Source: Candidatus Magasanikiibacteriota bacterium | GTDB taxonomy: Bacteria > Patescibacteriota > Patescibacteriia > Magasanikbacterales > JACTTX01 | DNA length: 57,551 nucleotides | Assembly (NCBI GenBank): GCA_015661005.1 | Contig: JACTTX010000006.1 | Coordinates: 1 to 57,551, forward strand | Direction: 5' to 3' | Shown: in pieces, positions 1-57,551 of the stretch | How positions within the stretch are numbered: the first letter of the stretch is position 1 | Layout of the letters: each line of letters begins with the position of its first letter | The notes under the pieces: model-generated | The model's database searches: none | What the model was told of the DNA's origin: nothing | Seen by the model: the letters and a program-made list of their open reading frames with translations, nothing else | Made by a program: the position numbers and the translations under genes

Positions 1-189
1 CCCTTCCGTTAGTTGTAAAGAACTTCTCCTTGGTTGATTGATAATATACTTCACGGCTCGTAGCCTGTCAATTTTTTTTCTACATTATCTGTGGATAACT
101 CATTTTAATCAATAAAATAGGCCCTAAATAAATATATTTTTGTCAAAAAGGTAGCAACATAAATATTTAACGTCCTCAAAAACACAACA

Positions 190-213
190 CCCCGATGTCC
201 ATCGGGGCATTAC
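190..213 (-). terminator. Intrinsic terminator downstream of the 228..1031 gene
   Basis: Hairpin CCCCGATG-tc-CATCGGGG (190-207). On the minus strand it is followed by a T-rich tract. Confidence 0.6.
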
Positions 214-227
214 GTTTTTAAAAAAAT

Positions 228-1031
228 TTATACCATTTTTATCATTCCCCCGTTCCCATTTAAAACCCCATAAAGCATTTTACGGACGATGGCCAGTTCC
301 TCCGGCGTATTGACGCCGAGCGCCGACAACGGTTCAATGCTGATTGATTCTACTTTCTCACCCTGTTCAATGGCCATCTCTAAAAGATCGGTCAAATAAT
401 ATTCGCCTTGGGCGTTGTTATTTTTAAGCCGCGCCAAATTCGGCCAGAGCCAATCGGCGCGAAAACAATAATAACTCGGATTCACTTCTTTAATTTCCAA
501 TTCTTCTTCTATTGCATCCTTGCGTTCAACATCGCGCAAAATTTTTCCGTTCGCATCCCGAACAATGCGGCCCATATAGGAAAAAGCCACCCGCCAATCA
601 TTAAAATCCGGAACGGTGGCGGTCATCATGGTCAAGACCGCGCCGCTCGTTTTATGTTTGGTCACCAACTGATCAACAACGTCAGCCGGCACATGCGGCA
701 TATCCCCGTAAAGAACGACTACATGTTGATATTTCTTCTCGCACGCGCCGCGCGCTTGCAGAAGCGCGTGGCCGGTGCCGAGCTGTTCTTTTTGTTCAAC
801 GTAAGTGTAATGCGGCCCCAAGGCCTCCCGTACCATTTCCCCCTTATAGCCAATGATAATAATCGGCGCGGACTTCACCACGCACGCTTCAATGGAATGC
901 AGTAAATGTTTAATCAAGGGTTCCCCATAAAGCGGCACCAGTACCTTGGGCAAATCCTCAATCTGCATGCGTTTACCTTTGCCGCCGGCCAATATCACGA
1001 TTCCGACATCAGCATGTTCGTGTCCGTTCAT
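228..1031 (-). CDS. Sugar-1-phosphate nucleotidyltransferase, GlmU N-terminal-domain-like
   Basis: Motifs ILAGGKGKRM, LPKVLVP, QLGTGHAL, VLYGDMP and EYYLTD are typical of the GlmU/NTP-transferase fold. No C-terminal acetyltransferase hexapeptide domain is present. Confidence 0.75.
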   Translation of the reverse strand: MNGHEHADVGIVILAGGKGKRMQIEDLPKVLVPLYGEPLIKHLLHSIEACVVKSAPIIIIGYKGEMVREALGPHYTYVEQKEQLGTGHALLQARGACEKKYQHVVVLYGDMPHVPADVVDQLVTKHKTSGAVLTMMTATVPDFNDWRVAFSYMGRIVRDANGKILRDVERKDAIEEELEIKEVNPSYYCFRADWLWPNLARLKNNNAQGEYYLTDLLEMAIEQGEKVESISIEPLSALGVNTPEELAIVRKMLYGVLNGNGGMIKMV

Positions 1032-1051
1032 AGCGTGACTATTTTACCGAA

Positions 1052-1786
1052 TCAAATCCGTTTCCACAACTCCTCAAAAATCGTTTTCTGGCTTTGGTAC
1101 AAACCTTCATTTTCAATAATGACGGTCACTAATTGCTTGGCGGCGTCAAGGGAAACGTAGGCGCACTTGTCGGCATAAAGAAAAATATAGGTTGGCGATC
1201 CTTCCAGTTTCAAAAATTTCCTTTCATCAAGTCCTTTCATCTCGCCGCCCTCGCCAACGGCGATCACTTTGACTTTGACGCCGCGCTTGATGCGATCCTC
1301 CGTGAAATCTGGATAGGCATCACGCACAAAGGCGCGGATGTTGGACGAAGAAAAAGAGTAATAAGTTTTGTCTTGGCTGGCGGCCACCGTTTCCAAGAGA
1401 TCAACGAGCATGATTTTGACGCCGGCCGTGCCTTCAAAAAAACGCGCCGTCGGTTTTTCCCCGCCAGTTTTCTGAAGGGCCTTGAGTTCGGGAATGAGAT
1501 CTTTAAGCGGCTCGGCAAGTTCCCGCAATTTTTGGATACGATCTTCGGTCACGGCCGTGAGCTTGCCCGGATCTTCGGCGACAAAATATTGCTTGGCTTC
1601 TTTTTGATAGTAACTGACAATGCCCTGCTTGATCAGATCGCGCAAAATATCATAAGTTGTCCCGCGATTGACGTTGGCTTTGACGGCAATGGCGCGAACG
1701 GAAGACGGACCAAGAACCAGCAAAGTTAAGTACACCGCCATCTCTTTATCAGAAAAGCCGAGTTTTTTAAGAATGGCGGTGTTCAT
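1052..1786 (-). CDS. TrmB-family transcriptional regulator
   Basis: N-terminal wHTH (LGFSDKEMAVYLTLLVLGPSSVRAIAVKANVNRGTTYDILRDLIKQGIV) followed by a TrmB-like C-terminal domain. Confidence 0.75.
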   Translation of the reverse strand: MNTAILKKLGFSDKEMAVYLTLLVLGPSSVRAIAVKANVNRGTTYDILRDLIKQGIVSYYQKEAKQYFVAEDPGKLTAVTEDRIQKLRELAEPLKDLIPELKALQKTGGEKPTARFFEGTAGVKIMLVDLLETVAASQDKTYYSFSSSNIRAFVRDAYPDFTEDRIKRGVKVKVIAVGEGGEMKGLDERKFLKLEGSPTYIFLYADKCAYVSLDAAKQLVTVIIENEGLYQSQKTIFEELWKRI

Positions 1787-1813
1787 ATAACGATACTAAT
1801 ATACGAATGGGCG

Positions 1814-2827
1814 CTAATGATACAAATAGTTCTGAATGACGTTGCGCAAAGCGTCTTCATTATATCTAATCGGCGAGCGTTGAACGAGTGAGCTGTCGTG
1901 GGCAATGATAGAGGTATCGTCCAAAAGTGATGCGCGAATAATTTTTTCCGGAGAAATTGTTGGCGTGACAATGTCCTCAAGAATTCCGTACTCGCGATTG
2001 GCGCAAGCGGCGGCAACCGCGGGCGGCATTACGCTGGGGATAATCACCTGATCAACATCAAAGGTGGCAGAGTGAGCACGGAAAAAGTCAATTAACGCTT
2101 TGATATTGCGTCCGTGAACATGACCGTGTGTAACGGTGGCGTTAGGAAGCAATATTTTTTTGGCGGTTAAACGCGGCCACAGGGTGGCAACACCCTCAAG
2201 CAAAAAGAACGGCAAAACGCTGGAATACAAATCGCCGTTCGCAATGATGATAACATCCGCTTCTTTAAGCGCTGTCTCCGCTTCTTTCAGAAGTGGCGTT
2301 GCCGGTTCCAAATTGAGGCGCGCCACGGAAGATGTTAATCGCGGAGCGGAAGAAATTTTTTCGTCAATCCCGGCCCAAAATTTTTCCACCAGAAGCCGCT
2401 GTCCAGTCACCACTTCTCCGTTATCAAAAGTTGTCACCAGCGCCGGTGATTTGGCCGCGACCGGTAAAATCCGGCCGCCAACGCCGCACAACTCCGCCGC
2501 TTGGCGGCACGCTTCCAGAAAGGAATCGTGTTTTTTTTCCAAAGCGGCCAACAAAATATTTCCAAAAGCGTGTCCAGCCAATTCTCCATCCTGAAAACGC
2601 TGATTTAAAATTGCCGCCAAAAAATTTTTTGGATCAGCCATTGCCGCCAGACAATTACGTACATCCCCCATTGATTGAACGCCTAATTGCTTCATCAACC
2701 GGCCGGTGGAACCGCCGTCATCAACAACATTAACCACCGCCGTAATCTGAACATCCGGCAGAGTTCGTAAAATTCGCAACAACGCGGCCTGTCCGCCTCC
2801 GCCGCCGATGGTGACGACCCGTTTCAT
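1814..2827 (-). CDS. YvcK/CofD-family (UPF0052) protein
   Basis: N-terminal GGGGGQ loop and VNVVDDGGSTGRL motif. Confidence 0.75.
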   Translation of the reverse strand: MKRVVTIGGGGGQAALLRILRTLPDVQITAVVNVVDDGGSTGRLMKQLGVQSMGDVRNCLAAMADPKNFLAAILNQRFQDGELAGHAFGNILLAALEKKHDSFLEACRQAAELCGVGGRILPVAAKSPALVTTFDNGEVVTGQRLLVEKFWAGIDEKISSAPRLTSSVARLNLEPATPLLKEAETALKEADVIIIANGDLYSSVLPFFLLEGVATLWPRLTAKKILLPNATVTHGHVHGRNIKALIDFFRAHSATFDVDQVIIPSVMPPAVAAACANREYGILEDIVTPTISPEKIIRASLLDDTSIIAHDSSLVQRSPIRYNEDALRNVIQNYLYH

Positions 2828-2831
2828 AAAT

Positions 2832-3470
2832 CTATTTCAAAAAACCTTCCACAATAAATTCCAGCGCCTCATCCAAGGTCTCACAAACGCCATCCGGACA
2901 TTTCTCCGCATTGCGGCTGATCGGAATCACAATCACATCCGGAAACTTGGCGGCAATCTCTTTATTTTCTCCGACATGGTCATTCACAAAAAATGTTTCG
3001 CCGTCCGCTTCTTCCAAATGTTTGACCAAAGGCGAATATTTTTCATCTTCCACAATAATCACTTCATCCACGCAGTCACTTAAGCCCGTGCCTTGGAGTT
3101 TCAGTTGTTGGATTTTCGGATTACCGCGCGACAGCAGTACGCGACGCACGCCGTGCACGCCGAGCGCCTCTAAAAAATTCAACGAGTCGTCATAAATAAA
3201 ATCCGCGGATTCCAAACCGTGCTGGTACCACTCGCGGCTGAAATCATCCACCGAAACCGGAACTTGATACTTTTGCGTTAGCAATTGCGCCAACTGCATG
3301 GGATCGCCGACAGCATTGACGCCGCTTCTATCGCGCATTTCTTCATAGGCCTTAAAATAAATTTCCGGCGCGATTTTAAATTTCTTGCAAACGTGTTGCG
3401 CAATAAAATAATGCCAAGCCGTGGTGTCAAAAAGGGTGTGGTCAAGATCAATGAAGCAGGTATGAGTCAT
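2832..3470 (-). CDS. HAD-superfamily hydrolase
   Basis: Motif I, FIDLDHTLFDT, lies at the N-terminus. Size is typical for HAD. Confidence 0.6.
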   Translation of the reverse strand: MTHTCFIDLDHTLFDTTAWHYFIAQHVCKKFKIAPEIYFKAYEEMRDRSGVNAVGDPMQLAQLLTQKYQVPVSVDDFSREWYQHGLESADFIYDDSLNFLEALGVHGVRRVLLSRGNPKIQQLKLQGTGLSDCVDEVIIVEDEKYSPLVKHLEEADGETFFVNDHVGENKEIAAKFPDVIVIPISRNAEKCPDGVCETLDEALEFIVEGFLK

Positions 3471-3489
3471 AAAGAATATGAAATGTTAA

Positions 3490-3544
3490 CAGTAAAGTGA
3501 AAATAGCGTGTTCTTCAATCAAGAACGCTATTTGCACTTTACTG
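3490..3544. repeat. Nested palindromic REP/MITE-like element, copy 1 (core variant A)
   Basis: CAGTAAAGTGAAAATAGCGTGTTCTTCAATCAAGAACGCTATTTGCACTTTACTG. It shares the core AAAT(A/G)(G/T)CGTGTTCT.CAATCAAGAACG....ATTT with the other copies. Confidence 0.8.
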
Positions 3545-4444
3545 TCACTTTAACACTGATAATGTTAAGGCTAAAAGACCTTGATGCGCCAGATGTTCGT
3601 CAAGGTTGGCATAGATCTGGACGCCATCGCGCAGTGCCGGAATGACGCGGCGGGAAATTTCTTCGCGCAAGGTTTTTTCAAATCGCGAAAAGGCGCGAGC
3701 CACACCGCCGGTTAGGAGCACATGGGACGGATTGACGGCCCAAATAATATTGCTCACGGCAAAACCGATTTTATGTCCGACCCAATCCCACAATTCTTGA
3801 GCGCGGGGATCTACCGAGTTAAACAAATCTTTGCCGTCACGCACCATAAGCCCGAGCGCCTGCGCTTGCGAAACCAAATCTTTCCAACCGACGTAACGTT
3901 CAAGACAGCCGCGATTGCCACAGCCGCAAGCCGGACCGTCAGCATCAATGCTCATATGGCCGAATTCGCCGGCCGAGGAAGTGACGCCTGTCACCATTGT
4001 ACCATTGATGAGCATGCCGCCACCCACCCCGGTGCCTAAGGTGAAACCGACAAACGGCGTTTTGGGAGATCCCGCCGCTCTCCAGCCGCCAAAAATGGCG
4101 GCGGTGGAATCATTGGTCATTATAAACGGCAAATCAGTAAGCCCTTCCAAAGAAACATTTTCCAATTCAAGAGCGACGCTTTTCAAAATTGTTTTTTCTT
4201 TGCTCGGACCAGGCACGGCAATCGCGACCTGATCAAAAGAAAAGCTTCCGCCTCCCGTCGTTTCTGAAAAACTTTTTCCACGCATCTCTTCAATGATCCC
4301 TCTAAGTTGCGGCAAAAAAGCGTCGCCTTTTTTTGTCGGCGCGCTTCCTGAAGAGATTACTGCGCCGTTTTGATCCAGCACGGCGTATTTAATTGTCGTT
4401 CCGCCCGCGTCAATCGTGAGAACCATATGCGGAAACGGTAACAA
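3545..4444 (-). CDS. ROK-family sugar kinase
   Basis: N-terminal LTIDAGGTTIKYAVLD and ROK signature GEFGHMSIDADGPACGCGNRGCLERY. Confidence 0.8.
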   Translation of the reverse strand: MLPFPHMVLTIDAGGTTIKYAVLDQNGAVISSGSAPTKKGDAFLPQLRGIIEEMRGKSFSETTGGGSFSFDQVAIAVPGPSKEKTILKSVALELENVSLEGLTDLPFIMTNDSTAAIFGGWRAAGSPKTPFVGFTLGTGVGGGMLINGTMVTGVTSSAGEFGHMSIDADGPACGCGNRGCLERYVGWKDLVSQAQALGLMVRDGKDLFNSVDPRAQELWDWVGHKIGFAVSNIIWAVNPSHVLLTGGVARAFSRFEKTLREEISRRVIPALRDGVQIYANLDEHLAHQGLLALTLSVLK

Positions 4445-4496
4445 ATACGGGGATTTTTGTCAATGGAAAGGAGCTTCCCGGCAGTAAAAAGCGCCG

Positions 4497-5399
4497 TTAC
4501 TCGCCGCGCACACGCAGGATCACTTCCGGATCCTTCGGCGGCATAGCGCCAACCTGTGAAGCCACCCATGAGCCCAATAAATTTGCGGCTTCACTCATCA
4601 ACTCCAACGGGCTTCCTCTTAAATAGTGATGAGCCAACGCGGCGGTGAAGGCGTCACCGGCGCCAACGGCATCAGCAACCGCAACCGGAAATCCCGGATG
4701 TTCAGTTTGTTGTTTGGCGGTCACGAATAAACTGCCCCGCGCCCCGCGTGTCACACAAACTAAATCCAACGCAAACTTGTTTAATAAATCGCGGGCGAGT
4801 TCCTCTTCACTTGATCCAGATAACGCTAAAATGTTTTTGACGACTTGAATCTCCTGATCATTTAATTTCACGACATCAGCCGAACGCAAAGATTGAACGA
4901 GTAATTCCTCCGAATAATATGATTGCCGCAAATTGACATCAAAAATTTTTACGCACTCACTGCGCGTCGTTGGCAAAAATTTCTGAATCGTTTGGCGCGA
5001 GGGCAAGGTGCGTTGGGCCAGCGTCCCAAAACATACGGCATCAGCGACGCGGGCGAGCGCTTCCCAATCTTCGGTCCATTCAAAATTATCCCAAGCCGTG
5101 TTTTCAATAATCGTGAAATCCGGCTGGCCATTCACGTCCAATTTCACCTGCACCGTGCCGGTCGGATGCGCCGCGTCAATTTGCAGGTGATTGGTTTCCA
5201 ATCCGCGGAGAGCGAGCGTACTAATAATTTCTTCACCGAGCGCATCGGAACCGACACGACTCAAAATTAATCCGCGATCACCCAAGGCCGCGGCGTGATA
5301 CGCAAAATTTGCCGGTGCGCCGCCCAGTTGCTTCCCGCCGGGCAAGAGATCAAAAAGTAGTTCGCCAATCCCAACTATGGCGAACGAACGGTCATTCAT
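4497..5399 (-). CDS. PfkB-family carbohydrate kinase (fructokinase-like)
   Basis: GIGELLFD...GGAPANFA at the N-terminus and AVGAGDAFTAAL at the C-terminus. Confidence 0.8.
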   Translation of the reverse strand: MNDRSFAIVGIGELLFDLLPGGKQLGGAPANFAYHAAALGDRGLILSRVGSDALGEEIISTLALRGLETNHLQIDAAHPTGTVQVKLDVNGQPDFTIIENTAWDNFEWTEDWEALARVADAVCFGTLAQRTLPSRQTIQKFLPTTRSECVKIFDVNLRQSYYSEELLVQSLRSADVVKLNDQEIQVVKNILALSGSSEEELARDLLNKFALDLVCVTRGARGSLFVTAKQQTEHPGFPVAVADAVGAGDAFTAALAHHYLRGSPLELMSEAANLLGSWVASQVGAMPPKDPEVILRVRGE

Positions 5400-6313
5400 A
5401 ATTGCGCGTTAAGCGCCAATCGCGCCGCGCCGATAATTCCGGCATCCTCTCCCAAGACCGCCGGACGAATTTCCGCTTGCGCCGCTAAATCGGAAAACGC
5501 CCGCAAAGCAATCTCTTCCATCATTTTTGGTTCAAATAATTTCCACGCCTTGGCAATTTTACCGCTGATCACAATCACGTCGGGATTAAAAATATCAATG
5601 AGCGCCCCGAGCGCGCGGCCAAGATAAATTCCAACGCGATTCCAAACCAGAATGGCTCCGGCGTGGCCGGCTTCGGCCCGCTCTTGCACCTGTTTGGGAT
5701 TTTCAATTTCCGGACCAACCAACTCTTGTCCCCAATCAATAATCGCTTTGGCGTTGGCATGCGCTTCAAAACAACCTTGGTGTCCGGCATTGCAAGCGCG
5801 TCCGTCCGGCTCCACCATGATGTGTCCTAGTTCCGCCCCTAAACCATAGGCGCCGTTAAAAATTTTGTCACCAATGATCACGCCGCCGCCGATGCCCGTT
5901 CCCAAGGTCAGGGCAACAACAACTTTTTTGCCGCGCCCGCCGCCAATCCAGGCCTCGCCATAAGCGGCAACATTAGCATCGTTTTCAAGAACAACGGAAA
6001 GTCCCGTCAGGCCAACCAATTTTTCCCGCAAAGGATAATTTCTTTCAAACTTCAAATTTGGCGTGGCGACAATAACTCCTTGATGAGGATCAAGCGGCCC
6101 GGGCGAACCAATGCCAACGGCGGCGACTTCAATTCCTTTATCTTTGGCATCGGCGGCTAAATCATTAATCACTTTCATGATGCTCTGCAGAATCTTTTCA
6201 CCGTTCACGTTATCAGTTGGATGTTCACGGCGGGCAATAATTTCACCGGCATCAGAAACAATCGCGCCTTTGCACGATTGTCCACCTAAATCAATTCCTA
6301 AAACGTACGACAT
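5396..6313 (-). CDS. ROK-family glucokinase
   Basis: LGIDLGGQSCKGAIV and ELGHIMVEPDGRACNAGHQGCFEAHA. The 4-nt overlap with the downstream kinase suggests an operon. Confidence 0.8.
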   Translation of the reverse strand: MSYVLGIDLGGQSCKGAIVSDAGEIIARREHPTDNVNGEKILQSIMKVINDLAADAKDKGIEVAAVGIGSPGPLDPHQGVIVATPNLKFERNYPLREKLVGLTGLSVVLENDANVAAYGEAWIGGGRGKKVVVALTLGTGIGGGVIIGDKIFNGAYGLGAELGHIMVEPDGRACNAGHQGCFEAHANAKAIIDWGQELVGPEIENPKQVQERAEAGHAGAILVWNRVGIYLGRALGALIDIFNPDVIVISGKIAKAWKLFEPKMMEEIALRAFSDLAAQAEIRPAVLGEDAGIIGAARLALNAQL

Positions 6314-6419
6314 ATTGCTGGTTTTAATAGTATCAAAGACCTCTTAAAACGAGAAGAGCCGCTGGTGTTAAACCGGCGGCCTTCCCTCCTAAGTGCGGTG
6401 TCGAAACCGCGTTGTAGCG

Positions 6420-7274
6420 TCAGACGGCGGACGCGGCCAAGGGATGCCCTAACGCGAACCGACGTTCTCGAGTGTCACGGACATCTGCCCAGTACCTCTC
6501 AAGAATCTGGGCGCCATTTACCAGAACCCCGCTTCGCGCAAGGTCAAGGATGATACTGATGACACCCTCTCCGAACCAATACTCGGAGATGAAGCCGTCG
6601 CGGCCCGCCACGAGATTGATCACTTCCGGATCGGCGTTCCCGGGCGCTCCGGGAATCACCTGCGGATCGGCGAGAAGTCCCTTGTCTCCGGAACTGTCAC
6701 CGAAGTAGAGGACGCGCTCATCGCCATTGAGTCCGAGATGTGGGACGATGTTGACCTTGTCCCACGCCTTCGGCCCGACATCCAGTCCGACACCCGGGAA
6801 GATCTGGACGTCAAGCGGCCAGCCCTCTTGGGTGATCTGCTCGCGGAAGCGCTCGGCCGTACGAGAAAATGTCATCTCGTCCGGGAACATCATCGGGTTG
6901 AACATTGTCACCTTGTCGGTGACGTACTTCCATCCCCGGATGTTAGAACACTTCACCCACTCCATGAACGCTCGGATCGGGAGAAGCAGGTACTCCGGAA
7001 TGAGTTGCTCAACCCGGCGCGTCTCCAGATCAAGCCGGAAAGCTCCGTGCTCAAAGTAGAGCCATCCCTGCGTGAGTCCGAGAGCTCCGGCGAACCGCTC
7101 GGCCCGCGGCCGGTCCCGTCCGGTCACGAGTTCAAACGAGACCCCGACTTCTTCCACGATCTGGACGAGCTTGACGAGGCGAGAATCCACCACCTCCACG
7201 CCCTGATCCGCGGACTGACGCATGAGCGTCCCGTCCACGTCACTTTTGATTCTTCTGATGCTCTCTTTCTTCAC
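6420..7274 (-). CDS. HAD-IIB (Cof/sucrose-phosphatase-like) phosphatase on a high-GC segment
   Basis: DVDGTL motif I and GDSSGD motif IV. GTG start. G+C is visibly higher than in the flanks, and there is a 230-aa shadow ORF on the opposite strand. Confidence 0.55.
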   Translation of the reverse strand: MKKESIRRIKSDVDGTLMRQSADQGVEVVDSRLVKLVQIVEEVGVSFELVTGRDRPRAERFAGALGLTQGWLYFEHGAFRLDLETRRVEQLIPEYLLLPIRAFMEWVKCSNIRGWKYVTDKVTMFNPMMFPDEMTFSRTAERFREQITQEGWPLDVQIFPGVGLDVGPKAWDKVNIVPHLGLNGDERVLYFGDSSGDKGLLADPQVIPGAPGNADPEVINLVAGRDGFISEYWFGEGVISIILDLARSGVLVNGAQILERYWADVRDTRERRFALGHPLAASAV

Positions 7275-7434
7275 GGTCTTCTTCCTCTCTCACGATCTCC
7301 GGCGAAGAAATTCGTGCAGATGCTCCCTCGCGAGAGCTGTTGTCTTCTAACGACGGAAGAGAGCCCCTCTCTTCGCGCAAAAATCTTTCGAGGCACAAGC
7401 GCCAAATGTCCGCGCTTTTGCGTCGAATGAATCT

Positions 7435-8265
7435 TTACGCATGCCACTCGGAGACCGCCCGCGCAAAATCTTCCGGCGTGCCGACATCAAACCAAGCGCC
7501 GGAAAAATTGTAACCGCTAATTTTCTTTTCTTTGGCGAGCTCGGACAAAACTTCTTTCTCCAAAGAACGCGTCTGCGCGCCGATCCGATCCAGAACTTTC
7601 GGATCAAGCACGGCCGCGCCAGCAAAAATCAGATGACTGCGTTCAGCGCGATCCGGTTTTTCCATAAAACGGGTGATGCGCGTGCCATCCATTGCCACCA
7701 CACCCCAACCGCGCGTATCGGCCACGGAAGTGACGGCCAAAGTTGCGAGCGCGTCATGAGTGTGATGAAAGTTCACCAAATCAACCCAGTTGATGTCAGC
7801 CAAGACATCGCCATACAATAAAAGAAAGGGATCACTGCCGACGAGCGCTTTAAGAGCGCGTACCGGTTGCGCCGTGCCGTTCTCTTTTTTTTGTTTCACG
7901 TATGTGAGACGCACGCCAAGTTTGCCGCCATCGCCGAAATGTTCCTGAATTTTTTCTCCAAGATTGCCGACTGACAAAATAATATCTTTAAGCCCGGCCT
8001 CGCGAAGAGTCCGGAGAGTATGAAAAAGCAGGGGCTCGCCCCTGACCGGCAGAAGCGCTTTGGGCATTTCCAGAGTAAGCGGCTGCATTTTCACACCGGC
8101 CCCGCCGGCCAGAATTACCACCTTGGTAACCTTGGAGAGAAACTGCTGGGAGAGCAGATACTCAATGGCATGCGAACGATTGCGAATGGTTTTTTTGTCA
8201 ATGACCGAATCCAGCGACTTGATAACGTTCGGCGACAAGGTGATAGTGAGACGAACACGGGCCAT
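7435..8265 (-). CDS. Ribbon-helix-helix domain fused to a sugar-phosphate nucleotidyltransferase
   Basis: N-terminal CopG-like RLTITLSPNVIKSLDSVIDKKTIRNRSHAIEYLL. It is followed by VVILAGGAGVKMQPLT..PKALLPVRGEPLL and a YGDV motif. Confidence 0.7.
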   Translation of the reverse strand: MARVRLTITLSPNVIKSLDSVIDKKTIRNRSHAIEYLLSQQFLSKVTKVVILAGGAGVKMQPLTLEMPKALLPVRGEPLLFHTLRTLREAGLKDIILSVGNLGEKIQEHFGDGGKLGVRLTYVKQKKENGTAQPVRALKALVGSDPFLLLYGDVLADINWVDLVNFHHTHDALATLAVTSVADTRGWGVVAMDGTRITRFMEKPDRAERSHLIFAGAAVLDPKVLDRIGAQTRSLEKEVLSELAKEKKISGYNFSGAWFDVGTPEDFARAVSEWHA

Positions 8266-8394
8266 GTGATTTTTTACTTATTTTTTCCGCTGTTTGATGT
8301 TTTTCACGATTGTCATACAGTATCATACTTTCTCCGGCGGACGGCAAGAGTGAGGTGTGGATAAATAATTTCGGGCTGGCAATGAACCGATAAC

Positions 8395-8419
8395 AAAAAA
8401 GCCGCGCAAAAACCGCGGC
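8395..8419 (-). terminator. Intrinsic terminator after 5S rRNA
   Basis: Minus strand reads GCCGCG-guuuuug-CGCGGC followed by TTTTTT, about 20 nt past the 5S 3' end. Confidence 0.7.
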
Positions 8420-8440
8420 AAAAAAACAAAAAGAGACAGT

Positions 8441-8562
8441 GTCCTGGCGACGACCTACTTTCGCGGGACCGGGTTAGGTCCAACTATCATCGGCCCAGAG
8501 CTGCTTAACTGCCGTGTTCGGAATGGGAACGGGTGTGACCAGCTCGGTAGCGCCACCAAGAC
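8441..8562 (-). rRNA. rrf: 5S rRNA
   Basis: The reverse complement contains CCGUUCCCAUUCCGAACACGG and has terminal helix GUCUUGGUGGCG/CGUCGCCAGGAC. Confidence 0.9.
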
Positions 8563-8888
8563 GCTGTCTCTTTTTTGTTACAGGTTGGCATTGGCAATGC
8601 ATCAACCTATTTAAAAAATCGAGTAAGAAATAAGAGCACACGAACCACCACTTAGTGCTAGAGTGATCGTGCCAAGACCGATAAGTACGGCTCGGCTCAA
8701 ACCCTTGCGGGTCTTCCACCTGCCGCCTTTCAACCCGATAATCTCTCGGGGGTCTGCGAAGGTTAATCTTGAGGACGGCTTCACGCTTATATGCTTTCAG
8801 CGTTTATCCGTGCCGAACGTCGCTACCCGGCTATGCCCCTGGTGGGACAACCGGTACACAAGAGGTTCGTCCTTTCCGGTCCTCTCGT

Positions 8889-9273
8889 CACATATTCTTC
8901 TATTTCTAGAAGTGTAGACTATATCTTCACCGCGCCGTTTTTTATAATATCGGCGGACGGTGTCAGCGTATGATAGAAGTTTTAATCACGATTATCGTGC
9001 GCCTTCTATCTCATCCTTTCGGAATCAGTCGTTACGGGGTCAAACCTACAATTTTCATGATTCTCGCGATATACGCGCGTTCTTCATTTGTAAGATGACT
9101 TCCCACGGTATTATCTTTAAGAGTGAATACGGTCCTCAAGTACATAATACCATGCTTTTTGGACCGATAAAGCATGAGCCGCAACCGAATTTCGCTCAAA
9201 GAAGACTTCACCGTTATTAGCTGCATTGTCATCGCGTGTTTCCACGCGAAGTAGCAGTGGCCTTTAAAGGCCT
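8889..9273 (-). mobile_element. Group I intron 1 in 23S, inside the sarcin-ricin loop segment (CCUAGU | ACGAGAGG)
   Basis: The conserved exon sequence is interrupted here. The 5' exon ends in U and the intron ends in G. Core element GAAGAUAUAGUC lies near the 3' end. Only a 66-aa residual ORF is present. Confidence 0.75.
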
Positions 9274-9336
9274 ACTAGGAAAGAGCCCTCTCAACCTTCA
9301 ACGCCCGTGGTAGATAGGAGACCGAACTGTCTCACG

Positions 9337-9979
9337 CATGTTAATTCCATTATTACTAATGGCATAGACTATATCTTCATCCGTCTCCAAACTAATTTGG
9401 AGGTTAGGAGTTGGCGTATGATTGAAGTTTTAATTCCCGATTATCGGGTACCTTCTATCTCACTCCGAAATTTCGGAGATCAGTCGTTACAGGGACCTTG
9501 CGCAAAAAATTCTTTAACCGTTAAAGAAGTGTTTTTCCTCTTTTTTGAGTAGTTCAATTCTTTAAACCGATCAACTAATTTCCCTATTACCAACAGATTT
9601 TTCTGGCCAAATTTCTCCGGCCATTTCTTTTCTATCTCAAAAGCAACTTTCGCGTGATTTCTCTTAAGGCGTAAATATGGATAGAGCATACGAAGTATCT
9701 CGATCACATAATTTTTGCCAACGATGGTATATTCAGTCATCTCGTCTTTCCGATCTCGGATATATCCGTATCTTTTCTTCTGACGAGTTGAAACATCACA
9801 CAACCATCGCCATCTAAGAAACCCGCAATATATGCCTTTTCTGAATCTGTTAGCATAGCTTATGCAATTGGTCTTCCCACGGTATTACCCAAAAATTCAG
9901 TTCGTTAAATCTTTTGGGTTTCACCGTTATTAGCCAAATTTGTTATAGCATATTCCTATGCTAGAACGCAATGTAAATT
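9337..9979 (-). mobile_element. Group I intron 2 in 23S at GAACGU | CGUGAGACAG (the I-CreI-type site, E. coli about 2593)
   Basis: Exon junction U | intron ... G | CGUGAGAC. It has the GAAGAUAUAGUC core and shares blocks with introns 1 and 3 (GUCGUUAC.GGG, CUUCCCACGGUAUU, CACCGUUAU). Confidence 0.8.
9480..9856 (-). pseudogene. LAGLIDADG homing endonuclease, frameshifted
   Basis: An N-terminal 39-aa frame (9737..9856) holds the motif YIAGFLDGDGCV. The C-terminal 107-aa ORF (9480..9803) is in another frame (ILRMLYPYLRLKRNHAKVAFEI, NYSKKRKNTS). The frames switch at an A-run near 9773-9778. Confidence 0.7.
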
Positions 9980-10012
<33 letters not shown>

Positions 10013-10043
10013 TGGCGAACAGCCAAACCCTTGGGAGCTTCTC

Positions 10044-10084
<41 letters not shown>

Positions 10085-10607
10085 GGGTCGTCGATATGGA
10101 CTCTTGGACCCGATCAGCCTGTTATCCCCAGAGTAACTTTTATCCGTTGAGCTTCCACCATCCTATATTGAATGGTCGGATCACTAACTTCCGCTTTCGC
10201 GACTGCTTGACTTGTAGGTCTTGCAGTAAAGCCGGCTTGTGCGTTTGCGCGTCCAGCCCGGTTTCCATCCGGGCTAAGCCGACCTTTGTAAACGCCTCCG
10301 TTACTTTTTAGGAGGCAACCGCCCCAGTTAAACTACCCGCCAGACACTGTCTCTCACTCCGGATTCACGGAGCGGGATGAGAATGAAAACAACGCAAGGG
10401 TGGTGTCTCATTGGCCCCCGGCTTGCGCCGAGGTCCCACCTACGCTGAACATGCGAAGTTCTCACCCAATATCAAGTTGTAGTAAAGCTTCATGGGGTCT
10501 TTTCGTCTAACCACGGGTAAGAGGCATCTTCACCTCTCTTGCAATTTCGCCGAGTCCCTCGTTGAGAGAGTCGTCAAGTCGTTATGCCATTCGTGCGGGT
10601 CGGAACT

Positions 10608-10873
10608 CCATACTTATTCATTATGTTGCCATAATGTTTAGACTATACCTTCATCTTTCACAATTCGCATGACACGATTTGGTGAAAGAGCCGACGTGTT
10701 GATCATTATTCAATGATCCTCGCCTTGCGGCTAAGTCGTTACGGGGTCACTCCAACATCACGTCAGAGGACTTCCCACGGTATTCCCTCAATGAGGGTTC
10801 ACCGTTATGAGTCGGTTTACTTGTACCACGTTACCGCGATACTCGGGCAAGTGTTTCCCGCATGGAACATTGT
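10608..10873 (-). mobile_element. Group I intron 3 in 23S, ORF-less (site near E. coli about 1951; 5' boundary +/-3 nt)
   Basis: It separates ...GUCGGGU(GA) from AGUUCCGACC. The intron ends in G. It has the AGGUAUAGUC core and is homologous to introns 1 and 2. Confidence 0.7.
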
Positions 10874-10895
10874 TCACCCGACAAGGAATTTCGCT

Positions 10896-11185
10896 CTTCG
10901 TGTTACTCGATTTTAATCGAGACGCCAGATGCGTTCTGCATGTCACCATGCAGTTCGGACTATGTCTTCATCAAATTATTTGACGTTTGGCGTGTAGTCT
11001 CTGAGGGTTATGTAACACAATATTACATTCTTCCCTGCTGATTTTCCGCACCGACAGAATTGTTACTTCGTGTTGAAGTACCTGCGGATACTCGGATGTT
11101 CCAGCATATAGCCAAATTTTCTCTTTACATCTCCGTGGCAACGGAGTTCGAGAGGAGGTCTGTACCTCACTAAGGCAGCAATTCC
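10896..11185 (-). mobile_element. Group I intron 4 in 23S, ORF-less (between AAGGU and AGCGAAAUUCC, E. coli about 1931)
   Basis: The 5' exon ends in U and the intron ends in G (..CACGAAG). Core element GAAGACAUAGUCCG is present. Confidence 0.75.
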
Positions 11186-11199
11186 ACCTTAGGACCGTT

Positions 11200-11980
11200 T
11201 GCTATTGTTACTCTCTGTTTACAACAGAGAGGCGTAGTATTTCTGCTACGCTCTTCATATCGCTATGAAGACCGGACTATATCTTCCCCGGCTACTTTCC
11301 GAGGTCTGACGTATAGTCTCTGAGGATTCTCTCATGGATCAATGAGTAATGCCCATATGAACATTGTGAAGGTCATATTTACGCTTTCGACCGCGCCCTT
11401 CATTGAGAACAGCGCGATATTTCATAATCTCATTAAACCCTTTTGGTTTGTGATGTTCACCCGCAAACATTTTACGAATAATTTTTTGAAAGATCAAAAA
11501 ATTTCGTTTTTTTGTCGCGGAGAAGAAGCGAAACTTTAGAAAAAAAGGAATGATGCGTTCATATAAGGCGCGAATACTCGTCACCTCATAATAAACGACA
11601 CCATCTTTTCTCTCTCGGAGAGTTCCACAACCTAGATACCGCTTCATAACTATTAAGACAGTTTGATCCAGTTGTGAAACATTAAAGCTCGCCGCAAGTT
11701 TCCAACCCATTCTATGATCTGGAACCTTTTTCACGGAAACATTAAAACTACCTTCACCATCGGTGAAGCCAGAAATATACCAACCGATATGCAATGGTAT
11801 TTGTTTCAGCCATTTATTTTTCGACATAGATTTTTAATGCTATGCCTTGAGAGTTTCCTGCGGATTGTCTGCACTTCTGGCATTGTTACTGCTGTCTCGA
11901 GCGGACAGTTAGTAGCCGAAGATACTCCAGAGTTTCCCGCAGATAGTCAGATTTTTTTACGTAACTACAACGGTCAGTTT
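11200..11980 (-). mobile_element. Group I intron 5 in the 23S helix-69 loop (CUAUAA | CGGUCC region, E. coli about 1917; boundaries +/-3 nt)
   Basis: It interrupts CCGUAACUAUAA...ACGGUCCUAAGGU. It contains GGGAAGAUAUAGUCCGG and an intact LAGLIDADG ORF. Confidence 0.75.
11339..11827 (-). CDS. LAGLIDADG homing endonuclease (single-motif, I-CreI-sized, 162 aa)
   Basis: WYISGFTDGEGSFNVSV motif. The ORF lies entirely within intron 5. Confidence 0.85.
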   Translation of the reverse strand: MSKNKWLKQIPLHIGWYISGFTDGEGSFNVSVKKVPDHRMGWKLAASFNVSQLDQTVLIVMKRYLGCGTLRERKDGVVYYEVTSIRALYERIIPFFLKFRFFSATKKRNFLIFQKIIRKMFAGEHHKPKGFNEIMKYRAVLNEGRGRKRKYDLHNVHMGITH

Positions 11981-12771
11981 ATAGTTACGGCCGGCGTTCA
12001 TCAGTGCTTCAGATCAAGGCTACCTCCGACTTGCGCCGGAGTTGACCCATCCCCTTAACATTCTGACACTGGCCAGGCATCAGCCCATATACATCACCTT
12101 ACGGTTTCGCATGGACCTGTGTTTTTGGTAAACAGTCGCTTGACGTCGTCAGCTGCGGCCCTGAAATCTTGCGAAGTCAGGGCAAGGCTTATCCCGAAGT
12201 TACGCCTGCTGTTTTGCCGAGTTCCTAAACGAGGGTTCTCTCGTACACCTTAGTATATTCTACCCACCCACCTGTGTCGGTTTCCGGTACGGTTGCAATG
12301 GTTTCAACGATCGCAGAACTTTTCTGGGCACCAGTTTGACACGAATCGGATCCGTCCGAAGACTTCACCTCTTTCTTGCGAAACGCGAATAACCGAATCG
12401 CGCTCACATCTGGCCAATGCGTCCTTCTGCCATCTCCACCACCACAGTGCAGGAATATTAACCTGCTCTTCCATCGCCTACGCCTTTCGGCCTGAGCTTA
12501 GGATCGACTAACCCTGGGACGATTTGCGTTGCCCAGGAAACCTTGGGTTTACGGTGGACGGGGTTTTCACCCGTCTTTGTGCTACTTATGCCAACATTCT
12601 TTCTTCCGTCCGCTCCACGGGTCCTCGCGGATCCCGCTTCACTGCTGAACGGAATATTCCTCTACCACTTGTTCGCTTGCGCAAACAAATCCGCATCTTC
12701 GGTACTATGTTTAGCCCCGGTACATTTTCGGCGCGCAGCAGCTAGACCAGTGAGCTGTTACGCTTTCTTTA

Positions 12772-12802
<31 letters not shown>

Positions 12803-14461
12803 TTGTCTGCGCCGCGACACCACCTTTCACACTTAACATAGATTTAGGGACCTTAAATTGCGGTCAACGGCTGTTTCCGTTTGGACGATGAAGCTTAGCC
12901 CCCACCGTCTAACTCCCGTGTTGTAATCTCTGGTATTCGGAGTTTGGTTAAAGTCAGCAGGATTGCTCCCCTGACCTCATTCAGTGCTCTACCCCCAGAG
13001 GGATCACACGAGGCCAACCCTAAAGTTGTTTCGAGGAAAACCAGCTATCACCCAGTTCGATTGGAATTTCTCCCCTAACCACAACTCATCCTCTAGTTTT
13101 GCACGGCTAGTAGGTTCGGACCTCCCCTCGTATTTCTACGAGGTTCATCCTGGTCATGGTTAGCTCACCGGGTTTCGGGTCTTGTATGCGTTACCAAAGG
13201 AACATTGAACGTCACGACGTAAATCGCGACATTCAAAATTCCTAAACGCGCTTTCACGCTTGCTTTCACTGCGGCTTCGTCCCGTAAGGACTTAACCTAA
13301 GCAACGCACAGCAAACTCGTTGGCTCATTCTTCAATAGGAATACCGTCACCCAGCAATTTCATCTTGCGATGAAACGCTTGAGCTCCGATTCCTTGTAAG
13401 CGTATGGTTTCAGAAACTATTTCATTGCCCTCACCGGGCTGCTTTTCACCTTTCCCTCATGGTACTTGTTCACTATCGCTTATCAAACGTATTTAGTCTT
13501 GGGACATAGTCGGCCCAACTTCCATCGGGATTTCACGAGTCCCGACGTACTTAAGCGCAGAAACCAGCGAATGAACGCGCGATTTAAAATACCGGGCTCT
13601 CACCGTCTTTGGCGCCGCGTTCCAGCGGACTTCTTCTATCGCGTTTCTCTCGCCGTGCGAATATAGGTTCACACCGTCTCTGACTTATAACGCCGCATCA
13701 GCAACGGCCTACACCTTGGACTGGACATTCCGACCGAATCTTGCGACCCGATTTTCCTGAACAGAACACTGATGCGGTTTAGACTGTTCCCCGTTCGCTC
13801 GCCACTACTAAGGGAATGTTACACGAATTTTTTTCACGACGTTCATGATTCGCGCCGTGAAAAAAATCGTGCGCATTTTTTATTTTCCTCTGGGTACTGA
13901 GATGTTTCACTTCCCCAGGTCTTCCTCACGCCCCTATGAATTCAGTGCGTGATGACGCTGATTATGCATCAACGCCGGGTTTCCCCATTCGGACATCCAC
14001 GGATCACCGATTGCTTGGGATCTCCCCGTGGCTTATCGCACCCTGCAACGTCCTTCGTCGTCGTTTGATAGCTAGGCATCCACCATACGCTCTTGTAGCA
14101 CGTCACTCTAGCACCAAATGGTGCTTTCAGTTTGTGTTGCCTCTTACTTCTTACTCGTTCTTTGAATTGTTAAGGTTCCGGTCTGGTCCGGCGGCTGGCC
14201 GGATCGGCGGGCTCCGTCTGTTCATCGTGTTGGTTGAAACCAGTTCAACTCGCGATCAACACCCAGAGACGCCGCTCCTTAAATTTTTACCACCTTTAGA
14301 AAACAAAAGAACCGCGATCAAGCGGCTCAACAAAACCAACAAAATTGGTCAGGTCCGCTTGCGAATGATGAGTAATTTTTTGCTTTGTGTAAACATTTTT
14401 ACTCGTCAAACCCAGCGGCCCGCCTCCAAATCGTGCGTGGGGCCTCCTTAATTCTTTGCGC

Positions 14462-14490
14462 AGTATATAAAGGAAGGGATTAGCCGTCAA
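14462..14490 (-). promoter_or_regulatory. Sigma70-type promoter for the 23S-5S unit
   Basis: Minus strand reads TTGACG, a 17-nt spacer, then TATACT. It lies about 340 nt upstream of the 23S 5' end. Confidence 0.65.
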
Positions 14491-14513
14491 GAGGCGTTGG
14501 GGATATCCTGTGG

Positions 14514-15311
14514 CTACTTTTTTTCCACGGCCTCATATACCCCGCCCAAACGGATCTCACCAAAAGCCAAATACATCCAAGTTAAAGCGGCAAAAAAACC
14601 AAAATGCGCCAAATAAATAATCTGATATTCCGGCATCTTAAAAATGTCTTCAAGAAGTTCGTACAGAGTGTTGGGCACGATGGCTAAAATGATCAGTATT
14701 ATTCCAACCATCAAACGTCCGCCAAACCCGGCCAGAAGCGGGAACTGAAGCCGCACGCGCCGGACGGAAAGCCAAGCCATAAGCGCGAGCAAGACAACGA
14801 CGCCGGAATAAATATACGGCGCCGCTTTATCCGGTTCCAGAGAAATTAAACTTCCTTTGACAAAGAAAGCCGTAAAGAGAGTAAGCGCCGCGAATATCAA
14901 AACGCCAAGGAGAATCAAAATACCGGGCCCGCGCTCTTTCCGCGCCCGAAAAATAAATTCTACGCCCATTAAAATCAACAGCAAACTCACGATGAATAAA
15001 TTAGCCACGTTGGCAAAAGTGGCATCCTGATATTCGCCAAAGAATTTAAAACCGATGAATTCCGCCAAATGCGAAGCGACAAAAACCAGCAGAGCGATGA
15101 GACAGGCGGTAACGAATTTTTTAAGAATCGGATCGGTAATTTTTGGCGGTTTGAAAAATCGCGTCAGCGCTAAAACAACATAGATGGCGGCCAAGAGATG
15201 AATGAGCCCGGTTTCATAAAAAATTTTTCCGCTCAATTCAACCACCATGATGATAGCCAGCAAAGTGACGAGCAGAATACCGAGGGAGCTTTTTGATTTT
15301 TGAATGGACAT
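14514..15311 (-). CDS. Polytopic membrane protein, unknown function
   Basis: About 8 hydrophobic segments. I recognise no motif. Confidence 0.5.
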   Translation of the reverse strand: MSIQKSKSSLGILLVTLLAIIMVVELSGKIFYETGLIHLLAAIYVVLALTRFFKPPKITDPILKKFVTACLIALLVFVASHLAEFIGFKFFGEYQDATFANVANLFIVSLLLILMGVEFIFRARKERGPGILILLGVLIFAALTLFTAFFVKGSLISLEPDKAAPYIYSGVVVLLALMAWLSVRRVRLQFPLLAGFGGRLMVGIILIILAIVPNTLYELLEDIFKMPEYQIIYLAHFGFFAALTWMYLAFGEIRLGGVYEAVEKK

Positions 15312-15424
15312 AGGAGGAGAGAAGCTGGAGACTGGAGACTAGAAGTTTAAGAGCAATTTATTTGGGTGTTTATATATTAACACACTTCCCTTTAAACCCA
15401 AAAACAAGCGCTGGCAAAATTACG

Positions 15425-15616
15425 TCAGTACGCCTGACCGCAAAAACCATTACCCAGCCGAATCTGCTCCTGCAATTTCTGCTTCACAAAAAAATCAAAC
15501 TCATGGAAATAAATATTGGCGAAAAACTGGGAAGTTAAATTTCCAAACGGCAACCCTTTCCCTGGGAGGTGTAGGGTAATTTTTTTGACTAATACTCTTA
15601 AAAAGGATACTATCAT
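15425..15616 (-). pseudogene. Reverse-transcriptase fragment (DGR/retroelement-type motif 4 only)
   Basis: GKGLPFGNLTSQFFANIYFHEFDFFVKQKL resembles the RT finger/palm segment G(I/L)P(I/L)GNLTSQ..AN.YL.ELD. No YxDD motif follows, and the upstream motifs are absent. Confidence 0.55.
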
Positions 15617-15619
15617 GGC

Positions 15620-16012
15620 ATGAGCTATTTAGCAAAACAACTTTCATACTGGCGGAAATCTGCTGAAGAAGTTATAAAGACGGCAGATATATTATTCAAA
15701 AGCAATCGTCTTGACGCCTGTCTTTTCTTCTGCCACCTTGCCTTGGAAAAATTGTTGAAAGGTTTGGTAGTACAAAATACTAATGCCCCTGCGCCTCCAC
15801 TTCACGATCTCACAAAACTCGCAGATATAGCGCAAATTGCTTTATCATCAAAGCAAAAACAGGACCTTCGCACAATCACTATTTTTAATATTGCCGGACG
15901 ATATGATGATATAAAATTATCATTCTACAAAAAGTGTACACCATCTTTCACCAAAAAATATTCTGATATTACTAAAACATTAGTCTTATGGCTAAAAAAA
16001 AGCTACCATTGA
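15620..16012 (+). CDS. HEPN-domain protein
   Basis: The helical pattern ACLFFCHLALEKLLKGLV ... AGRYDD is typical of the HEPN partners of minimal nucleotidyltransferases. Confidence 0.7.
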   Translation: MSYLAKQLSYWRKSAEEVIKTADILFKSNRLDACLFFCHLALEKLLKGLVVQNTNAPAPPLHDLTKLADIAQIALSSKQKQDLRTITIFNIAGRYDDIKLSFYKKCTPSFTKKYSDITKTLVLWLKKSYH

Positions 16013-16314
16013 TAGTCAAGAAAAATATTAATGAATACATCGCGGCGCTCAAAAAAGACCGCTTACCAATTGAGCGGGTTATTCTCTTCGGCTCCTATGC
16101 CAAAGGAAAACAGCACCGATGGAGCGACATTGATCTTTGTATTGTCTCTTCAAAATTCAAGGATGCGTGGCGGGCGCTCCAGTATTTGTGGTCAAAACGC
16201 ATTTATGATTCCGGAATAACAATTGAGCCGGTCGGTTTCTCCAAACGTGACTTTAAATATCCGTCGTCGCTGATTGCAGAAATTAAACGAACTGGCATTG
16301 ATATACCAGTCTGA
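15988..16314 (+). CDS. Minimal nucleotidyltransferase (MNT) partner of HEPN
   Basis: Signature LFGSYAKGKQHRWSDIDLCIV (GS...G...SDxD). It overlaps the HEPN gene by 25 nt. Confidence 0.75.
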   Translation: MAKKKLPLIVKKNINEYIAALKKDRLPIERVILFGSYAKGKQHRWSDIDLCIVSSKFKDAWRALQYLWSKRIYDSGITIEPVGFSKRDFKYPSSLIAEIKRTGIDIPV

Positions 16315-16393
16315 TAATCTTCTGCGGGTTACACTCCGCGGCACGCGGGAATCAAAAAATCATGCCCGCTGTGAATCCTGAACATTACCAAAG

Positions 16394-19300
16394 CTAAATC
16401 CAAAAATAGATTGGCAAGTCATTAGAAAGCGCCGCCGCTTCCGCTTTCCGCGATTTGGCCAACGCGTACTCTGAAGCGAGTGTCGCTTTTTTAATGACGG
16501 CTTCATTCCGTTCAATAAAATTTTTGAGCGCCGCGTCATCAGTCCAGAAATTAACGACGACCGTATCCTTGATGGTGAGGTCATGATCTTTTCGCAAATT
16601 ATTTACAAAGCGGATGATCTCGCGGACTTGTCCTTTTTCTTTTAACGCCGGAGTAATTTTTGTGTCCAGAGTAACTTTGGACTGAAGGCCGCCATCCGAA
16701 ATTTCCACCTCCTCAATATTAACTTCATCTTTGATGAGATCAATGAGCCGCCGGTCCTTAATCTCTCCTCCAACTACCGTGAGCTTGCCCAAAATCTGGC
16801 GCACGGGGATGCTGGCGCGAGCGCGCGCCTCCAGTCCGGCGCTACAGATCTCCCGCACTTTTTGCATTTCTTTGAGAAGTGTTTCATTGATTAATTTTTT
16901 GTTGTGTGTCGGCCATTCGGTCAGATGAACGGATTCACTTTCACCACCAAGCTCAACGTGAATTTTCTCTGCAATAAATGGCGTGAACGGGGCCAAAATT
17001 CTGGCCAAAGTCAGGAGAATATGCCGCAAAGTTTCTTGGGCTTGGTTTTTTTCTGGAACGTCATCGCTTTTGAAACGCGAACGACTGCGCCGCACATACC
17101 AAATGGAGAGATCAGTAATGAACGCACTGATTGGACGCGCGGCGTCTTGAAGCTGGTACGCTTCCATTGCCGTTGTTACTTCTTTAATGAGATTGTTTAG
17201 ACGCGCGATGATCCATTCGTCAAGAATGTTGGTGGAGTTTGACGGGTGGGCCGTGGGGACTCGGGGTAACTCGTCCCGCGACCTCGGACGAAACGGTCGC
17301 GGATCCGAGTTACCCCTGCGTCCCCCGTTCGCGCCCGACGCTTCAAACCCCGCGCCGTACAACTTGTAAAACTCCACCACATTCCAAAGAATCATCAGCG
17401 TTTTTCTCTGCACTTCCTGCACGCCCTTTTCGGAAAAATTCAAATTTTCAGCGGCCATGACTGGCGAGGTCAAAAGATAATAACGCAAAGCGTCTGCGCC
17501 TAACTTTCCGATCACGTCCATCGGGTCCGGATAATTTTTGAGCCGCTTGCTCATTTTGGCGCCGTCTTCAGATAAAACAATCCCATTCACAATCACATTC
17601 AAAAACGCCGGTTGGTCAAAAAGGGCGGCCCCTAAAACCGTCAGCGTGTAAAACCAGCCCCGCGTCTGATCCTGTCCTTCGGCAATAAACTGCGCCGGAA
17701 ACTCGCGGCTGAATTTTTTCTTATCGCCAAACGGCCAATGCCTTTCCGCATAAGGCATGCCGCCGGATTCAAACCAGCAATCCAAGACCTCCGGCACGCG
17801 GCGAAAAATTTTTCCATCGCGTTCAATTAAAATTTTGTCCACAATGTGTTTGTGCAAATCATCAATCTCTTGTCCGGATAATTTTTCCAATTCCTCTCTT
17901 GAACCAATGACAATAATTTCTCCGTCCTCGGCGCGCCAAACCGGCAGGGGCGTGCCCCAATAACGACTGCGGGAAACCGCCCAATCGCGAGCGTCTTCTA
18001 ACCATTTGCCAAAACGGCCTTCCTTGATATGTGTCGGCACCCAATTTATTTTTTTATTGGCGGCGAGCATTTTGTTTTTGATGGCCGTCACTTTAATGAA
18101 CCACGAGCTCGTCAAATAATTCAAAAGCGGCGTGTCACAGCGCCAACAGTGCGGATAGCTGTGCGAATATTTTTCACTGGAAAAAATTTTTTCGCGCTCT
18201 TTCAAATAGACGATGATTTTTTCATCAGTGACTGGCGGATTTTTCTGCGGCTTGACCGGCAAACCTTTAAAATCGGAAACGGCTGAAACAAAATGACCAT
18301 TGGGAAGGACGTGTTGAACCAGAGGAATTTTTTCCCGCTGGCCAATCTGAAAATCATCTTCGCCAAAAGCCGGCGCAATGTGCACAATGCCGGTGCCGTC
18401 GGTTACGGTTACAAAATCACCGGCCACCACGCGGAAAGCATTTGGCGTGTCAGCAAAATAAGGGAAAAGCGGCTCGTATTGCGCGCCAATTAACTCGGCG
18501 CCAAGCGCGGTTGCCACCGGCTTGGGCGGTGTGCCGTCTTTTGTGCCGAAAATATAAATCGCGCGATCTTTTGCCACCCAAAACCAAGCATCATCTTGCG
18601 CGATGGCGACGTATTCAATGTCAGGATTCACCGCCAGAAGCACGTTCCCGGGAAGCGTCCACGGCGTGGTGGTCCAAGCCAAAAAAAATTGAGCCGTGGT
18701 AGACGGCGGGCGCAGGGGTGTCTCGGAGCCGCGACCGTTTCGTCCGAGGTCGCGGGACGAGACACCCCGAGCCCGCACGGAAGATCTGTCAATAATTTTA
18801 AACTTGACCACCACGGCCGTGTCCTCAACGTCTTTGTAGTTTTGCGTTACTTCAAAATTGGAAAGCGGCGTTTCGCATCTAGTGCAGATGTGCATGGATT
18901 TTTTTCCTTCATAAACCAAACCCCGTTCGTGCAATGTCTTGAACACCGCCCAAAGCGATTCCATATACTCTGGGTCCATTGTTTTGTAATCGCGCTCCAT
19001 ATCAACCCAGCGGCCAAGGCGATGGATAACTTTTTTCCACTCACTGGCGTATTTCAAAACCGTGGCGCGGCACGATTCGCAAAATTTTTCCACGCCGTGA
19101 TCCTCAATGTCTTTTTTGGAAACCAGTCCCAATTCTTTTTCAATTAAATTTTCAATCGGCAAACCGTGGCAGTCCCAACCCCAACGCCGTTCCACGCGGT
19201 ATCCTTTCATTGTCCAGTATCGCGGCACAACATCTTTCAAGAGCGACGCCACGATGTGTCCGTAATGCGGCAGGCCGGTGGCAAACGGCGGACCGTCGTA

Positions 19301-19414
19301 AAAAACGTACGGCTTCCCAGCCGGTCTTTGCGACACGGATTTTTCAAATGTTTTTTCTTGATCCCATTTGGCCAGAATCTCCTCTTCCATTTTTGGAAAA
19401 TCAAAGGCGGGCAT
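16394..19414 (-). CDS. ileS: Isoleucine--tRNA ligase (type 2), carrying two in-frame palindrome insertions
   Basis: PPFATGLPHYGH (HIGH motif), AWTTTPWTLPGN, KMSKRL (KMSKS motif). The ORF is continuous over 1006 aa. Confidence 0.9.
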   Translation of the reverse strand: MPAFDFPKMEEEILAKWDQEKTFEKSVSQRPAGKPYVFYDGPPFATGLPHYGHIVASLLKDVVPRYWTMKGYRVERRWGWDCHGLPIENLIEKELGLVSKKDIEDHGVEKFCESCRATVLKYASEWKKVIHRLGRWVDMERDYKTMDPEYMESLWAVFKTLHERGLVYEGKKSMHICTRCETPLSNFEVTQNYKDVEDTAVVVKFKIIDRSSVRARGVSSRDLGRNGRGSETPLRPPSTTAQFFLAWTTTPWTLPGNVLLAVNPDIEYVAIAQDDAWFWVAKDRAIYIFGTKDGTPPKPVATALGAELIGAQYEPLFPYFADTPNAFRVVAGDFVTVTDGTGIVHIAPAFGEDDFQIGQREKIPLVQHVLPNGHFVSAVSDFKGLPVKPQKNPPVTDEKIIVYLKEREKIFSSEKYSHSYPHCWRCDTPLLNYLTSSWFIKVTAIKNKMLAANKKINWVPTHIKEGRFGKWLEDARDWAVSRSRYWGTPLPVWRAEDGEIIVIGSREELEKLSGQEIDDLHKHIVDKILIERDGKIFRRVPEVLDCWFESGGMPYAERHWPFGDKKKFSREFPAQFIAEGQDQTRGWFYTLTVLGAALFDQPAFLNVIVNGIVLSEDGAKMSKRLKNYPDPMDVIGKLGADALRYYLLTSPVMAAENLNFSEKGVQEVQRKTLMILWNVVEFYKLYGAGFEASGANGGRRGNSDPRPFRPRSRDELPRVPTAHPSNSTNILDEWIIARLNNLIKEVTTAMEAYQLQDAARPISAFITDLSIWYVRRSRSRFKSDDVPEKNQAQETLRHILLTLARILAPFTPFIAEKIHVELGGESESVHLTEWPTHNKKLINETLLKEMQKVREICSAGLEARARASIPVRQILGKLTVVGGEIKDRRLIDLIKDEVNIEEVEISDGGLQSKVTLDTKITPALKEKGQVREIIRFVNNLRKDHDLTIKDTVVVNFWTDDAALKNFIERNEAVIKKATLASEYALAKSRKAEAAALSNDLPIYFWI
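17255..17325. repeat. GC-rich 71-bp palindromic element, copy A, inside ileS
   Basis: GGGGACTCGGGGTAACTCGTCCCGCGACC-TCGGACGAAAC-GGTCGCGGATCCGAGTTACCCCTGCGTCCCC. It is translated as ..GGRRGNSDPRPFRPRSRDELPRVP.. Confidence 0.85.
18706..18776. repeat. GC-rich 71-bp palindromic element, copy B (inverted relative to A), inside ileS
   Basis: Its reverse complement aligns with copy A over the full length, with paired (compensatory) differences in both arms. It is translated as ..RARGVSSRDLGRNGRGSETPLRP.. Confidence 0.85.
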
Positions 19415-19432
19415 ACGCTGAATATCGGGTAA

Positions 19433-19699
19433 TTAATTTATTTTGATAATTTCCAGTGTCGCTTTCACTGTGGCATTATGAGTCGGCAACAACACCACCC
19501 GCCCCGGATAATCCTTAAAAAGCGGAGTCAAAAATTCATCGGCCCACGATGGCGTCAGAACCTGCACACCGTCAAAATCTATTTCAATTTTTTCTTGTTC
19601 ATCCTTTGGCAAGCTGTACGCCTTAGCCGCCAGATAGGCCTCTTTCCCCGCCGGCCGCGATGTCAAGACAAGACCAAATTTTTTTAATTCAAGACGCAT
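19433..19699 (-). CDS. DUF4325/STAS-like small protein
   Basis: 88 aa. The pattern TSRPAGKEAY...IEIDFDGVQVLTPSWADEF resembles STAS-like DUF4325 partners of GHKL ATPases. Confidence 0.5.
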   Translation of the reverse strand: MRLELKKFGLVLTSRPAGKEAYLAAKAYSLPKDEQEKIEIDFDGVQVLTPSWADEFLTPLFKDYPGRVVLLPTHNATVKATLEIIKIN

Positions 19700-19700
19700 A

Positions 19701-20498
19701 TTAAAATTTTAGGTGAGCAAGGGTTCCGGGAATTTTAATTTCCGAGTTGTGTTGCGTCATTCCGTCGCCGGTGATTTCCACCATGGCTCCCCCGGAGTAA
19801 AAAGTAAGATGCAGACGATTTTCTTCAATGACTTTTTTGACAAACTTAAGACCGTTGCCGCGCCGTTCCGGCTCGCGCCCGGAAACCATCTCCGTAAACG
19901 CAATCCGCAAGGCATCAACATCACTTTCAACTTCCGGACGCACGCGTTTGATAGTGGCATAAACGCCTTGTCCGCGATCGGCAAGCACAATTTCCCGGCC
20001 GACAACATCTAAACCAAAAAAAATACCCGGAATATCCTGCCAATGTCCGATGTTATGATCAAAAGAATTATTGCCGATTTCACCGACGGCCGCAACCAAC
20101 AAATAAACAAAGTCGTCGTTCTTTCTTAGCTTCTTAAGATCATTGATCAGACGATCGGTGCGAGCTTGAAATACATCACGCGTCTGACAAAATTGATCCG
20201 CAGGCAACATGGACCTGTCACCGGACACGGCCCAATTAATGGTATTATCAATTAAATTTGACTGCTGTTTCATACTTTTAGCATACCCATAGTACCGCAC
20301 TTTTGGGGGTTTGCCTACTTTATATATCCGGTGATTTTCCTGCATTTTTTTGAGATGCCGAAACACGCCAGTGGGATTATGGCGAAGATGATTAATAATG
20401 TCCTGCGAGCGAACACCGGCGTTTTTTTGGATAAACTCGTATATTCGTCTTTCTGTATCAGTGACCATATGATGTATAGTACAGTGTTTATTGTACAC
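19701..20498 (-). CDS. wHTH + GHKL (HATPase_c-like) ATP-binding protein
   Basis: N-terminal wHTH (RIYEFIQKNAGVRSQDIINHL). N-box-like GEIGNNSFDH, G1 box LADRGQGV and G2 box GNGLKF. The start may instead be M11 (20468). Confidence 0.6.
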   Translation of the reverse strand: MYNKHCTIHHMVTDTERRIYEFIQKNAGVRSQDIINHLRHNPTGVFRHLKKMQENHRIYKVGKPPKVRYYGYAKSMKQQSNLIDNTINWAVSGDRSMLPADQFCQTRDVFQARTDRLINDLKKLRKNDDFVYLLVAAVGEIGNNSFDHNIGHWQDIPGIFFGLDVVGREIVLADRGQGVYATIKRVRPEVESDVDALRIAFTEMVSGREPERRGNGLKFVKKVIEENRLHLTFYSGGAMVEITGDGMTQHNSEIKIPGTLAHLKF

Positions 20499-20560
20499 TA
20501 TACACTATAAACTTGTCAAGCGGTTGTGCCAATCGCGGCTGACCATTATACTGGTCCTAT

Positions 20561-21025
20561 ATGGAACAAAAATCTCCCATCATTCTGGCCACGGATCACG
20601 CCGGTTTTGTGCTCAAAGAAAGTATTAAAGAATATCTCAAATTTTTAGGAATGGAAGTGGAAGACATGGGCGCCACGCAATTCAAAGAAGATGACGACTA
20701 TCCGGATTATGCATCTCCGGCGGCAAAAAAAGTGGCGGCGGGCGGCGCCGAAGCGCGAGGAATTTTTTTCTGCGGCAATGCTGTTGGTGTTTGTATGATC
20801 GCCAACAAAACGCCGGGCATTCGCGCGGCCGTTGGTTTCAATACCGCCGTGGCCAAAACATCGCGCACTGATGATGACACTAATGTTCTCTGTCTGCCCG
20901 GCCGGATTCTCTCCAAGGACTTTGCCCGCGCGATTGTCCGCCTGTGGATAGAAACGCCGTTTTCCGGAGAAGAACGGCATATACGCCGGTTGGCGAAAGT
21001 GGCGGAGTTGGACCAAAAAAAGTAA
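20561..21025 (+). CDS. rpiB: Ribose-5-phosphate isomerase B
   Basis: ILATDHAGFVLKE, FCGNAVGVCMIANK and LCLPGR are typical of the RpiB/LacAB family. Confidence 0.85.
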   Translation: MEQKSPIILATDHAGFVLKESIKEYLKFLGMEVEDMGATQFKEDDDYPDYASPAAKKVAAGGAEARGIFFCGNAVGVCMIANKTPGIRAAVGFNTAVAKTSRTDDDTNVLCLPGRILSKDFARAIVRLWIETPFSGEERHIRRLAKVAELDQKK

Positions 21026-21121
21026 ATTGCAAATAGCGAACGGAGAGGCGCCAATAGCGTGTTTGATAGGATCATGCCCTTCCAAGACAATAGTAATGCG
21101 CAAATGACGTTCTTGTCTCAT

Positions 21122-21189
21122 GGTGAATAGTAATCGGCAAATGTCGTGTTGCTTAGAACAAGAACGACATTTGCCGATTACTATTCACC
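21122..21189. repeat. Nested palindromic REP/MITE-like element, copy 2 (core variant B)
   Basis: GGTGAATAGTAATCGGCAAATGTCGTGTTGCTTAGAACAAGAACGACATTTGCCGATTACTATTCACC. Confidence 0.85.
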
Positions 21190-21286
21190 ATACACGTCAT
21201 TTACGCTTCACTCTTTGATGACATTGTCATTGGCAACTCACTGTTCTGTTCGTCTGTCCAGTTGTCCCTTTGCCCCACTATTTCTT

Positions 21287-21928
21287 ATGCCTCAACTTAT
21301 TCCCGCAATTCTTGTCCACGATGCCGTCACTTTTGCCAAACGTCTGCACGCCGTGGAGGCGTTTGTTGATTTGGTGCAGATTGACGTCTTGAACAACACT
21401 TTCATTGAACGAACCAGTTGGGCTGATCCGGCCGTTATTGCGAAGATAGAAACCAAAATTGGTTTTGAGCTCCATTTGATGACCGCGGAACCGGAAGTGG
21501 TGGCGGCGCAATGGAAAAAAGTTTCCAATGTGCGTCGGGTGATTTTTCACCTTGAAGCTACTGATGATCCGGCCCGCGTCATTCAAGCCATTTTAAAACT
21601 CGGGTGGAAAGTCGGTATCGCGATCAATCCGGAAACGCCGCTTGGGGCGTTGGAGTTGTATCTGGATCGCGTTGAAGTTGTGCTTTTTTTGGGTGTGCAT
21701 CCGGGAGAGAGCGGCCGCGTTTTTTTGCCGGAAACAATTGAACGCCTTCGTGAATTTTCCAGCCGCGCCAAACGACCGCTCGTTGGCATTGACGGCGGCG
21801 TCAATCATGAAACAATCCCCGCCCTTAAAGCCGCCGGCGCGGAACTTTTTTACGCCGGCAGTGAAATTTTTGAAAAGCGCGCCTCGCCGGAGGAGGCGAT
21901 TAACGAGTTGAAGACACTCATTGCCTGA
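21287..21928 (+). CDS. rpe: Ribulose-phosphate 3-epimerase-like protein
   Basis: PAILVHD...VQIDVLNN, HLM, FHLEA, INPETP and GIDGGVN follow the Rpe TIM-barrel pattern. I chose the ATG at 21287 because the upstream part of the ORF overlaps the palindromic repeat. Confidence 0.7.
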   Translation: MPQLIPAILVHDAVTFAKRLHAVEAFVDLVQIDVLNNTFIERTSWADPAVIAKIETKIGFELHLMTAEPEVVAAQWKKVSNVRRVIFHLEATDDPARVIQAILKLGWKVGIAINPETPLGALELYLDRVEVVLFLGVHPGESGRVFLPETIERLREFSSRAKRPLVGIDGGVNHETIPALKAAGAELFYAGSEIFEKRASPEEAINELKTLIA

Positions 21929-22054
21929 AAAAAATTATGTCAATGCGCACCTCTCTGTTCATTCTCAAAAATACGCGCCATTGCTTGGCGCGATTTTTTT
22001 TGATACTCTTTTCGCATACATTCAGACACGTCCCCTCTAAACCTGTCCCCAAAT

Positions 22055-22996
22055 ATGTATGATCTGATTATTGTCGGCGGCTCGGCGGCCGGAGTGGCGG
22101 CGGCCATTTATGCGGCGCGGCGGCGTCTCCATTTTTTGTTAATCTCTCACGACATCGGCGGAGAAGTGGCCAGCTCCGGAGAAATAGAAAACTATCCGGG
22201 CTATGTGCACACTGATGGCTTGGAGATGACCAAAAAATATGAAGACCAGTTGGCGCATAATGAAGTGCCAATGGAAATCGGAAGCGACGTTTTAGCGGTG
22301 GCGCCAATCGCGGAGTTTGATAAAAATCGTGACGGAGAAAAAATTATCGCTGTCAAAATAAACCAACTTTCCGGCCAAGAAAAAATTCTTGAGGCCCGCG
22401 CCGTGATTGTGGCCTCCGGAATTAAACCAAGACATTTGGGCGTATCCGGAGAAACGGAACTTTATCACCATGGGGTCACTTATTGCACGGTTTGCGACGG
22501 CCCGCTTTTCAAAAATAAAATTACGGCTACGGTGGGCACAGGGAACTCCGCGCTGGAATCCGCGCTGATGATGTCCCAGATTGCCAAAAAAGTTTTTGTG
22601 CTCACTAAGTATCCAAGTTTCAAAGGCGAACAGGTGCTGATTGATAAAGTTGAATCCAGCCCGAATGTAGAAATTTTACGCGAGGCCATAACCACGCGCG
22701 TCATCGGCGAGAACGCCGTTTCCGGTCTTGAATACAAAAACAAAACCGGCGCCGTCATGACGCTTGATGCCCAAGGAGTGATGGTGCATATTGGACAGAC
22801 GCCGAATTCCGGTTTTATCCAAGTGGGAAAAGACAGCAATGGGCAGATCATCGTGGACAAACTTTGCCGGACCAATGTGCCGGGAATTTTTGCCGCCGGC
22901 GATGTAACCGATGTACCATATAAACAGATCGCGATTGCTTCCGGCCAAGGCGTCATCGCCGCTTTGGCGGCGATTGAGTACATCAATAGAAATTAA
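22055..22996 (+). CDS. trxB: Thioredoxin-disulfide reductase
   Basis: YDLIIVGGSAAGVAAAIYAARR, redox CTVCDG, GTGNSALE and GIFAAGDV. Confidence 0.85.
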   Translation: MYDLIIVGGSAAGVAAAIYAARRRLHFLLISHDIGGEVASSGEIENYPGYVHTDGLEMTKKYEDQLAHNEVPMEIGSDVLAVAPIAEFDKNRDGEKIIAVKINQLSGQEKILEARAVIVASGIKPRHLGVSGETELYHHGVTYCTVCDGPLFKNKITATVGTGNSALESALMMSQIAKKVFVLTKYPSFKGEQVLIDKVESSPNVEILREAITTRVIGENAVSGLEYKNKTGAVMTLDAQGVMVHIGQTPNSGFIQVGKDSNGQIIVDKLCRTNVPGIFAAGDVTDVPYKQIAIASGQGVIAALAAIEYINRN

Positions 22997-23021
22997 AGGC
23001 GCACTCACGGCGCCCAAAAAT

Positions 23022-23324
23022 ATGCCCCTCTCGGAAATTTTGAATAATCCACCGGCCAATTTTTCCGAGGCCGCCGTTATTGTGGTCGGCATCATTGGCG
23101 CTATTCTTCTTTTCTACAGCATTTTTTTGGACAAAGAACGGCGGCGCGACGCCGTTTCGCTCATTGGTTCGCTTGGACTTTTTGTGTATTCGCTCTCGGT
23201 GGGGAACGGTCTTTTGACCGCGGCCTTTGCCATTTACGGCTTGGGCAATCTGATTGAACTTATTTTAATCGCCACCGGCAAACACCAGCACGTGTGTTTT
23301 GATTGCGAGGAGAAGAAAAATTAA
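23022..23324 (+). CDS. Small membrane protein with C-terminal CxxC
   Basis: Three hydrophobic segments. The ATG at 23022 avoids overlap with trxB. Confidence 0.4.
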   Translation: MPLSEILNNPPANFSEAAVIVVGIIGAILLFYSIFLDKERRRDAVSLIGSLGLFVYSLSVGNGLLTAAFAIYGLGNLIELILIATGKHQHVCFDCEEKKN

Positions 23325-23620
23325 TCGTAAATATCATGATCACCAATATCGTAGAACCAGACGCCGCCATCATTGGTAAATTTGAATATGATTCTAATTT
23401 TATACGTCACTGAAAACGCCATATATCCATCAAACTTCCCATGCAATGCGTGTACATGAAGACGCGGGTCCGAGGGATCGGCAATAAAAAAATTTATCTT
23501 CGTTTTTAAATGTTGCTGAACATCGGACGGAATTCTTTTAAATTTCCGCCGAAATTTAGGATGAAACTCTATTCGCATACCCTCCTTTTTTAATTTGAAA
23601 TTATCTAAAAAGATCGTCAA
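23321..23620 (-). CDS. RelE/ParE-superfamily toxin
   Basis: FHPKFRRKFKRIP...DPRLHVHALHGKFDGYMAFSVTYKIRIIF follows the RelE/YafQ-like pattern. Confidence 0.7.
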   Translation of the reverse strand: MTIFLDNFKLKKEGMRIEFHPKFRRKFKRIPSDVQQHLKTKINFFIADPSDPRLHVHALHGKFDGYMAFSVTYKIRIIFKFTNDGGVWFYDIGDHDIYD

Positions 23621-23795
23621 TCGATTTTAATTCAATCCCCTCACCGCGTTCAAACTTTTTAGTATCGCGCGCGTATTGCCAAGCCAGCCACCGCTGAAGA
23701 ACGGCGCGGCGCAGACGCTGCCACCAATTCCGCCGCGGTTTGACGGTTATGTCAATCGCGGTTATTTGAGCCGAAGTAAAATTACTCATAGTCAT
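23601..23795 (-). CDS. Putative cognate antitoxin
   Basis: A 64-aa ORF that overlaps the toxin start by 20 nt. The call rests on position only. Confidence 0.4.
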   Translation of the reverse strand: MTMSNFTSAQITAIDITVKPRRNWWQRLRRAVLQRWLAWQYARDTKKFERGEGIELKSIDDLFR

Positions 23796-23854
23796 TCTGG
23801 TTCCACTATACCATCTTTCCCCACTCCGTCAAACTCTGCTATACTTTCCAAAGT

Positions 23855-24721
23855 ATGCCGGACATTCATGACAAAAAAGTAAAAAAATTGGAACGGGTGG
23901 CGCTCCAAATTCGCGAGGATATTATAAAGATGTTGGTGACGGCCGGAAGCGGGCACTCGGCCGGGCCCTTGGGCATGGTGGATATTTTCACGGCTTTTTA
24001 TTTTCACATCCTTCATCATAATCCCAAAAAACCGGATTGGCCGGATCGCGATCGTTTAATTCTTTCTAACGGCCACATGGCGCGTGCCGGTTATTTTCCG
24101 AAATCGTGGTTAAAGACCTTGCGTAAATTTGGAAGCCCGCTTCAAGGTCATCCGGAACGCAAACGTTTGCCCGGTGTGGAGACAACTTCCGGCCCCTTGG
24201 GATCAGGATTGGGACAAGCGGCGGGTTTGGCGTACGCCGCCAGAATGGATGGAAAAAAATGGCGGACGTATTGTTTGATGTCGGACGGAGAACAGGAAGC
24301 CGGCATCACTTGGGAAGCGGCGCTTTTTGCCGGACGCAATAAACTTTCCAATTTGACCGGCGTCATTGATCGCAACAACATCCAGATTGACGGAATGACG
24401 GAAGACATCATGCCGCTCGAACCGCTTCGTGAAAAATATGAAGCGTTCGGCTGGCACGTTTTAGAGGTTGGCGGACACAACATTGGCCAGTTTGTGGAAG
24501 CGGTGGAAGAGTCCAAATCAATTTTTGAAAAACCAACGGTCATCATTGCCCACACCATTCCCGGCCGCGGCGTTTCTTTTATGGAAAAGCGTTTTGAGTG
24601 GCACGGCAATCCCCCGGGAACAATTTCCCCATCCAACAATCCGCCGCCGGACGAGCAGACACGGATTGCCTTGCACGATCTGCGCACGCTCGACGGAAAA
24701 ATTATCAGCGAACATCAATAA
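23855..24721 (+). CDS. Transketolase, N-terminal (TPP-binding) subunit
   Basis: GSGHSAGPLGMVDIFTAFYF, LQGHPE, GPLGSGLGQAAG and SDGEQEAG. Confidence 0.85.
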   Translation: MPDIHDKKVKKLERVALQIREDIIKMLVTAGSGHSAGPLGMVDIFTAFYFHILHHNPKKPDWPDRDRLILSNGHMARAGYFPKSWLKTLRKFGSPLQGHPERKRLPGVETTSGPLGSGLGQAAGLAYAARMDGKKWRTYCLMSDGEQEAGITWEAALFAGRNKLSNLTGVIDRNNIQIDGMTEDIMPLEPLREKYEAFGWHVLEVGGHNIGQFVEAVEESKSIFEKPTVIIAHTIPGRGVSFMEKRFEWHGNPPGTISPSNNPPPDEQTRIALHDLRTLDGKIISEHQ

Positions 24722-24726
24722 AAATA

Positions 24727-24768
24727 ACATAAAACATAGAACATAGAACATAGAACATAGAACATAAA
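24727..24768. repeat. Tandem heptamer (ACATARA) x6
   Basis: acataaa acataga acataga acataga acataga acataaa. It lies between the transketolase N-subunit stop and the doxX start. Confidence 0.9.
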
Positions 24769-24777
24769 AAACAAATT

Positions 24778-25167
24778 ATGCTATCTCTATTCTTGATTGG
24801 ACGAATACTCTTTGGCGGATATTTTATAAAATCAGCGCTGGCGCATTTTATGAAACACCAAATGATGGCGGGCTATGCGGCATCGCGCGGCGTGCCGATG
24901 ACCGGATTCCTTATTCCCTTTTCCGGTCTCTTAATTTTGCTTGGTGGACTTTCCATTCTTCTTGGCGCTTATGTGAAAATCGGCGTTCTGCTGATTGCGC
25001 TATTTTTGATACCGGTTACTTTTTGGATGCATCCTTATTGGAAAGACGCAGACCCCAACATGAAAATGGCCAACACCGTGAACTTCTGGAAAAATCTCTG
25101 CTTGCTTGGCGCCGCGCTCATGCTCTTGGCGATTCCCGAGCCGTGGGTGTGGAGTGTTTTATTTTAG
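24778..25167 (+). CDS. DoxX-family membrane protein
   Basis: Four TM segments. LFLIGRILFGGYF..G..H.. follows the DoxX pattern. Confidence 0.6.
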   Translation: MLSLFLIGRILFGGYFIKSALAHFMKHQMMAGYAASRGVPMTGFLIPFSGLLILLGGLSILLGAYVKIGVLLIALFLIPVTFWMHPYWKDADPNMKMANTVNFWKNLCLLGAALMLLAIPEPWVWSVLF

Positions 25168-25200
25168 AAGTGGCGCCTTTGAGAGTGACACCTATACTAT

Positions 25201-26157
25201 ATGATCGAAAAACCAACGCGCGATGGCTACGGCCAAGGTTTAATTGAGGCCGGTCGCGCCAACCCAAAGGTGGTGGTGCTTTGCGCGGATTTGACGGAAT
25301 CCACGCGCTCGCTTGGTTTCAAAAAAGAATTCCCGGATCGCTTTGTGCAAATTGGCGTTTCCGAACAGAGCATGGCCGTGATTGCCGCCGGCATGGCGCT
25401 GGCCGGAAAAATTCCCTTCATTTCTTCTTACGCCGTTTTTTCTCCGGGACGCAACTGGGAACAAATTCGCACCAACATCGCGCTGAACGACGTCAATGTA
25501 AAAATTGCCGGCGCCCATGCCGGTGTTTCCGTGGGGCCGGATGGCGCCACCCATCAGGCGCTTGAGGATCTGGCCACGATGCGCGTGCTTTCCAATATGG
25601 TCGTGCTTTATCCTTGCGATATGCATGAAGCCCGAAAAGCAACTTTAGCCGCCGCGCAATTTCAGGGACCGGTCTACTTGCGGTTCGCCCGAGAAAAATC
25701 ACCAATTTTCACCACACCGGAAATGCCGTTTAAAATTGGCCGAGCGGAAATTTTATTTGACTCGGGCCGCCGCGGACGGCCGGACGTGGCGCTCGTTGCT
25801 TGCGGGCCTTTGCTTTATGAGGCCTTGCTCGCCGCGGAAATTCTCCGCCAAAAAAAAATCACGGCTCGCGTCATCAACAATCACACAGTGAAGCCAATGG
25901 ATGAAAAAACCATCCTGACCGCCGCCCACGATTGCGGCGCCATCGTGACCGTTGAAGAACACCAAGTGCAAGGCGGTATGGGATCACGAGTGGCGGAAAT
26001 TTTGGCGGCGCATAAGCCAACACCGATGGAATTTGTCGGGATGCCGGATCGTTACGGCGAATCCGGCGAACCGCGGGAATTATTGGAGGCCTTTCACCTG
26101 ACCGCGCCGTGGATTGTCAAGGCGGCCGTCAAAGTTATTAAGAGAAAATATGTTTGA
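25201..26157 (+). CDS. Transketolase, C-terminal (pyrimidine-binding) subunit
   Basis: RDGYGQGL, VGVSEQSMAVIAAGMA, GPDGATHQALEDLA and TVEEHQVQGGMGS. Confidence 0.85.
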   Translation: MIEKPTRDGYGQGLIEAGRANPKVVVLCADLTESTRSLGFKKEFPDRFVQIGVSEQSMAVIAAGMALAGKIPFISSYAVFSPGRNWEQIRTNIALNDVNVKIAGAHAGVSVGPDGATHQALEDLATMRVLSNMVVLYPCDMHEARKATLAAAQFQGPVYLRFAREKSPIFTTPEMPFKIGRAEILFDSGRRGRPDVALVACGPLLYEALLAAEILRQKKITARVINNHTVKPMDEKTILTAAHDCGAIVTVEEHQVQGGMGSRVAEILAAHKPTPMEFVGMPDRYGESGEPRELLEAFHLTAPWIVKAAVKVIKRKYV

Positions 26158-27112
26158 TTTGGTTTCCATCGGTGACTCCACCATTGACACTCTGCTCTCC
26201 ATTGACGACGCGGAGGTGAATTGTTCCATTCGCAAAGACCGCTGTCTTTTCTGCGTCAATTACGCTGACAAAATCGCCGTCAATTCCCTTCATCGTTCCG
26301 TCGCCGGAAACGCCGCCAACAACGCTATCGGCTCATCGCGCCTCGGAATGAAAACCGCGCTTTATACAATCGTGGGAAAAGACGAAGCCGGTGACTGGAT
26401 CGTGTCCAAACTTAAACAAGAACGCGTTTCCACCCATTACGTCCATCGCGATGAGCACACCAACGCCTCCACGGTCATCAACTTTCACGGCGAGCGAACC
26501 ATTCTGGTCTACCACGCCCCGCGCCAATATAATCTGCCAAATTTAGACGGCGTCAAATGGATTTATTACAGCTCCGTCGGAAAAAATCATACTCGCATCA
26601 ACAAACAACTGATGGCGTTTTTGAAAAAACATCCCAAAGTTAAATTGGGATACAATCCCGGAACATGGCAACTTAAAGCCGGAATAGACGCCATGCGGCC
26701 GGTGCTGGAACGGACTTACATTGTCTTTGTGAACAAAGAAGAGGCGGCGCGGATTGTCGGCCCCCAGCATGATGAACGCCATTATCTTTTAGAACTGCAT
26801 AAACTCGGACCAAAAATCTGCGTCATCACTGATGGACCAAACGGCTCCTACACTTTTGACGGCGAACATTTTCTCAAAATGGGAATTCTTCCGACACCGG
26901 TGGTGGAGCGCACCGGCGCCGGCGACTCTTTTGCCACCGCTTTCATCAGCGCCCTGCATTTTGGCAAACCGATCAAAACGGCCATGTGCTGGGGAACGGT
27001 GAACAGCGCCTCGGTGATTATGAAAATCGGCCCGATCGCCGGACTTTTAACGCGCGCCGGCTTGGACGCCATGCACAAAAAATACGGCTGTCGGCATCCG
27101 GTAGTATTTTAG
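26150..27112 (+). CDS. PfkB-family sugar kinase
   Basis: VSIGDSTIDT..., GGNAANNA and TGAGDSFATAF. The start at 26150 overlaps the upstream stop by 8 nt. Confidence 0.75.
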   Translation: MFDLVSIGDSTIDTLLSIDDAEVNCSIRKDRCLFCVNYADKIAVNSLHRSVAGNAANNAIGSSRLGMKTALYTIVGKDEAGDWIVSKLKQERVSTHYVHRDEHTNASTVINFHGERTILVYHAPRQYNLPNLDGVKWIYYSSVGKNHTRINKQLMAFLKKHPKVKLGYNPGTWQLKAGIDAMRPVLERTYIVFVNKEEAARIVGPQHDERHYLLELHKLGPKICVITDGPNGSYTFDGEHFLKMGILPTPVVERTGAGDSFATAFISALHFGKPIKTAMCWGTVNSASVIMKIGPIAGLLTRAGLDAMHKKYGCRHPVVF

Positions 27113-27115
27113 AAT

Positions 27116-28057
27116 ATGCTCGTTCCCTCCGCTCCCCTCCTCATCCGCGCCCGCAAAAACGGTTACGCCGTGCCGGCGTTCAACATCAATAATCTGGAAA
27201 TCGCCCAAGCCGTTTTGGAAACTGCGGCGGAAATGCGCTCACCGGTCATTCTGCAAACATCAGAAGGCGCGATTGACTACGCCGGTATGGATTATTTGGC
27301 GGCCATCGCACACACCGGCAGCCGACTCTTAAAAATTCCGGTGGCTTTTCACCTTGATCACGGAACAAATGTCGCGCTCGTGGAAAAAGCGATTGCGTCC
27401 GGACTTTACACCAGTGTCATGATTGACGGTTCGCGATTGCCGTTGGCGGAAAATATAAAACTCACCCGCCGGATTGTGGAGCTGGCGCACCGCCAAAAAA
27501 TTTCCGTGGAAGCGGAACTCGGAGCCATTCCCGGCGTTGAAGATAAACTTTCCGTGACGGAACGGGAAGCGTATTTCACAGACCCGGAACAAGCGGAAAA
27601 ATTTGTGCAGGAGACAAAATGCGACGCGCTCGCCATTGCCGTCGGCACGGCTCATGGCGCTTACAAATCAACCGGCGCCGCCATTTTGGATTTGGCGCGG
27701 CTTAAAAAAATTGCCGCTCTCGTCAAAATTCCGTTGGTGCTTCACGGCGCGTCCGGCGTTTCTCAAAAAATTCTGGACACCGCCCATCAGGGTTGTGAGC
27801 GGTTGGGCGATTGTGAACGATTGGAAGGCGCGACCGGCATCCCGAACAATCAAATCAAAGCGGCCGTCAAAAACGGCATCGCCAAAATAAACATTGACAC
27901 GGATTTGCGGATCGCTTTCACGGCCGGCATCCGCGCCGCGCTGATTAAAGACCGTCACGTTTTTGATCCCAGAAAAATTTTAGGCCCGGCTAAGGAGTTG
28001 ATGAAAAAAGTCGTCAAAGAAAAAATCGCGCTTTTTGGCGCGAAAGAAAAAGTTTAA
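27116..28057 (+). CDS. fba: Class II fructose/tagatose-bisphosphate aldolase
   Basis: AFNINNLE, PVILQTSEGA, HLDHG, GTAHGAYK and LVLHGASG. Confidence 0.85.
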   Translation: MLVPSAPLLIRARKNGYAVPAFNINNLEIAQAVLETAAEMRSPVILQTSEGAIDYAGMDYLAAIAHTGSRLLKIPVAFHLDHGTNVALVEKAIASGLYTSVMIDGSRLPLAENIKLTRRIVELAHRQKISVEAELGAIPGVEDKLSVTEREAYFTDPEQAEKFVQETKCDALAIAVGTAHGAYKSTGAAILDLARLKKIAALVKIPLVLHGASGVSQKILDTAHQGCERLGDCERLEGATGIPNNQIKAAVKNGIAKINIDTDLRIAFTAGIRAALIKDRHVFDPRKILGPAKELMKKVVKEKIALFGAKEKV

Positions 28058-28121
28058 AAAAAGTAGCCGACAAATGTCGTGTTTCTTAGAACAAGAACGA
28101 CATTTACCGGCTACTTTTTTT
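28055..28121. repeat. Nested palindromic REP/MITE-like element, copy 3 (core variant B); probably a bidirectional terminator
   Basis: AAAAAAAGTAGCCGACAAATGTCGTGTTTCTTAGAACAAGAACGACATTTACCGGCTACTTTTTTTT. It lies between convergent genes. Confidence 0.8.
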
Positions 28122-28154
28122 TATCGCTCTTGACCGGATTAGATTAAAATCGCG

Positions 28155-28466
28155 TTATACTTCCTCTGATTCCGTATCCGTTTCTTCCGCATTTAATTCA
28201 CTCCAACGCGCCGACAAGACGTCTTTAAGCTGGATCAAATCATCATCCTCATCCAACTCACCGTAAGTAATGGCGTCATTCAGCCGCTCTTCCACCGCTT
28301 CCGTATAGGCCTCCAAAGACGGAAACGGCTCCTCCTTGTGCAGAACTTTTAAATCCTCAAAAAATTTATTTTCCGGCGAAGCAAAAAATTCAGCCATAGT
28401 GCCCATCAGTATAAACAAAGGCGCGATTCTTGACAAACGGCGAGAATCCGCATAGGATATTATCAT
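28155..28466 (-). CDS. Hypothetical acidic protein
   Basis: ORF only. Confidence 0.35.
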   Translation of the reverse strand: MIISYADSRRLSRIAPLFILMGTMAEFFASPENKFFEDLKVLHKEEPFPSLEAYTEAVEERLNDAITYGELDEDDDLIQLKDVLSARWSELNAEETDTESEEV

Positions 28467-28724
28467 CGCGTACCTTTTTTTCGGGGTAGAGAGACGCGAC
28501 GGAGGATGCGGAAAACACGGATTAGGAACCGAGCTGTGTTTTTTGCAAACTTTGGGGCGGATGAGATATTGCCGGAATGGTTCCGGACATCGCGGTTGTT
28601 ACAGTTCCTCAAGGAGTTTAACCGCGTTTGCTCTCATCCGCCCTTTTTTAATCCAGATCTTTCAAAGAATTTAAAAAATCTCTACGGGATCGTCAAAAAT
28701 AAGTTATCCCCCTTTTTCCCCTCC

Positions 28725-29201
28725 CTACCGAAGCGCCACTAAAAGCGCCGCGTTCATAATCATAATCCAGCCGGACCAAATAAGATACGGCATCAAAAGC
28801 CAAGCCGCGATCTCCGATGTCTTTCTGGCAGTTAGTATCATGGCCGTGACGGACACGAGCAACATCAAAGAAACAATAAAGGCAATAAACAATTCTTTGA
28901 AACCGAAGAAAACAATGACCCAGGCCAAAGCCATGGCGCCATTAACCAAAAAAGGGCCGATGTCCACAACATCCTTGAAATCCTGAAGTACCAGCGCCGC
29001 GGCAATGGCGAATAGGACTATAACAAAAGTCCAGCCCCAGCCAAAGCTCATGGGTGTAATTGTGAATCCGGTATGAACCAGCCGTTCATACCAACTTAGA
29101 TTGGCCTTGGTTACGAGGGTAATAAAAAGTCCCAAGAGCGCCGTGGATAATATAAAAAGCAGAAGCGAGGCGTCTTTTTGTGATTTATAAATGAGTTTGG
29201 C
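28725..29201 (-). CDS. TspO/MBR-like tryptophan-rich membrane protein
   Basis: Five TM segments. WYERL...P..FGWGWT and LLMPYLIWSGW..MNAAL resemble TspO. Confidence 0.5.
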   Translation of the reverse strand, partial: AKLIYKSQKDASLLLFILSTALLGLFITLVTKANLSWYERLVHTGFTITPMSFGWGWTFVIVLFAIAAALVLQDFKDVVDIGPFLVNGAMALAWVIVFFGFKELFIAFIVSLMLLVSVTAMILTARKTSEIAAWLLMPYLIWSGWIMIMNAALLVALR

Positions 29202-29300
29202 CATATAAAGAACAATTAGTTTAAAATAGTATAACACAGAAATGCGTCGTCAACAACAACCTGTGGATTGTTTTTCGCCGTTGAGATAAGATTGGCTCAT

Positions 29301-31229
29301 ATGCCTTGGACAATTCGTTGCGGCCGGACACTGCTCACGATTGTTGTTTTTACTCCGCTTCTTTGGATTCCCTGGATTTTTCCATCATATGTGATGCCGC
29401 GGACGTGGCTCATGTTTTTTCTGATTGATCTGGCTCTGCTCCTCGCCTTGGCGGGAGCGCGCCGTTTTGAAACTATCCGACTTAAGATCCTGCCTACCAT
29501 TTTCATAGCTTTCGCCGGTTTCATGACCTTGAGCACGATTTGGAGCGGCCAGACATGGCGCGGCTTGACTGGATCCATAGATCGGATGGATGGCGCTTTG
29601 CTCTGGCTCCACGCCGCCCTTTTTCTGATTGCTCTAATTCTCCTTTTTGTCAATGATCGTGAACGTCTCCTTGGCGCCACCACCATTGCCGCTACCCTCG
29701 TCGCCATCATTGGTCTTGCCCAATTTTTGCCAAAAATCGGTGCGGCGCTGAACGCTTCCTTCTTTGCGCCCGGTGATCGTTTATCAAGCACGATTGGCAA
29801 CCCCGTCCTCGTCGCCGGATATCTTTTGCCGCATTTATTTTTTGCCGCGCTCCTCGGCCGTCAGACCACCGGCCGCAAAAGAATTTTTTGGATCATTTGC
29901 GCCTTGCTTTTATTGGCGGCGCTCTACTTCTCCGGCACCCGCGGAGCGTGGGCCGGTTTAATCGTGACGGCTGTTTATCTTTTGACCGTGAATTGGCTGA
30001 ACATCCGCCGCCCTATACGAATTGCGCTTTTAGGATTCATCTTTCTGGCGCTCTCCGTCTTGGCTTGGAACATTCTGAACACCAACAAGGCGGAACATTT
30101 ACTCCAGCAAACCACGGTGAGCACGCGCCTCATCAACACCACCATTGCTCTAAACGCCTTGACGGCCAAACCGATTTTAGGTTGGGGGCACGGCAGTTAC
30201 GAAACCGTTTTTGATAAATTGTATGACCAGCGACTGCTCGCCTTCTCGGTGGCGGAAACCGTTTTTGATAAAACGCACAATCAATTTTTGGAATTTTTGG
30301 TGACCGGCGGGTTGATTGGATTCGTACTCTTCCTTCTGCTCTTTGTGAAGAGTGTGACCGCGCTCACCAAACCGCCCCGCCACCTTGATAAACAAATTTT
30401 TTCTGCGGCCATTTTGGCCTATGGCATCTTTCTGCTTTTTGGTTTTGAAACCACGGCCGGCATTATTCCCTTTGTGCTGATTCTTGGCGTTTCGGATGAA
30501 CTGGCCGGAACTTGGCGCACTTTCACACTTAAACCACGCTCGGCTTTAGCAATAAAAACTCTGGCGCTCATCTTACTGTTCGGCCTCACGGTCTTGACGG
30601 CGGTTGTCGGCGCCAGAACTTTGCAAGCGCTTTTGGCTCTGCGCCCGGGAATACACAAAATCGCGATTGATTCTACCGGTCAAGAAAAAATCAATCGCGC
30701 TTTGGCCGTGCGCACACCATACCGTGATGATCTCGTTTGGAAAATCGCGATCTTCTGGTTAGGAAAAGCAAGACAGTTGGACAGAGGAACATCTGGACAG
30801 TTAGACAACAGGACAGGTGCAATGGGAAAACAAATTTTAGATGAATTGATGCTGATTCCCAATAAAAACCGGCGGCTGTATTCCGTGACCGGACAAGTGG
30901 CGCAAATGTTGGCCGCTTTGACGCCGGAGGAAACGGAAACCGAGCGTCTGCTTAAAATCGCCGGCGACAATTTTCATTCCGCGTGGCTCGTGAATCCCAA
31001 TCGCCAGTACGCGGCCTACGCGCTGGCGGTTGTTATGGCCCAACAAAAAAGATTTCCAGAAGCGTTGAACACAATTCTGCAAGTTGATCCAAAATTAATG
31101 TATCCGGACACACATTGGTTTGCCGGAATCGTGCTTAAAATGGCTGGAGAAGATAAACAAGCGGAGAAAGCATTTACGGCGGCGCGAGAGGCGGGATTTA
31201 TGCCGCCGCCGGGAGCCGTCGCGCCCTGA
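29301..31229 (+). CDS. O-antigen ligase/Wzy_C-like polytopic membrane protein with C-terminal TPR-like region
   Basis: [11 protein letters not shown] and [17 protein letters not shown] are Wzy_C hallmarks. The C-terminal soluble domain is helical-repeat-like. Confidence 0.65.
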
Positions 31230-32266
31230 TGTATACTGGCCCTATGGAAAACGAAATGGAAAATGAACGGGTGGTGGAGACGGCCGCAGATCAAGGAGAC
31301 GTGGTCTTGGAGACATCTTTACGTCCGTCATTGCTGAATGAATTCATCGGACAGGATCATCTCAAAGAAAATTTGGGAATTTTTATGGCCGCGGCGCGTG
31401 GGCGCGGTGAACCGCTGGATCATGTGCTTCTTCATGGCAATCCGGGTTTGGGGAAAACAACGCTCGCCCATATCATTGCCAATGAAATGGGCGGACATCT
31501 AACCGTTACCTCCGGCCCGGCCATTGAACGTGTTGGGGATTTGGCCGCGATTCTCTCCAATCTGGAAACCGGGGATGTTTTGTTCATTGATGAGGTGCAT
31601 CGTTTGCATCGCGCCGTTGAAGAAGTTTTGTATCCGGCGCTGGAGGATTTTGCGCTGGACATTGTTTTGGGGAAAGGCCCGGGCGCCCGCACGGTGCGCA
31701 TGCCTTTGAACCGTTTCACTTTGATTGGCGCCACCACCAAAATTTCTCTGCTCTCCGCGCCTCTGCGCGATCGCTTCGGCAACATTCTGCACTTGGATTT
31801 TTATGAGCATGAAGACATTGGCCGCATCATTGAACGCAGTAGCCGTATTTTGGAAGTTATTATGGAGAATGACGCCCGCGCGATTATTGCCGGCCGCTCG
31901 CGCCGCACCCCGCGCGTCGCCAATCGTTTGCTCAAACGCGTGCGCGACGTTGCCCAAATCCGCGGGAACGGCACGATCACTTCCGCTATCGCCGAAGAAG
32001 CGTTACAATTATTGCATGTGGACGAGTGCGGGTTGGATCGCGTTGACCGAATGATTTTGGAAACGCTGATCAACAAGTTCAACGGCGGCCCGGTCGGATT
32101 GAACACGCTCTCCGCGGCCACGGCCGAGGAAATGGAAACGATTGAAACGGTCTATGAACCGTTTCTGATTCAACTCGGTTTTCTTGACCGCACGCCGCGC
32201 GGCCGCGTGGTGACACCCCGCGGTTATGAACATTTGGGGCTCGCGGCGCCACGCGCGCTCATCTAA
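31229..32266 (+). CDS. ruvB: Holliday junction branch migration helicase RuvB
   Basis: [31 protein letters not shown] and [10 protein letters not shown]. Confidence 0.9.
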
Positions 32267-32270
32267 AAGT

Positions 32271-32510
32271 ATGACCATCTCTTTAATCTGGTTCCTTTAT
32301 CTCTTCTTCGCTTTCCTATTGGTCTTCGGACTTTTTTTCTTGTTCAATCTGTATTTGATTTTCTCCACCGGAACGCTTACCATTGTCAGTTTCCTGGTTA
32401 CTTTTTTAATGTTCGTCGGCACGATTCTCATTTTATACGGCGCCTGGTTTTTTCTCCGTGAGGTTGACTGGACGCAAACCCTGACGATATTGCAAAATTA
32501 TGCACCTTGA
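32271..32510 (+). CDS. Small two-TM membrane protein
   Basis: Hydrophobic 79-aa ORF. It overlaps the next gene by 11 nt. Confidence 0.4.
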   Translation: MTISLIWFLYLFFAFLLVFGLFFLFNLYLIFSTGTLTIVSFLVTFLMFVGTILILYGAWFFLREVDWTQTLTILQNYAP

Positions 32511-33039
32511 TGAACTTCTCCATCTAAAATCATACGAAAAAATTGAAGCGGTTTTGCGCCGCCATCCGATCACGTTTCTGCCGATTGTCGGTTTATACTT
32601 GGCGCTCGCGGCCTTGCCGCTTGGCCTTTATTTTATTCTCCGCTCCACGGCCGGATTTATTTTCGCGAGCGCCTTTCTTTTTCCCATCGTGATTTTGGCG
32701 GCCGCCGTCTATTACCTCTCAATTCTTCTTTTTTTCTTCTCGCAATTTATTGATTATTATCTGGACATTCTGGTCATCACCAATGATCGCATTATTGACG
32801 TTGACCAAAAAGGGCTTTTTGCCCGCACCGTTTCCGAATTGGATTTGTACAAAGTGCAAGATGTCACGTCAGAAACCAAAGGTTTTTTTGCCACGATGTT
32901 CAACTACGGAAACGTTTACATTCAATCCGCCGCCGCCACGGAACGCTTCACCGCGGAAGACATTGCCAGTCCGGCAAAAGTCAGAAAAATGATCGTTGAT
33001 TTGTCAGAAGCTGATAAGCCGTACCATTTGGGGACATAG
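32500..33039 (+). CDS. Membrane protein with bacterial PH (YdbS/YdbT-like) domain
   Basis: Two TM segments, followed by VITNDRIIDVDQKGLFARTVSELDLYKVQDV. Confidence 0.5.
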   Translation: MHLDELLHLKSYEKIEAVLRRHPITFLPIVGLYLALAALPLGLYFILRSTAGFIFASAFLFPIVILAAAVYYLSILLFFFSQFIDYYLDILVITNDRIIDVDQKGLFARTVSELDLYKVQDVTSETKGFFATMFNYGNVYIQSAAATERFTAEDIASPAKVRKMIVDLSEADKPYHLGT

Positions 33040-33046
33040 AGACAAC

Positions 33047-34930
33047 CTACTCATACACCTTTTTGAGCTCCGTCCCGGGATAATAGTATTTCAAAAGCGC
33101 GTCGTAACTTAATCCTTCCGTGTCGGCGCGGTAAGCGGCATCGCGCGCGCTCATGCCAACGCCGTGTCCCAATTTTGTTTTGCCGGCATCATAATTTGTG
33201 GTCACCACCTGAATCCACAGCTTGTCTTTTCCGCCCCAAACCGTTGACCACAGCCGCGTCTTTCCGTCCGAACGCGCAAAGTACGGCGTCACCACCACTT
33301 CCCCGTTATACGCCACCATCATTCCGCGAGTAGCATCCAAACTGGCGGCAATTTTTGGCCGATGCGACTCCGCCACATATCCTTTGTAAACCTGATCCCA
33401 AGCGGCATCAACGTCAAACTGGCGGTCGGCATGTTTGCGCGTTTGGACCATCGTGTAATAAGCGTAAGTGCGCGCCGCCGTCATCAGCGCTTTTTGATAT
33501 TCCGGCGGCGAAGAATCCGACGCTTCAATCAAACCTTTGAGATAAACTTCCATCGGCAGTGAATTCACCACCCAAAGTTTCTGATTTTTTTCCGACCACT
33601 GCAAATAAATTTGTCCGCGGAAACGGTTGTAGTTCACGCTTTTATTCCAACTCGGCCGGTCTTCACGATTCGTCAGCGCGGCGACGTTTATAATATCATC
33701 CGGTTGAAGAACAAGCGGCGCGGGGTCAGTCACCGTCTGTCCGTTAAAAGCGGCGCTGTATTTTTTTGCCGCCGCATCATAAGTCAAAGTCACGGCGGCG
33801 CCGGAAGGAATATCAAGAACCGGAAACCCGTTACCGTCTAAAATACGGTAACTACCTTGTGTCAGAACCGGCACGGCCGCGTCTGTTTTGAAAAGCCCGA
33901 CGCGGATTAAGGGCTCCGGAATAATATCAACGACGCCCGGACCGGCGGCGAAGGCGGAGGGATTAAGCGGCGCAAGAACGGCAGTGGGCGCATTAGCATC
34001 AGATGGAGTGGGCGCATCTTCCGTAATCGTAACCGTAACCGGAATGGAAAAATCACCGCCCGCAATCGGCTCTTCATCAACCAACAACTGAAAATCAGCG
34101 GTGTAAGTTCCGGCTGTTTTTGGCGCGGTGTAAAAAAAATCTAAAAACTCAACTTGTCCGGGACTGATCATCCCCGAGGTCTGCCGCACGAGCGGTGAAG
34201 AAACGTCCGTTGTTCCTCTGCTGGTCGCGCCGTCTGCGCCATCGCCAAGTGAGGCCATGCGTAAATCGCGGGACAAAATGGCGCGCGTAATCCACGATTG
34301 TCCGCCGCTGTTTTTGAAAGCCACTCTGATCGGCACTTTGACGCCACCCGCAACAGTGATGCTCGCCGCGCTTTTAAGGAGGAGCATCGCTTCTTTTTTG
34401 GCGCGTGCTGGCGACGGCACGGCCGGGGCGTTTGTCCGCACAACGTCACCACTTTCTTTTTTCACAACAACAGTGATGATGAATTTTGTCCCAGCCACCC
34501 AAGCGCGATCTTCCGCGGCAATCTGAAACGTATCCGTGTAAGTACCAAGTTTTTTTGGCGCGCGAATTTTAAATTGGAAAATTCCGACACTCCCGGACGC
34601 CACCGATTTTTCACTGATCAAAACCGGATGAGACACGCTTATCCATGACGAATCGCTAAAAACACTTTTATGATAATTTGGTTCGCGCGTATAAACGGAA
34701 ACAAATTGCTCACCGTTCCGCTTCCACGCCTTAAGCCCGCGGTTTTTAAAACTTATTGTAAAATCTCTAACTTCCCCGGGCATCAAAATAAAGGTCTCGT
34801 TTGATCGTGAAATAAATTGCCCGCTGTATTCTTCTTCACGAGTGGAGGCTGAAACGGGTGAACCCAATAGCAATGATAAAAAAGCAAATCCGCAGAATAA
34901 GGCCAAAGTTTTGACAGCTAATCTTCTCAT
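33047..34930 (-). CDS. SpoIID/LytB-domain protein with N-terminal Ig-like repeats
   Basis: Signal peptide. Two repeats of a module of about 120 aa. The C-terminus has MEVYLKG, AARTYAYY, VYKGY and VVTPYFARSDGKT. Confidence 0.75.
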   Translation of the reverse strand: MRRLAVKTLALFCGFAFLSLLLGSPVSASTREEEYSGQFISRSNETFILMPGEVRDFTISFKNRGLKAWKRNGEQFVSVYTREPNYHKSVFSDSSWISVSHPVLISEKSVASGSVGIFQFKIRAPKKLGTYTDTFQIAAEDRAWVAGTKFIITVVVKKESGDVVRTNAPAVPSPARAKKEAMLLLKSAASITVAGGVKVPIRVAFKNSGGQSWITRAILSRDLRMASLGDGADGATSRGTTDVSSPLVRQTSGMISPGQVEFLDFFYTAPKTAGTYTADFQLLVDEEPIAGGDFSIPVTVTITEDAPTPSDANAPTAVLAPLNPSAFAAGPGVVDIIPEPLIRVGLFKTDAAVPVLTQGSYRILDGNGFPVLDIPSGAAVTLTYDAAAKKYSAAFNGQTVTDPAPLVLQPDDIINVAALTNREDRPSWNKSVNYNRFRGQIYLQWSEKNQKLWVVNSLPMEVYLKGLIEASDSSPPEYQKALMTAARTYAYYTMVQTRKHADRQFDVDAAWDQVYKGYVAESHRPKIAASLDATRGMMVAYNGEVVVTPYFARSDGKTRLWSTVWGGKDKLWIQVVTTNYDAGKTKLGHGVGMSARDAAYRADTEGLSYDALLKYYYPGTELKKVYE

Positions 34931-35007
34931 AAAATATCTCGCCGCTCATTCATTATGCCGCCGTTACCGTCTTTCGTCAATGCAAATTAAATGCTAACAT
35001 AACGCAT

Positions 35008-36450
35008 ATGTCGCTTGTTCGCGCTGTTGCCAAAAATACCGGCATCCAAATCCTCGGCAAAGGAATTTCCACGCTCTTGGGCATCATTATTGTCGGGATT
35101 TTTGCGCGATACTTGGGCGCCGCCGGCTTTGGTATTTACACCACGGTCATAACTTTTCTCACTTTCTTCGGAATCATCGTGGATTTTGGCTTGACGCTCA
35201 CCACGGTGCAGATGATAAGTGAACCGGCCGCGGACGAACAAAAAATCGTTTCCAATCTTTTCACTTTGCGCACCGTGAGCGCCGTAATCTTTTTGGCGCT
35301 GGCGCCAATCATTGCTTTCTTCACGCCCTATTCCCCGGAAATAAAATTCGGCATCATCATTGCCACGGCCTCGTTTTTTTTCATTGCCTTGAACCAAGTG
35401 CTGACCGGTATTTTTCAAAAACATTTGGCGATGACGCGGGTGATGATCGCGGAAAATGTTGGCCGCCTGATTTTACTGATTTTTTCGGTTCTCATTGTCA
35501 AAACCGGCGGCGGACTATCGCTTCTTCTTGCCGCCATTGTCCTTGGCGCCATAGGAAATTTTTTGACCCTGTGGTTTTCAGCGCGTCCGCTGGTCAAAAT
35601 AAAATTGGAAATTGACTGGCCAATCTGGCGGAAAATTTTCTCCCGCAGTTGGCCGATGGCCGTCTCCATTATTTTTAATCTGATTTATCTGCGCGCTGAT
35701 ACGCTCATCATGTCCCTCACGCGCTCGGCCACCGAGGTCGGTTTGTACGGCGCGGCGTATCGCGTGATTGACATTGCGCTGATGATTCCGGTGATGATGA
35801 TGGGGATTATTGTTCCGCTTCTGACCGCGGCCTGGGCCGCCAATCAGCACGATATTTTCCGTTCAAGAGTCGCCCGCACCTTTGACGCCTTCATTATTAT
35901 TATTCTCCCGATTGTCGCCGGCGGCGTCCTGCTCGCCGAACCGATTATGGCGCTTGTTGGCGGGCCGGAATTTTTTGCCGCCGACACGGCCTTGCGCATT
36001 TTGCTCATCGCGCTTTTTGGCGCCTTCATTTCCACCCTCTTCGGCCACACTATTGTTGCCCTGAAACTCCAGCGCGCCGTCATCTGGATCTACGGCCTTG
36101 ATGCCGCCATCTCGCTCACCGCTTACCTGCTTTTAATTCCCCGCTTCGGCATTCCGGCCGGCGCCTGGGTCACGGTTTTTTCGGAATGGTTTGCGGCCAT
36201 AATTTTAGGCGCGATCGTCTGGCGCGCCAGCCATCTCCATTTACGTTTTGGCGTTGCCTTCAAATCCTTGGGTGCGGTCATACTTATGTCCGCGATTTTA
36301 TTTTTTGCCCGCGCCTGGCCGGTTTGGATTTTAATTCCACTTGGCGCCGCCATTTACGCCGCCTTGATTATTGGTTTTCGCGCCGTGCCCAAAGAAACGC
36401 TTCGGCAAATTTTTCAAACACCGCTGGCGTCGGATCGCCTGCCGGATTAA
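35008..36450 (+). CDS. MOP/Wzx-type polysaccharide flippase
   Basis: About 14 TM segments. The N-terminus NTGIQILGKGISTLLG is typical of this family. Confidence 0.65.
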   Translation: MSLVRAVAKNTGIQILGKGISTLLGIIIVGIFARYLGAAGFGIYTTVITFLTFFGIIVDFGLTLTTVQMISEPAADEQKIVSNLFTLRTVSAVIFLALAPIIAFFTPYSPEIKFGIIIATASFFFIALNQVLTGIFQKHLAMTRVMIAENVGRLILLIFSVLIVKTGGGLSLLLAAIVLGAIGNFLTLWFSARPLVKIKLEIDWPIWRKIFSRSWPMAVSIIFNLIYLRADTLIMSLTRSATEVGLYGAAYRVIDIALMIPVMMMGIIVPLLTAAWAANQHDIFRSRVARTFDAFIIIILPIVAGGVLLAEPIMALVGGPEFFAADTALRILLIALFGAFISTLFGHTIVALKLQRAVIWIYGLDAAISLTAYLLLIPRFGIPAGAWVTVFSEWFAAIILGAIVWRASHLHLRFGVAFKSLGAVILMSAILFFARAWPVWILIPLGAAIYAALIIGFRAVPKETLRQIFQTPLASDRLPD

Positions 36451-36511
36451 CATTCTCTCCCCTCTCACTTATGTTCCCACTTCGCACCTAATATGATCCT
36501 TCTCGCCTAAT

Positions 36512-37819
36512 ATGCTGATCTGGCTCTCCCTAATCTTCACTCTTCTTTTTGCTTGCTTCGTCTGGCGCTCGCCGGAACGCGGACTGGCTTTCTTGCTTGC
36601 CCTTTTGCCAACGTATCTCATCCGTTTCAAAATTTTTAATCTCTCGACCACTCTTTTGGAGCTTCTGATTCTAACCTTCATCATTGTCACCGTCTCTTTC
36701 CAAATTTGGAAAAATGAATTCTCATTCAAAAAACTTTGGACTTCAGCGGCGCCTTTTAACATTTGGGCCGCCGTTCTTCTCATCGCCAGCGCAATAGCCA
36801 TTTTTGTGGCGCCGGATTTAAAAGGCGGCGTCGGAATTTGGAAGGCCTATTTTCTGGAACCGATCGCGCTATTTTTTTTGATGAGCCCAATGCTCCGTAA
36901 TCCGGAAACGCGGCGCCGCGCCGTTCTGGGGCTGGCCGCCGCCGTCATCATCATCTCCGTTTTTGCCATTTACCAAAAATTCACCGGCGCTTTTATTTTT
37001 ACGGAAAGCTGGCGCGCGGAAGCAACGCGCCGCCCAACGAGCGTTTATGGTTATCCCAACGCTCTGGCTCTTTTTACGGCGCCGCTCTTGCCACTTTTCA
37101 TTCTTTTCTTTTTCAAACAGCGCCGCTTTTCTTTGCTGGAACGCATAAAATCATGGTTCACCAGAAAAAATCCGCGTCGGCGAGCAATAATTGATCAGGG
37201 CGTGCTGACTCTCGCCGCACTGACCGGACTCACGGCCATTTTTTTTGCCAAAACTTCCGGCGCGATTCTCGCCCTTACTGTCTCCGCCGCTTTTGTCGGC
37301 TTGATGATCAGACGGGCAAGAATCTGGACGATCGCCATCGCGATTATTTTTATTATAGTCATTTTTGTAACGCCGTGGCGCGCCAGATTTGTTGAGCAAT
37401 ACACGTTGTCCGGATTTTCCGGCGGCTTGCGCTTGAGCCAATGGAGTGAAACGCAGGCCATGCTCCGCGATCATCCATTTTTTGGCGCCGGACTCAATGC
37501 TTATCGAACGGTCATTATTCCCTATCACAAGCGGCCAATGGAAATTTTCCAATACCCGCACAATGAATTTCTAAATTTTTGGAGCGAGACCGGATTTATG
37601 GGACTCATTGCTTATGTCGCCATTCTTTTCATCATCAGCCGATACGCCTTTACTTACCATCAAACGGGAAACATGGAAATGTTGGCCGCCGCGGCGGCGT
37701 TTGTTGTGCTTGTCGTGCATGGATTTGTGGACGTGCCATATTTCAAAAATGATTTGGCGGTGGAATTTTGGTTTTTAACGGCGTTTCTTGCTGGCATTGA
37801 AAATAAGCAACGGACGTGA
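36512..37819 (+). CDS. O-antigen ligase (Wzy_C)-like membrane protein
   Basis: TSGAILAL and YPHNEFLNFWSETGFMGL. Confidence 0.65.
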   Translation: MLIWLSLIFTLLFACFVWRSPERGLAFLLALLPTYLIRFKIFNLSTTLLELLILTFIIVTVSFQIWKNEFSFKKLWTSAAPFNIWAAVLLIASAIAIFVAPDLKGGVGIWKAYFLEPIALFFLMSPMLRNPETRRRAVLGLAAAVIIISVFAIYQKFTGAFIFTESWRAEATRRPTSVYGYPNALALFTAPLLPLFILFFFKQRRFSLLERIKSWFTRKNPRRRAIIDQGVLTLAALTGLTAIFFAKTSGAILALTVSAAFVGLMIRRARIWTIAIAIIFIIVIFVTPWRARFVEQYTLSGFSGGLRLSQWSETQAMLRDHPFFGAGLNAYRTVIIPYHKRPMEIFQYPHNEFLNFWSETGFMGLIAYVAILFIISRYAFTYHQTGNMEMLAAAAAFVVLVVHGFVDVPYFKNDLAVEFWFLTAFLAGIENKQRT

Positions 37820-37835
37820 TATTTTTTAGAGGTCC

Positions 37836-37925
37836 GGAGGGGTCGCATAGTGGTCTAGTGCGGTCGCCTCGAAAGCGACTGTCGGTGAAAGCCGACCGTG
37901 GGTTCGAATCCCACCCCCTCCGCCA
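37836..37925 (+). tRNA. tRNA-Ser (anticodon CGA), CCA encoded
   Basis: Acceptor stem GGAGGGG/CCCCTCC, discriminator G73, anticodon arm GUCGC-CUCGAAA-GCGAC. Long variable arm and GGUUCGAAUCC T-arm. Confidence 0.9.
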
Positions 37926-37990
37926 AAATTCGGAATTCGGAGAAACAAAATGGTGCATAGCACCGTAAAATATGAAGTTTTTGACTTCAT

Positions 37991-38010
37991 ATATTAACAT
38001 ATGTTAATAT
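37991..38010. promoter_or_regulatory. Perfect 20-bp palindrome, likely operator of the HTH/Doc module
   Basis: ATATTAACAT|ATGTTAATAT. It ends 6 nt before the start of the HTH gene. Confidence 0.5.
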
Positions 38011-38016
38011 AGGCAA

Positions 38017-38271
38017 ATGAAAACTGATTTTGTCTCCACTTCAGAGGCTGCAAGAATCCTGGGGGTAAGCAGGATAACGATTTTTAATAATATTAAAAAA
38101 TCTAAAATTCCGGCCATAAAAGTGGGACGAAATTTTGTGATAAAAAAAGATGACGTATTAAAAGCAGCGGGCGAATTATTGACCAGTAAACAAAAAATAA
38201 ATATAGACAAAGCTGTTGCGAAGGCAACCAAGCAATACGGCGAAGTTTTTAAGCGTCTTGGAAAAGAATGA
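38017..38271 (+). CDS. Excisionase/MerR-type HTH protein (probable antitoxin)
   Basis: STSEAARILGVSRITIFNNIKKSKIPAIKVGRNFVIKKDDV. The stop overlaps the Doc start (ATGA). Confidence 0.65.
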   Translation: MKTDFVSTSEAARILGVSRITIFNNIKKSKIPAIKVGRNFVIKKDDVLKAAGELLTSKQKINIDKAVAKATKQYGEVFKRLGKE

Positions 38272-38695
38272 AAACGAAACCCGTATCAATAAATGAGGTC
38301 GAATATACTGCCCACAGCCTCGCGGTAGAATTTATGACATGGAATGAACCGATACCTCCTTTCGGTTCTCGTTTCCCCAATATCTTGGAAAGTTGTCTTA
38401 AGGTTCCCTTCCAAACTTTTCATAGAAAGCATTTGTACCACCATCTTACAGGAAAAGCGGCCATCCTATTTTTTCTGATGGTTAAAATCATCCTTTTCAG
38501 AATGGCAACAAGAGAATGGCTGTTATGACGCTATTTTTATTTTTATACAAAAATAAAAAATGGTTGAACATAGGCAACGAACAATTATATCGTCTTGCCA
38601 TCGACGTTGCTAAAAGCAAAATAAAATCCCGCGATGGTATTATTCACTGGCTGGAAAAAACACTTACCAAACATCTTATTAACTATCGTAATTAA
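38268..38695 (+). pseudogene. Doc/Fic-family toxin with a frameshift just before the catalytic motif
   Basis: Frame 1 ends at 38528. An alternate frame starting at about 38481 reads VKNHPFQNGNKRMAVMTLFLFLYKNKKW..., which contains the Doc motif HxFx(D/N)GNKR. The frames are joined through a 4-A run (38484-38487). Confidence 0.7.
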
Positions 38696-38704
38696 AGTAG
38701 ACCC

Positions 38705-38905
38705 ATGTCCCCACTCTCTTCAAAAATAATTTTTCAAGGCAAACTCTTCACCATTAAAGAAGAAGTATCCCCTCGGCAGGACGGCAGAATGGTTACTTAT
38801 GAACGCGCTTTGGAAATGTCTTTGACCGGAGAATTGGAAGAGGAATTGATGGCGCTCGCCATCATTCGCCTGCATCACCAAAAGACAGATGCATCGTTGA
38901 TGTAG
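38705..38905 (+). pseudogene. Possible NUDIX-hydrolase N-terminal remnant
   Basis: IIFQGKLFTIKEEVSPRQDGRMVTYERA resembles the N-terminal beta-strands of ADP-ribose pyrophosphatases. No Nudix box is present. Confidence 0.25.
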
Positions 38906-38982
38906 CATCGTTGATTTACGAAAACACCATTTTTGGTTATACTATTGTCCGTTGTTTGTTATATGTTGTCCGTTGTCTAACT

Positions 38983-39846
38983 ATGCCCATCCGCAAAGCC
39001 ATCATCCCGGTTGCCGGGCTCGGCACCAGATTTCTTCCGGCCGCCAAAGCCCAGCCCAAAGAAATGCTCGCCATCGTGGATAAACCAACCATCCAATACA
39101 TTGTGGAAGAAGCCGTGGCCGCCGGCATCACCCAAATTATTTTTGTTACTTCGCAAAATAAACGCGCCATTGAAGATCACTTTGACCGCAACTTTGAACT
39201 GGAATATCGCCTGCGGCAAAAAAAGAAGAAAAAAGAACTCGGACAAATTTTGGATCTGACGGACTTGGCGCAATTCGTCTATGTCCGCCAGCGTTCGCCC
39301 AAAGGAGACGGCCACGCCATTTTAACGGCGCGGGAAATTGTGGGCAATGAACCTTGCGCAGTTTTTTTTGGCGATGACGTGATGGACGGAAAAATACCGG
39401 CCATTAAAGAAGTAATTGACACTTATGAACGTTATAATGATCCGGTCATTGGCGTTTATCCGATTTTGAAAAAAAACATCAGCCGCTACGGCGCGGTGGG
39501 CGGCCCGTGCATTACGGAAAAGGAACTGGAAATTAAGGAGTTAGTGGAAAAACCATCGCCGGAAAAAGCTCCGTCTAATCTGGCGGTGATTGGCCGGTAT
39601 GTTATCACGCCGGAATTTTTTGACGTTCTCGCCCGCACCAAACCGGACGCCAGCGGAGAAATCCGTCTGGCCAATGCCGCTCGCGATTACATCAAGAACC
39701 GTTCAATGTATGCGCGAATATTATCCGGAACGTGGTATGATACGGGAAGTAAACTTGGATTTTTGAAAGCGCAGGTGGCCTTTGGACTCAAACATCCGGA
39801 TGTCGCCGGAGAGTTCCGTAAATATATTAAAGAATATAAAATGTAG
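38983..39846 (+). CDS. galU: UTP--glucose-1-phosphate uridylyltransferase
   Basis: KAIIPVAGLGTRFLPAAKAQPKEML, VDKPTIQYIVEEA and GDGHAIL. Confidence 0.85.
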   Translation: MPIRKAIIPVAGLGTRFLPAAKAQPKEMLAIVDKPTIQYIVEEAVAAGITQIIFVTSQNKRAIEDHFDRNFELEYRLRQKKKKKELGQILDLTDLAQFVYVRQRSPKGDGHAILTAREIVGNEPCAVFFGDDVMDGKIPAIKEVIDTYERYNDPVIGVYPILKKNISRYGAVGGPCITEKELEIKELVEKPSPEKAPSNLAVIGRYVITPEFFDVLARTKPDASGEIRLANAARDYIKNRSMYARILSGTWYDTGSKLGFLKAQVAFGLKHPDVAGEFRKYIKEYKM

Positions 39847-39879
39847 AATGTGATAAGTTTGCGGGTGTGCATCTCCACT

Positions 39880-41286
39880 ATGAAACGTTCCGTTCTTTCT
39901 CTCTTGTCCATTGCGCTTATTCTGCCGCTCCTCGGCGTCTCCTGCGCCAAAGCGCCATCCGCCTCTCTCTCCGCTCGCGCCCAACCAATCACCCTTACTT
40001 GGTGGCGTCCCTTTGATGAGCCCGGTGATTTCTCCGCCATCATCAAAAACTACCAAGCCCTCCATCCCAACGTAAACATCGTGGTACGCACGCTCCGGCC
40101 TGAAGAATACGAAAAACTTTTGGTGAACGCCTTGGCTGAAGACCGGGGCCCTGATCTTTTTTCCATTCACAACACTTGGATGGACGCTTACGAACCAAAA
40201 ATCCTCCCCATGCCGCCCGTGGTAGACGTGATTTTTATCACGCAAAGCGGTGGCATCTCCCAAGAAACAACCATTGAAAGCAAAAAAATTCCCACTTTGA
40301 ATTTGCGTCAACTCAAAGATCGCTTTTTGCCGGTAGTGGAAACGGATGTGGTTAGAGATGTGGCTGATGCCACTACCCGTCAAGTAAAACCAACCATTTT
40401 GGGCTTGCCGCTTTCCGTGGACACGTTGGCCATGTTTTACAACAAAGATTTGCTGGCGCAAAATAAAATCGTGTCGCCGCCAGTCAAATGGGATGAATTC
40501 CAGACCGATGCCAAAGCCATTACCAGATTGGATCAAGCTGACAACATTGTGCAATCTGGCGCGGCCTTGGGCAGCGCCAAAAATATATCGCGCAGTCCGG
40601 ATTTAGTGTCATTGCTCATGATGCAAAACGGGGCGGTGATGAGCGCGGCCAATGGCGCCGCGGCTTTTGATCAAACACCGGATAATTTCAGCGGACCGGT
40701 GCCGCCGGGAATTGGCGCTCTGCGCTTCTATACGGATTTCGCCCGCGCCAATAAAGAAGTGTACTCGTGGAATGAAAATCAGGTGGATTCATTGGATGCT
40801 TTTGCCGCCGGAAAAGTTGGTTTCTATTTTGGTTATGCCTACCATTTGCCAATGCTAAAAGCCAAGGCGCCAAAATTGAACTTTGACATTGCCCCGCATC
40901 CGCAATTGGATCCCGAGCATCCGGTTACTTTTGCCAATTATTGGATTGAAACCGTTTCCAAACGCACGAAATTCTCAAACGAGGCCTGGGACTTTCTGAT
41001 TTTCGCCACCGGTCAAGATCAAGTGAAGACATTTTTGGACAGCACGCGTAAACCAACGGCCCTGCGCGCCCTCGTCAGCAGTCAGCTTGATGATTTGGAA
41101 CTCGGCGCCTTTGCGCAAGGACTCATCAACGCTCGTTCGTGGTATCGCGGCAAGGATTCCGCGGCTATGGACGGAATTTTCCGCGATATGATCACGGAAG
41201 CGCTCACCAATGCGGCCACTGATGAAGACAAGGCCTTTGAAGAGGCGCTGAAACGAGCGGTCAGCAGGGTGAATCAGACGTTGTAA
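39880..41286 (+). CDS. Extracellular solute-binding lipoprotein (ABC sugar-binding, family 1-like)
   Basis: Lipobox LLGVSC and an SBP_bac_1-like pattern. No permease or ATPase gene is adjacent. Confidence 0.65.
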   Translation: MKRSVLSLLSIALILPLLGVSCAKAPSASLSARAQPITLTWWRPFDEPGDFSAIIKNYQALHPNVNIVVRTLRPEEYEKLLVNALAEDRGPDLFSIHNTWMDAYEPKILPMPPVVDVIFITQSGGISQETTIESKKIPTLNLRQLKDRFLPVVETDVVRDVADATTRQVKPTILGLPLSVDTLAMFYNKDLLAQNKIVSPPVKWDEFQTDAKAITRLDQADNIVQSGAALGSAKNISRSPDLVSLLMMQNGAVMSAANGAAAFDQTPDNFSGPVPPGIGALRFYTDFARANKEVYSWNENQVDSLDAFAAGKVGFYFGYAYHLPMLKAKAPKLNFDIAPHPQLDPEHPVTFANYWIETVSKRTKFSNEAWDFLIFATGQDQVKTFLDSTRKPTALRALVSSQLDDLELGAFAQGLINARSWYRGKDSAAMDGIFRDMITEALTNAATDEDKAFEEALKRAVSRVNQTL

Positions 41287-41297
41287 AATAGAAGCTG

Positions 41298-41425
41298 GTG
41301 ACTGGCGAATGAAAGGGTGCAAATGTCGTGTTCTCCAATCAAGAACGCCATTTGCACCCTTTCATTCGCCAGTCACTGTAGCGTTCTTGTTCTTAAGAAA
41401 CACGACATTTGCCGGTAACTATTCA
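41298..41425. repeat. Composite REP/MITE-like locus: full palindrome 4a (41298-41376, variant A) plus half-element 4b (41377-41425, variant B, reversed)
   Basis: 4a is GGTGACTGGCGAATGAAAGGGTGCAAATGTCGTGTTCTCCAATCAAGAACGCCATTTGCACCCTTTCATTCGCCAGTCAC. 4b is ..GCGTTCTTGTTCTTAAGAAACACGACATTTGCCGGTAACTATTC. Confidence 0.85.
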
Positions 41426-41471
41426 ACTCCGACTTCCAGTCTCCAGCTTTCAGCTTCATTCCCCAACCTCT

Positions 41472-42209
41472 ATGCCACTTACTGAAAAACAAAACAATCT
41501 CCACCGCGGCGCTTTCATCGCGCTTTGCTTTCTTGCTTTCACCTTTTCCCTCCTGCCCTCTTCCACCTCCGCCGCCGGACTTCTGCCAACACCCACCGGC
41601 CGTTGCCGTGAGGATTATGCGAGCGCCAATCCAACGGCCAACACCTGCAAAGCCGGAAAATGCGCTGACGGCAAGGATTGCGATTATGCCTTGAACGATT
41701 TCAAATCATTGATCGCGGTGATTGGAAATTATATCCTTGGCATTTCCGGTTCCATTGTGCTTTTGATGTTTATTTATGGCGGACTGACGTGGTTGCTATC
41801 CGCGGGCTCGGCGGAAAAAATTGGCAAAGGAAAAAAAATCATCTTTGGATCAAGCATTGGGCTCATTCTGATTTTTGGCGCCGTTACCTTGATCCGCGTT
41901 GTACTGCAATCAGTGGGCGCGCCGGAAGAATTTCAACAACAGGTGATTGGCGGCGGAGCGGGCGCCAAACCCGCGGCGCCAACACCAACGTTTGCCTGTT
42001 GCGTTACGAAAAATAAAATTACGGAATTGACCGGCAATCAGGCCTGCACCGGCGGAAAAAAATACAATGATCTCCACTGCGATGGTATTGTCTGTTGTCG
42101 TCCGCCGTCAGGCCCGCCGGAAGTCATTCCTGAAAATGAATGCGCGATTGAAGGATCTACAAAAACCGACTTTGACGGATCGCCGGCTTTCGTACAAAAT
42201 TGCAAATAA
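41472..42209 (+). CDS. TrbC/VirB2-like (T4SS-type) pilin paralogue with Cys-rich N- and C-terminal extensions
   Basis: Signal/TM segment, then core GSIVLLMFIYGGLTWLLSAGSAEKIGKGKKIIFGSSIGLILIFGAV. The C-terminal tail contains 7 Cys. Confidence 0.65.
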   Translation: MPLTEKQNNLHRGAFIALCFLAFTFSLLPSSTSAAGLLPTPTGRCREDYASANPTANTCKAGKCADGKDCDYALNDFKSLIAVIGNYILGISGSIVLLMFIYGGLTWLLSAGSAEKIGKGKKIIFGSSIGLILIFGAVTLIRVVLQSVGAPEEFQQQVIGGGAGAKPAAPTPTFACCVTKNKITELTGNQACTGGKKYNDLHCDGIVCCRPPSGPPEVIPENECAIEGSTKTDFDGSPAFVQNCK

Positions 42210-42261
42210 ATCTACGCGGATCTGGTATAATGTGAGAAACATCTCTACGCTTCAGTGAAAT

Positions 42262-42867
42262 ATGATGAAACATTCTTTAGCCATAATCGCATTTTTCTTT
42301 GGCATTGCCCTGTTATTGCCGTTATCTTATGCCGAAGCCGGGTGCTGTCTTAATATCAACGACACAACCTGCGAGACGTCTGTTGAGAGTGTTTGCAAGT
42401 CAAAAGGTTTTAATTTTCTTTACAACGCTAACACATGTGAAGAGGCAGCTTGGACAATTGTGAAAAACAATTATGTCTGTCCGACGTCATCTCCACCCCC
42501 ACCACCAACTTCACCACCACCCCCACCACCAACTTCACCACCAACTCCAAAACCCACTGGTGGCGGTTCGTCCGGGGGAGGCACCAGCGCCAGCGGCGCT
42601 GTCACGCTGACCGACCCTTTAAATCTTGGAGACACACCAATCCCAACACTTGTCGGCCGCGTCATTAAAGCATTGCTTGGCGTCATTGGCGCGCTCGCGC
42701 TTCTGATGTTTGTCTATGGCGGCTTCCTGTGGATGACATCTTTCGGTAATAATGAGAAAATAAAGGAGGGGAAAAACATTGTCATCTGGACAACCATTGG
42801 CATCACCACCATCTTTGCGAGCTATGCCTTGGTTTCATTTGTGATTGAAGGATTGACCACCAAGTAG
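42262..42867 (+). CDS. TrbC/VirB2-like pilin paralogue with Cys-rich head and Pro-rich linker
   Basis: Signal peptide. Six Cys in the first 70 residues. Linker SSPPPPPTSPPPPPPTSPPTPKPTGGGSSGGG. Core LLMFVYGGFLWMTSFGNNEKIKEGK. Confidence 0.65.
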   Translation: MMKHSLAIIAFFFGIALLLPLSYAEAGCCLNINDTTCETSVESVCKSKGFNFLYNANTCEEAAWTIVKNNYVCPTSSPPPPPTSPPPPPPTSPPTPKPTGGGSSGGGTSASGAVTLTDPLNLGDTPIPTLVGRVIKALLGVIGALALLMFVYGGFLWMTSFGNNEKIKEGKNIVIWTTIGITTIFASYALVSFVIEGLTTK

Positions 42868-42918
42868 ATTCATTAATTTACTAACTATGCACATTAAAAC
42901 ACGAAAGGAGGTGAGAAT

Positions 42919-43267
42919 ATGAACGCATTAACTCTTAAAAAGTTTGGCGCGGTGGCCGCTTCAACTGCCGTTTTGGCTTTGGGCGTAATCACTCCGGCCT
43001 TGGCGCAGGTTGGCGGAACCACAGATGAACAGGGCTCGCTCGGACTCGGGACAATTCAAACCGAAGCCGGCTTTGGCCAAAAAAATCTTTACGCCACCGT
43101 CGGCTCGCTGATCAGAGTGGCGCTGTCTCTTCTGCGATGCCAAGAAACTCTTGATCGCCGGTGTCATTGGTATGCTGATCATTCTCTCGGCCTTTGCCAT
43201 CACCACGTTCGTTCTTGGGTCTTTGCAAAAAGCTACAGGCGCGGGCTTCACCGTTCCTGGCGCATAA
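42919..43267 (+). pseudogene. TrbC/VirB2-like pilin paralogue with internal deletion and frameshift
   Basis: N-terminal frame reads ..LYATVGSLIRVALSLL. From about 43135 a second frame reads DAKKLLIAGVIGMLIILSAFAITTFVLGSL..GA*. The central (L/F)(V/I)YGG(F/L).WM..-..EK segment shared by the paralogues is missing. Confidence 0.65.
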
Positions 43268-43295
43268 TGACGAGGCCTCGTCACTATGGTATACT
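43267..43295 (+). promoter_or_regulatory. Candidate extended -10 promoter
   Basis: ATGACG, 17-nt spacer, then TATACT preceded by TGG (TGnTATACT). Confidence 0.45.
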
Positions 43296-43458
43296 AACAA
43301 GCAGGTTAATCCCCTGCTTGTTTAATTCTAGGACTGATGCGTTTGGCGAACTGCTTCGTCAAAATCTGTGCTACTCGCTCTGTGTATTCCAAATACACGT
43401 CGCTCCGTTGCTCGGTTTTTCCTCGCATTTCATCCAAACGCATCAGTCCTAAAATACT
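43296..43458 (+). ncRNA. Structured 5' leader upstream of pilin gene 43459
   Basis: Hairpin AACAAGCAGG-ttaatcc-CCTGCTTGTT (43296-43322). Perfect 18-nt inverted repeat TAGGACTGATGCGTTTGG / CCAAACGCATCAGTCCTA (43329-43346 / 43434-43451) enclosing inner hairpin GTGTATT-cca-AATACAC. Confidence 0.45.
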
Positions 43459-43878
43459 ATGAAACTTTTAAGGTGGCTATTCGCAATCACTTTTGGCCTG
43501 CAAATTTTGACAGCCATTCCGGTATTGGCGGCTGATGCGGCCAATGATTATGGTTTGGGAACAGCCGCCGCCGGGGCCGGCATTATAAAAAATAAAGAGG
43601 ATGCCACCAAAGGCGGCGCGGGATTGGCGGAGCTTTCCGGCCGGGTGATTCGCGCCGCTCTCACCATCATTGGCGTCGTGTTTCTTTTGCTTATGGTCTA
43701 TGGCGGATTTATCTGGATGATCGCGCGGGGAGATAAAGAAAAAGTTAAAGAAGGCCGCGATACCATTGTGAACGCCACTATTGGATTGGTACTGGTTTTG
43801 GCCGCTTACGCCATCACCCAGTTCATCTTCACTTCATTTGTTGCCAACGTAGTGAGCGGCGGCCCGGCCGCGCCGTAA
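43459..43878 (+). CDS. TrbC/VirB2-like pilin paralogue
   Basis: Signal peptide and core VFLLLMVYGGFIWMIARGDKEKVKEGR...GLVLVLAAYAITQF. Confidence 0.7.
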   Translation: MKLLRWLFAITFGLQILTAIPVLAADAANDYGLGTAAAGAGIIKNKEDATKGGAGLAELSGRVIRAALTIIGVVFLLLMVYGGFIWMIARGDKEKVKEGRDTIVNATIGLVLVLAAYAITQFIFTSFVANVVSGGPAAP

Positions 43879-43879
43879 T

Positions 43880-44224
43880 ATGGCTGATCCTCTTGCTCAA
43901 GCGACGCCGGGCGCCTACCAAGCGTCCGCAGAAAATCTTAAAACCGCGGGCAACTTTATTTTTGGAACCGAAGCGACTAAACTTGACTTGGCGACCCTTG
44001 TGGGTAACTTGATTCGCGCGGCTCTGCTCCTTCTTGGTATAATCTTTTTGGGGTTGATTGTTTACGCCGGATATCTCTGGATGACCGCCGCCGGCCAAGA
44101 AGAAAAAATCACGGAAGCTAAAAAGACCCTGATTCGCGCGAGCATTGGCATGGCCATTGTGCTCGGTTCCTACGCCATAACTAACTTTGTCATTAGCGGC
44201 CTCATTGAGGCCACAATTAAATAA
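43880..44224 (+). CDS. TrbC/VirB2-like pilin paralogue
   Basis: Core IFLGLIVYAGYLWMTAAGQEEKITEAKK...GMAIVLGSYAITNF. Confidence 0.7.
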   Translation: MADPLAQATPGAYQASAENLKTAGNFIFGTEATKLDLATLVGNLIRAALLLLGIIFLGLIVYAGYLWMTAAGQEEKITEAKKTLIRASIGMAIVLGSYAITNFVISGLIEATIK

Positions 44225-44232
44225 ACAATTCT

Positions 44233-44625
44233 ATGAAACTAAGTCACACGATTATTAAATGGGGATCGGTCATTGGCGTGGGAGGAATGATGTTGTTGTC
44301 TGGAATTACGGCGCATGCGCAGACGCTGGAAGCTGACATCACAGGTCAGCTCGGGGCAGTCCAATCAAAGACCGGGCTTGGCGATACACCTCTGGCAGAG
44401 ACAATCGGCTCCATCATTAGAGCCGCTTTGACGCTTCTTGGCGTTATTCTCATTGTTCTTATTGTTTACGCCGGTTTTCTTTGGATGACGGCCGCCGGGG
44501 AATCGGAAAAAATTGAATCGGCAAAAAAAATACTGAAAGGCGCCATTATTGGCATGGCCATTACCCTTTCGGCCTACGCGCTTACAAACTTCGTGGTTAC
44601 CAACCTCGTGAAAGCAACAGCTTAA
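44233..44625 (+). CDS. TrbC/VirB2-like pilin paralogue
   Basis: Signal peptide and core LIVLIVYAGFLWMTAAGESEKIESAKK...GMAITLSAYALTNF. Confidence 0.7.
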   Translation: MKLSHTIIKWGSVIGVGGMMLLSGITAHAQTLEADITGQLGAVQSKTGLGDTPLAETIGSIIRAALTLLGVILIVLIVYAGFLWMTAAGESEKIESAKKILKGAIIGMAITLSAYALTNFVVTNLVKATA

Positions 44626-44643
44626 TACACAATAATATGAATG

Positions 44644-44678
44644 AAGAAACGGCCTATTTGGGTCGTTTCTTTTTTTTG
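44644..44678 (+). terminator. Intrinsic terminator of the pilin array
   Basis: AAGAAACGGCC-tatttg-GGTCGTTTCTT followed by a T-run. Confidence 0.7.
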
Positions 44679-44715
44679 TTTTTGGAGCACAGAACCGTAT
44701 CTCCCTGATTTCTAT

Positions 44716-45786
44716 TCATCGCGCTAATTTCTTTTTGAAATAATCAACCCACTTGGTCCCAACCGGATCAATTTTATGAAGAGCCGCCAGATATAAACTC
44801 ACAAATTCACCGGCTACCAAGGCATAGGCCGCGCTCTCTACCCGGCTCTTTCCCGGAAAGATTACGGTCTTGGTGGCATAACCCTCTTTTTCCGCCACCT
44901 CACGCGTGAGTTTGATCCTTTGGGAAATGGGCGCGGCCGGAACTTCTGATGTTACAAAAACAATTCCCAGATCTTTGGGCGCTGATTTTGGAAATCCCAA
45001 GCCCTCCAAAAGATGATGATTGAGCTCCGGCAAACGGAACATTACGGCAAAATGCTTGGCGCTTTCATTGATCTGGTTCACCGTGGCGTGCACAACGCCG
45101 GATAAAGACTTTCGCGTTACAAAAATTCCGGCGCGATTTTCCAAAAACACGGCTAATTGTTTAGCCGGATTTTTGGCCAAGGGAACGGCGGGATTATAAA
45201 GTTTGTAAGCGGAGCGCAAAGAGTTTATAAATTTTTTCATCTCGGCGTTGCCAATATCCAGAATGCCGGTGCGGGAGAGGATGGCAGTTGTGGCCGCCAA
45301 ACCATAACCAACAGCCATTCGCGGCACGCCAGCGGGATTAAATATTGGGGTGAAACGATAAACCGGCTGGCCTTCCGCTTCTATAACATCCGCCAACGGG
45401 CCGCCAGTTGCAATCAGGACGCGTTTTTTTGTTTTCTTGCCGACCTCTCGGGCGGCGCTGATTGTTTCCTCCGTGGATCCAGAGTAAGAAACCAAAAGTA
45501 CCAGCGTATCCTCATTGACCCAAGCGGGCGTGAAATAGTCATTCCAAATTTCTACCGGCTTTTTAAGAGCGCTCGCAAAAGTGGAGAGAGCAATGTGCGG
45601 CCCGAGCCCGGAGCCGCCCATACCGGCAATCAGCGCGTTTTTGCATTTTTTGTAAGACGCCGGAATTTTGATGGCGCCGGCTTCTTTCCATGCTTGCTCG
45701 CATTGATTGGGGAGTTCTTGAATGGAGCCAAGCATCTTCAGAAGCCCGCCGCCGCGGAAAGTTTGCGGTTGGTCAAGGAGGTTCAT
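44716..45786 (-). CDS. Bifunctional phosphoglucose/phosphomannose isomerase (SIS-domain, archaeal type)
   Basis: AGMGGSGLGPHI and VSYSGSTEETI. The start at M40 (45786) avoids the palindromic repeat. Confidence 0.7.
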   Translation of the reverse strand: MNLLDQPQTFRGGGLLKMLGSIQELPNQCEQAWKEAGAIKIPASYKKCKNALIAGMGGSGLGPHIALSTFASALKKPVEIWNDYFTPAWVNEDTLVLLVSYSGSTEETISAAREVGKKTKKRVLIATGGPLADVIEAEGQPVYRFTPIFNPAGVPRMAVGYGLAATTAILSRTGILDIGNAEMKKFINSLRSAYKLYNPAVPLAKNPAKQLAVFLENRAGIFVTRKSLSGVVHATVNQINESAKHFAVMFRLPELNHHLLEGLGFPKSAPKDLGIVFVTSEVPAAPISQRIKLTREVAEKEGYATKTVIFPGKSRVESAAYALVAGEFVSLYLAALHKIDPVGTKWVDYFKKKLAR

Positions 45787-45823
45787 GGAGACAGTATAAC
45801 ATGGAAGCTGGAGACTGGAATCT

Positions 45824-45950
45824 GGTGATCGGCGAATGGAAGGGCGCAAATATCGTTCTTGATTGGAGAACACGATATTTGTACCCTTCCATTCGCCGAT
45901 CACTGTGATGTTCTTGTTCTAAGCAACACGACATTTGCCGTTCACTGTTC
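45824..45950. repeat. Composite REP/MITE-like locus: palindrome 5a (45824-45903, variant A, apex inverted relative to 4a) plus half-element 5b (45904-45950)
   Basis: 5a is GGTGATCGGCGAATGGAAGGGCGCAAATATCGTTCTTGATTGGAGAACACGATATTTGTACCCTTCCATTCGCCGATCAC. 5b is ..GATGTTCTTGTTCTAAGCAACACGACATTTGCCGTTCACTGTTC. Confidence 0.85.
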
Positions 45951-46021
45951 TCTTTTCTTTCATCGCTCTTCCCCCATTTTTATGCATTCTCAATTCTGTA
46001 TTCTATGTTATACTCCCCTAT

Positions 46022-46501
46022 ATGTGGCACATCCCTCGTGAACTTCCGCATCCCAAGGATCGCTTAGGGCTTATCGCGATTGACTCAAGAACCGCCAAAT
46101 TTTACATTGCCAATGAGGACGTGATTGAAGAGATAAGCGAACTCAACTACACCGAACCGGAAAAACACGGTCGGCAAGGTTTTTTTATGGCGCGCGCCAG
46201 CGGGATTGTGATGAGAAGCGGCACGCTGGATGATTATCGTTCGGAAAAAGAGCGGCGCCGTTTTTTCTTTCATCAAGTCGCTGACGATCTTTTGAAACGG
46301 CGAACGCGCGGAGAATTTGACGGCCTCGTAATTTTTGTTGCCAAAGAATACAAAAAACTTTTTGATGAAGCGCTGAACCCGGCAGTGCGGCAGACAATCG
46401 TGAAACAAGTGGTGGGAGATTTTGTGCACACCCATCCCTGTGATCTGCTCAAAAAAATCAAAACCGGACAGGCGGCCGGCGGAGCTTATAAAAAGAAGTA
46501 A
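46022..46501 (+). CDS. Hypothetical protein, possibly host-attachment/baeRF (eRF1-like) family
   Basis: There is weak pattern similarity only (LIAIDSRTAKFYIA ... LVIFVAKEYKKLFDEAL ... VGDFVH). Confidence 0.3.
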   Translation: MWHIPRELPHPKDRLGLIAIDSRTAKFYIANEDVIEEISELNYTEPEKHGRQGFFMARASGIVMRSGTLDDYRSEKERRRFFFHQVADDLLKRRTRGEFDGLVIFVAKEYKKLFDEALNPAVRQTIVKQVVGDFVHTHPCDLLKKIKTGQAAGGAYKKK

Positions 46502-46593
46502 CGAATACAAAGATCCCGTGTATATTCTATATGAAAGCGTGCCAAGTGAGGTCGACATTTGGCGTAAATAAACACCCATAAACACATACATAT

Positions 46594-47268
46594 ATGAAAA
46601 AATTTGCACCAGCATTGATTACGGCTCTGGCCTTGATGACGGCCGCGCCGGCTTTGGCGGTTGAGGACGGATCAGCCGTTAGCGCCGTGAAAGTGGAGGC
46701 GTCGTCAGCGGAAGTAACCGCCGCCGCGCAAAATCTTGACGCCTTGCGCGCCAAAAGAAAAGATCTTCTGAATCAGCTTGAAGCGCTCAACAAAGAAATC
46801 CGCCGTGCGGAAATCGGTCATGTTGAAGCCAAGATGAAAGACCGCGTGGAAAAAGCGCGTAAAAATCTTCTGAAACGGGAAGCCGTTCAGAAGGCGCAGG
46901 TTGAATATCTGAAGGCCAAAGAAGCGGCTCGTCAGACCTACTTGAAAGAAATGAAAGATGCGCGCGTGGCCTTTGATAAAGCGCAGACCGACGCCAAAAC
47001 GGCTTATGACACTGCGGCCAAAGCGGCTCGCGATGCCAAAGATGAAGCGGCAATGAAAGCCGCCAAGGACGTTTTGAATGCCGCTCGTGAAAAAGCGCGC
47101 GACGCTTTTGAAGCGGCCAAGAAAGCGGCTCAAGACAAATTTGAAGCGGCTAAGAACGCCGCCAAAGACGCTTTTGAAGCGGCTAAAGAAGCGGCCAAAA
47201 ATGTGATTCCGGCGCCAGCTCCGGCACCGGTTCCCGCTCCGGCAACAACTACGCCAAGCGCGCAGTAA
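46594..47268 (+). CDS. Secreted Ala/Lys/Glu-rich coiled-coil repeat protein
   Basis: Signal peptide MKKFAPALITALALMTAAPALA. Reiterated AAKDAFEAAKKAAQDKFEAAKNAAKDAFEAAKEAAK. PAPAPAPVPAP tail. Confidence 0.6.
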   Translation: MKKFAPALITALALMTAAPALAVEDGSAVSAVKVEASSAEVTAAAQNLDALRAKRKDLLNQLEALNKEIRRAEIGHVEAKMKDRVEKARKNLLKREAVQKAQVEYLKAKEAARQTYLKEMKDARVAFDKAQTDAKTAYDTAAKAARDAKDEAAMKAAKDVLNAAREKARDAFEAAKKAAQDKFEAAKNAAKDAFEAAKEAAKNVIPAPAPAPVPAPATTTPSAQ

Positions 47269-47284
47269 AATTGCCGTGGGCAAA

Positions 47285-47319
47285 AAACAAACCAGACCCT
47301 TTGGGGTCTGATTTGTTTT
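47285..47319. terminator. Hairpin terminator between the coiled-coil gene and tRNA-His
   Basis: AAACAAACCAGACCC-tttg-GGGTCTGATTTGTTT followed by T's. Confidence 0.65.
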
Positions 47320-47394
47320 TGGGGTGGCCAGAGAGAATCGAACTCTCGACAACGGGACCACAACCCGCTGTTTTACCACTAAACTATGGCCACC
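47320..47394 (-). tRNA. tRNA-His (GTG) with encoded G-1 and CCA
   Basis: The reverse complement reads G-GUGGCCA...anticodon loop UUGUGGU...GGUUCGAUUCUC...UGGCCAC-C-CCA. Confidence 0.9.
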
Positions 47395-47537
47395 ATATTC
47401 GGGGAACGCGGACAATTGACCCCGCTCAAAGCTATCACCATGGCTAAACAGGCGAAACAATTGTGCCGGAAAAAAATACCGCTGTCAATCGCGCTCATGG
47501 AGACCGTTCTAAAACTGAATCCCCCGTTTTAGAACGG

Positions 47538-48611
47538 TCACTTCACACCATTATGCCAATGCCGGTTGGCGCCCATATCAACGAGGGCCAAAAAAATCAC
47601 CACGATGAGCGGCCCATAAAGGATCCCCAAAATGCCAAAAAGTTTCAAACCGCCGAGAATGCTCAACAACACCAACAAGGGGTGGACGTTTATTTTGGAG
47701 CCAATCAATTTTGGTTTGATAAAATTATCAACCGTTGAGGTAATCAAAATGTTGTAAAGCAAAAATCCCAAAATTAACGCGATTGGTTTCCCGACGGCAA
47801 TCATATATATCGTCGCTGGCAGGAAAATCAAATATGGACCCAGGAGCGGAATCAACGCCAAAAATCCCATCACCGTTCCCCAGAGAACCGGCGAGCCGAC
47901 ACCGAACATCAAAAAGCCGAGACCGCCGATCACCCCTTGGCTCAAAGCCGACACCAGATTACCAATGAAGACGGCTTTCCCGGCCGATTTAAAGGTCTCA
48001 AAAATATGAATTTCGTCGCTCGTTTTAAGCGGACTCAAAGCCAAGAGGAATTTCCCCAAAGCGCGGCCATCGCGCAAAAGATAAAACAGCGTCACGGCCA
48101 TGATGAAAAATTTGAAAAAGAAATTAAGGATATTGGAGAGGATGTTTCCAATCTGATGCGAGATATAGAGCCCAATATTTTTGGCGGCCGGCACAATATA
48201 CGCCTGCAAAAAAGTGTCAGCATCAAAATTTTTCTCTCCAATGACGGCGCGAATTCCTCGGGCTACGACGTTATTGCTCTGAAGGAAAGACGCAACTTGT
48301 TCCGTGTTCAATTCATCGCGGGTCTTGGCAAAGAGCACGCCCGCTTCATTCAATAGCGAATTCATCAAAAAAATGAACGGCAAGACAATAAAAACAATTG
48401 TCGCCAAAACAACGGTCAAGGCCGCCAAATTCCGACGACCGCGAAAAATTTTCACAATATGCTCGTAAAGCGGCGCGCCGATGGCGGCGAGGACAGCGGC
48501 AATGACGAGCGGCGTCACAAATCCAAAAAGCAAGGCCATGACCAGAAATAAAAATATGACCATCATTCCTGTCAAAAATTGCGGGCCGTATTTTGAAGTG
48601 CTAAAGGACAT
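47538..48611 (-). CDS. AI-2E family transporter (PerM/UPF0118)
   Basis: About 8 TM segments and a C-terminal PLLVLLSILGG...GILGILYGP pattern. Confidence 0.7.
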   Translation of the reverse strand: MSFSTSKYGPQFLTGMMVIFLFLVMALLFGFVTPLVIAAVLAAIGAPLYEHIVKIFRGRRNLAALTVVLATIVFIVLPFIFLMNSLLNEAGVLFAKTRDELNTEQVASFLQSNNVVARGIRAVIGEKNFDADTFLQAYIVPAAKNIGLYISHQIGNILSNILNFFFKFFIMAVTLFYLLRDGRALGKFLLALSPLKTSDEIHIFETFKSAGKAVFIGNLVSALSQGVIGGLGFLMFGVGSPVLWGTVMGFLALIPLLGPYLIFLPATIYMIAVGKPIALILGFLLYNILITSTVDNFIKPKLIGSKINVHPLLVLLSILGGLKLFGILGILYGPLIVVIFLALVDMGANRHWHNGVK

Positions 48612-48616
48612 ATTTT

Positions 48617-55002: not shown

Positions 55003-55887
55003 TTAAATAACCAATGTGCGCGCCTGCCAGCCGCCGCGCCAAACGGACAATCGCCGACGAACGAGCGTCTTCAACCACCGCAGTTCAAATTGTGCTCGGG
55101 CGCCGCTCTGCCGACGTAAGCGCAAGAGATTCAATGGCGCTCGCAAAAGATACTTCCCTATTGCCAACCAATCTCGCGGCTCTAAAAAAATCCAATAGCG
55201 CTTCAAACGATAATTTTGATCAATGGAAAAATCGTGACGCTTAAGAAGAGTTGGCCAGACACGAGCGCGAGCAACCCAGCGATCCAGTGTCTCCGGCGTC
55301 CAGCGAAATTCGGCGTGGTAGACGCGGGCCAACGATGCGCTGGCCACGCGGCCTGCACTCCAAACACGCAAAGACAAATCAACATCCTCAAAAGTGTAAA
55401 GCGATTCATCAAAACCATTTAGACGTTCAAAAATTTCCCGGCGGATGGCGAAATTACCGCCCATTGATTTTCGCGCCTCCGGATTGTCAATGATGCATTC
55501 ATCATATTCAACAGACGCGTTTTCCTCTTTGTATATGATGGCGCCAAAAGCGGCCAGAATTTCCGGCGCTTCAAACGGGCGCACCAATCCCGTCAGCCAA
55601 TCCGGCGCGGCCGCACAATCATCGTCAATAAACGCCAAAATTTCTCCGCGGGCAATGGCGACGCCGGAATTCCGGGCCGCCGCCGGTCCGCGATTTTGTT
55701 TATGATGAACGACGCGCAATTCTCCGGCCTTTTCCCGCCCCCGTAAATAATCGGCCGTGCCGTCAGTTGAACCGTCATCAACAACAATCATCTCAAACTC
55801 ACCGGCGCCGCGCTGTAAAAAAACACTGGTCAAACATTTTTCCAAAAGTGCGCGACGCTCAAAAGTCGGAATAATAACGGAAAGCAT
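55003..55887 (-). CDS. Family 2 glycosyltransferase
   Basis: LSVIIPTFERRALLEKCL, IVVDDGSTDGT and FIDDDC (DxD). Confidence 0.8.
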   Translation of the reverse strand: MLSVIIPTFERRALLEKCLTSVFLQRGAGEFEMIVVDDGSTDGTADYLRGREKAGELRVVHHKQNRGPAAARNSGVAIARGEILAFIDDDCAAAPDWLTGLVRPFEAPEILAAFGAIIYKEENASVEYDECIIDNPEARKSMGGNFAIRREIFERLNGFDESLYTFEDVDLSLRVWSAGRVASASLARVYHAEFRWTPETLDRWVARARVWPTLLKRHDFSIDQNYRLKRYWIFLEPRDWLAIGKYLLRAPLNLLRLRRQSGARAQFELRWLKTLVRRRLSVWRGGWQARTLVI

Positions 55888-55900
55888 ACCACATAGAATT

Positions 55901-56968
55901 CTATGTAGAATTAGAACTGTCCCCTTTTAAACCGCGATCCTTGCCATGAAACCGCTGATGCACATCGCGCAAACCCTTATCCGTGATGTGGGTATAAATT
56001 TGCGTGGTGGTGATGGAAGAATGCCCGAGCATTGATTGCACCGAACGAATATCCGCGCCGTTTCTCAATAAGTCCGTGGCAAAAGAATGGCGCATCACGT
56101 GCGGTGTCACTCGTTTGATTATTCCGGCGTGACGCGCATATTTTTCAATCGCCCGCTGAATGGAACGCGGCGTGAGCCCCTCCTCCTTCTCCTTCATGGT
56201 GGCGCGTTTGACGCCGGCCCGATCGTGATTCACAAATAAAAACGGGCTCATATCCTTCCGCGTTTCCAAATATTTTTTCAGCCAATACTTGGCCTGCTCG
56301 GAAAGAAACACCACCCGCCGCTTGCGCCCCTTCCCCAGCACCGTGAACTCATCGCGATTCAAATTCACGTCTTCCTTTTTAAGTCCCGCCAATTCGGAGA
56401 CGCGCAAACCGGTGCTGAAAAGCAGTTCCAAAATTGCTTTGTCACGGAGTTGAACCAAACGCCGCCGGGCGGCAACGGCGGCAATATTTTTTTCCGTAAC
56501 AGCGTCGGAAACTTCCGGCGTCTGCATTGGCGCTTCCAACAATCGCTCCAACTCCGCCGACTCCAAAATATCAATGTGCCGATCCGGCATTTTGGCCAGT
56601 TCAATTTTTTCCGACGCCAAACTTTTTATATCGCGCTTGGCCAAGTATTTCAAAAACGAACGCAGGGCAATCAGATGATAATTTTGCGTAGAGGCGGCCA
56701 GCAATACCCCGGAGCGATCCGTCTGCCGATGCAACCACAAACGAAAATCGCGAACCGCGTCCAACGTAATTTGCGCCGGATCGGCGAGCCGCGCCACGGT
56801 CAAAAACCGCCGCAGATAATAATCGTAATTCCCGCGCGTCAAAACAGAACGATTTTTTTCCACTTCTAAATGATCCAAAAAATCTTTGACCAGCCGCTCA
56901 AGTTTGGTGGCCGTTGGCCGCGCTTTCTGAACCGGCGCTAGTTTTTTAATTTTGATTATTCGCGCCAT
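55901..56968 (-). CDS. Tyrosine recombinase, XerC/XerD-like
   Basis: N-terminal SAM-like domain (FLDHLEVEKNRSVLTRGNYDYYLRRF). The C-terminus has HVMRHSFATDLLRNGADIRSVQSMLGHSSITTTQIYTH. Start taken at M18. Confidence 0.8.
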   Translation of the reverse strand: MARIIKIKKLAPVQKARPTATKLERLVKDFLDHLEVEKNRSVLTRGNYDYYLRRFLTVARLADPAQITLDAVRDFRLWLHRQTDRSGVLLAASTQNYHLIALRSFLKYLAKRDIKSLASEKIELAKMPDRHIDILESAELERLLEAPMQTPEVSDAVTEKNIAAVAARRRLVQLRDKAILELLFSTGLRVSELAGLKKEDVNLNRDEFTVLGKGRKRRVVFLSEQAKYWLKKYLETRKDMSPFLFVNHDRAGVKRATMKEKEEGLTPRSIQRAIEKYARHAGIIKRVTPHVMRHSFATDLLRNGADIRSVQSMLGHSSITTTQIYTHITDKGLRDVHQRFHGKDRGLKGDSSNST

Positions 56969-57082
56969 AATCCAGCTTCTTCTATATTGTACGACACTCG
57001 CGCCAAAAAAGAAATCCACAGCTCAATTTGCGCGCCAAACTCTAAACTGGTATCATATTCACAAAATAACTAACTAAAAATT

Positions 57083-57551
57083 ATGGATGACACAATCGGC
57101 AAGGTTCAAAATAAAGCGGCCACCATCGGTCTCATCGTTGGCGGTGTGCTAATCGTGGCTGTAGCTGTGGTGGCGCTGGTCATGGGTCAGTTTAATAAGA
57201 AAAAGGTGATATCATCCACCTCTCCTGCGGCGCCTGCCACTCTTCAGAATTTTGATGGCGGAGAAAAACTTGGATATATTGTCGGCCATCCTTTAGATTG
57301 GGAAGTTCAACAGCCCAATGACAGCGCCGTGATCATGGGAAAATACAGTGGAGATGATTACACCACTTTGGCCATTCAAAACATCAACACAACAGACAAC
57401 GGCGGAAGTTTTGCCACGCTGGATGAACTTGTGCAGGAGTATCAAAGCCAAATTAGGGCGGCTGATCCCAAAGCCACCTTTTCTGACGTCAATGATTTTC
57501 CCAGTTTGAAAAACCAATACGGCGTTGATCTTCAGGCCAAAATTTATGATG
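57083..57551 (+). CDS. Membrane-anchored hypothetical protein (partial, runs off the window)
   Basis: The frame is open from the ATG at 57083 to the window end (read manually, no stops). One TM segment (IGLIVGGVLIVAVAVVALVMG). It is absent from the ORF track because no stop lies in the window. Confidence 0.5.
   Translation, partial: MDDTIGKVQNKAATIGLIVGGVLIVAVAVVALVMGQFNKKKVISSTSPAAPATLQNFDGGEKLGYIVGHPLDWEVQQPNDSAVIMGKYSGDDYTTLAIQNINTTDNGGSFATLDELVQEYQSQIRAADPKATFSDVNDFPSLKNQYGVDLQAKIYD

What the first reader, a model, noticed from the sequence alone, without database searches (positions are those of the whole stretch)
17255..18776. Two copies of a 71-bp GC-rich palindrome inserted in frame and in opposite orientation within ileS
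Copy A (17255-17325) and the reverse complement of copy B (18706-18776) align end to end around an identical core (CTCGTCCCGCGACCTCGGACGAAACGGTCGCGG).

Where they differ, the differences are paired across the hairpin arms:
- GGGGTAACTCG/CGAGTTACCCC against GGGGTGTCTCG/CGAGACACCCC;
- outer GGGGAC/GTCCCC against GCGGGC/GCCCGC.

This indicates that the hairpin itself is under selection.

Both copies sit in an essential gene whose frame stays open. Each adds about 24 Arg/Pro/Gly-rich residues at positions that are short variable loops in other IleRS enzymes: just before AWTTTPWTLP, and just before the ..LDEWII.. helix.

This parallels the Rickettsia palindromic elements that colonise coding sequences. 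I am not aware of it being described for CPR-type genomes. Both copies seen in the window are in the same gene.
Basis: partly seen in the sequence, partly recalled or inferred. Interest (0 to 1): 0.8.

Follow-up and report, generated by a model that had tools for sequence, protein, structure and literature searches.

The report
In-frame hairpin repeats inside ileS

Summary
ileS (16394-19414, minus strand, 1006 aa) holds two 78-nt copies of one element, at 17251-17328 and 18703-18780, in opposite orientations. They share a 33-nt identical core, and 8 of their 9 differences form 4 compensated stem pairs.

Each copy is a clean 26-codon insertion in a loop that is short in 119 CPR orthologues and in solved IleRS structures. 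AlphaFold gives pLDDT below 50 for 224-231, within the first element-coded segment (residues 212-238), and for 692-722, which covers all of the second (696-722).

Three more family members turned up in metagenome contigs: one in frame inside ychF, two intergenic (rpoA-rplQ, and after rplA). Their middle stems covary, and 8 of 27 pairs across the five copies show double changes.

The element is nearly stop-free in all six frames. An AT-richer hairpin family in the same window is full of stops and purely intergenic.

Best reading: a non-autonomous, REP/MITE-like hairpin repeat that persists in genes only where it stays in frame in a surface loop, analogous to Rickettsia palindromic elements but not related to them. 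Unrelated hairpins occupy the same IleRS and YchF loops in other CPR genomes, so the habit looks widespread.

Mobility mechanism, transcription and translation are inferred, not shown. No description for CPR was found in the paper library.

The parts
16394..19414 (-). ileS, type-2 (eukaryote-like) isoleucyl-tRNA synthetase, 1006 aa. It would be 955 aa without the two elements.
   Evidence: ORF and translation. Best homologues are Candidatus Magasanikbacteria / Patescibacteria IleRS at 53-56% identity. Foldseek top hits are IleRS structures 8Z1P and 8C8V. The gene minus the elements is 2865 nt (955 codons) at GC 0.48.
17251..17328 (+). Copy A of the 78-nt hairpin element, antisense to ileS. It spans codons 696-722 and encodes GGRRGNSDPRPFRPRSRDELPRVPT. 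GC 0.69.
   Evidence: Alignment with copy B, fold at -64/-66 kcal/mol, covariance-model hit of 93 bits, frame R2 open, pLDDT below 50 for residues 692-722, and +26 aa relative to 8C8U.
18703..18780 (-). Copy B of the element, in the sense orientation of ileS. It spans codons 212-238 and encodes VRARGVSSRDLGRNGRGSETPLRPP. GC 0.76. All six frames are open.
   Evidence: 98 bits. pLDDT is below 50 for 224-231 and residues 215-240 are coil. The equivalent position in 8C8U is a one-residue beta-turn at 215-217.
17275..17302 (+). Apical stem-loop of copy A: stem CCGCGACC/GGTCGCGG (preceded by an extra C at 17275 that pairs only in the metagenome copies) with the 11-nt loop TCGGACGAAAC (17284-17294). 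It is invariant in all five family members.
   Evidence: Note that 21 of these nucleotides were required by the search pattern, so only the 7 flanking invariant positions are independent evidence of conservation.
18729..18756 (-). Apical stem-loop of copy B, same sequence as in copy A, on the minus strand (loop 18737-18747).

Best explanation
The two sequences are copies of a small, non-coding, hairpin-forming repeat (REP/MITE-like selfish DNA) that circulates in Magasanikbacteria-like CPR genomes.

The element is about 78 nt and 70-75% GC in a 49% GC genome. It is one long imperfect hairpin with conserved basal motifs (GGGCTCGG ... CCTGCGCCC), a variable middle stem that stays paired, and a conserved apical stem-loop.

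It lands, or is copied, in either orientation, both between genes and within them. Because it is almost free of stop codons in all six frames and its length is a multiple of three, insertions that fall in a surface loop of a protein do not break the gene and escape purifying selection.

In ileS, one copy lies at a beta-turn of the CP1 editing domain, just before the WTTTPWT motif. The other lies in the linker before the anticodon-binding helical domain. Each is translated into a disordered 26-residue Arg/Pro/Gly/Ser-rich loop that the enzyme tolerates.

Shown: repeat family, hairpin, covariation, clean 26-codon insertions, loop location, predicted disorder, genic and intergenic members.

Inferred: mobility and its mechanism, which is presumably an enzyme acting in trans on the hairpin and is not identified. 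Also inferred: that the inserts are transcribed and translated, and that they are neutral passengers rather than functional.
For: 1. Repeat family. The window holds two copies. Three further members occur in two other metagenomes: L002 between rpoA and rplQ, L003 in frame inside ychF, and L005 after rplA.
2. Hairpin maintained. Of 27 pairs, 8 show double changes, 92.6% of cells are paired against 30-47% when the partner is slid, and 0 of 500 shuffles reach the covariation score. A and B differ by 4 compensated pairs plus 1 bulge base.
3. Foreign composition. The elements are GC 0.69 and 0.76; ileS without them is 0.48.
4. Clean insertions in loops, absent from 119 orthologues. They are sized at +26 aa against solved IleRS2, and the AlphaFold2 (AF2) segments with pLDDT below 50 coincide with the inserts.
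5. Coding tolerance. The element has 4-6 of 6 frames open. A same-sized AT-richer hairpin family in the window has 0-2 of 6 open, and all 6 of its copies are intergenic.
6. All three genic copies keep the host frame, using three different element frames (F2, R2, R1). A conserved peptide is therefore not what is kept.
7. No Rfam family matches, even at E up to 10.
8. The same loops of IleRS and YchF in other CPR genomes carry unrelated hairpins in frame: L010, L011, L014, L012, L013 and L015.
9. In-frame palindromic elements are an established phenomenon in Rickettsia (review PMC10969869).
Against: - Only five copies are known, and the genome-wide copy number is unknown. Scans of 185,579 species-representative genomes gave only a chance hit.
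- No empty-site / filled-site pair from close relatives is available, because the nearest IleRS is 56% identical. Insertion is therefore inferred from distant orthologues, and mobility is not demonstrated.
- There is no consistent target-site duplication. CCGT flanks both window copies but none of the other three.
- No matching autonomous element or Y1/RAYT-type transposase lies in the 57 kb. The single IS110-family transposase shares no more k-mers with the element than chance.
- Both window copies falling in one 3-kb gene is mildly improbable, roughly 0.05 for random placement of two copies in 57 kb by my own estimate. This is unexplained beyond a local-hop argument.
- Conservation of the apical loop is largely an ascertainment effect of the search pattern.
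- Transcription and translation were not observed.
Confidence: 0.7

Rival explanations
1. The hairpin is a functional cis-acting nucleic-acid structure. It could be an RNA element that sets mRNA processing, stability or ribosome pausing (for example an RNase III or other nuclease site, or an operon punctuation signal), or a DNA site bound by a host protein. Its presence in ileS, ychF and ribosomal-protein operons would then be selected rather than parasitic.
For: - Covariation maintains the stem across copies from three samples.
- The basal and apical motifs are conserved.
- All five known sites are in or next to translation or transcription genes: ileS, ychF, rpoA-rplQ, and downstream of rplA.
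- Four of the five copies have the same orientation relative to transcription.
Against: - The element occurs in both orientations within one mRNA, so the two ileS transcripts carry different loops.
- There is no Rfam match.
- 119 orthologues, including the closest ones, do without it, so it is not a conserved regulatory feature of ileS.
- Different, unrelated hairpins occupy the same loops in other lineages. That fits tolerance of a site better than function of a sequence.
- The terminator scan shows no enrichment.
- The bias towards housekeeping genes is expected in genomes of about 1 Mb, and n = 5.
Confidence: 0.12
2. The element is an intervening sequence that never reaches the protein. It would be removed from the mRNA (cut at the hairpin base and religated) or skipped by the ribosome, as in programmed translational bypassing at T4 gene 60 or the GC-rich 'byp' elements of yeast mitochondria (my own knowledge).
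For: - These are very stable GC-rich hairpins inside an essential ORF.
- CPR genomes are known for intervening sequences in rRNA genes, and this window has a group I intron and a LAGLIDADG ORF in its 23S gene.
- Removing exactly 78 nt restores a loop length typical of orthologues.
Against: - All three genic copies have a length that is a multiple of three and an open frame in the reading frame used. Removal or bypass would not require this. The odds are roughly 1/3 per independent copy for length, and about 0.44 in all for openness, computed.
- No ribozyme or intron model matches.
- There is no take-off / landing codon pair or stop codon at the 5' edge, as bypass elements have (read from the sequence).
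- At 78 nt it is too small for group I or II introns.
Confidence: 0.07
3. The segments are native, lineage-specific protein loops with a function, for example extra positively charged tRNA-binding surface. Their palindromy at the DNA level would be secondary.
For: The peptides are Arg-rich and sit on an RNA-binding enzyme, and aaRS enzymes often acquire lineage-specific insertions.
Against: - The two peptides are read from different frames and strands of the same DNA and share no sequence.
- The same DNA occurs intergenically and in ychF in a third frame.
- GC content is 20-27 points above the gene.
- AF2 predicts disorder.
- A search of 1.84 billion protein representatives finds no homologue of the peptide.
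Confidence: 0.03
4. It is an assembly or binning artefact, with repeat-induced chimeric joins inside ileS.
For: Metagenome assemblies can collapse or misjoin at repeats, and the window's exact IleRS is not found on any other contig.
Against: - All 955 host residues are collinear with orthologues, and both junctions are in frame.
- The two copies differ from each other in a structured way.
- The ychF member was assembled identically in independent JGI and ENA samples.
Confidence: 0.02

Closest known systems
Rickettsia palindromic elements (RPE; Ogata et al. 2000, as summarised in PMC10969869)
   Same: Both are dispersed palindromic repeats found between genes and inside unrelated housekeeping genes. 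Both are inserted in frame, keep the host ORF open, and sit at positions compatible with the protein fold. Both occur in a small-genome, host-dependent bacterium.
   Different: There is no evidence of sequence relatedness. This element is half the size (78 nt against about 100-150 bp). It is GC-rich and a near-perfect hairpin along its whole length. Each RPE family is reported to encode a conserved peptide, whereas this element is read in three different frames in its three genic copies. The host phylum is also different (CPR/Patescibacteria).
Bacterial MITEs that create in-frame fusions (intragenic ERIC/RU elements, Correia, cyanobacterial MITEs; PMC10969869, PMC2759123)
   Same: Both are small, non-autonomous, inverted-repeat elements with occasional in-frame intragenic copies.
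   Different: No consistent target-site duplication and no partner IS with matching ends were found here. The whole element is a hairpin rather than terminal inverted repeats flanking a core.
REP / BIME elements mobilised by RAYT (Y1) transposases (PMC3733652)
   Same: Both are GC-rich imperfect palindromes that are maintained as hairpins and show compensatory variation. A hairpin-recognising enzyme acting in trans is a plausible mobiliser.
   Different: REPs are 20-40 bp, extragenic by definition, carry GTAG or CGTC heads and are usually high-copy. This element is 78 nt, three of its five known copies are intragenic, it has no consistent head motif, and no RAYT gene lies in the window.
GC-rich palindromic clusters and 'byp' bypass elements in yeast mitochondrial genes; T4 gene 60 (my own knowledge, not checked in the library)
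   Same: Both are mobile GC-rich hairpins inside essential coding sequences of an AT-richer genome.
   Different: Those elements interrupt the frame and are skipped by the ribosome. Here the frame is continuous and open, so no bypass is needed.

Membership tests
Rickettsia palindromic elements (RPE) | A dispersed, multi-copy palindromic repeat present both in and between genes | tested here: met
   Five members are known: 2 in ileS, 1 in ychF and 2 intergenic. The genome-wide copy number is unknown.
Rickettsia palindromic elements (RPE) | Intragenic copies are in frame and leave the host ORF intact, at positions compatible with the fold | tested here: met
   ORFs intact; 26-aa insertions in loops; pLDDT below 50, coil.
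Rickettsia palindromic elements (RPE) | Sequence homology to one of the RPE families and a conserved element-encoded peptide | tested here: not met
   The conserved-peptide feature fails, because the three genic copies use frames F2, R2 and R1 and give unrelated peptides. Direct DNA comparison with RPE consensus sequences was not possible, as none are held in the tools. The size (78 nt) and host phylum also differ. The element is therefore an analogue, not a member.
Rickettsia palindromic elements (RPE) | The insert is retained in the mRNA and the protein | not testable with these tools
   This needs metatranscriptome or metaproteome data from the source sample.
MITE | Terminal inverted repeats, small size and no coding capacity of its own | tested here: met
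   It is a 78-nt full-length hairpin.
MITE | Target-site duplication of fixed length flanking each copy | tested here: inconclusive
   CCGT directly flanks the palindrome in both window copies but not in L002, L003 or L005. It may be a subfamily-specific end rather than a duplication.
MITE | A cognate autonomous IS with the same ends | tested here: not met
   A Pfam scan of 49 window ORFs found only one IS110-family transposase (53055-54680). Its region shares 18 8-mers with the element, against 22 expected by chance. Only 57 kb of the genome could be examined.
REP/BIME (RAYT-associated) | A 20-40 bp extragenic palindrome with a GTAG or CGTC head | tested here: not met
   The element is 78 nt, three of five copies are intragenic, and the head motifs are inconsistent: CGTG, CGTG, CGTA, AATA and TTTT.
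REP/BIME (RAYT-associated) | A RAYT (Y1 transposase) gene in the genome | tested here: inconclusive
   None lies in the window. The rest of the genome is not available.
Self-splicing intron, ribozyme or other curated RNA family | A match to a curated covariance model | tested here: not met
   Rfam 15 gave nothing at gathering thresholds or at E up to 10, apart from a meaningless miRNA-hairpin hit of 20 bits.
Programmed translational bypass element | An interrupted reading frame with a take-off / landing codon pair and a stop at the 5' edge | tested here: not met
   The frame is continuous and open through both copies.

The most novel reading that the evidence does not exclude
CPR/Patescibacteria genomes may be broadly colonised by many unrelated families of stop-free hairpin repeats that repeatedly settle in frame in the same surface loops of essential proteins. 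Seen here are the IleRS site before the anticodon-binding domain and the YchF loop after the NxDE motif. About 1 in 6 of the 120 YchF homologues sampled carry an extra 10-30 residues there, and 6 of 7 inserts checked at the DNA level are hairpins.

If this is general, hairpin repeats would be a major, so far undescribed source of loop expansion and protein-length variation in a radiation otherwise known for genome reduction. It would also point to an unidentified hairpin-specific mobilisation or maintenance mechanism.
Probability: 0.35. Interest if true: 0.7.

Novelty: new member of a known kind. Interest (0 to 1): 0.5.

Why it matters
[quoted passage not shown] It also occurs in CPR bacteria, here twice in one essential aminoacyl-tRNA synthetase.

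It offers a simple rule for which repeat families can invade genes: stop-free in most frames, a length that is a multiple of three, and a landing site in a surface loop.

It has practical consequences for annotating CPR metagenome-assembled genomes. Odd Arg/Pro/Gly-rich loops, spurious small ORFs and inflated protein lengths may all be repeat-derived. Inverted copies within a gene are also potential assembly and recombination hazards.

If the wider pattern holds, it becomes testable how much CPR protein-loop variation is repeat-derived, and what enzyme moves or maintains these hairpins.

Tried and rejected
- **Genome and viral scans.** An exact-pattern scan of the 185,579-species genome collection gave one hit, a chance match inside a 3-hydroxyacyl-CoA dehydrogenase gene of an Actinomycetota MAG with no palindrome around it. 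A viral-contig scan gave nothing.
- **Metagenome scan.** It gave 5 hits, 2 of which are chance matches in peptide deformylase genes (L004, L006).
- **Peptide searches.** I searched for more genic copies by peptide. A concatenate of all open element frames retrieved only the ychF protein already known. A 40-aa IleRS segment against 1.84 billion representatives gave 0 hits. Short, compositionally biased peptides do not reach significance.
- **Source contig.** An exact look-up of the window's IleRS found no record.
- **P0122.** This apparent close YchF relative turned out to be a protein with a duplicated G domain in a Firmicutes-like conjugative-element context. It is irrelevant.
- **Hammerhead ribozyme.** The loop contains GGACGAAACGGUC, which recalls the hammerhead core, so I considered this. 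There is no CUGAUGA box and no Rfam hit, so I rejected it.
- **IS110 link.** I checked whether the IS110-family element in the window is related to, or targets, the hairpin. Shared k-mers are at chance level.
- **Intragenic terminators.** I checked whether the hairpins act as terminators inside the gene. The scan is not enriched: 7 found against 5.3 expected.
- **Covariance model R1.** It found no diverged copies in the window or in 43 kb of two related CPR loci.
Full report
**1. What is in the sequence**

The ORF 16394-19414 on the minus strand encodes a 1006-aa isoleucyl-tRNA synthetase.
- Its best homologues are IleRS of Candidatus Magasanikbacteria and other Patescibacteria, at only 53-56% identity.
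- The AlphaFold model superposes on type-2 / eukaryote-like IleRS structures 8Z1P, 8C8V and 1ILE.
- The window also has a 23S rRNA gene stretched to 4.2 kb by a group I intron and a LAGLIDADG ORF. The CPR assignment is therefore sound.

Inside ileS, the repeat finder reports the longest inverted pair of the whole 57.5-kb window: 17239-17328 against 18703-18792, 90 nt, 84% complementary.

Aligning copy A (+) with the reverse complement of copy B gives a conserved block of 78 nt (17251-17328 and 18703-18780). It has a 33-nt identical core and only 9 differences. Eight of these are four compensated stem pairs and one is in an internal bulge.

The 25-nt core occurs exactly twice in the window, even with 3 mismatches allowed; 0 are expected. 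Each copy folds on either strand into a long hairpin of -55 to -66 kcal/mol, z about -5.5 to -6.3. The elements are 69% and 76% GC, against 48% for the rest of ileS.

**2. They are insertions, 26 codons each, in loops**

In an alignment with 119 orthologues:
- The stretch around site 1 (before AWTTTPWTLP) is 66 residues here, against a mode of 43-48.
- The stretch around site 2 (before ILDEWII) is 71 residues, against 40-44.
- No orthologue has a homologous peptide.

Against the solved P. megaterium IleRS2 (8C8U):
- Site 1 is a one-residue turn there (215 to 217) and 30 residues here.
- Site 2 has 16 residues there (656 to 673) and 42 here. That is +26, exactly 78 nt.

AlphaFold2, run with a 61-sequence alignment (mean pLDDT 78), gives four segments with pLDDT below 50. 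The two long ones are 224-231 and 692-722. Residues 215-240 and 695-729 have no secondary structure. Low-confidence stretches thus fall inside both element-coded segments (codons 212-238 and 696-722) and cover the second completely. The segments hang between well-predicted elements (E193-207 / E241-248, and H662-694 / H730-751).

**3. It is a family, with genic and intergenic members**

The scan of species-representative genomes gave only a chance match. The metagenome scan gave three real relatives plus two chance matches in def genes.
- In L002 the element exactly fills the rpoA-rplQ spacer.
- In L005 it follows rplA.
- In L003 it sits in frame inside ychF (385 aa against a typical ~355-360).
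- That YchF protein was also assembled in an independent ENA sample. This argues against an assembly artefact for the family.

Across the five copies:
- The apical stem-loop and the basal motifs GGGCTCGG / CCTGCGCCC are conserved.
- The middle stem varies but stays paired. Of 27 pairs, 8 show double changes. 92.6% of cells are paired, against 30-47% when partners are slid. 0 of 500 shuffles reach the covariation score.
- One caveat: 21 nt of the apical part were required by the search pattern, so their invariance is partly an ascertainment effect.
- A covariance model built from the five copies finds nothing more in the window or in two related CPR loci.

**4. Why it can live in genes**

The element has 4-6 of 6 reading frames free of stop codons, and copy B has all six open. 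The three genic copies use three different frames (F2, R2, R1). What is preserved is therefore the DNA, not a peptide.

The same window contains a second hairpin family of similar size and architecture: a conserved inner stem-loop, AAATGTCGTGTTCT..AAGAACGACATTT, with covarying outer stems. It is AT-richer, has 0-2 of 6 frames open, and all six of its copies are intergenic.

The simplest reading is a selection filter. Both kinds of hairpin spread, but only the stop-free one, with a length that is a multiple of three, survives inside ORFs, and only in loops.

**5. The habit is wider than this family**

Other CPR IleRS orthologues carry unrelated hairpins in frame at the same site 2:
- L010 and L011, with ends GTCATCCTGAG ... 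CTCAGAATGAC.
- L014, with a 13-bp GC-rich stem.

In the YchF loop, about 20 of the 120 homologues sampled have an extra 10-30 residues. I checked four at the DNA level besides L003. L012, L013 and L015 are strong hairpins, and L016 is not clearly one. The first examples were chosen because their peptides looked repeat-like, so the 6 of 7 figure is not an unbiased rate.

**6. Mechanism**

The best-supported account is a non-autonomous REP/MITE-like hairpin repeat, tolerated and translated as a disordered loop.

Not shown: how it moves.
- There is no consistent target duplication. CCGT flanks both window copies only.
- There is no partner transposase. Pfam scans of 49 ORFs found only an IS110-family gene, and its region shares no more k-mers with the element than chance.

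The perfect compensation between copies A and B fits selection on a hairpin that an enzyme recognises. It fits equally well templated correction of quasi-palindromes, which is established knowledge.

Both window copies lying in one gene, and being each other's closest relatives, suggests a local duplication or hop. Chance placement is roughly 5% by my estimate.

Rivals:
- A functional RNA or DNA structure.
- RNA-level excision or translational bypass.
- A native functional loop.
- An assembly artefact.

Each is weighed separately among the rival explanations. None is excluded by experiment, but each conflicts with at least two observations.

**7. Comparison with what is known, and novelty**

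Behaviourally this matches Rickettsia palindromic elements and other in-frame MITEs (PMC10969869; PMC2759123). It is not a member of the RPE families. Its size, composition, full-length hairpin and host all differ, and it has no conserved encoded peptide. It fails the REP definition on size and on being extragenic, and it matches no Rfam family.

Eight literature searches found no description of in-frame palindromic repeats in CPR/Patescibacteria. One CPR review mentions only rRNA insertions. Absence from this library is not proof of absence.

**Verdict:** a real feature and a new family of a known kind in a new lineage. Interest is moderate, and would be higher if the wider pattern across CPR proteins is confirmed.

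Noticed in passing
window 3489-3545, 21089-21191, 28056-28121, 41298-41425, 45825-45950, 51973-52041: A second, AT-richer family of long hairpins (74-91 nt, -27 to -63 kcal/mol). It has a conserved inner stem-loop (AAATGTCGTGTTCT..AAGAACGACATTT) and outer stems that differ between copies but stay paired. All six copies are intergenic, and only 0-2 of 6 frames are open. The architecture matches the ileS element. It could be a REP-like or terminator-like repeat family.
   Followed up: partly
L010 12017-12136; L011 12026-12142; L014 2291-2383; L012 3637-3738; L013 932-1048; L015 796-927: Unrelated hairpin elements, several with GTCATCC...GGATGAC-type ends, are inserted in frame at the same IleRS linker loop and the same YchF loop in other CPR genomes. 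About 20 of the 120 YchF homologues sampled have an enlarged loop there.
   Followed up: partly
window 52711-52765 and 53018-53072; 53055-54680; 53-55 kb: An IS110-family transposase ORF (541 aa, weak Transposase_20 hit) lies in a GC-rich block (58-59% against 49%). It is preceded by two 55-nt hairpins (GGCTTGCGGAC...GTCCGCAAGCC) that are reverse complements of each other, 252 nt apart, plus further structured sequence. This could be the element's end or its non-coding guide ('bridge') RNA region. No Rfam hit.
   Followed up: partly
window 9939-14100: The 23S rRNA gene spans 4162 nt against a 2925-nt model. It contains a group I intron (10936-11195) and a LAGLIDADG homing-endonuclease ORF (11339-11827). 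A 5S gene lies at 8442-8560. This is typical of CPR.
   Followed up: no
window 15620-16314: A HEPN and nucleotidyltransferase (MNT) pair, a likely toxin-antitoxin module, lies immediately downstream of the ileS stop. It overlaps itself by 25 nt.
   Followed up: no
window 41409-44625: A tandem array of six small ORFs, five of which match T4SS_pilin (PF18895). The last three (43459-44625) are paralogues sharing a roughly 98-nt repeat at 65-71% identity. One gene contains a 12-nt Pro/Thr-type tandem repeat (42488-42554).
   Followed up: no
window 48617-48716: A separate 31-bp-stem hairpin with a 38-nt loop lies between an AI-2E transporter gene and a 1050-aa ORF that has no Pfam match (48723-51875).
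   Followed up: no
window 18693-18707 (minus strand): The 3' end of copy B (GCCGT) pairs with host sequence (ACGGC) to form a small stem, followed by TCAATTTTTT within the coding sequence. It is a weak terminator-like site created at the junction. The scan as a whole is not above chance.
   Followed up: partly
L009 10001-11518: A 505-aa YchF with a duplicated N-terminal G domain, next to a RepA_N/ParB/ArdA/relaxase block. The context is Firmicutes-like, not CPR.
   Followed up: no
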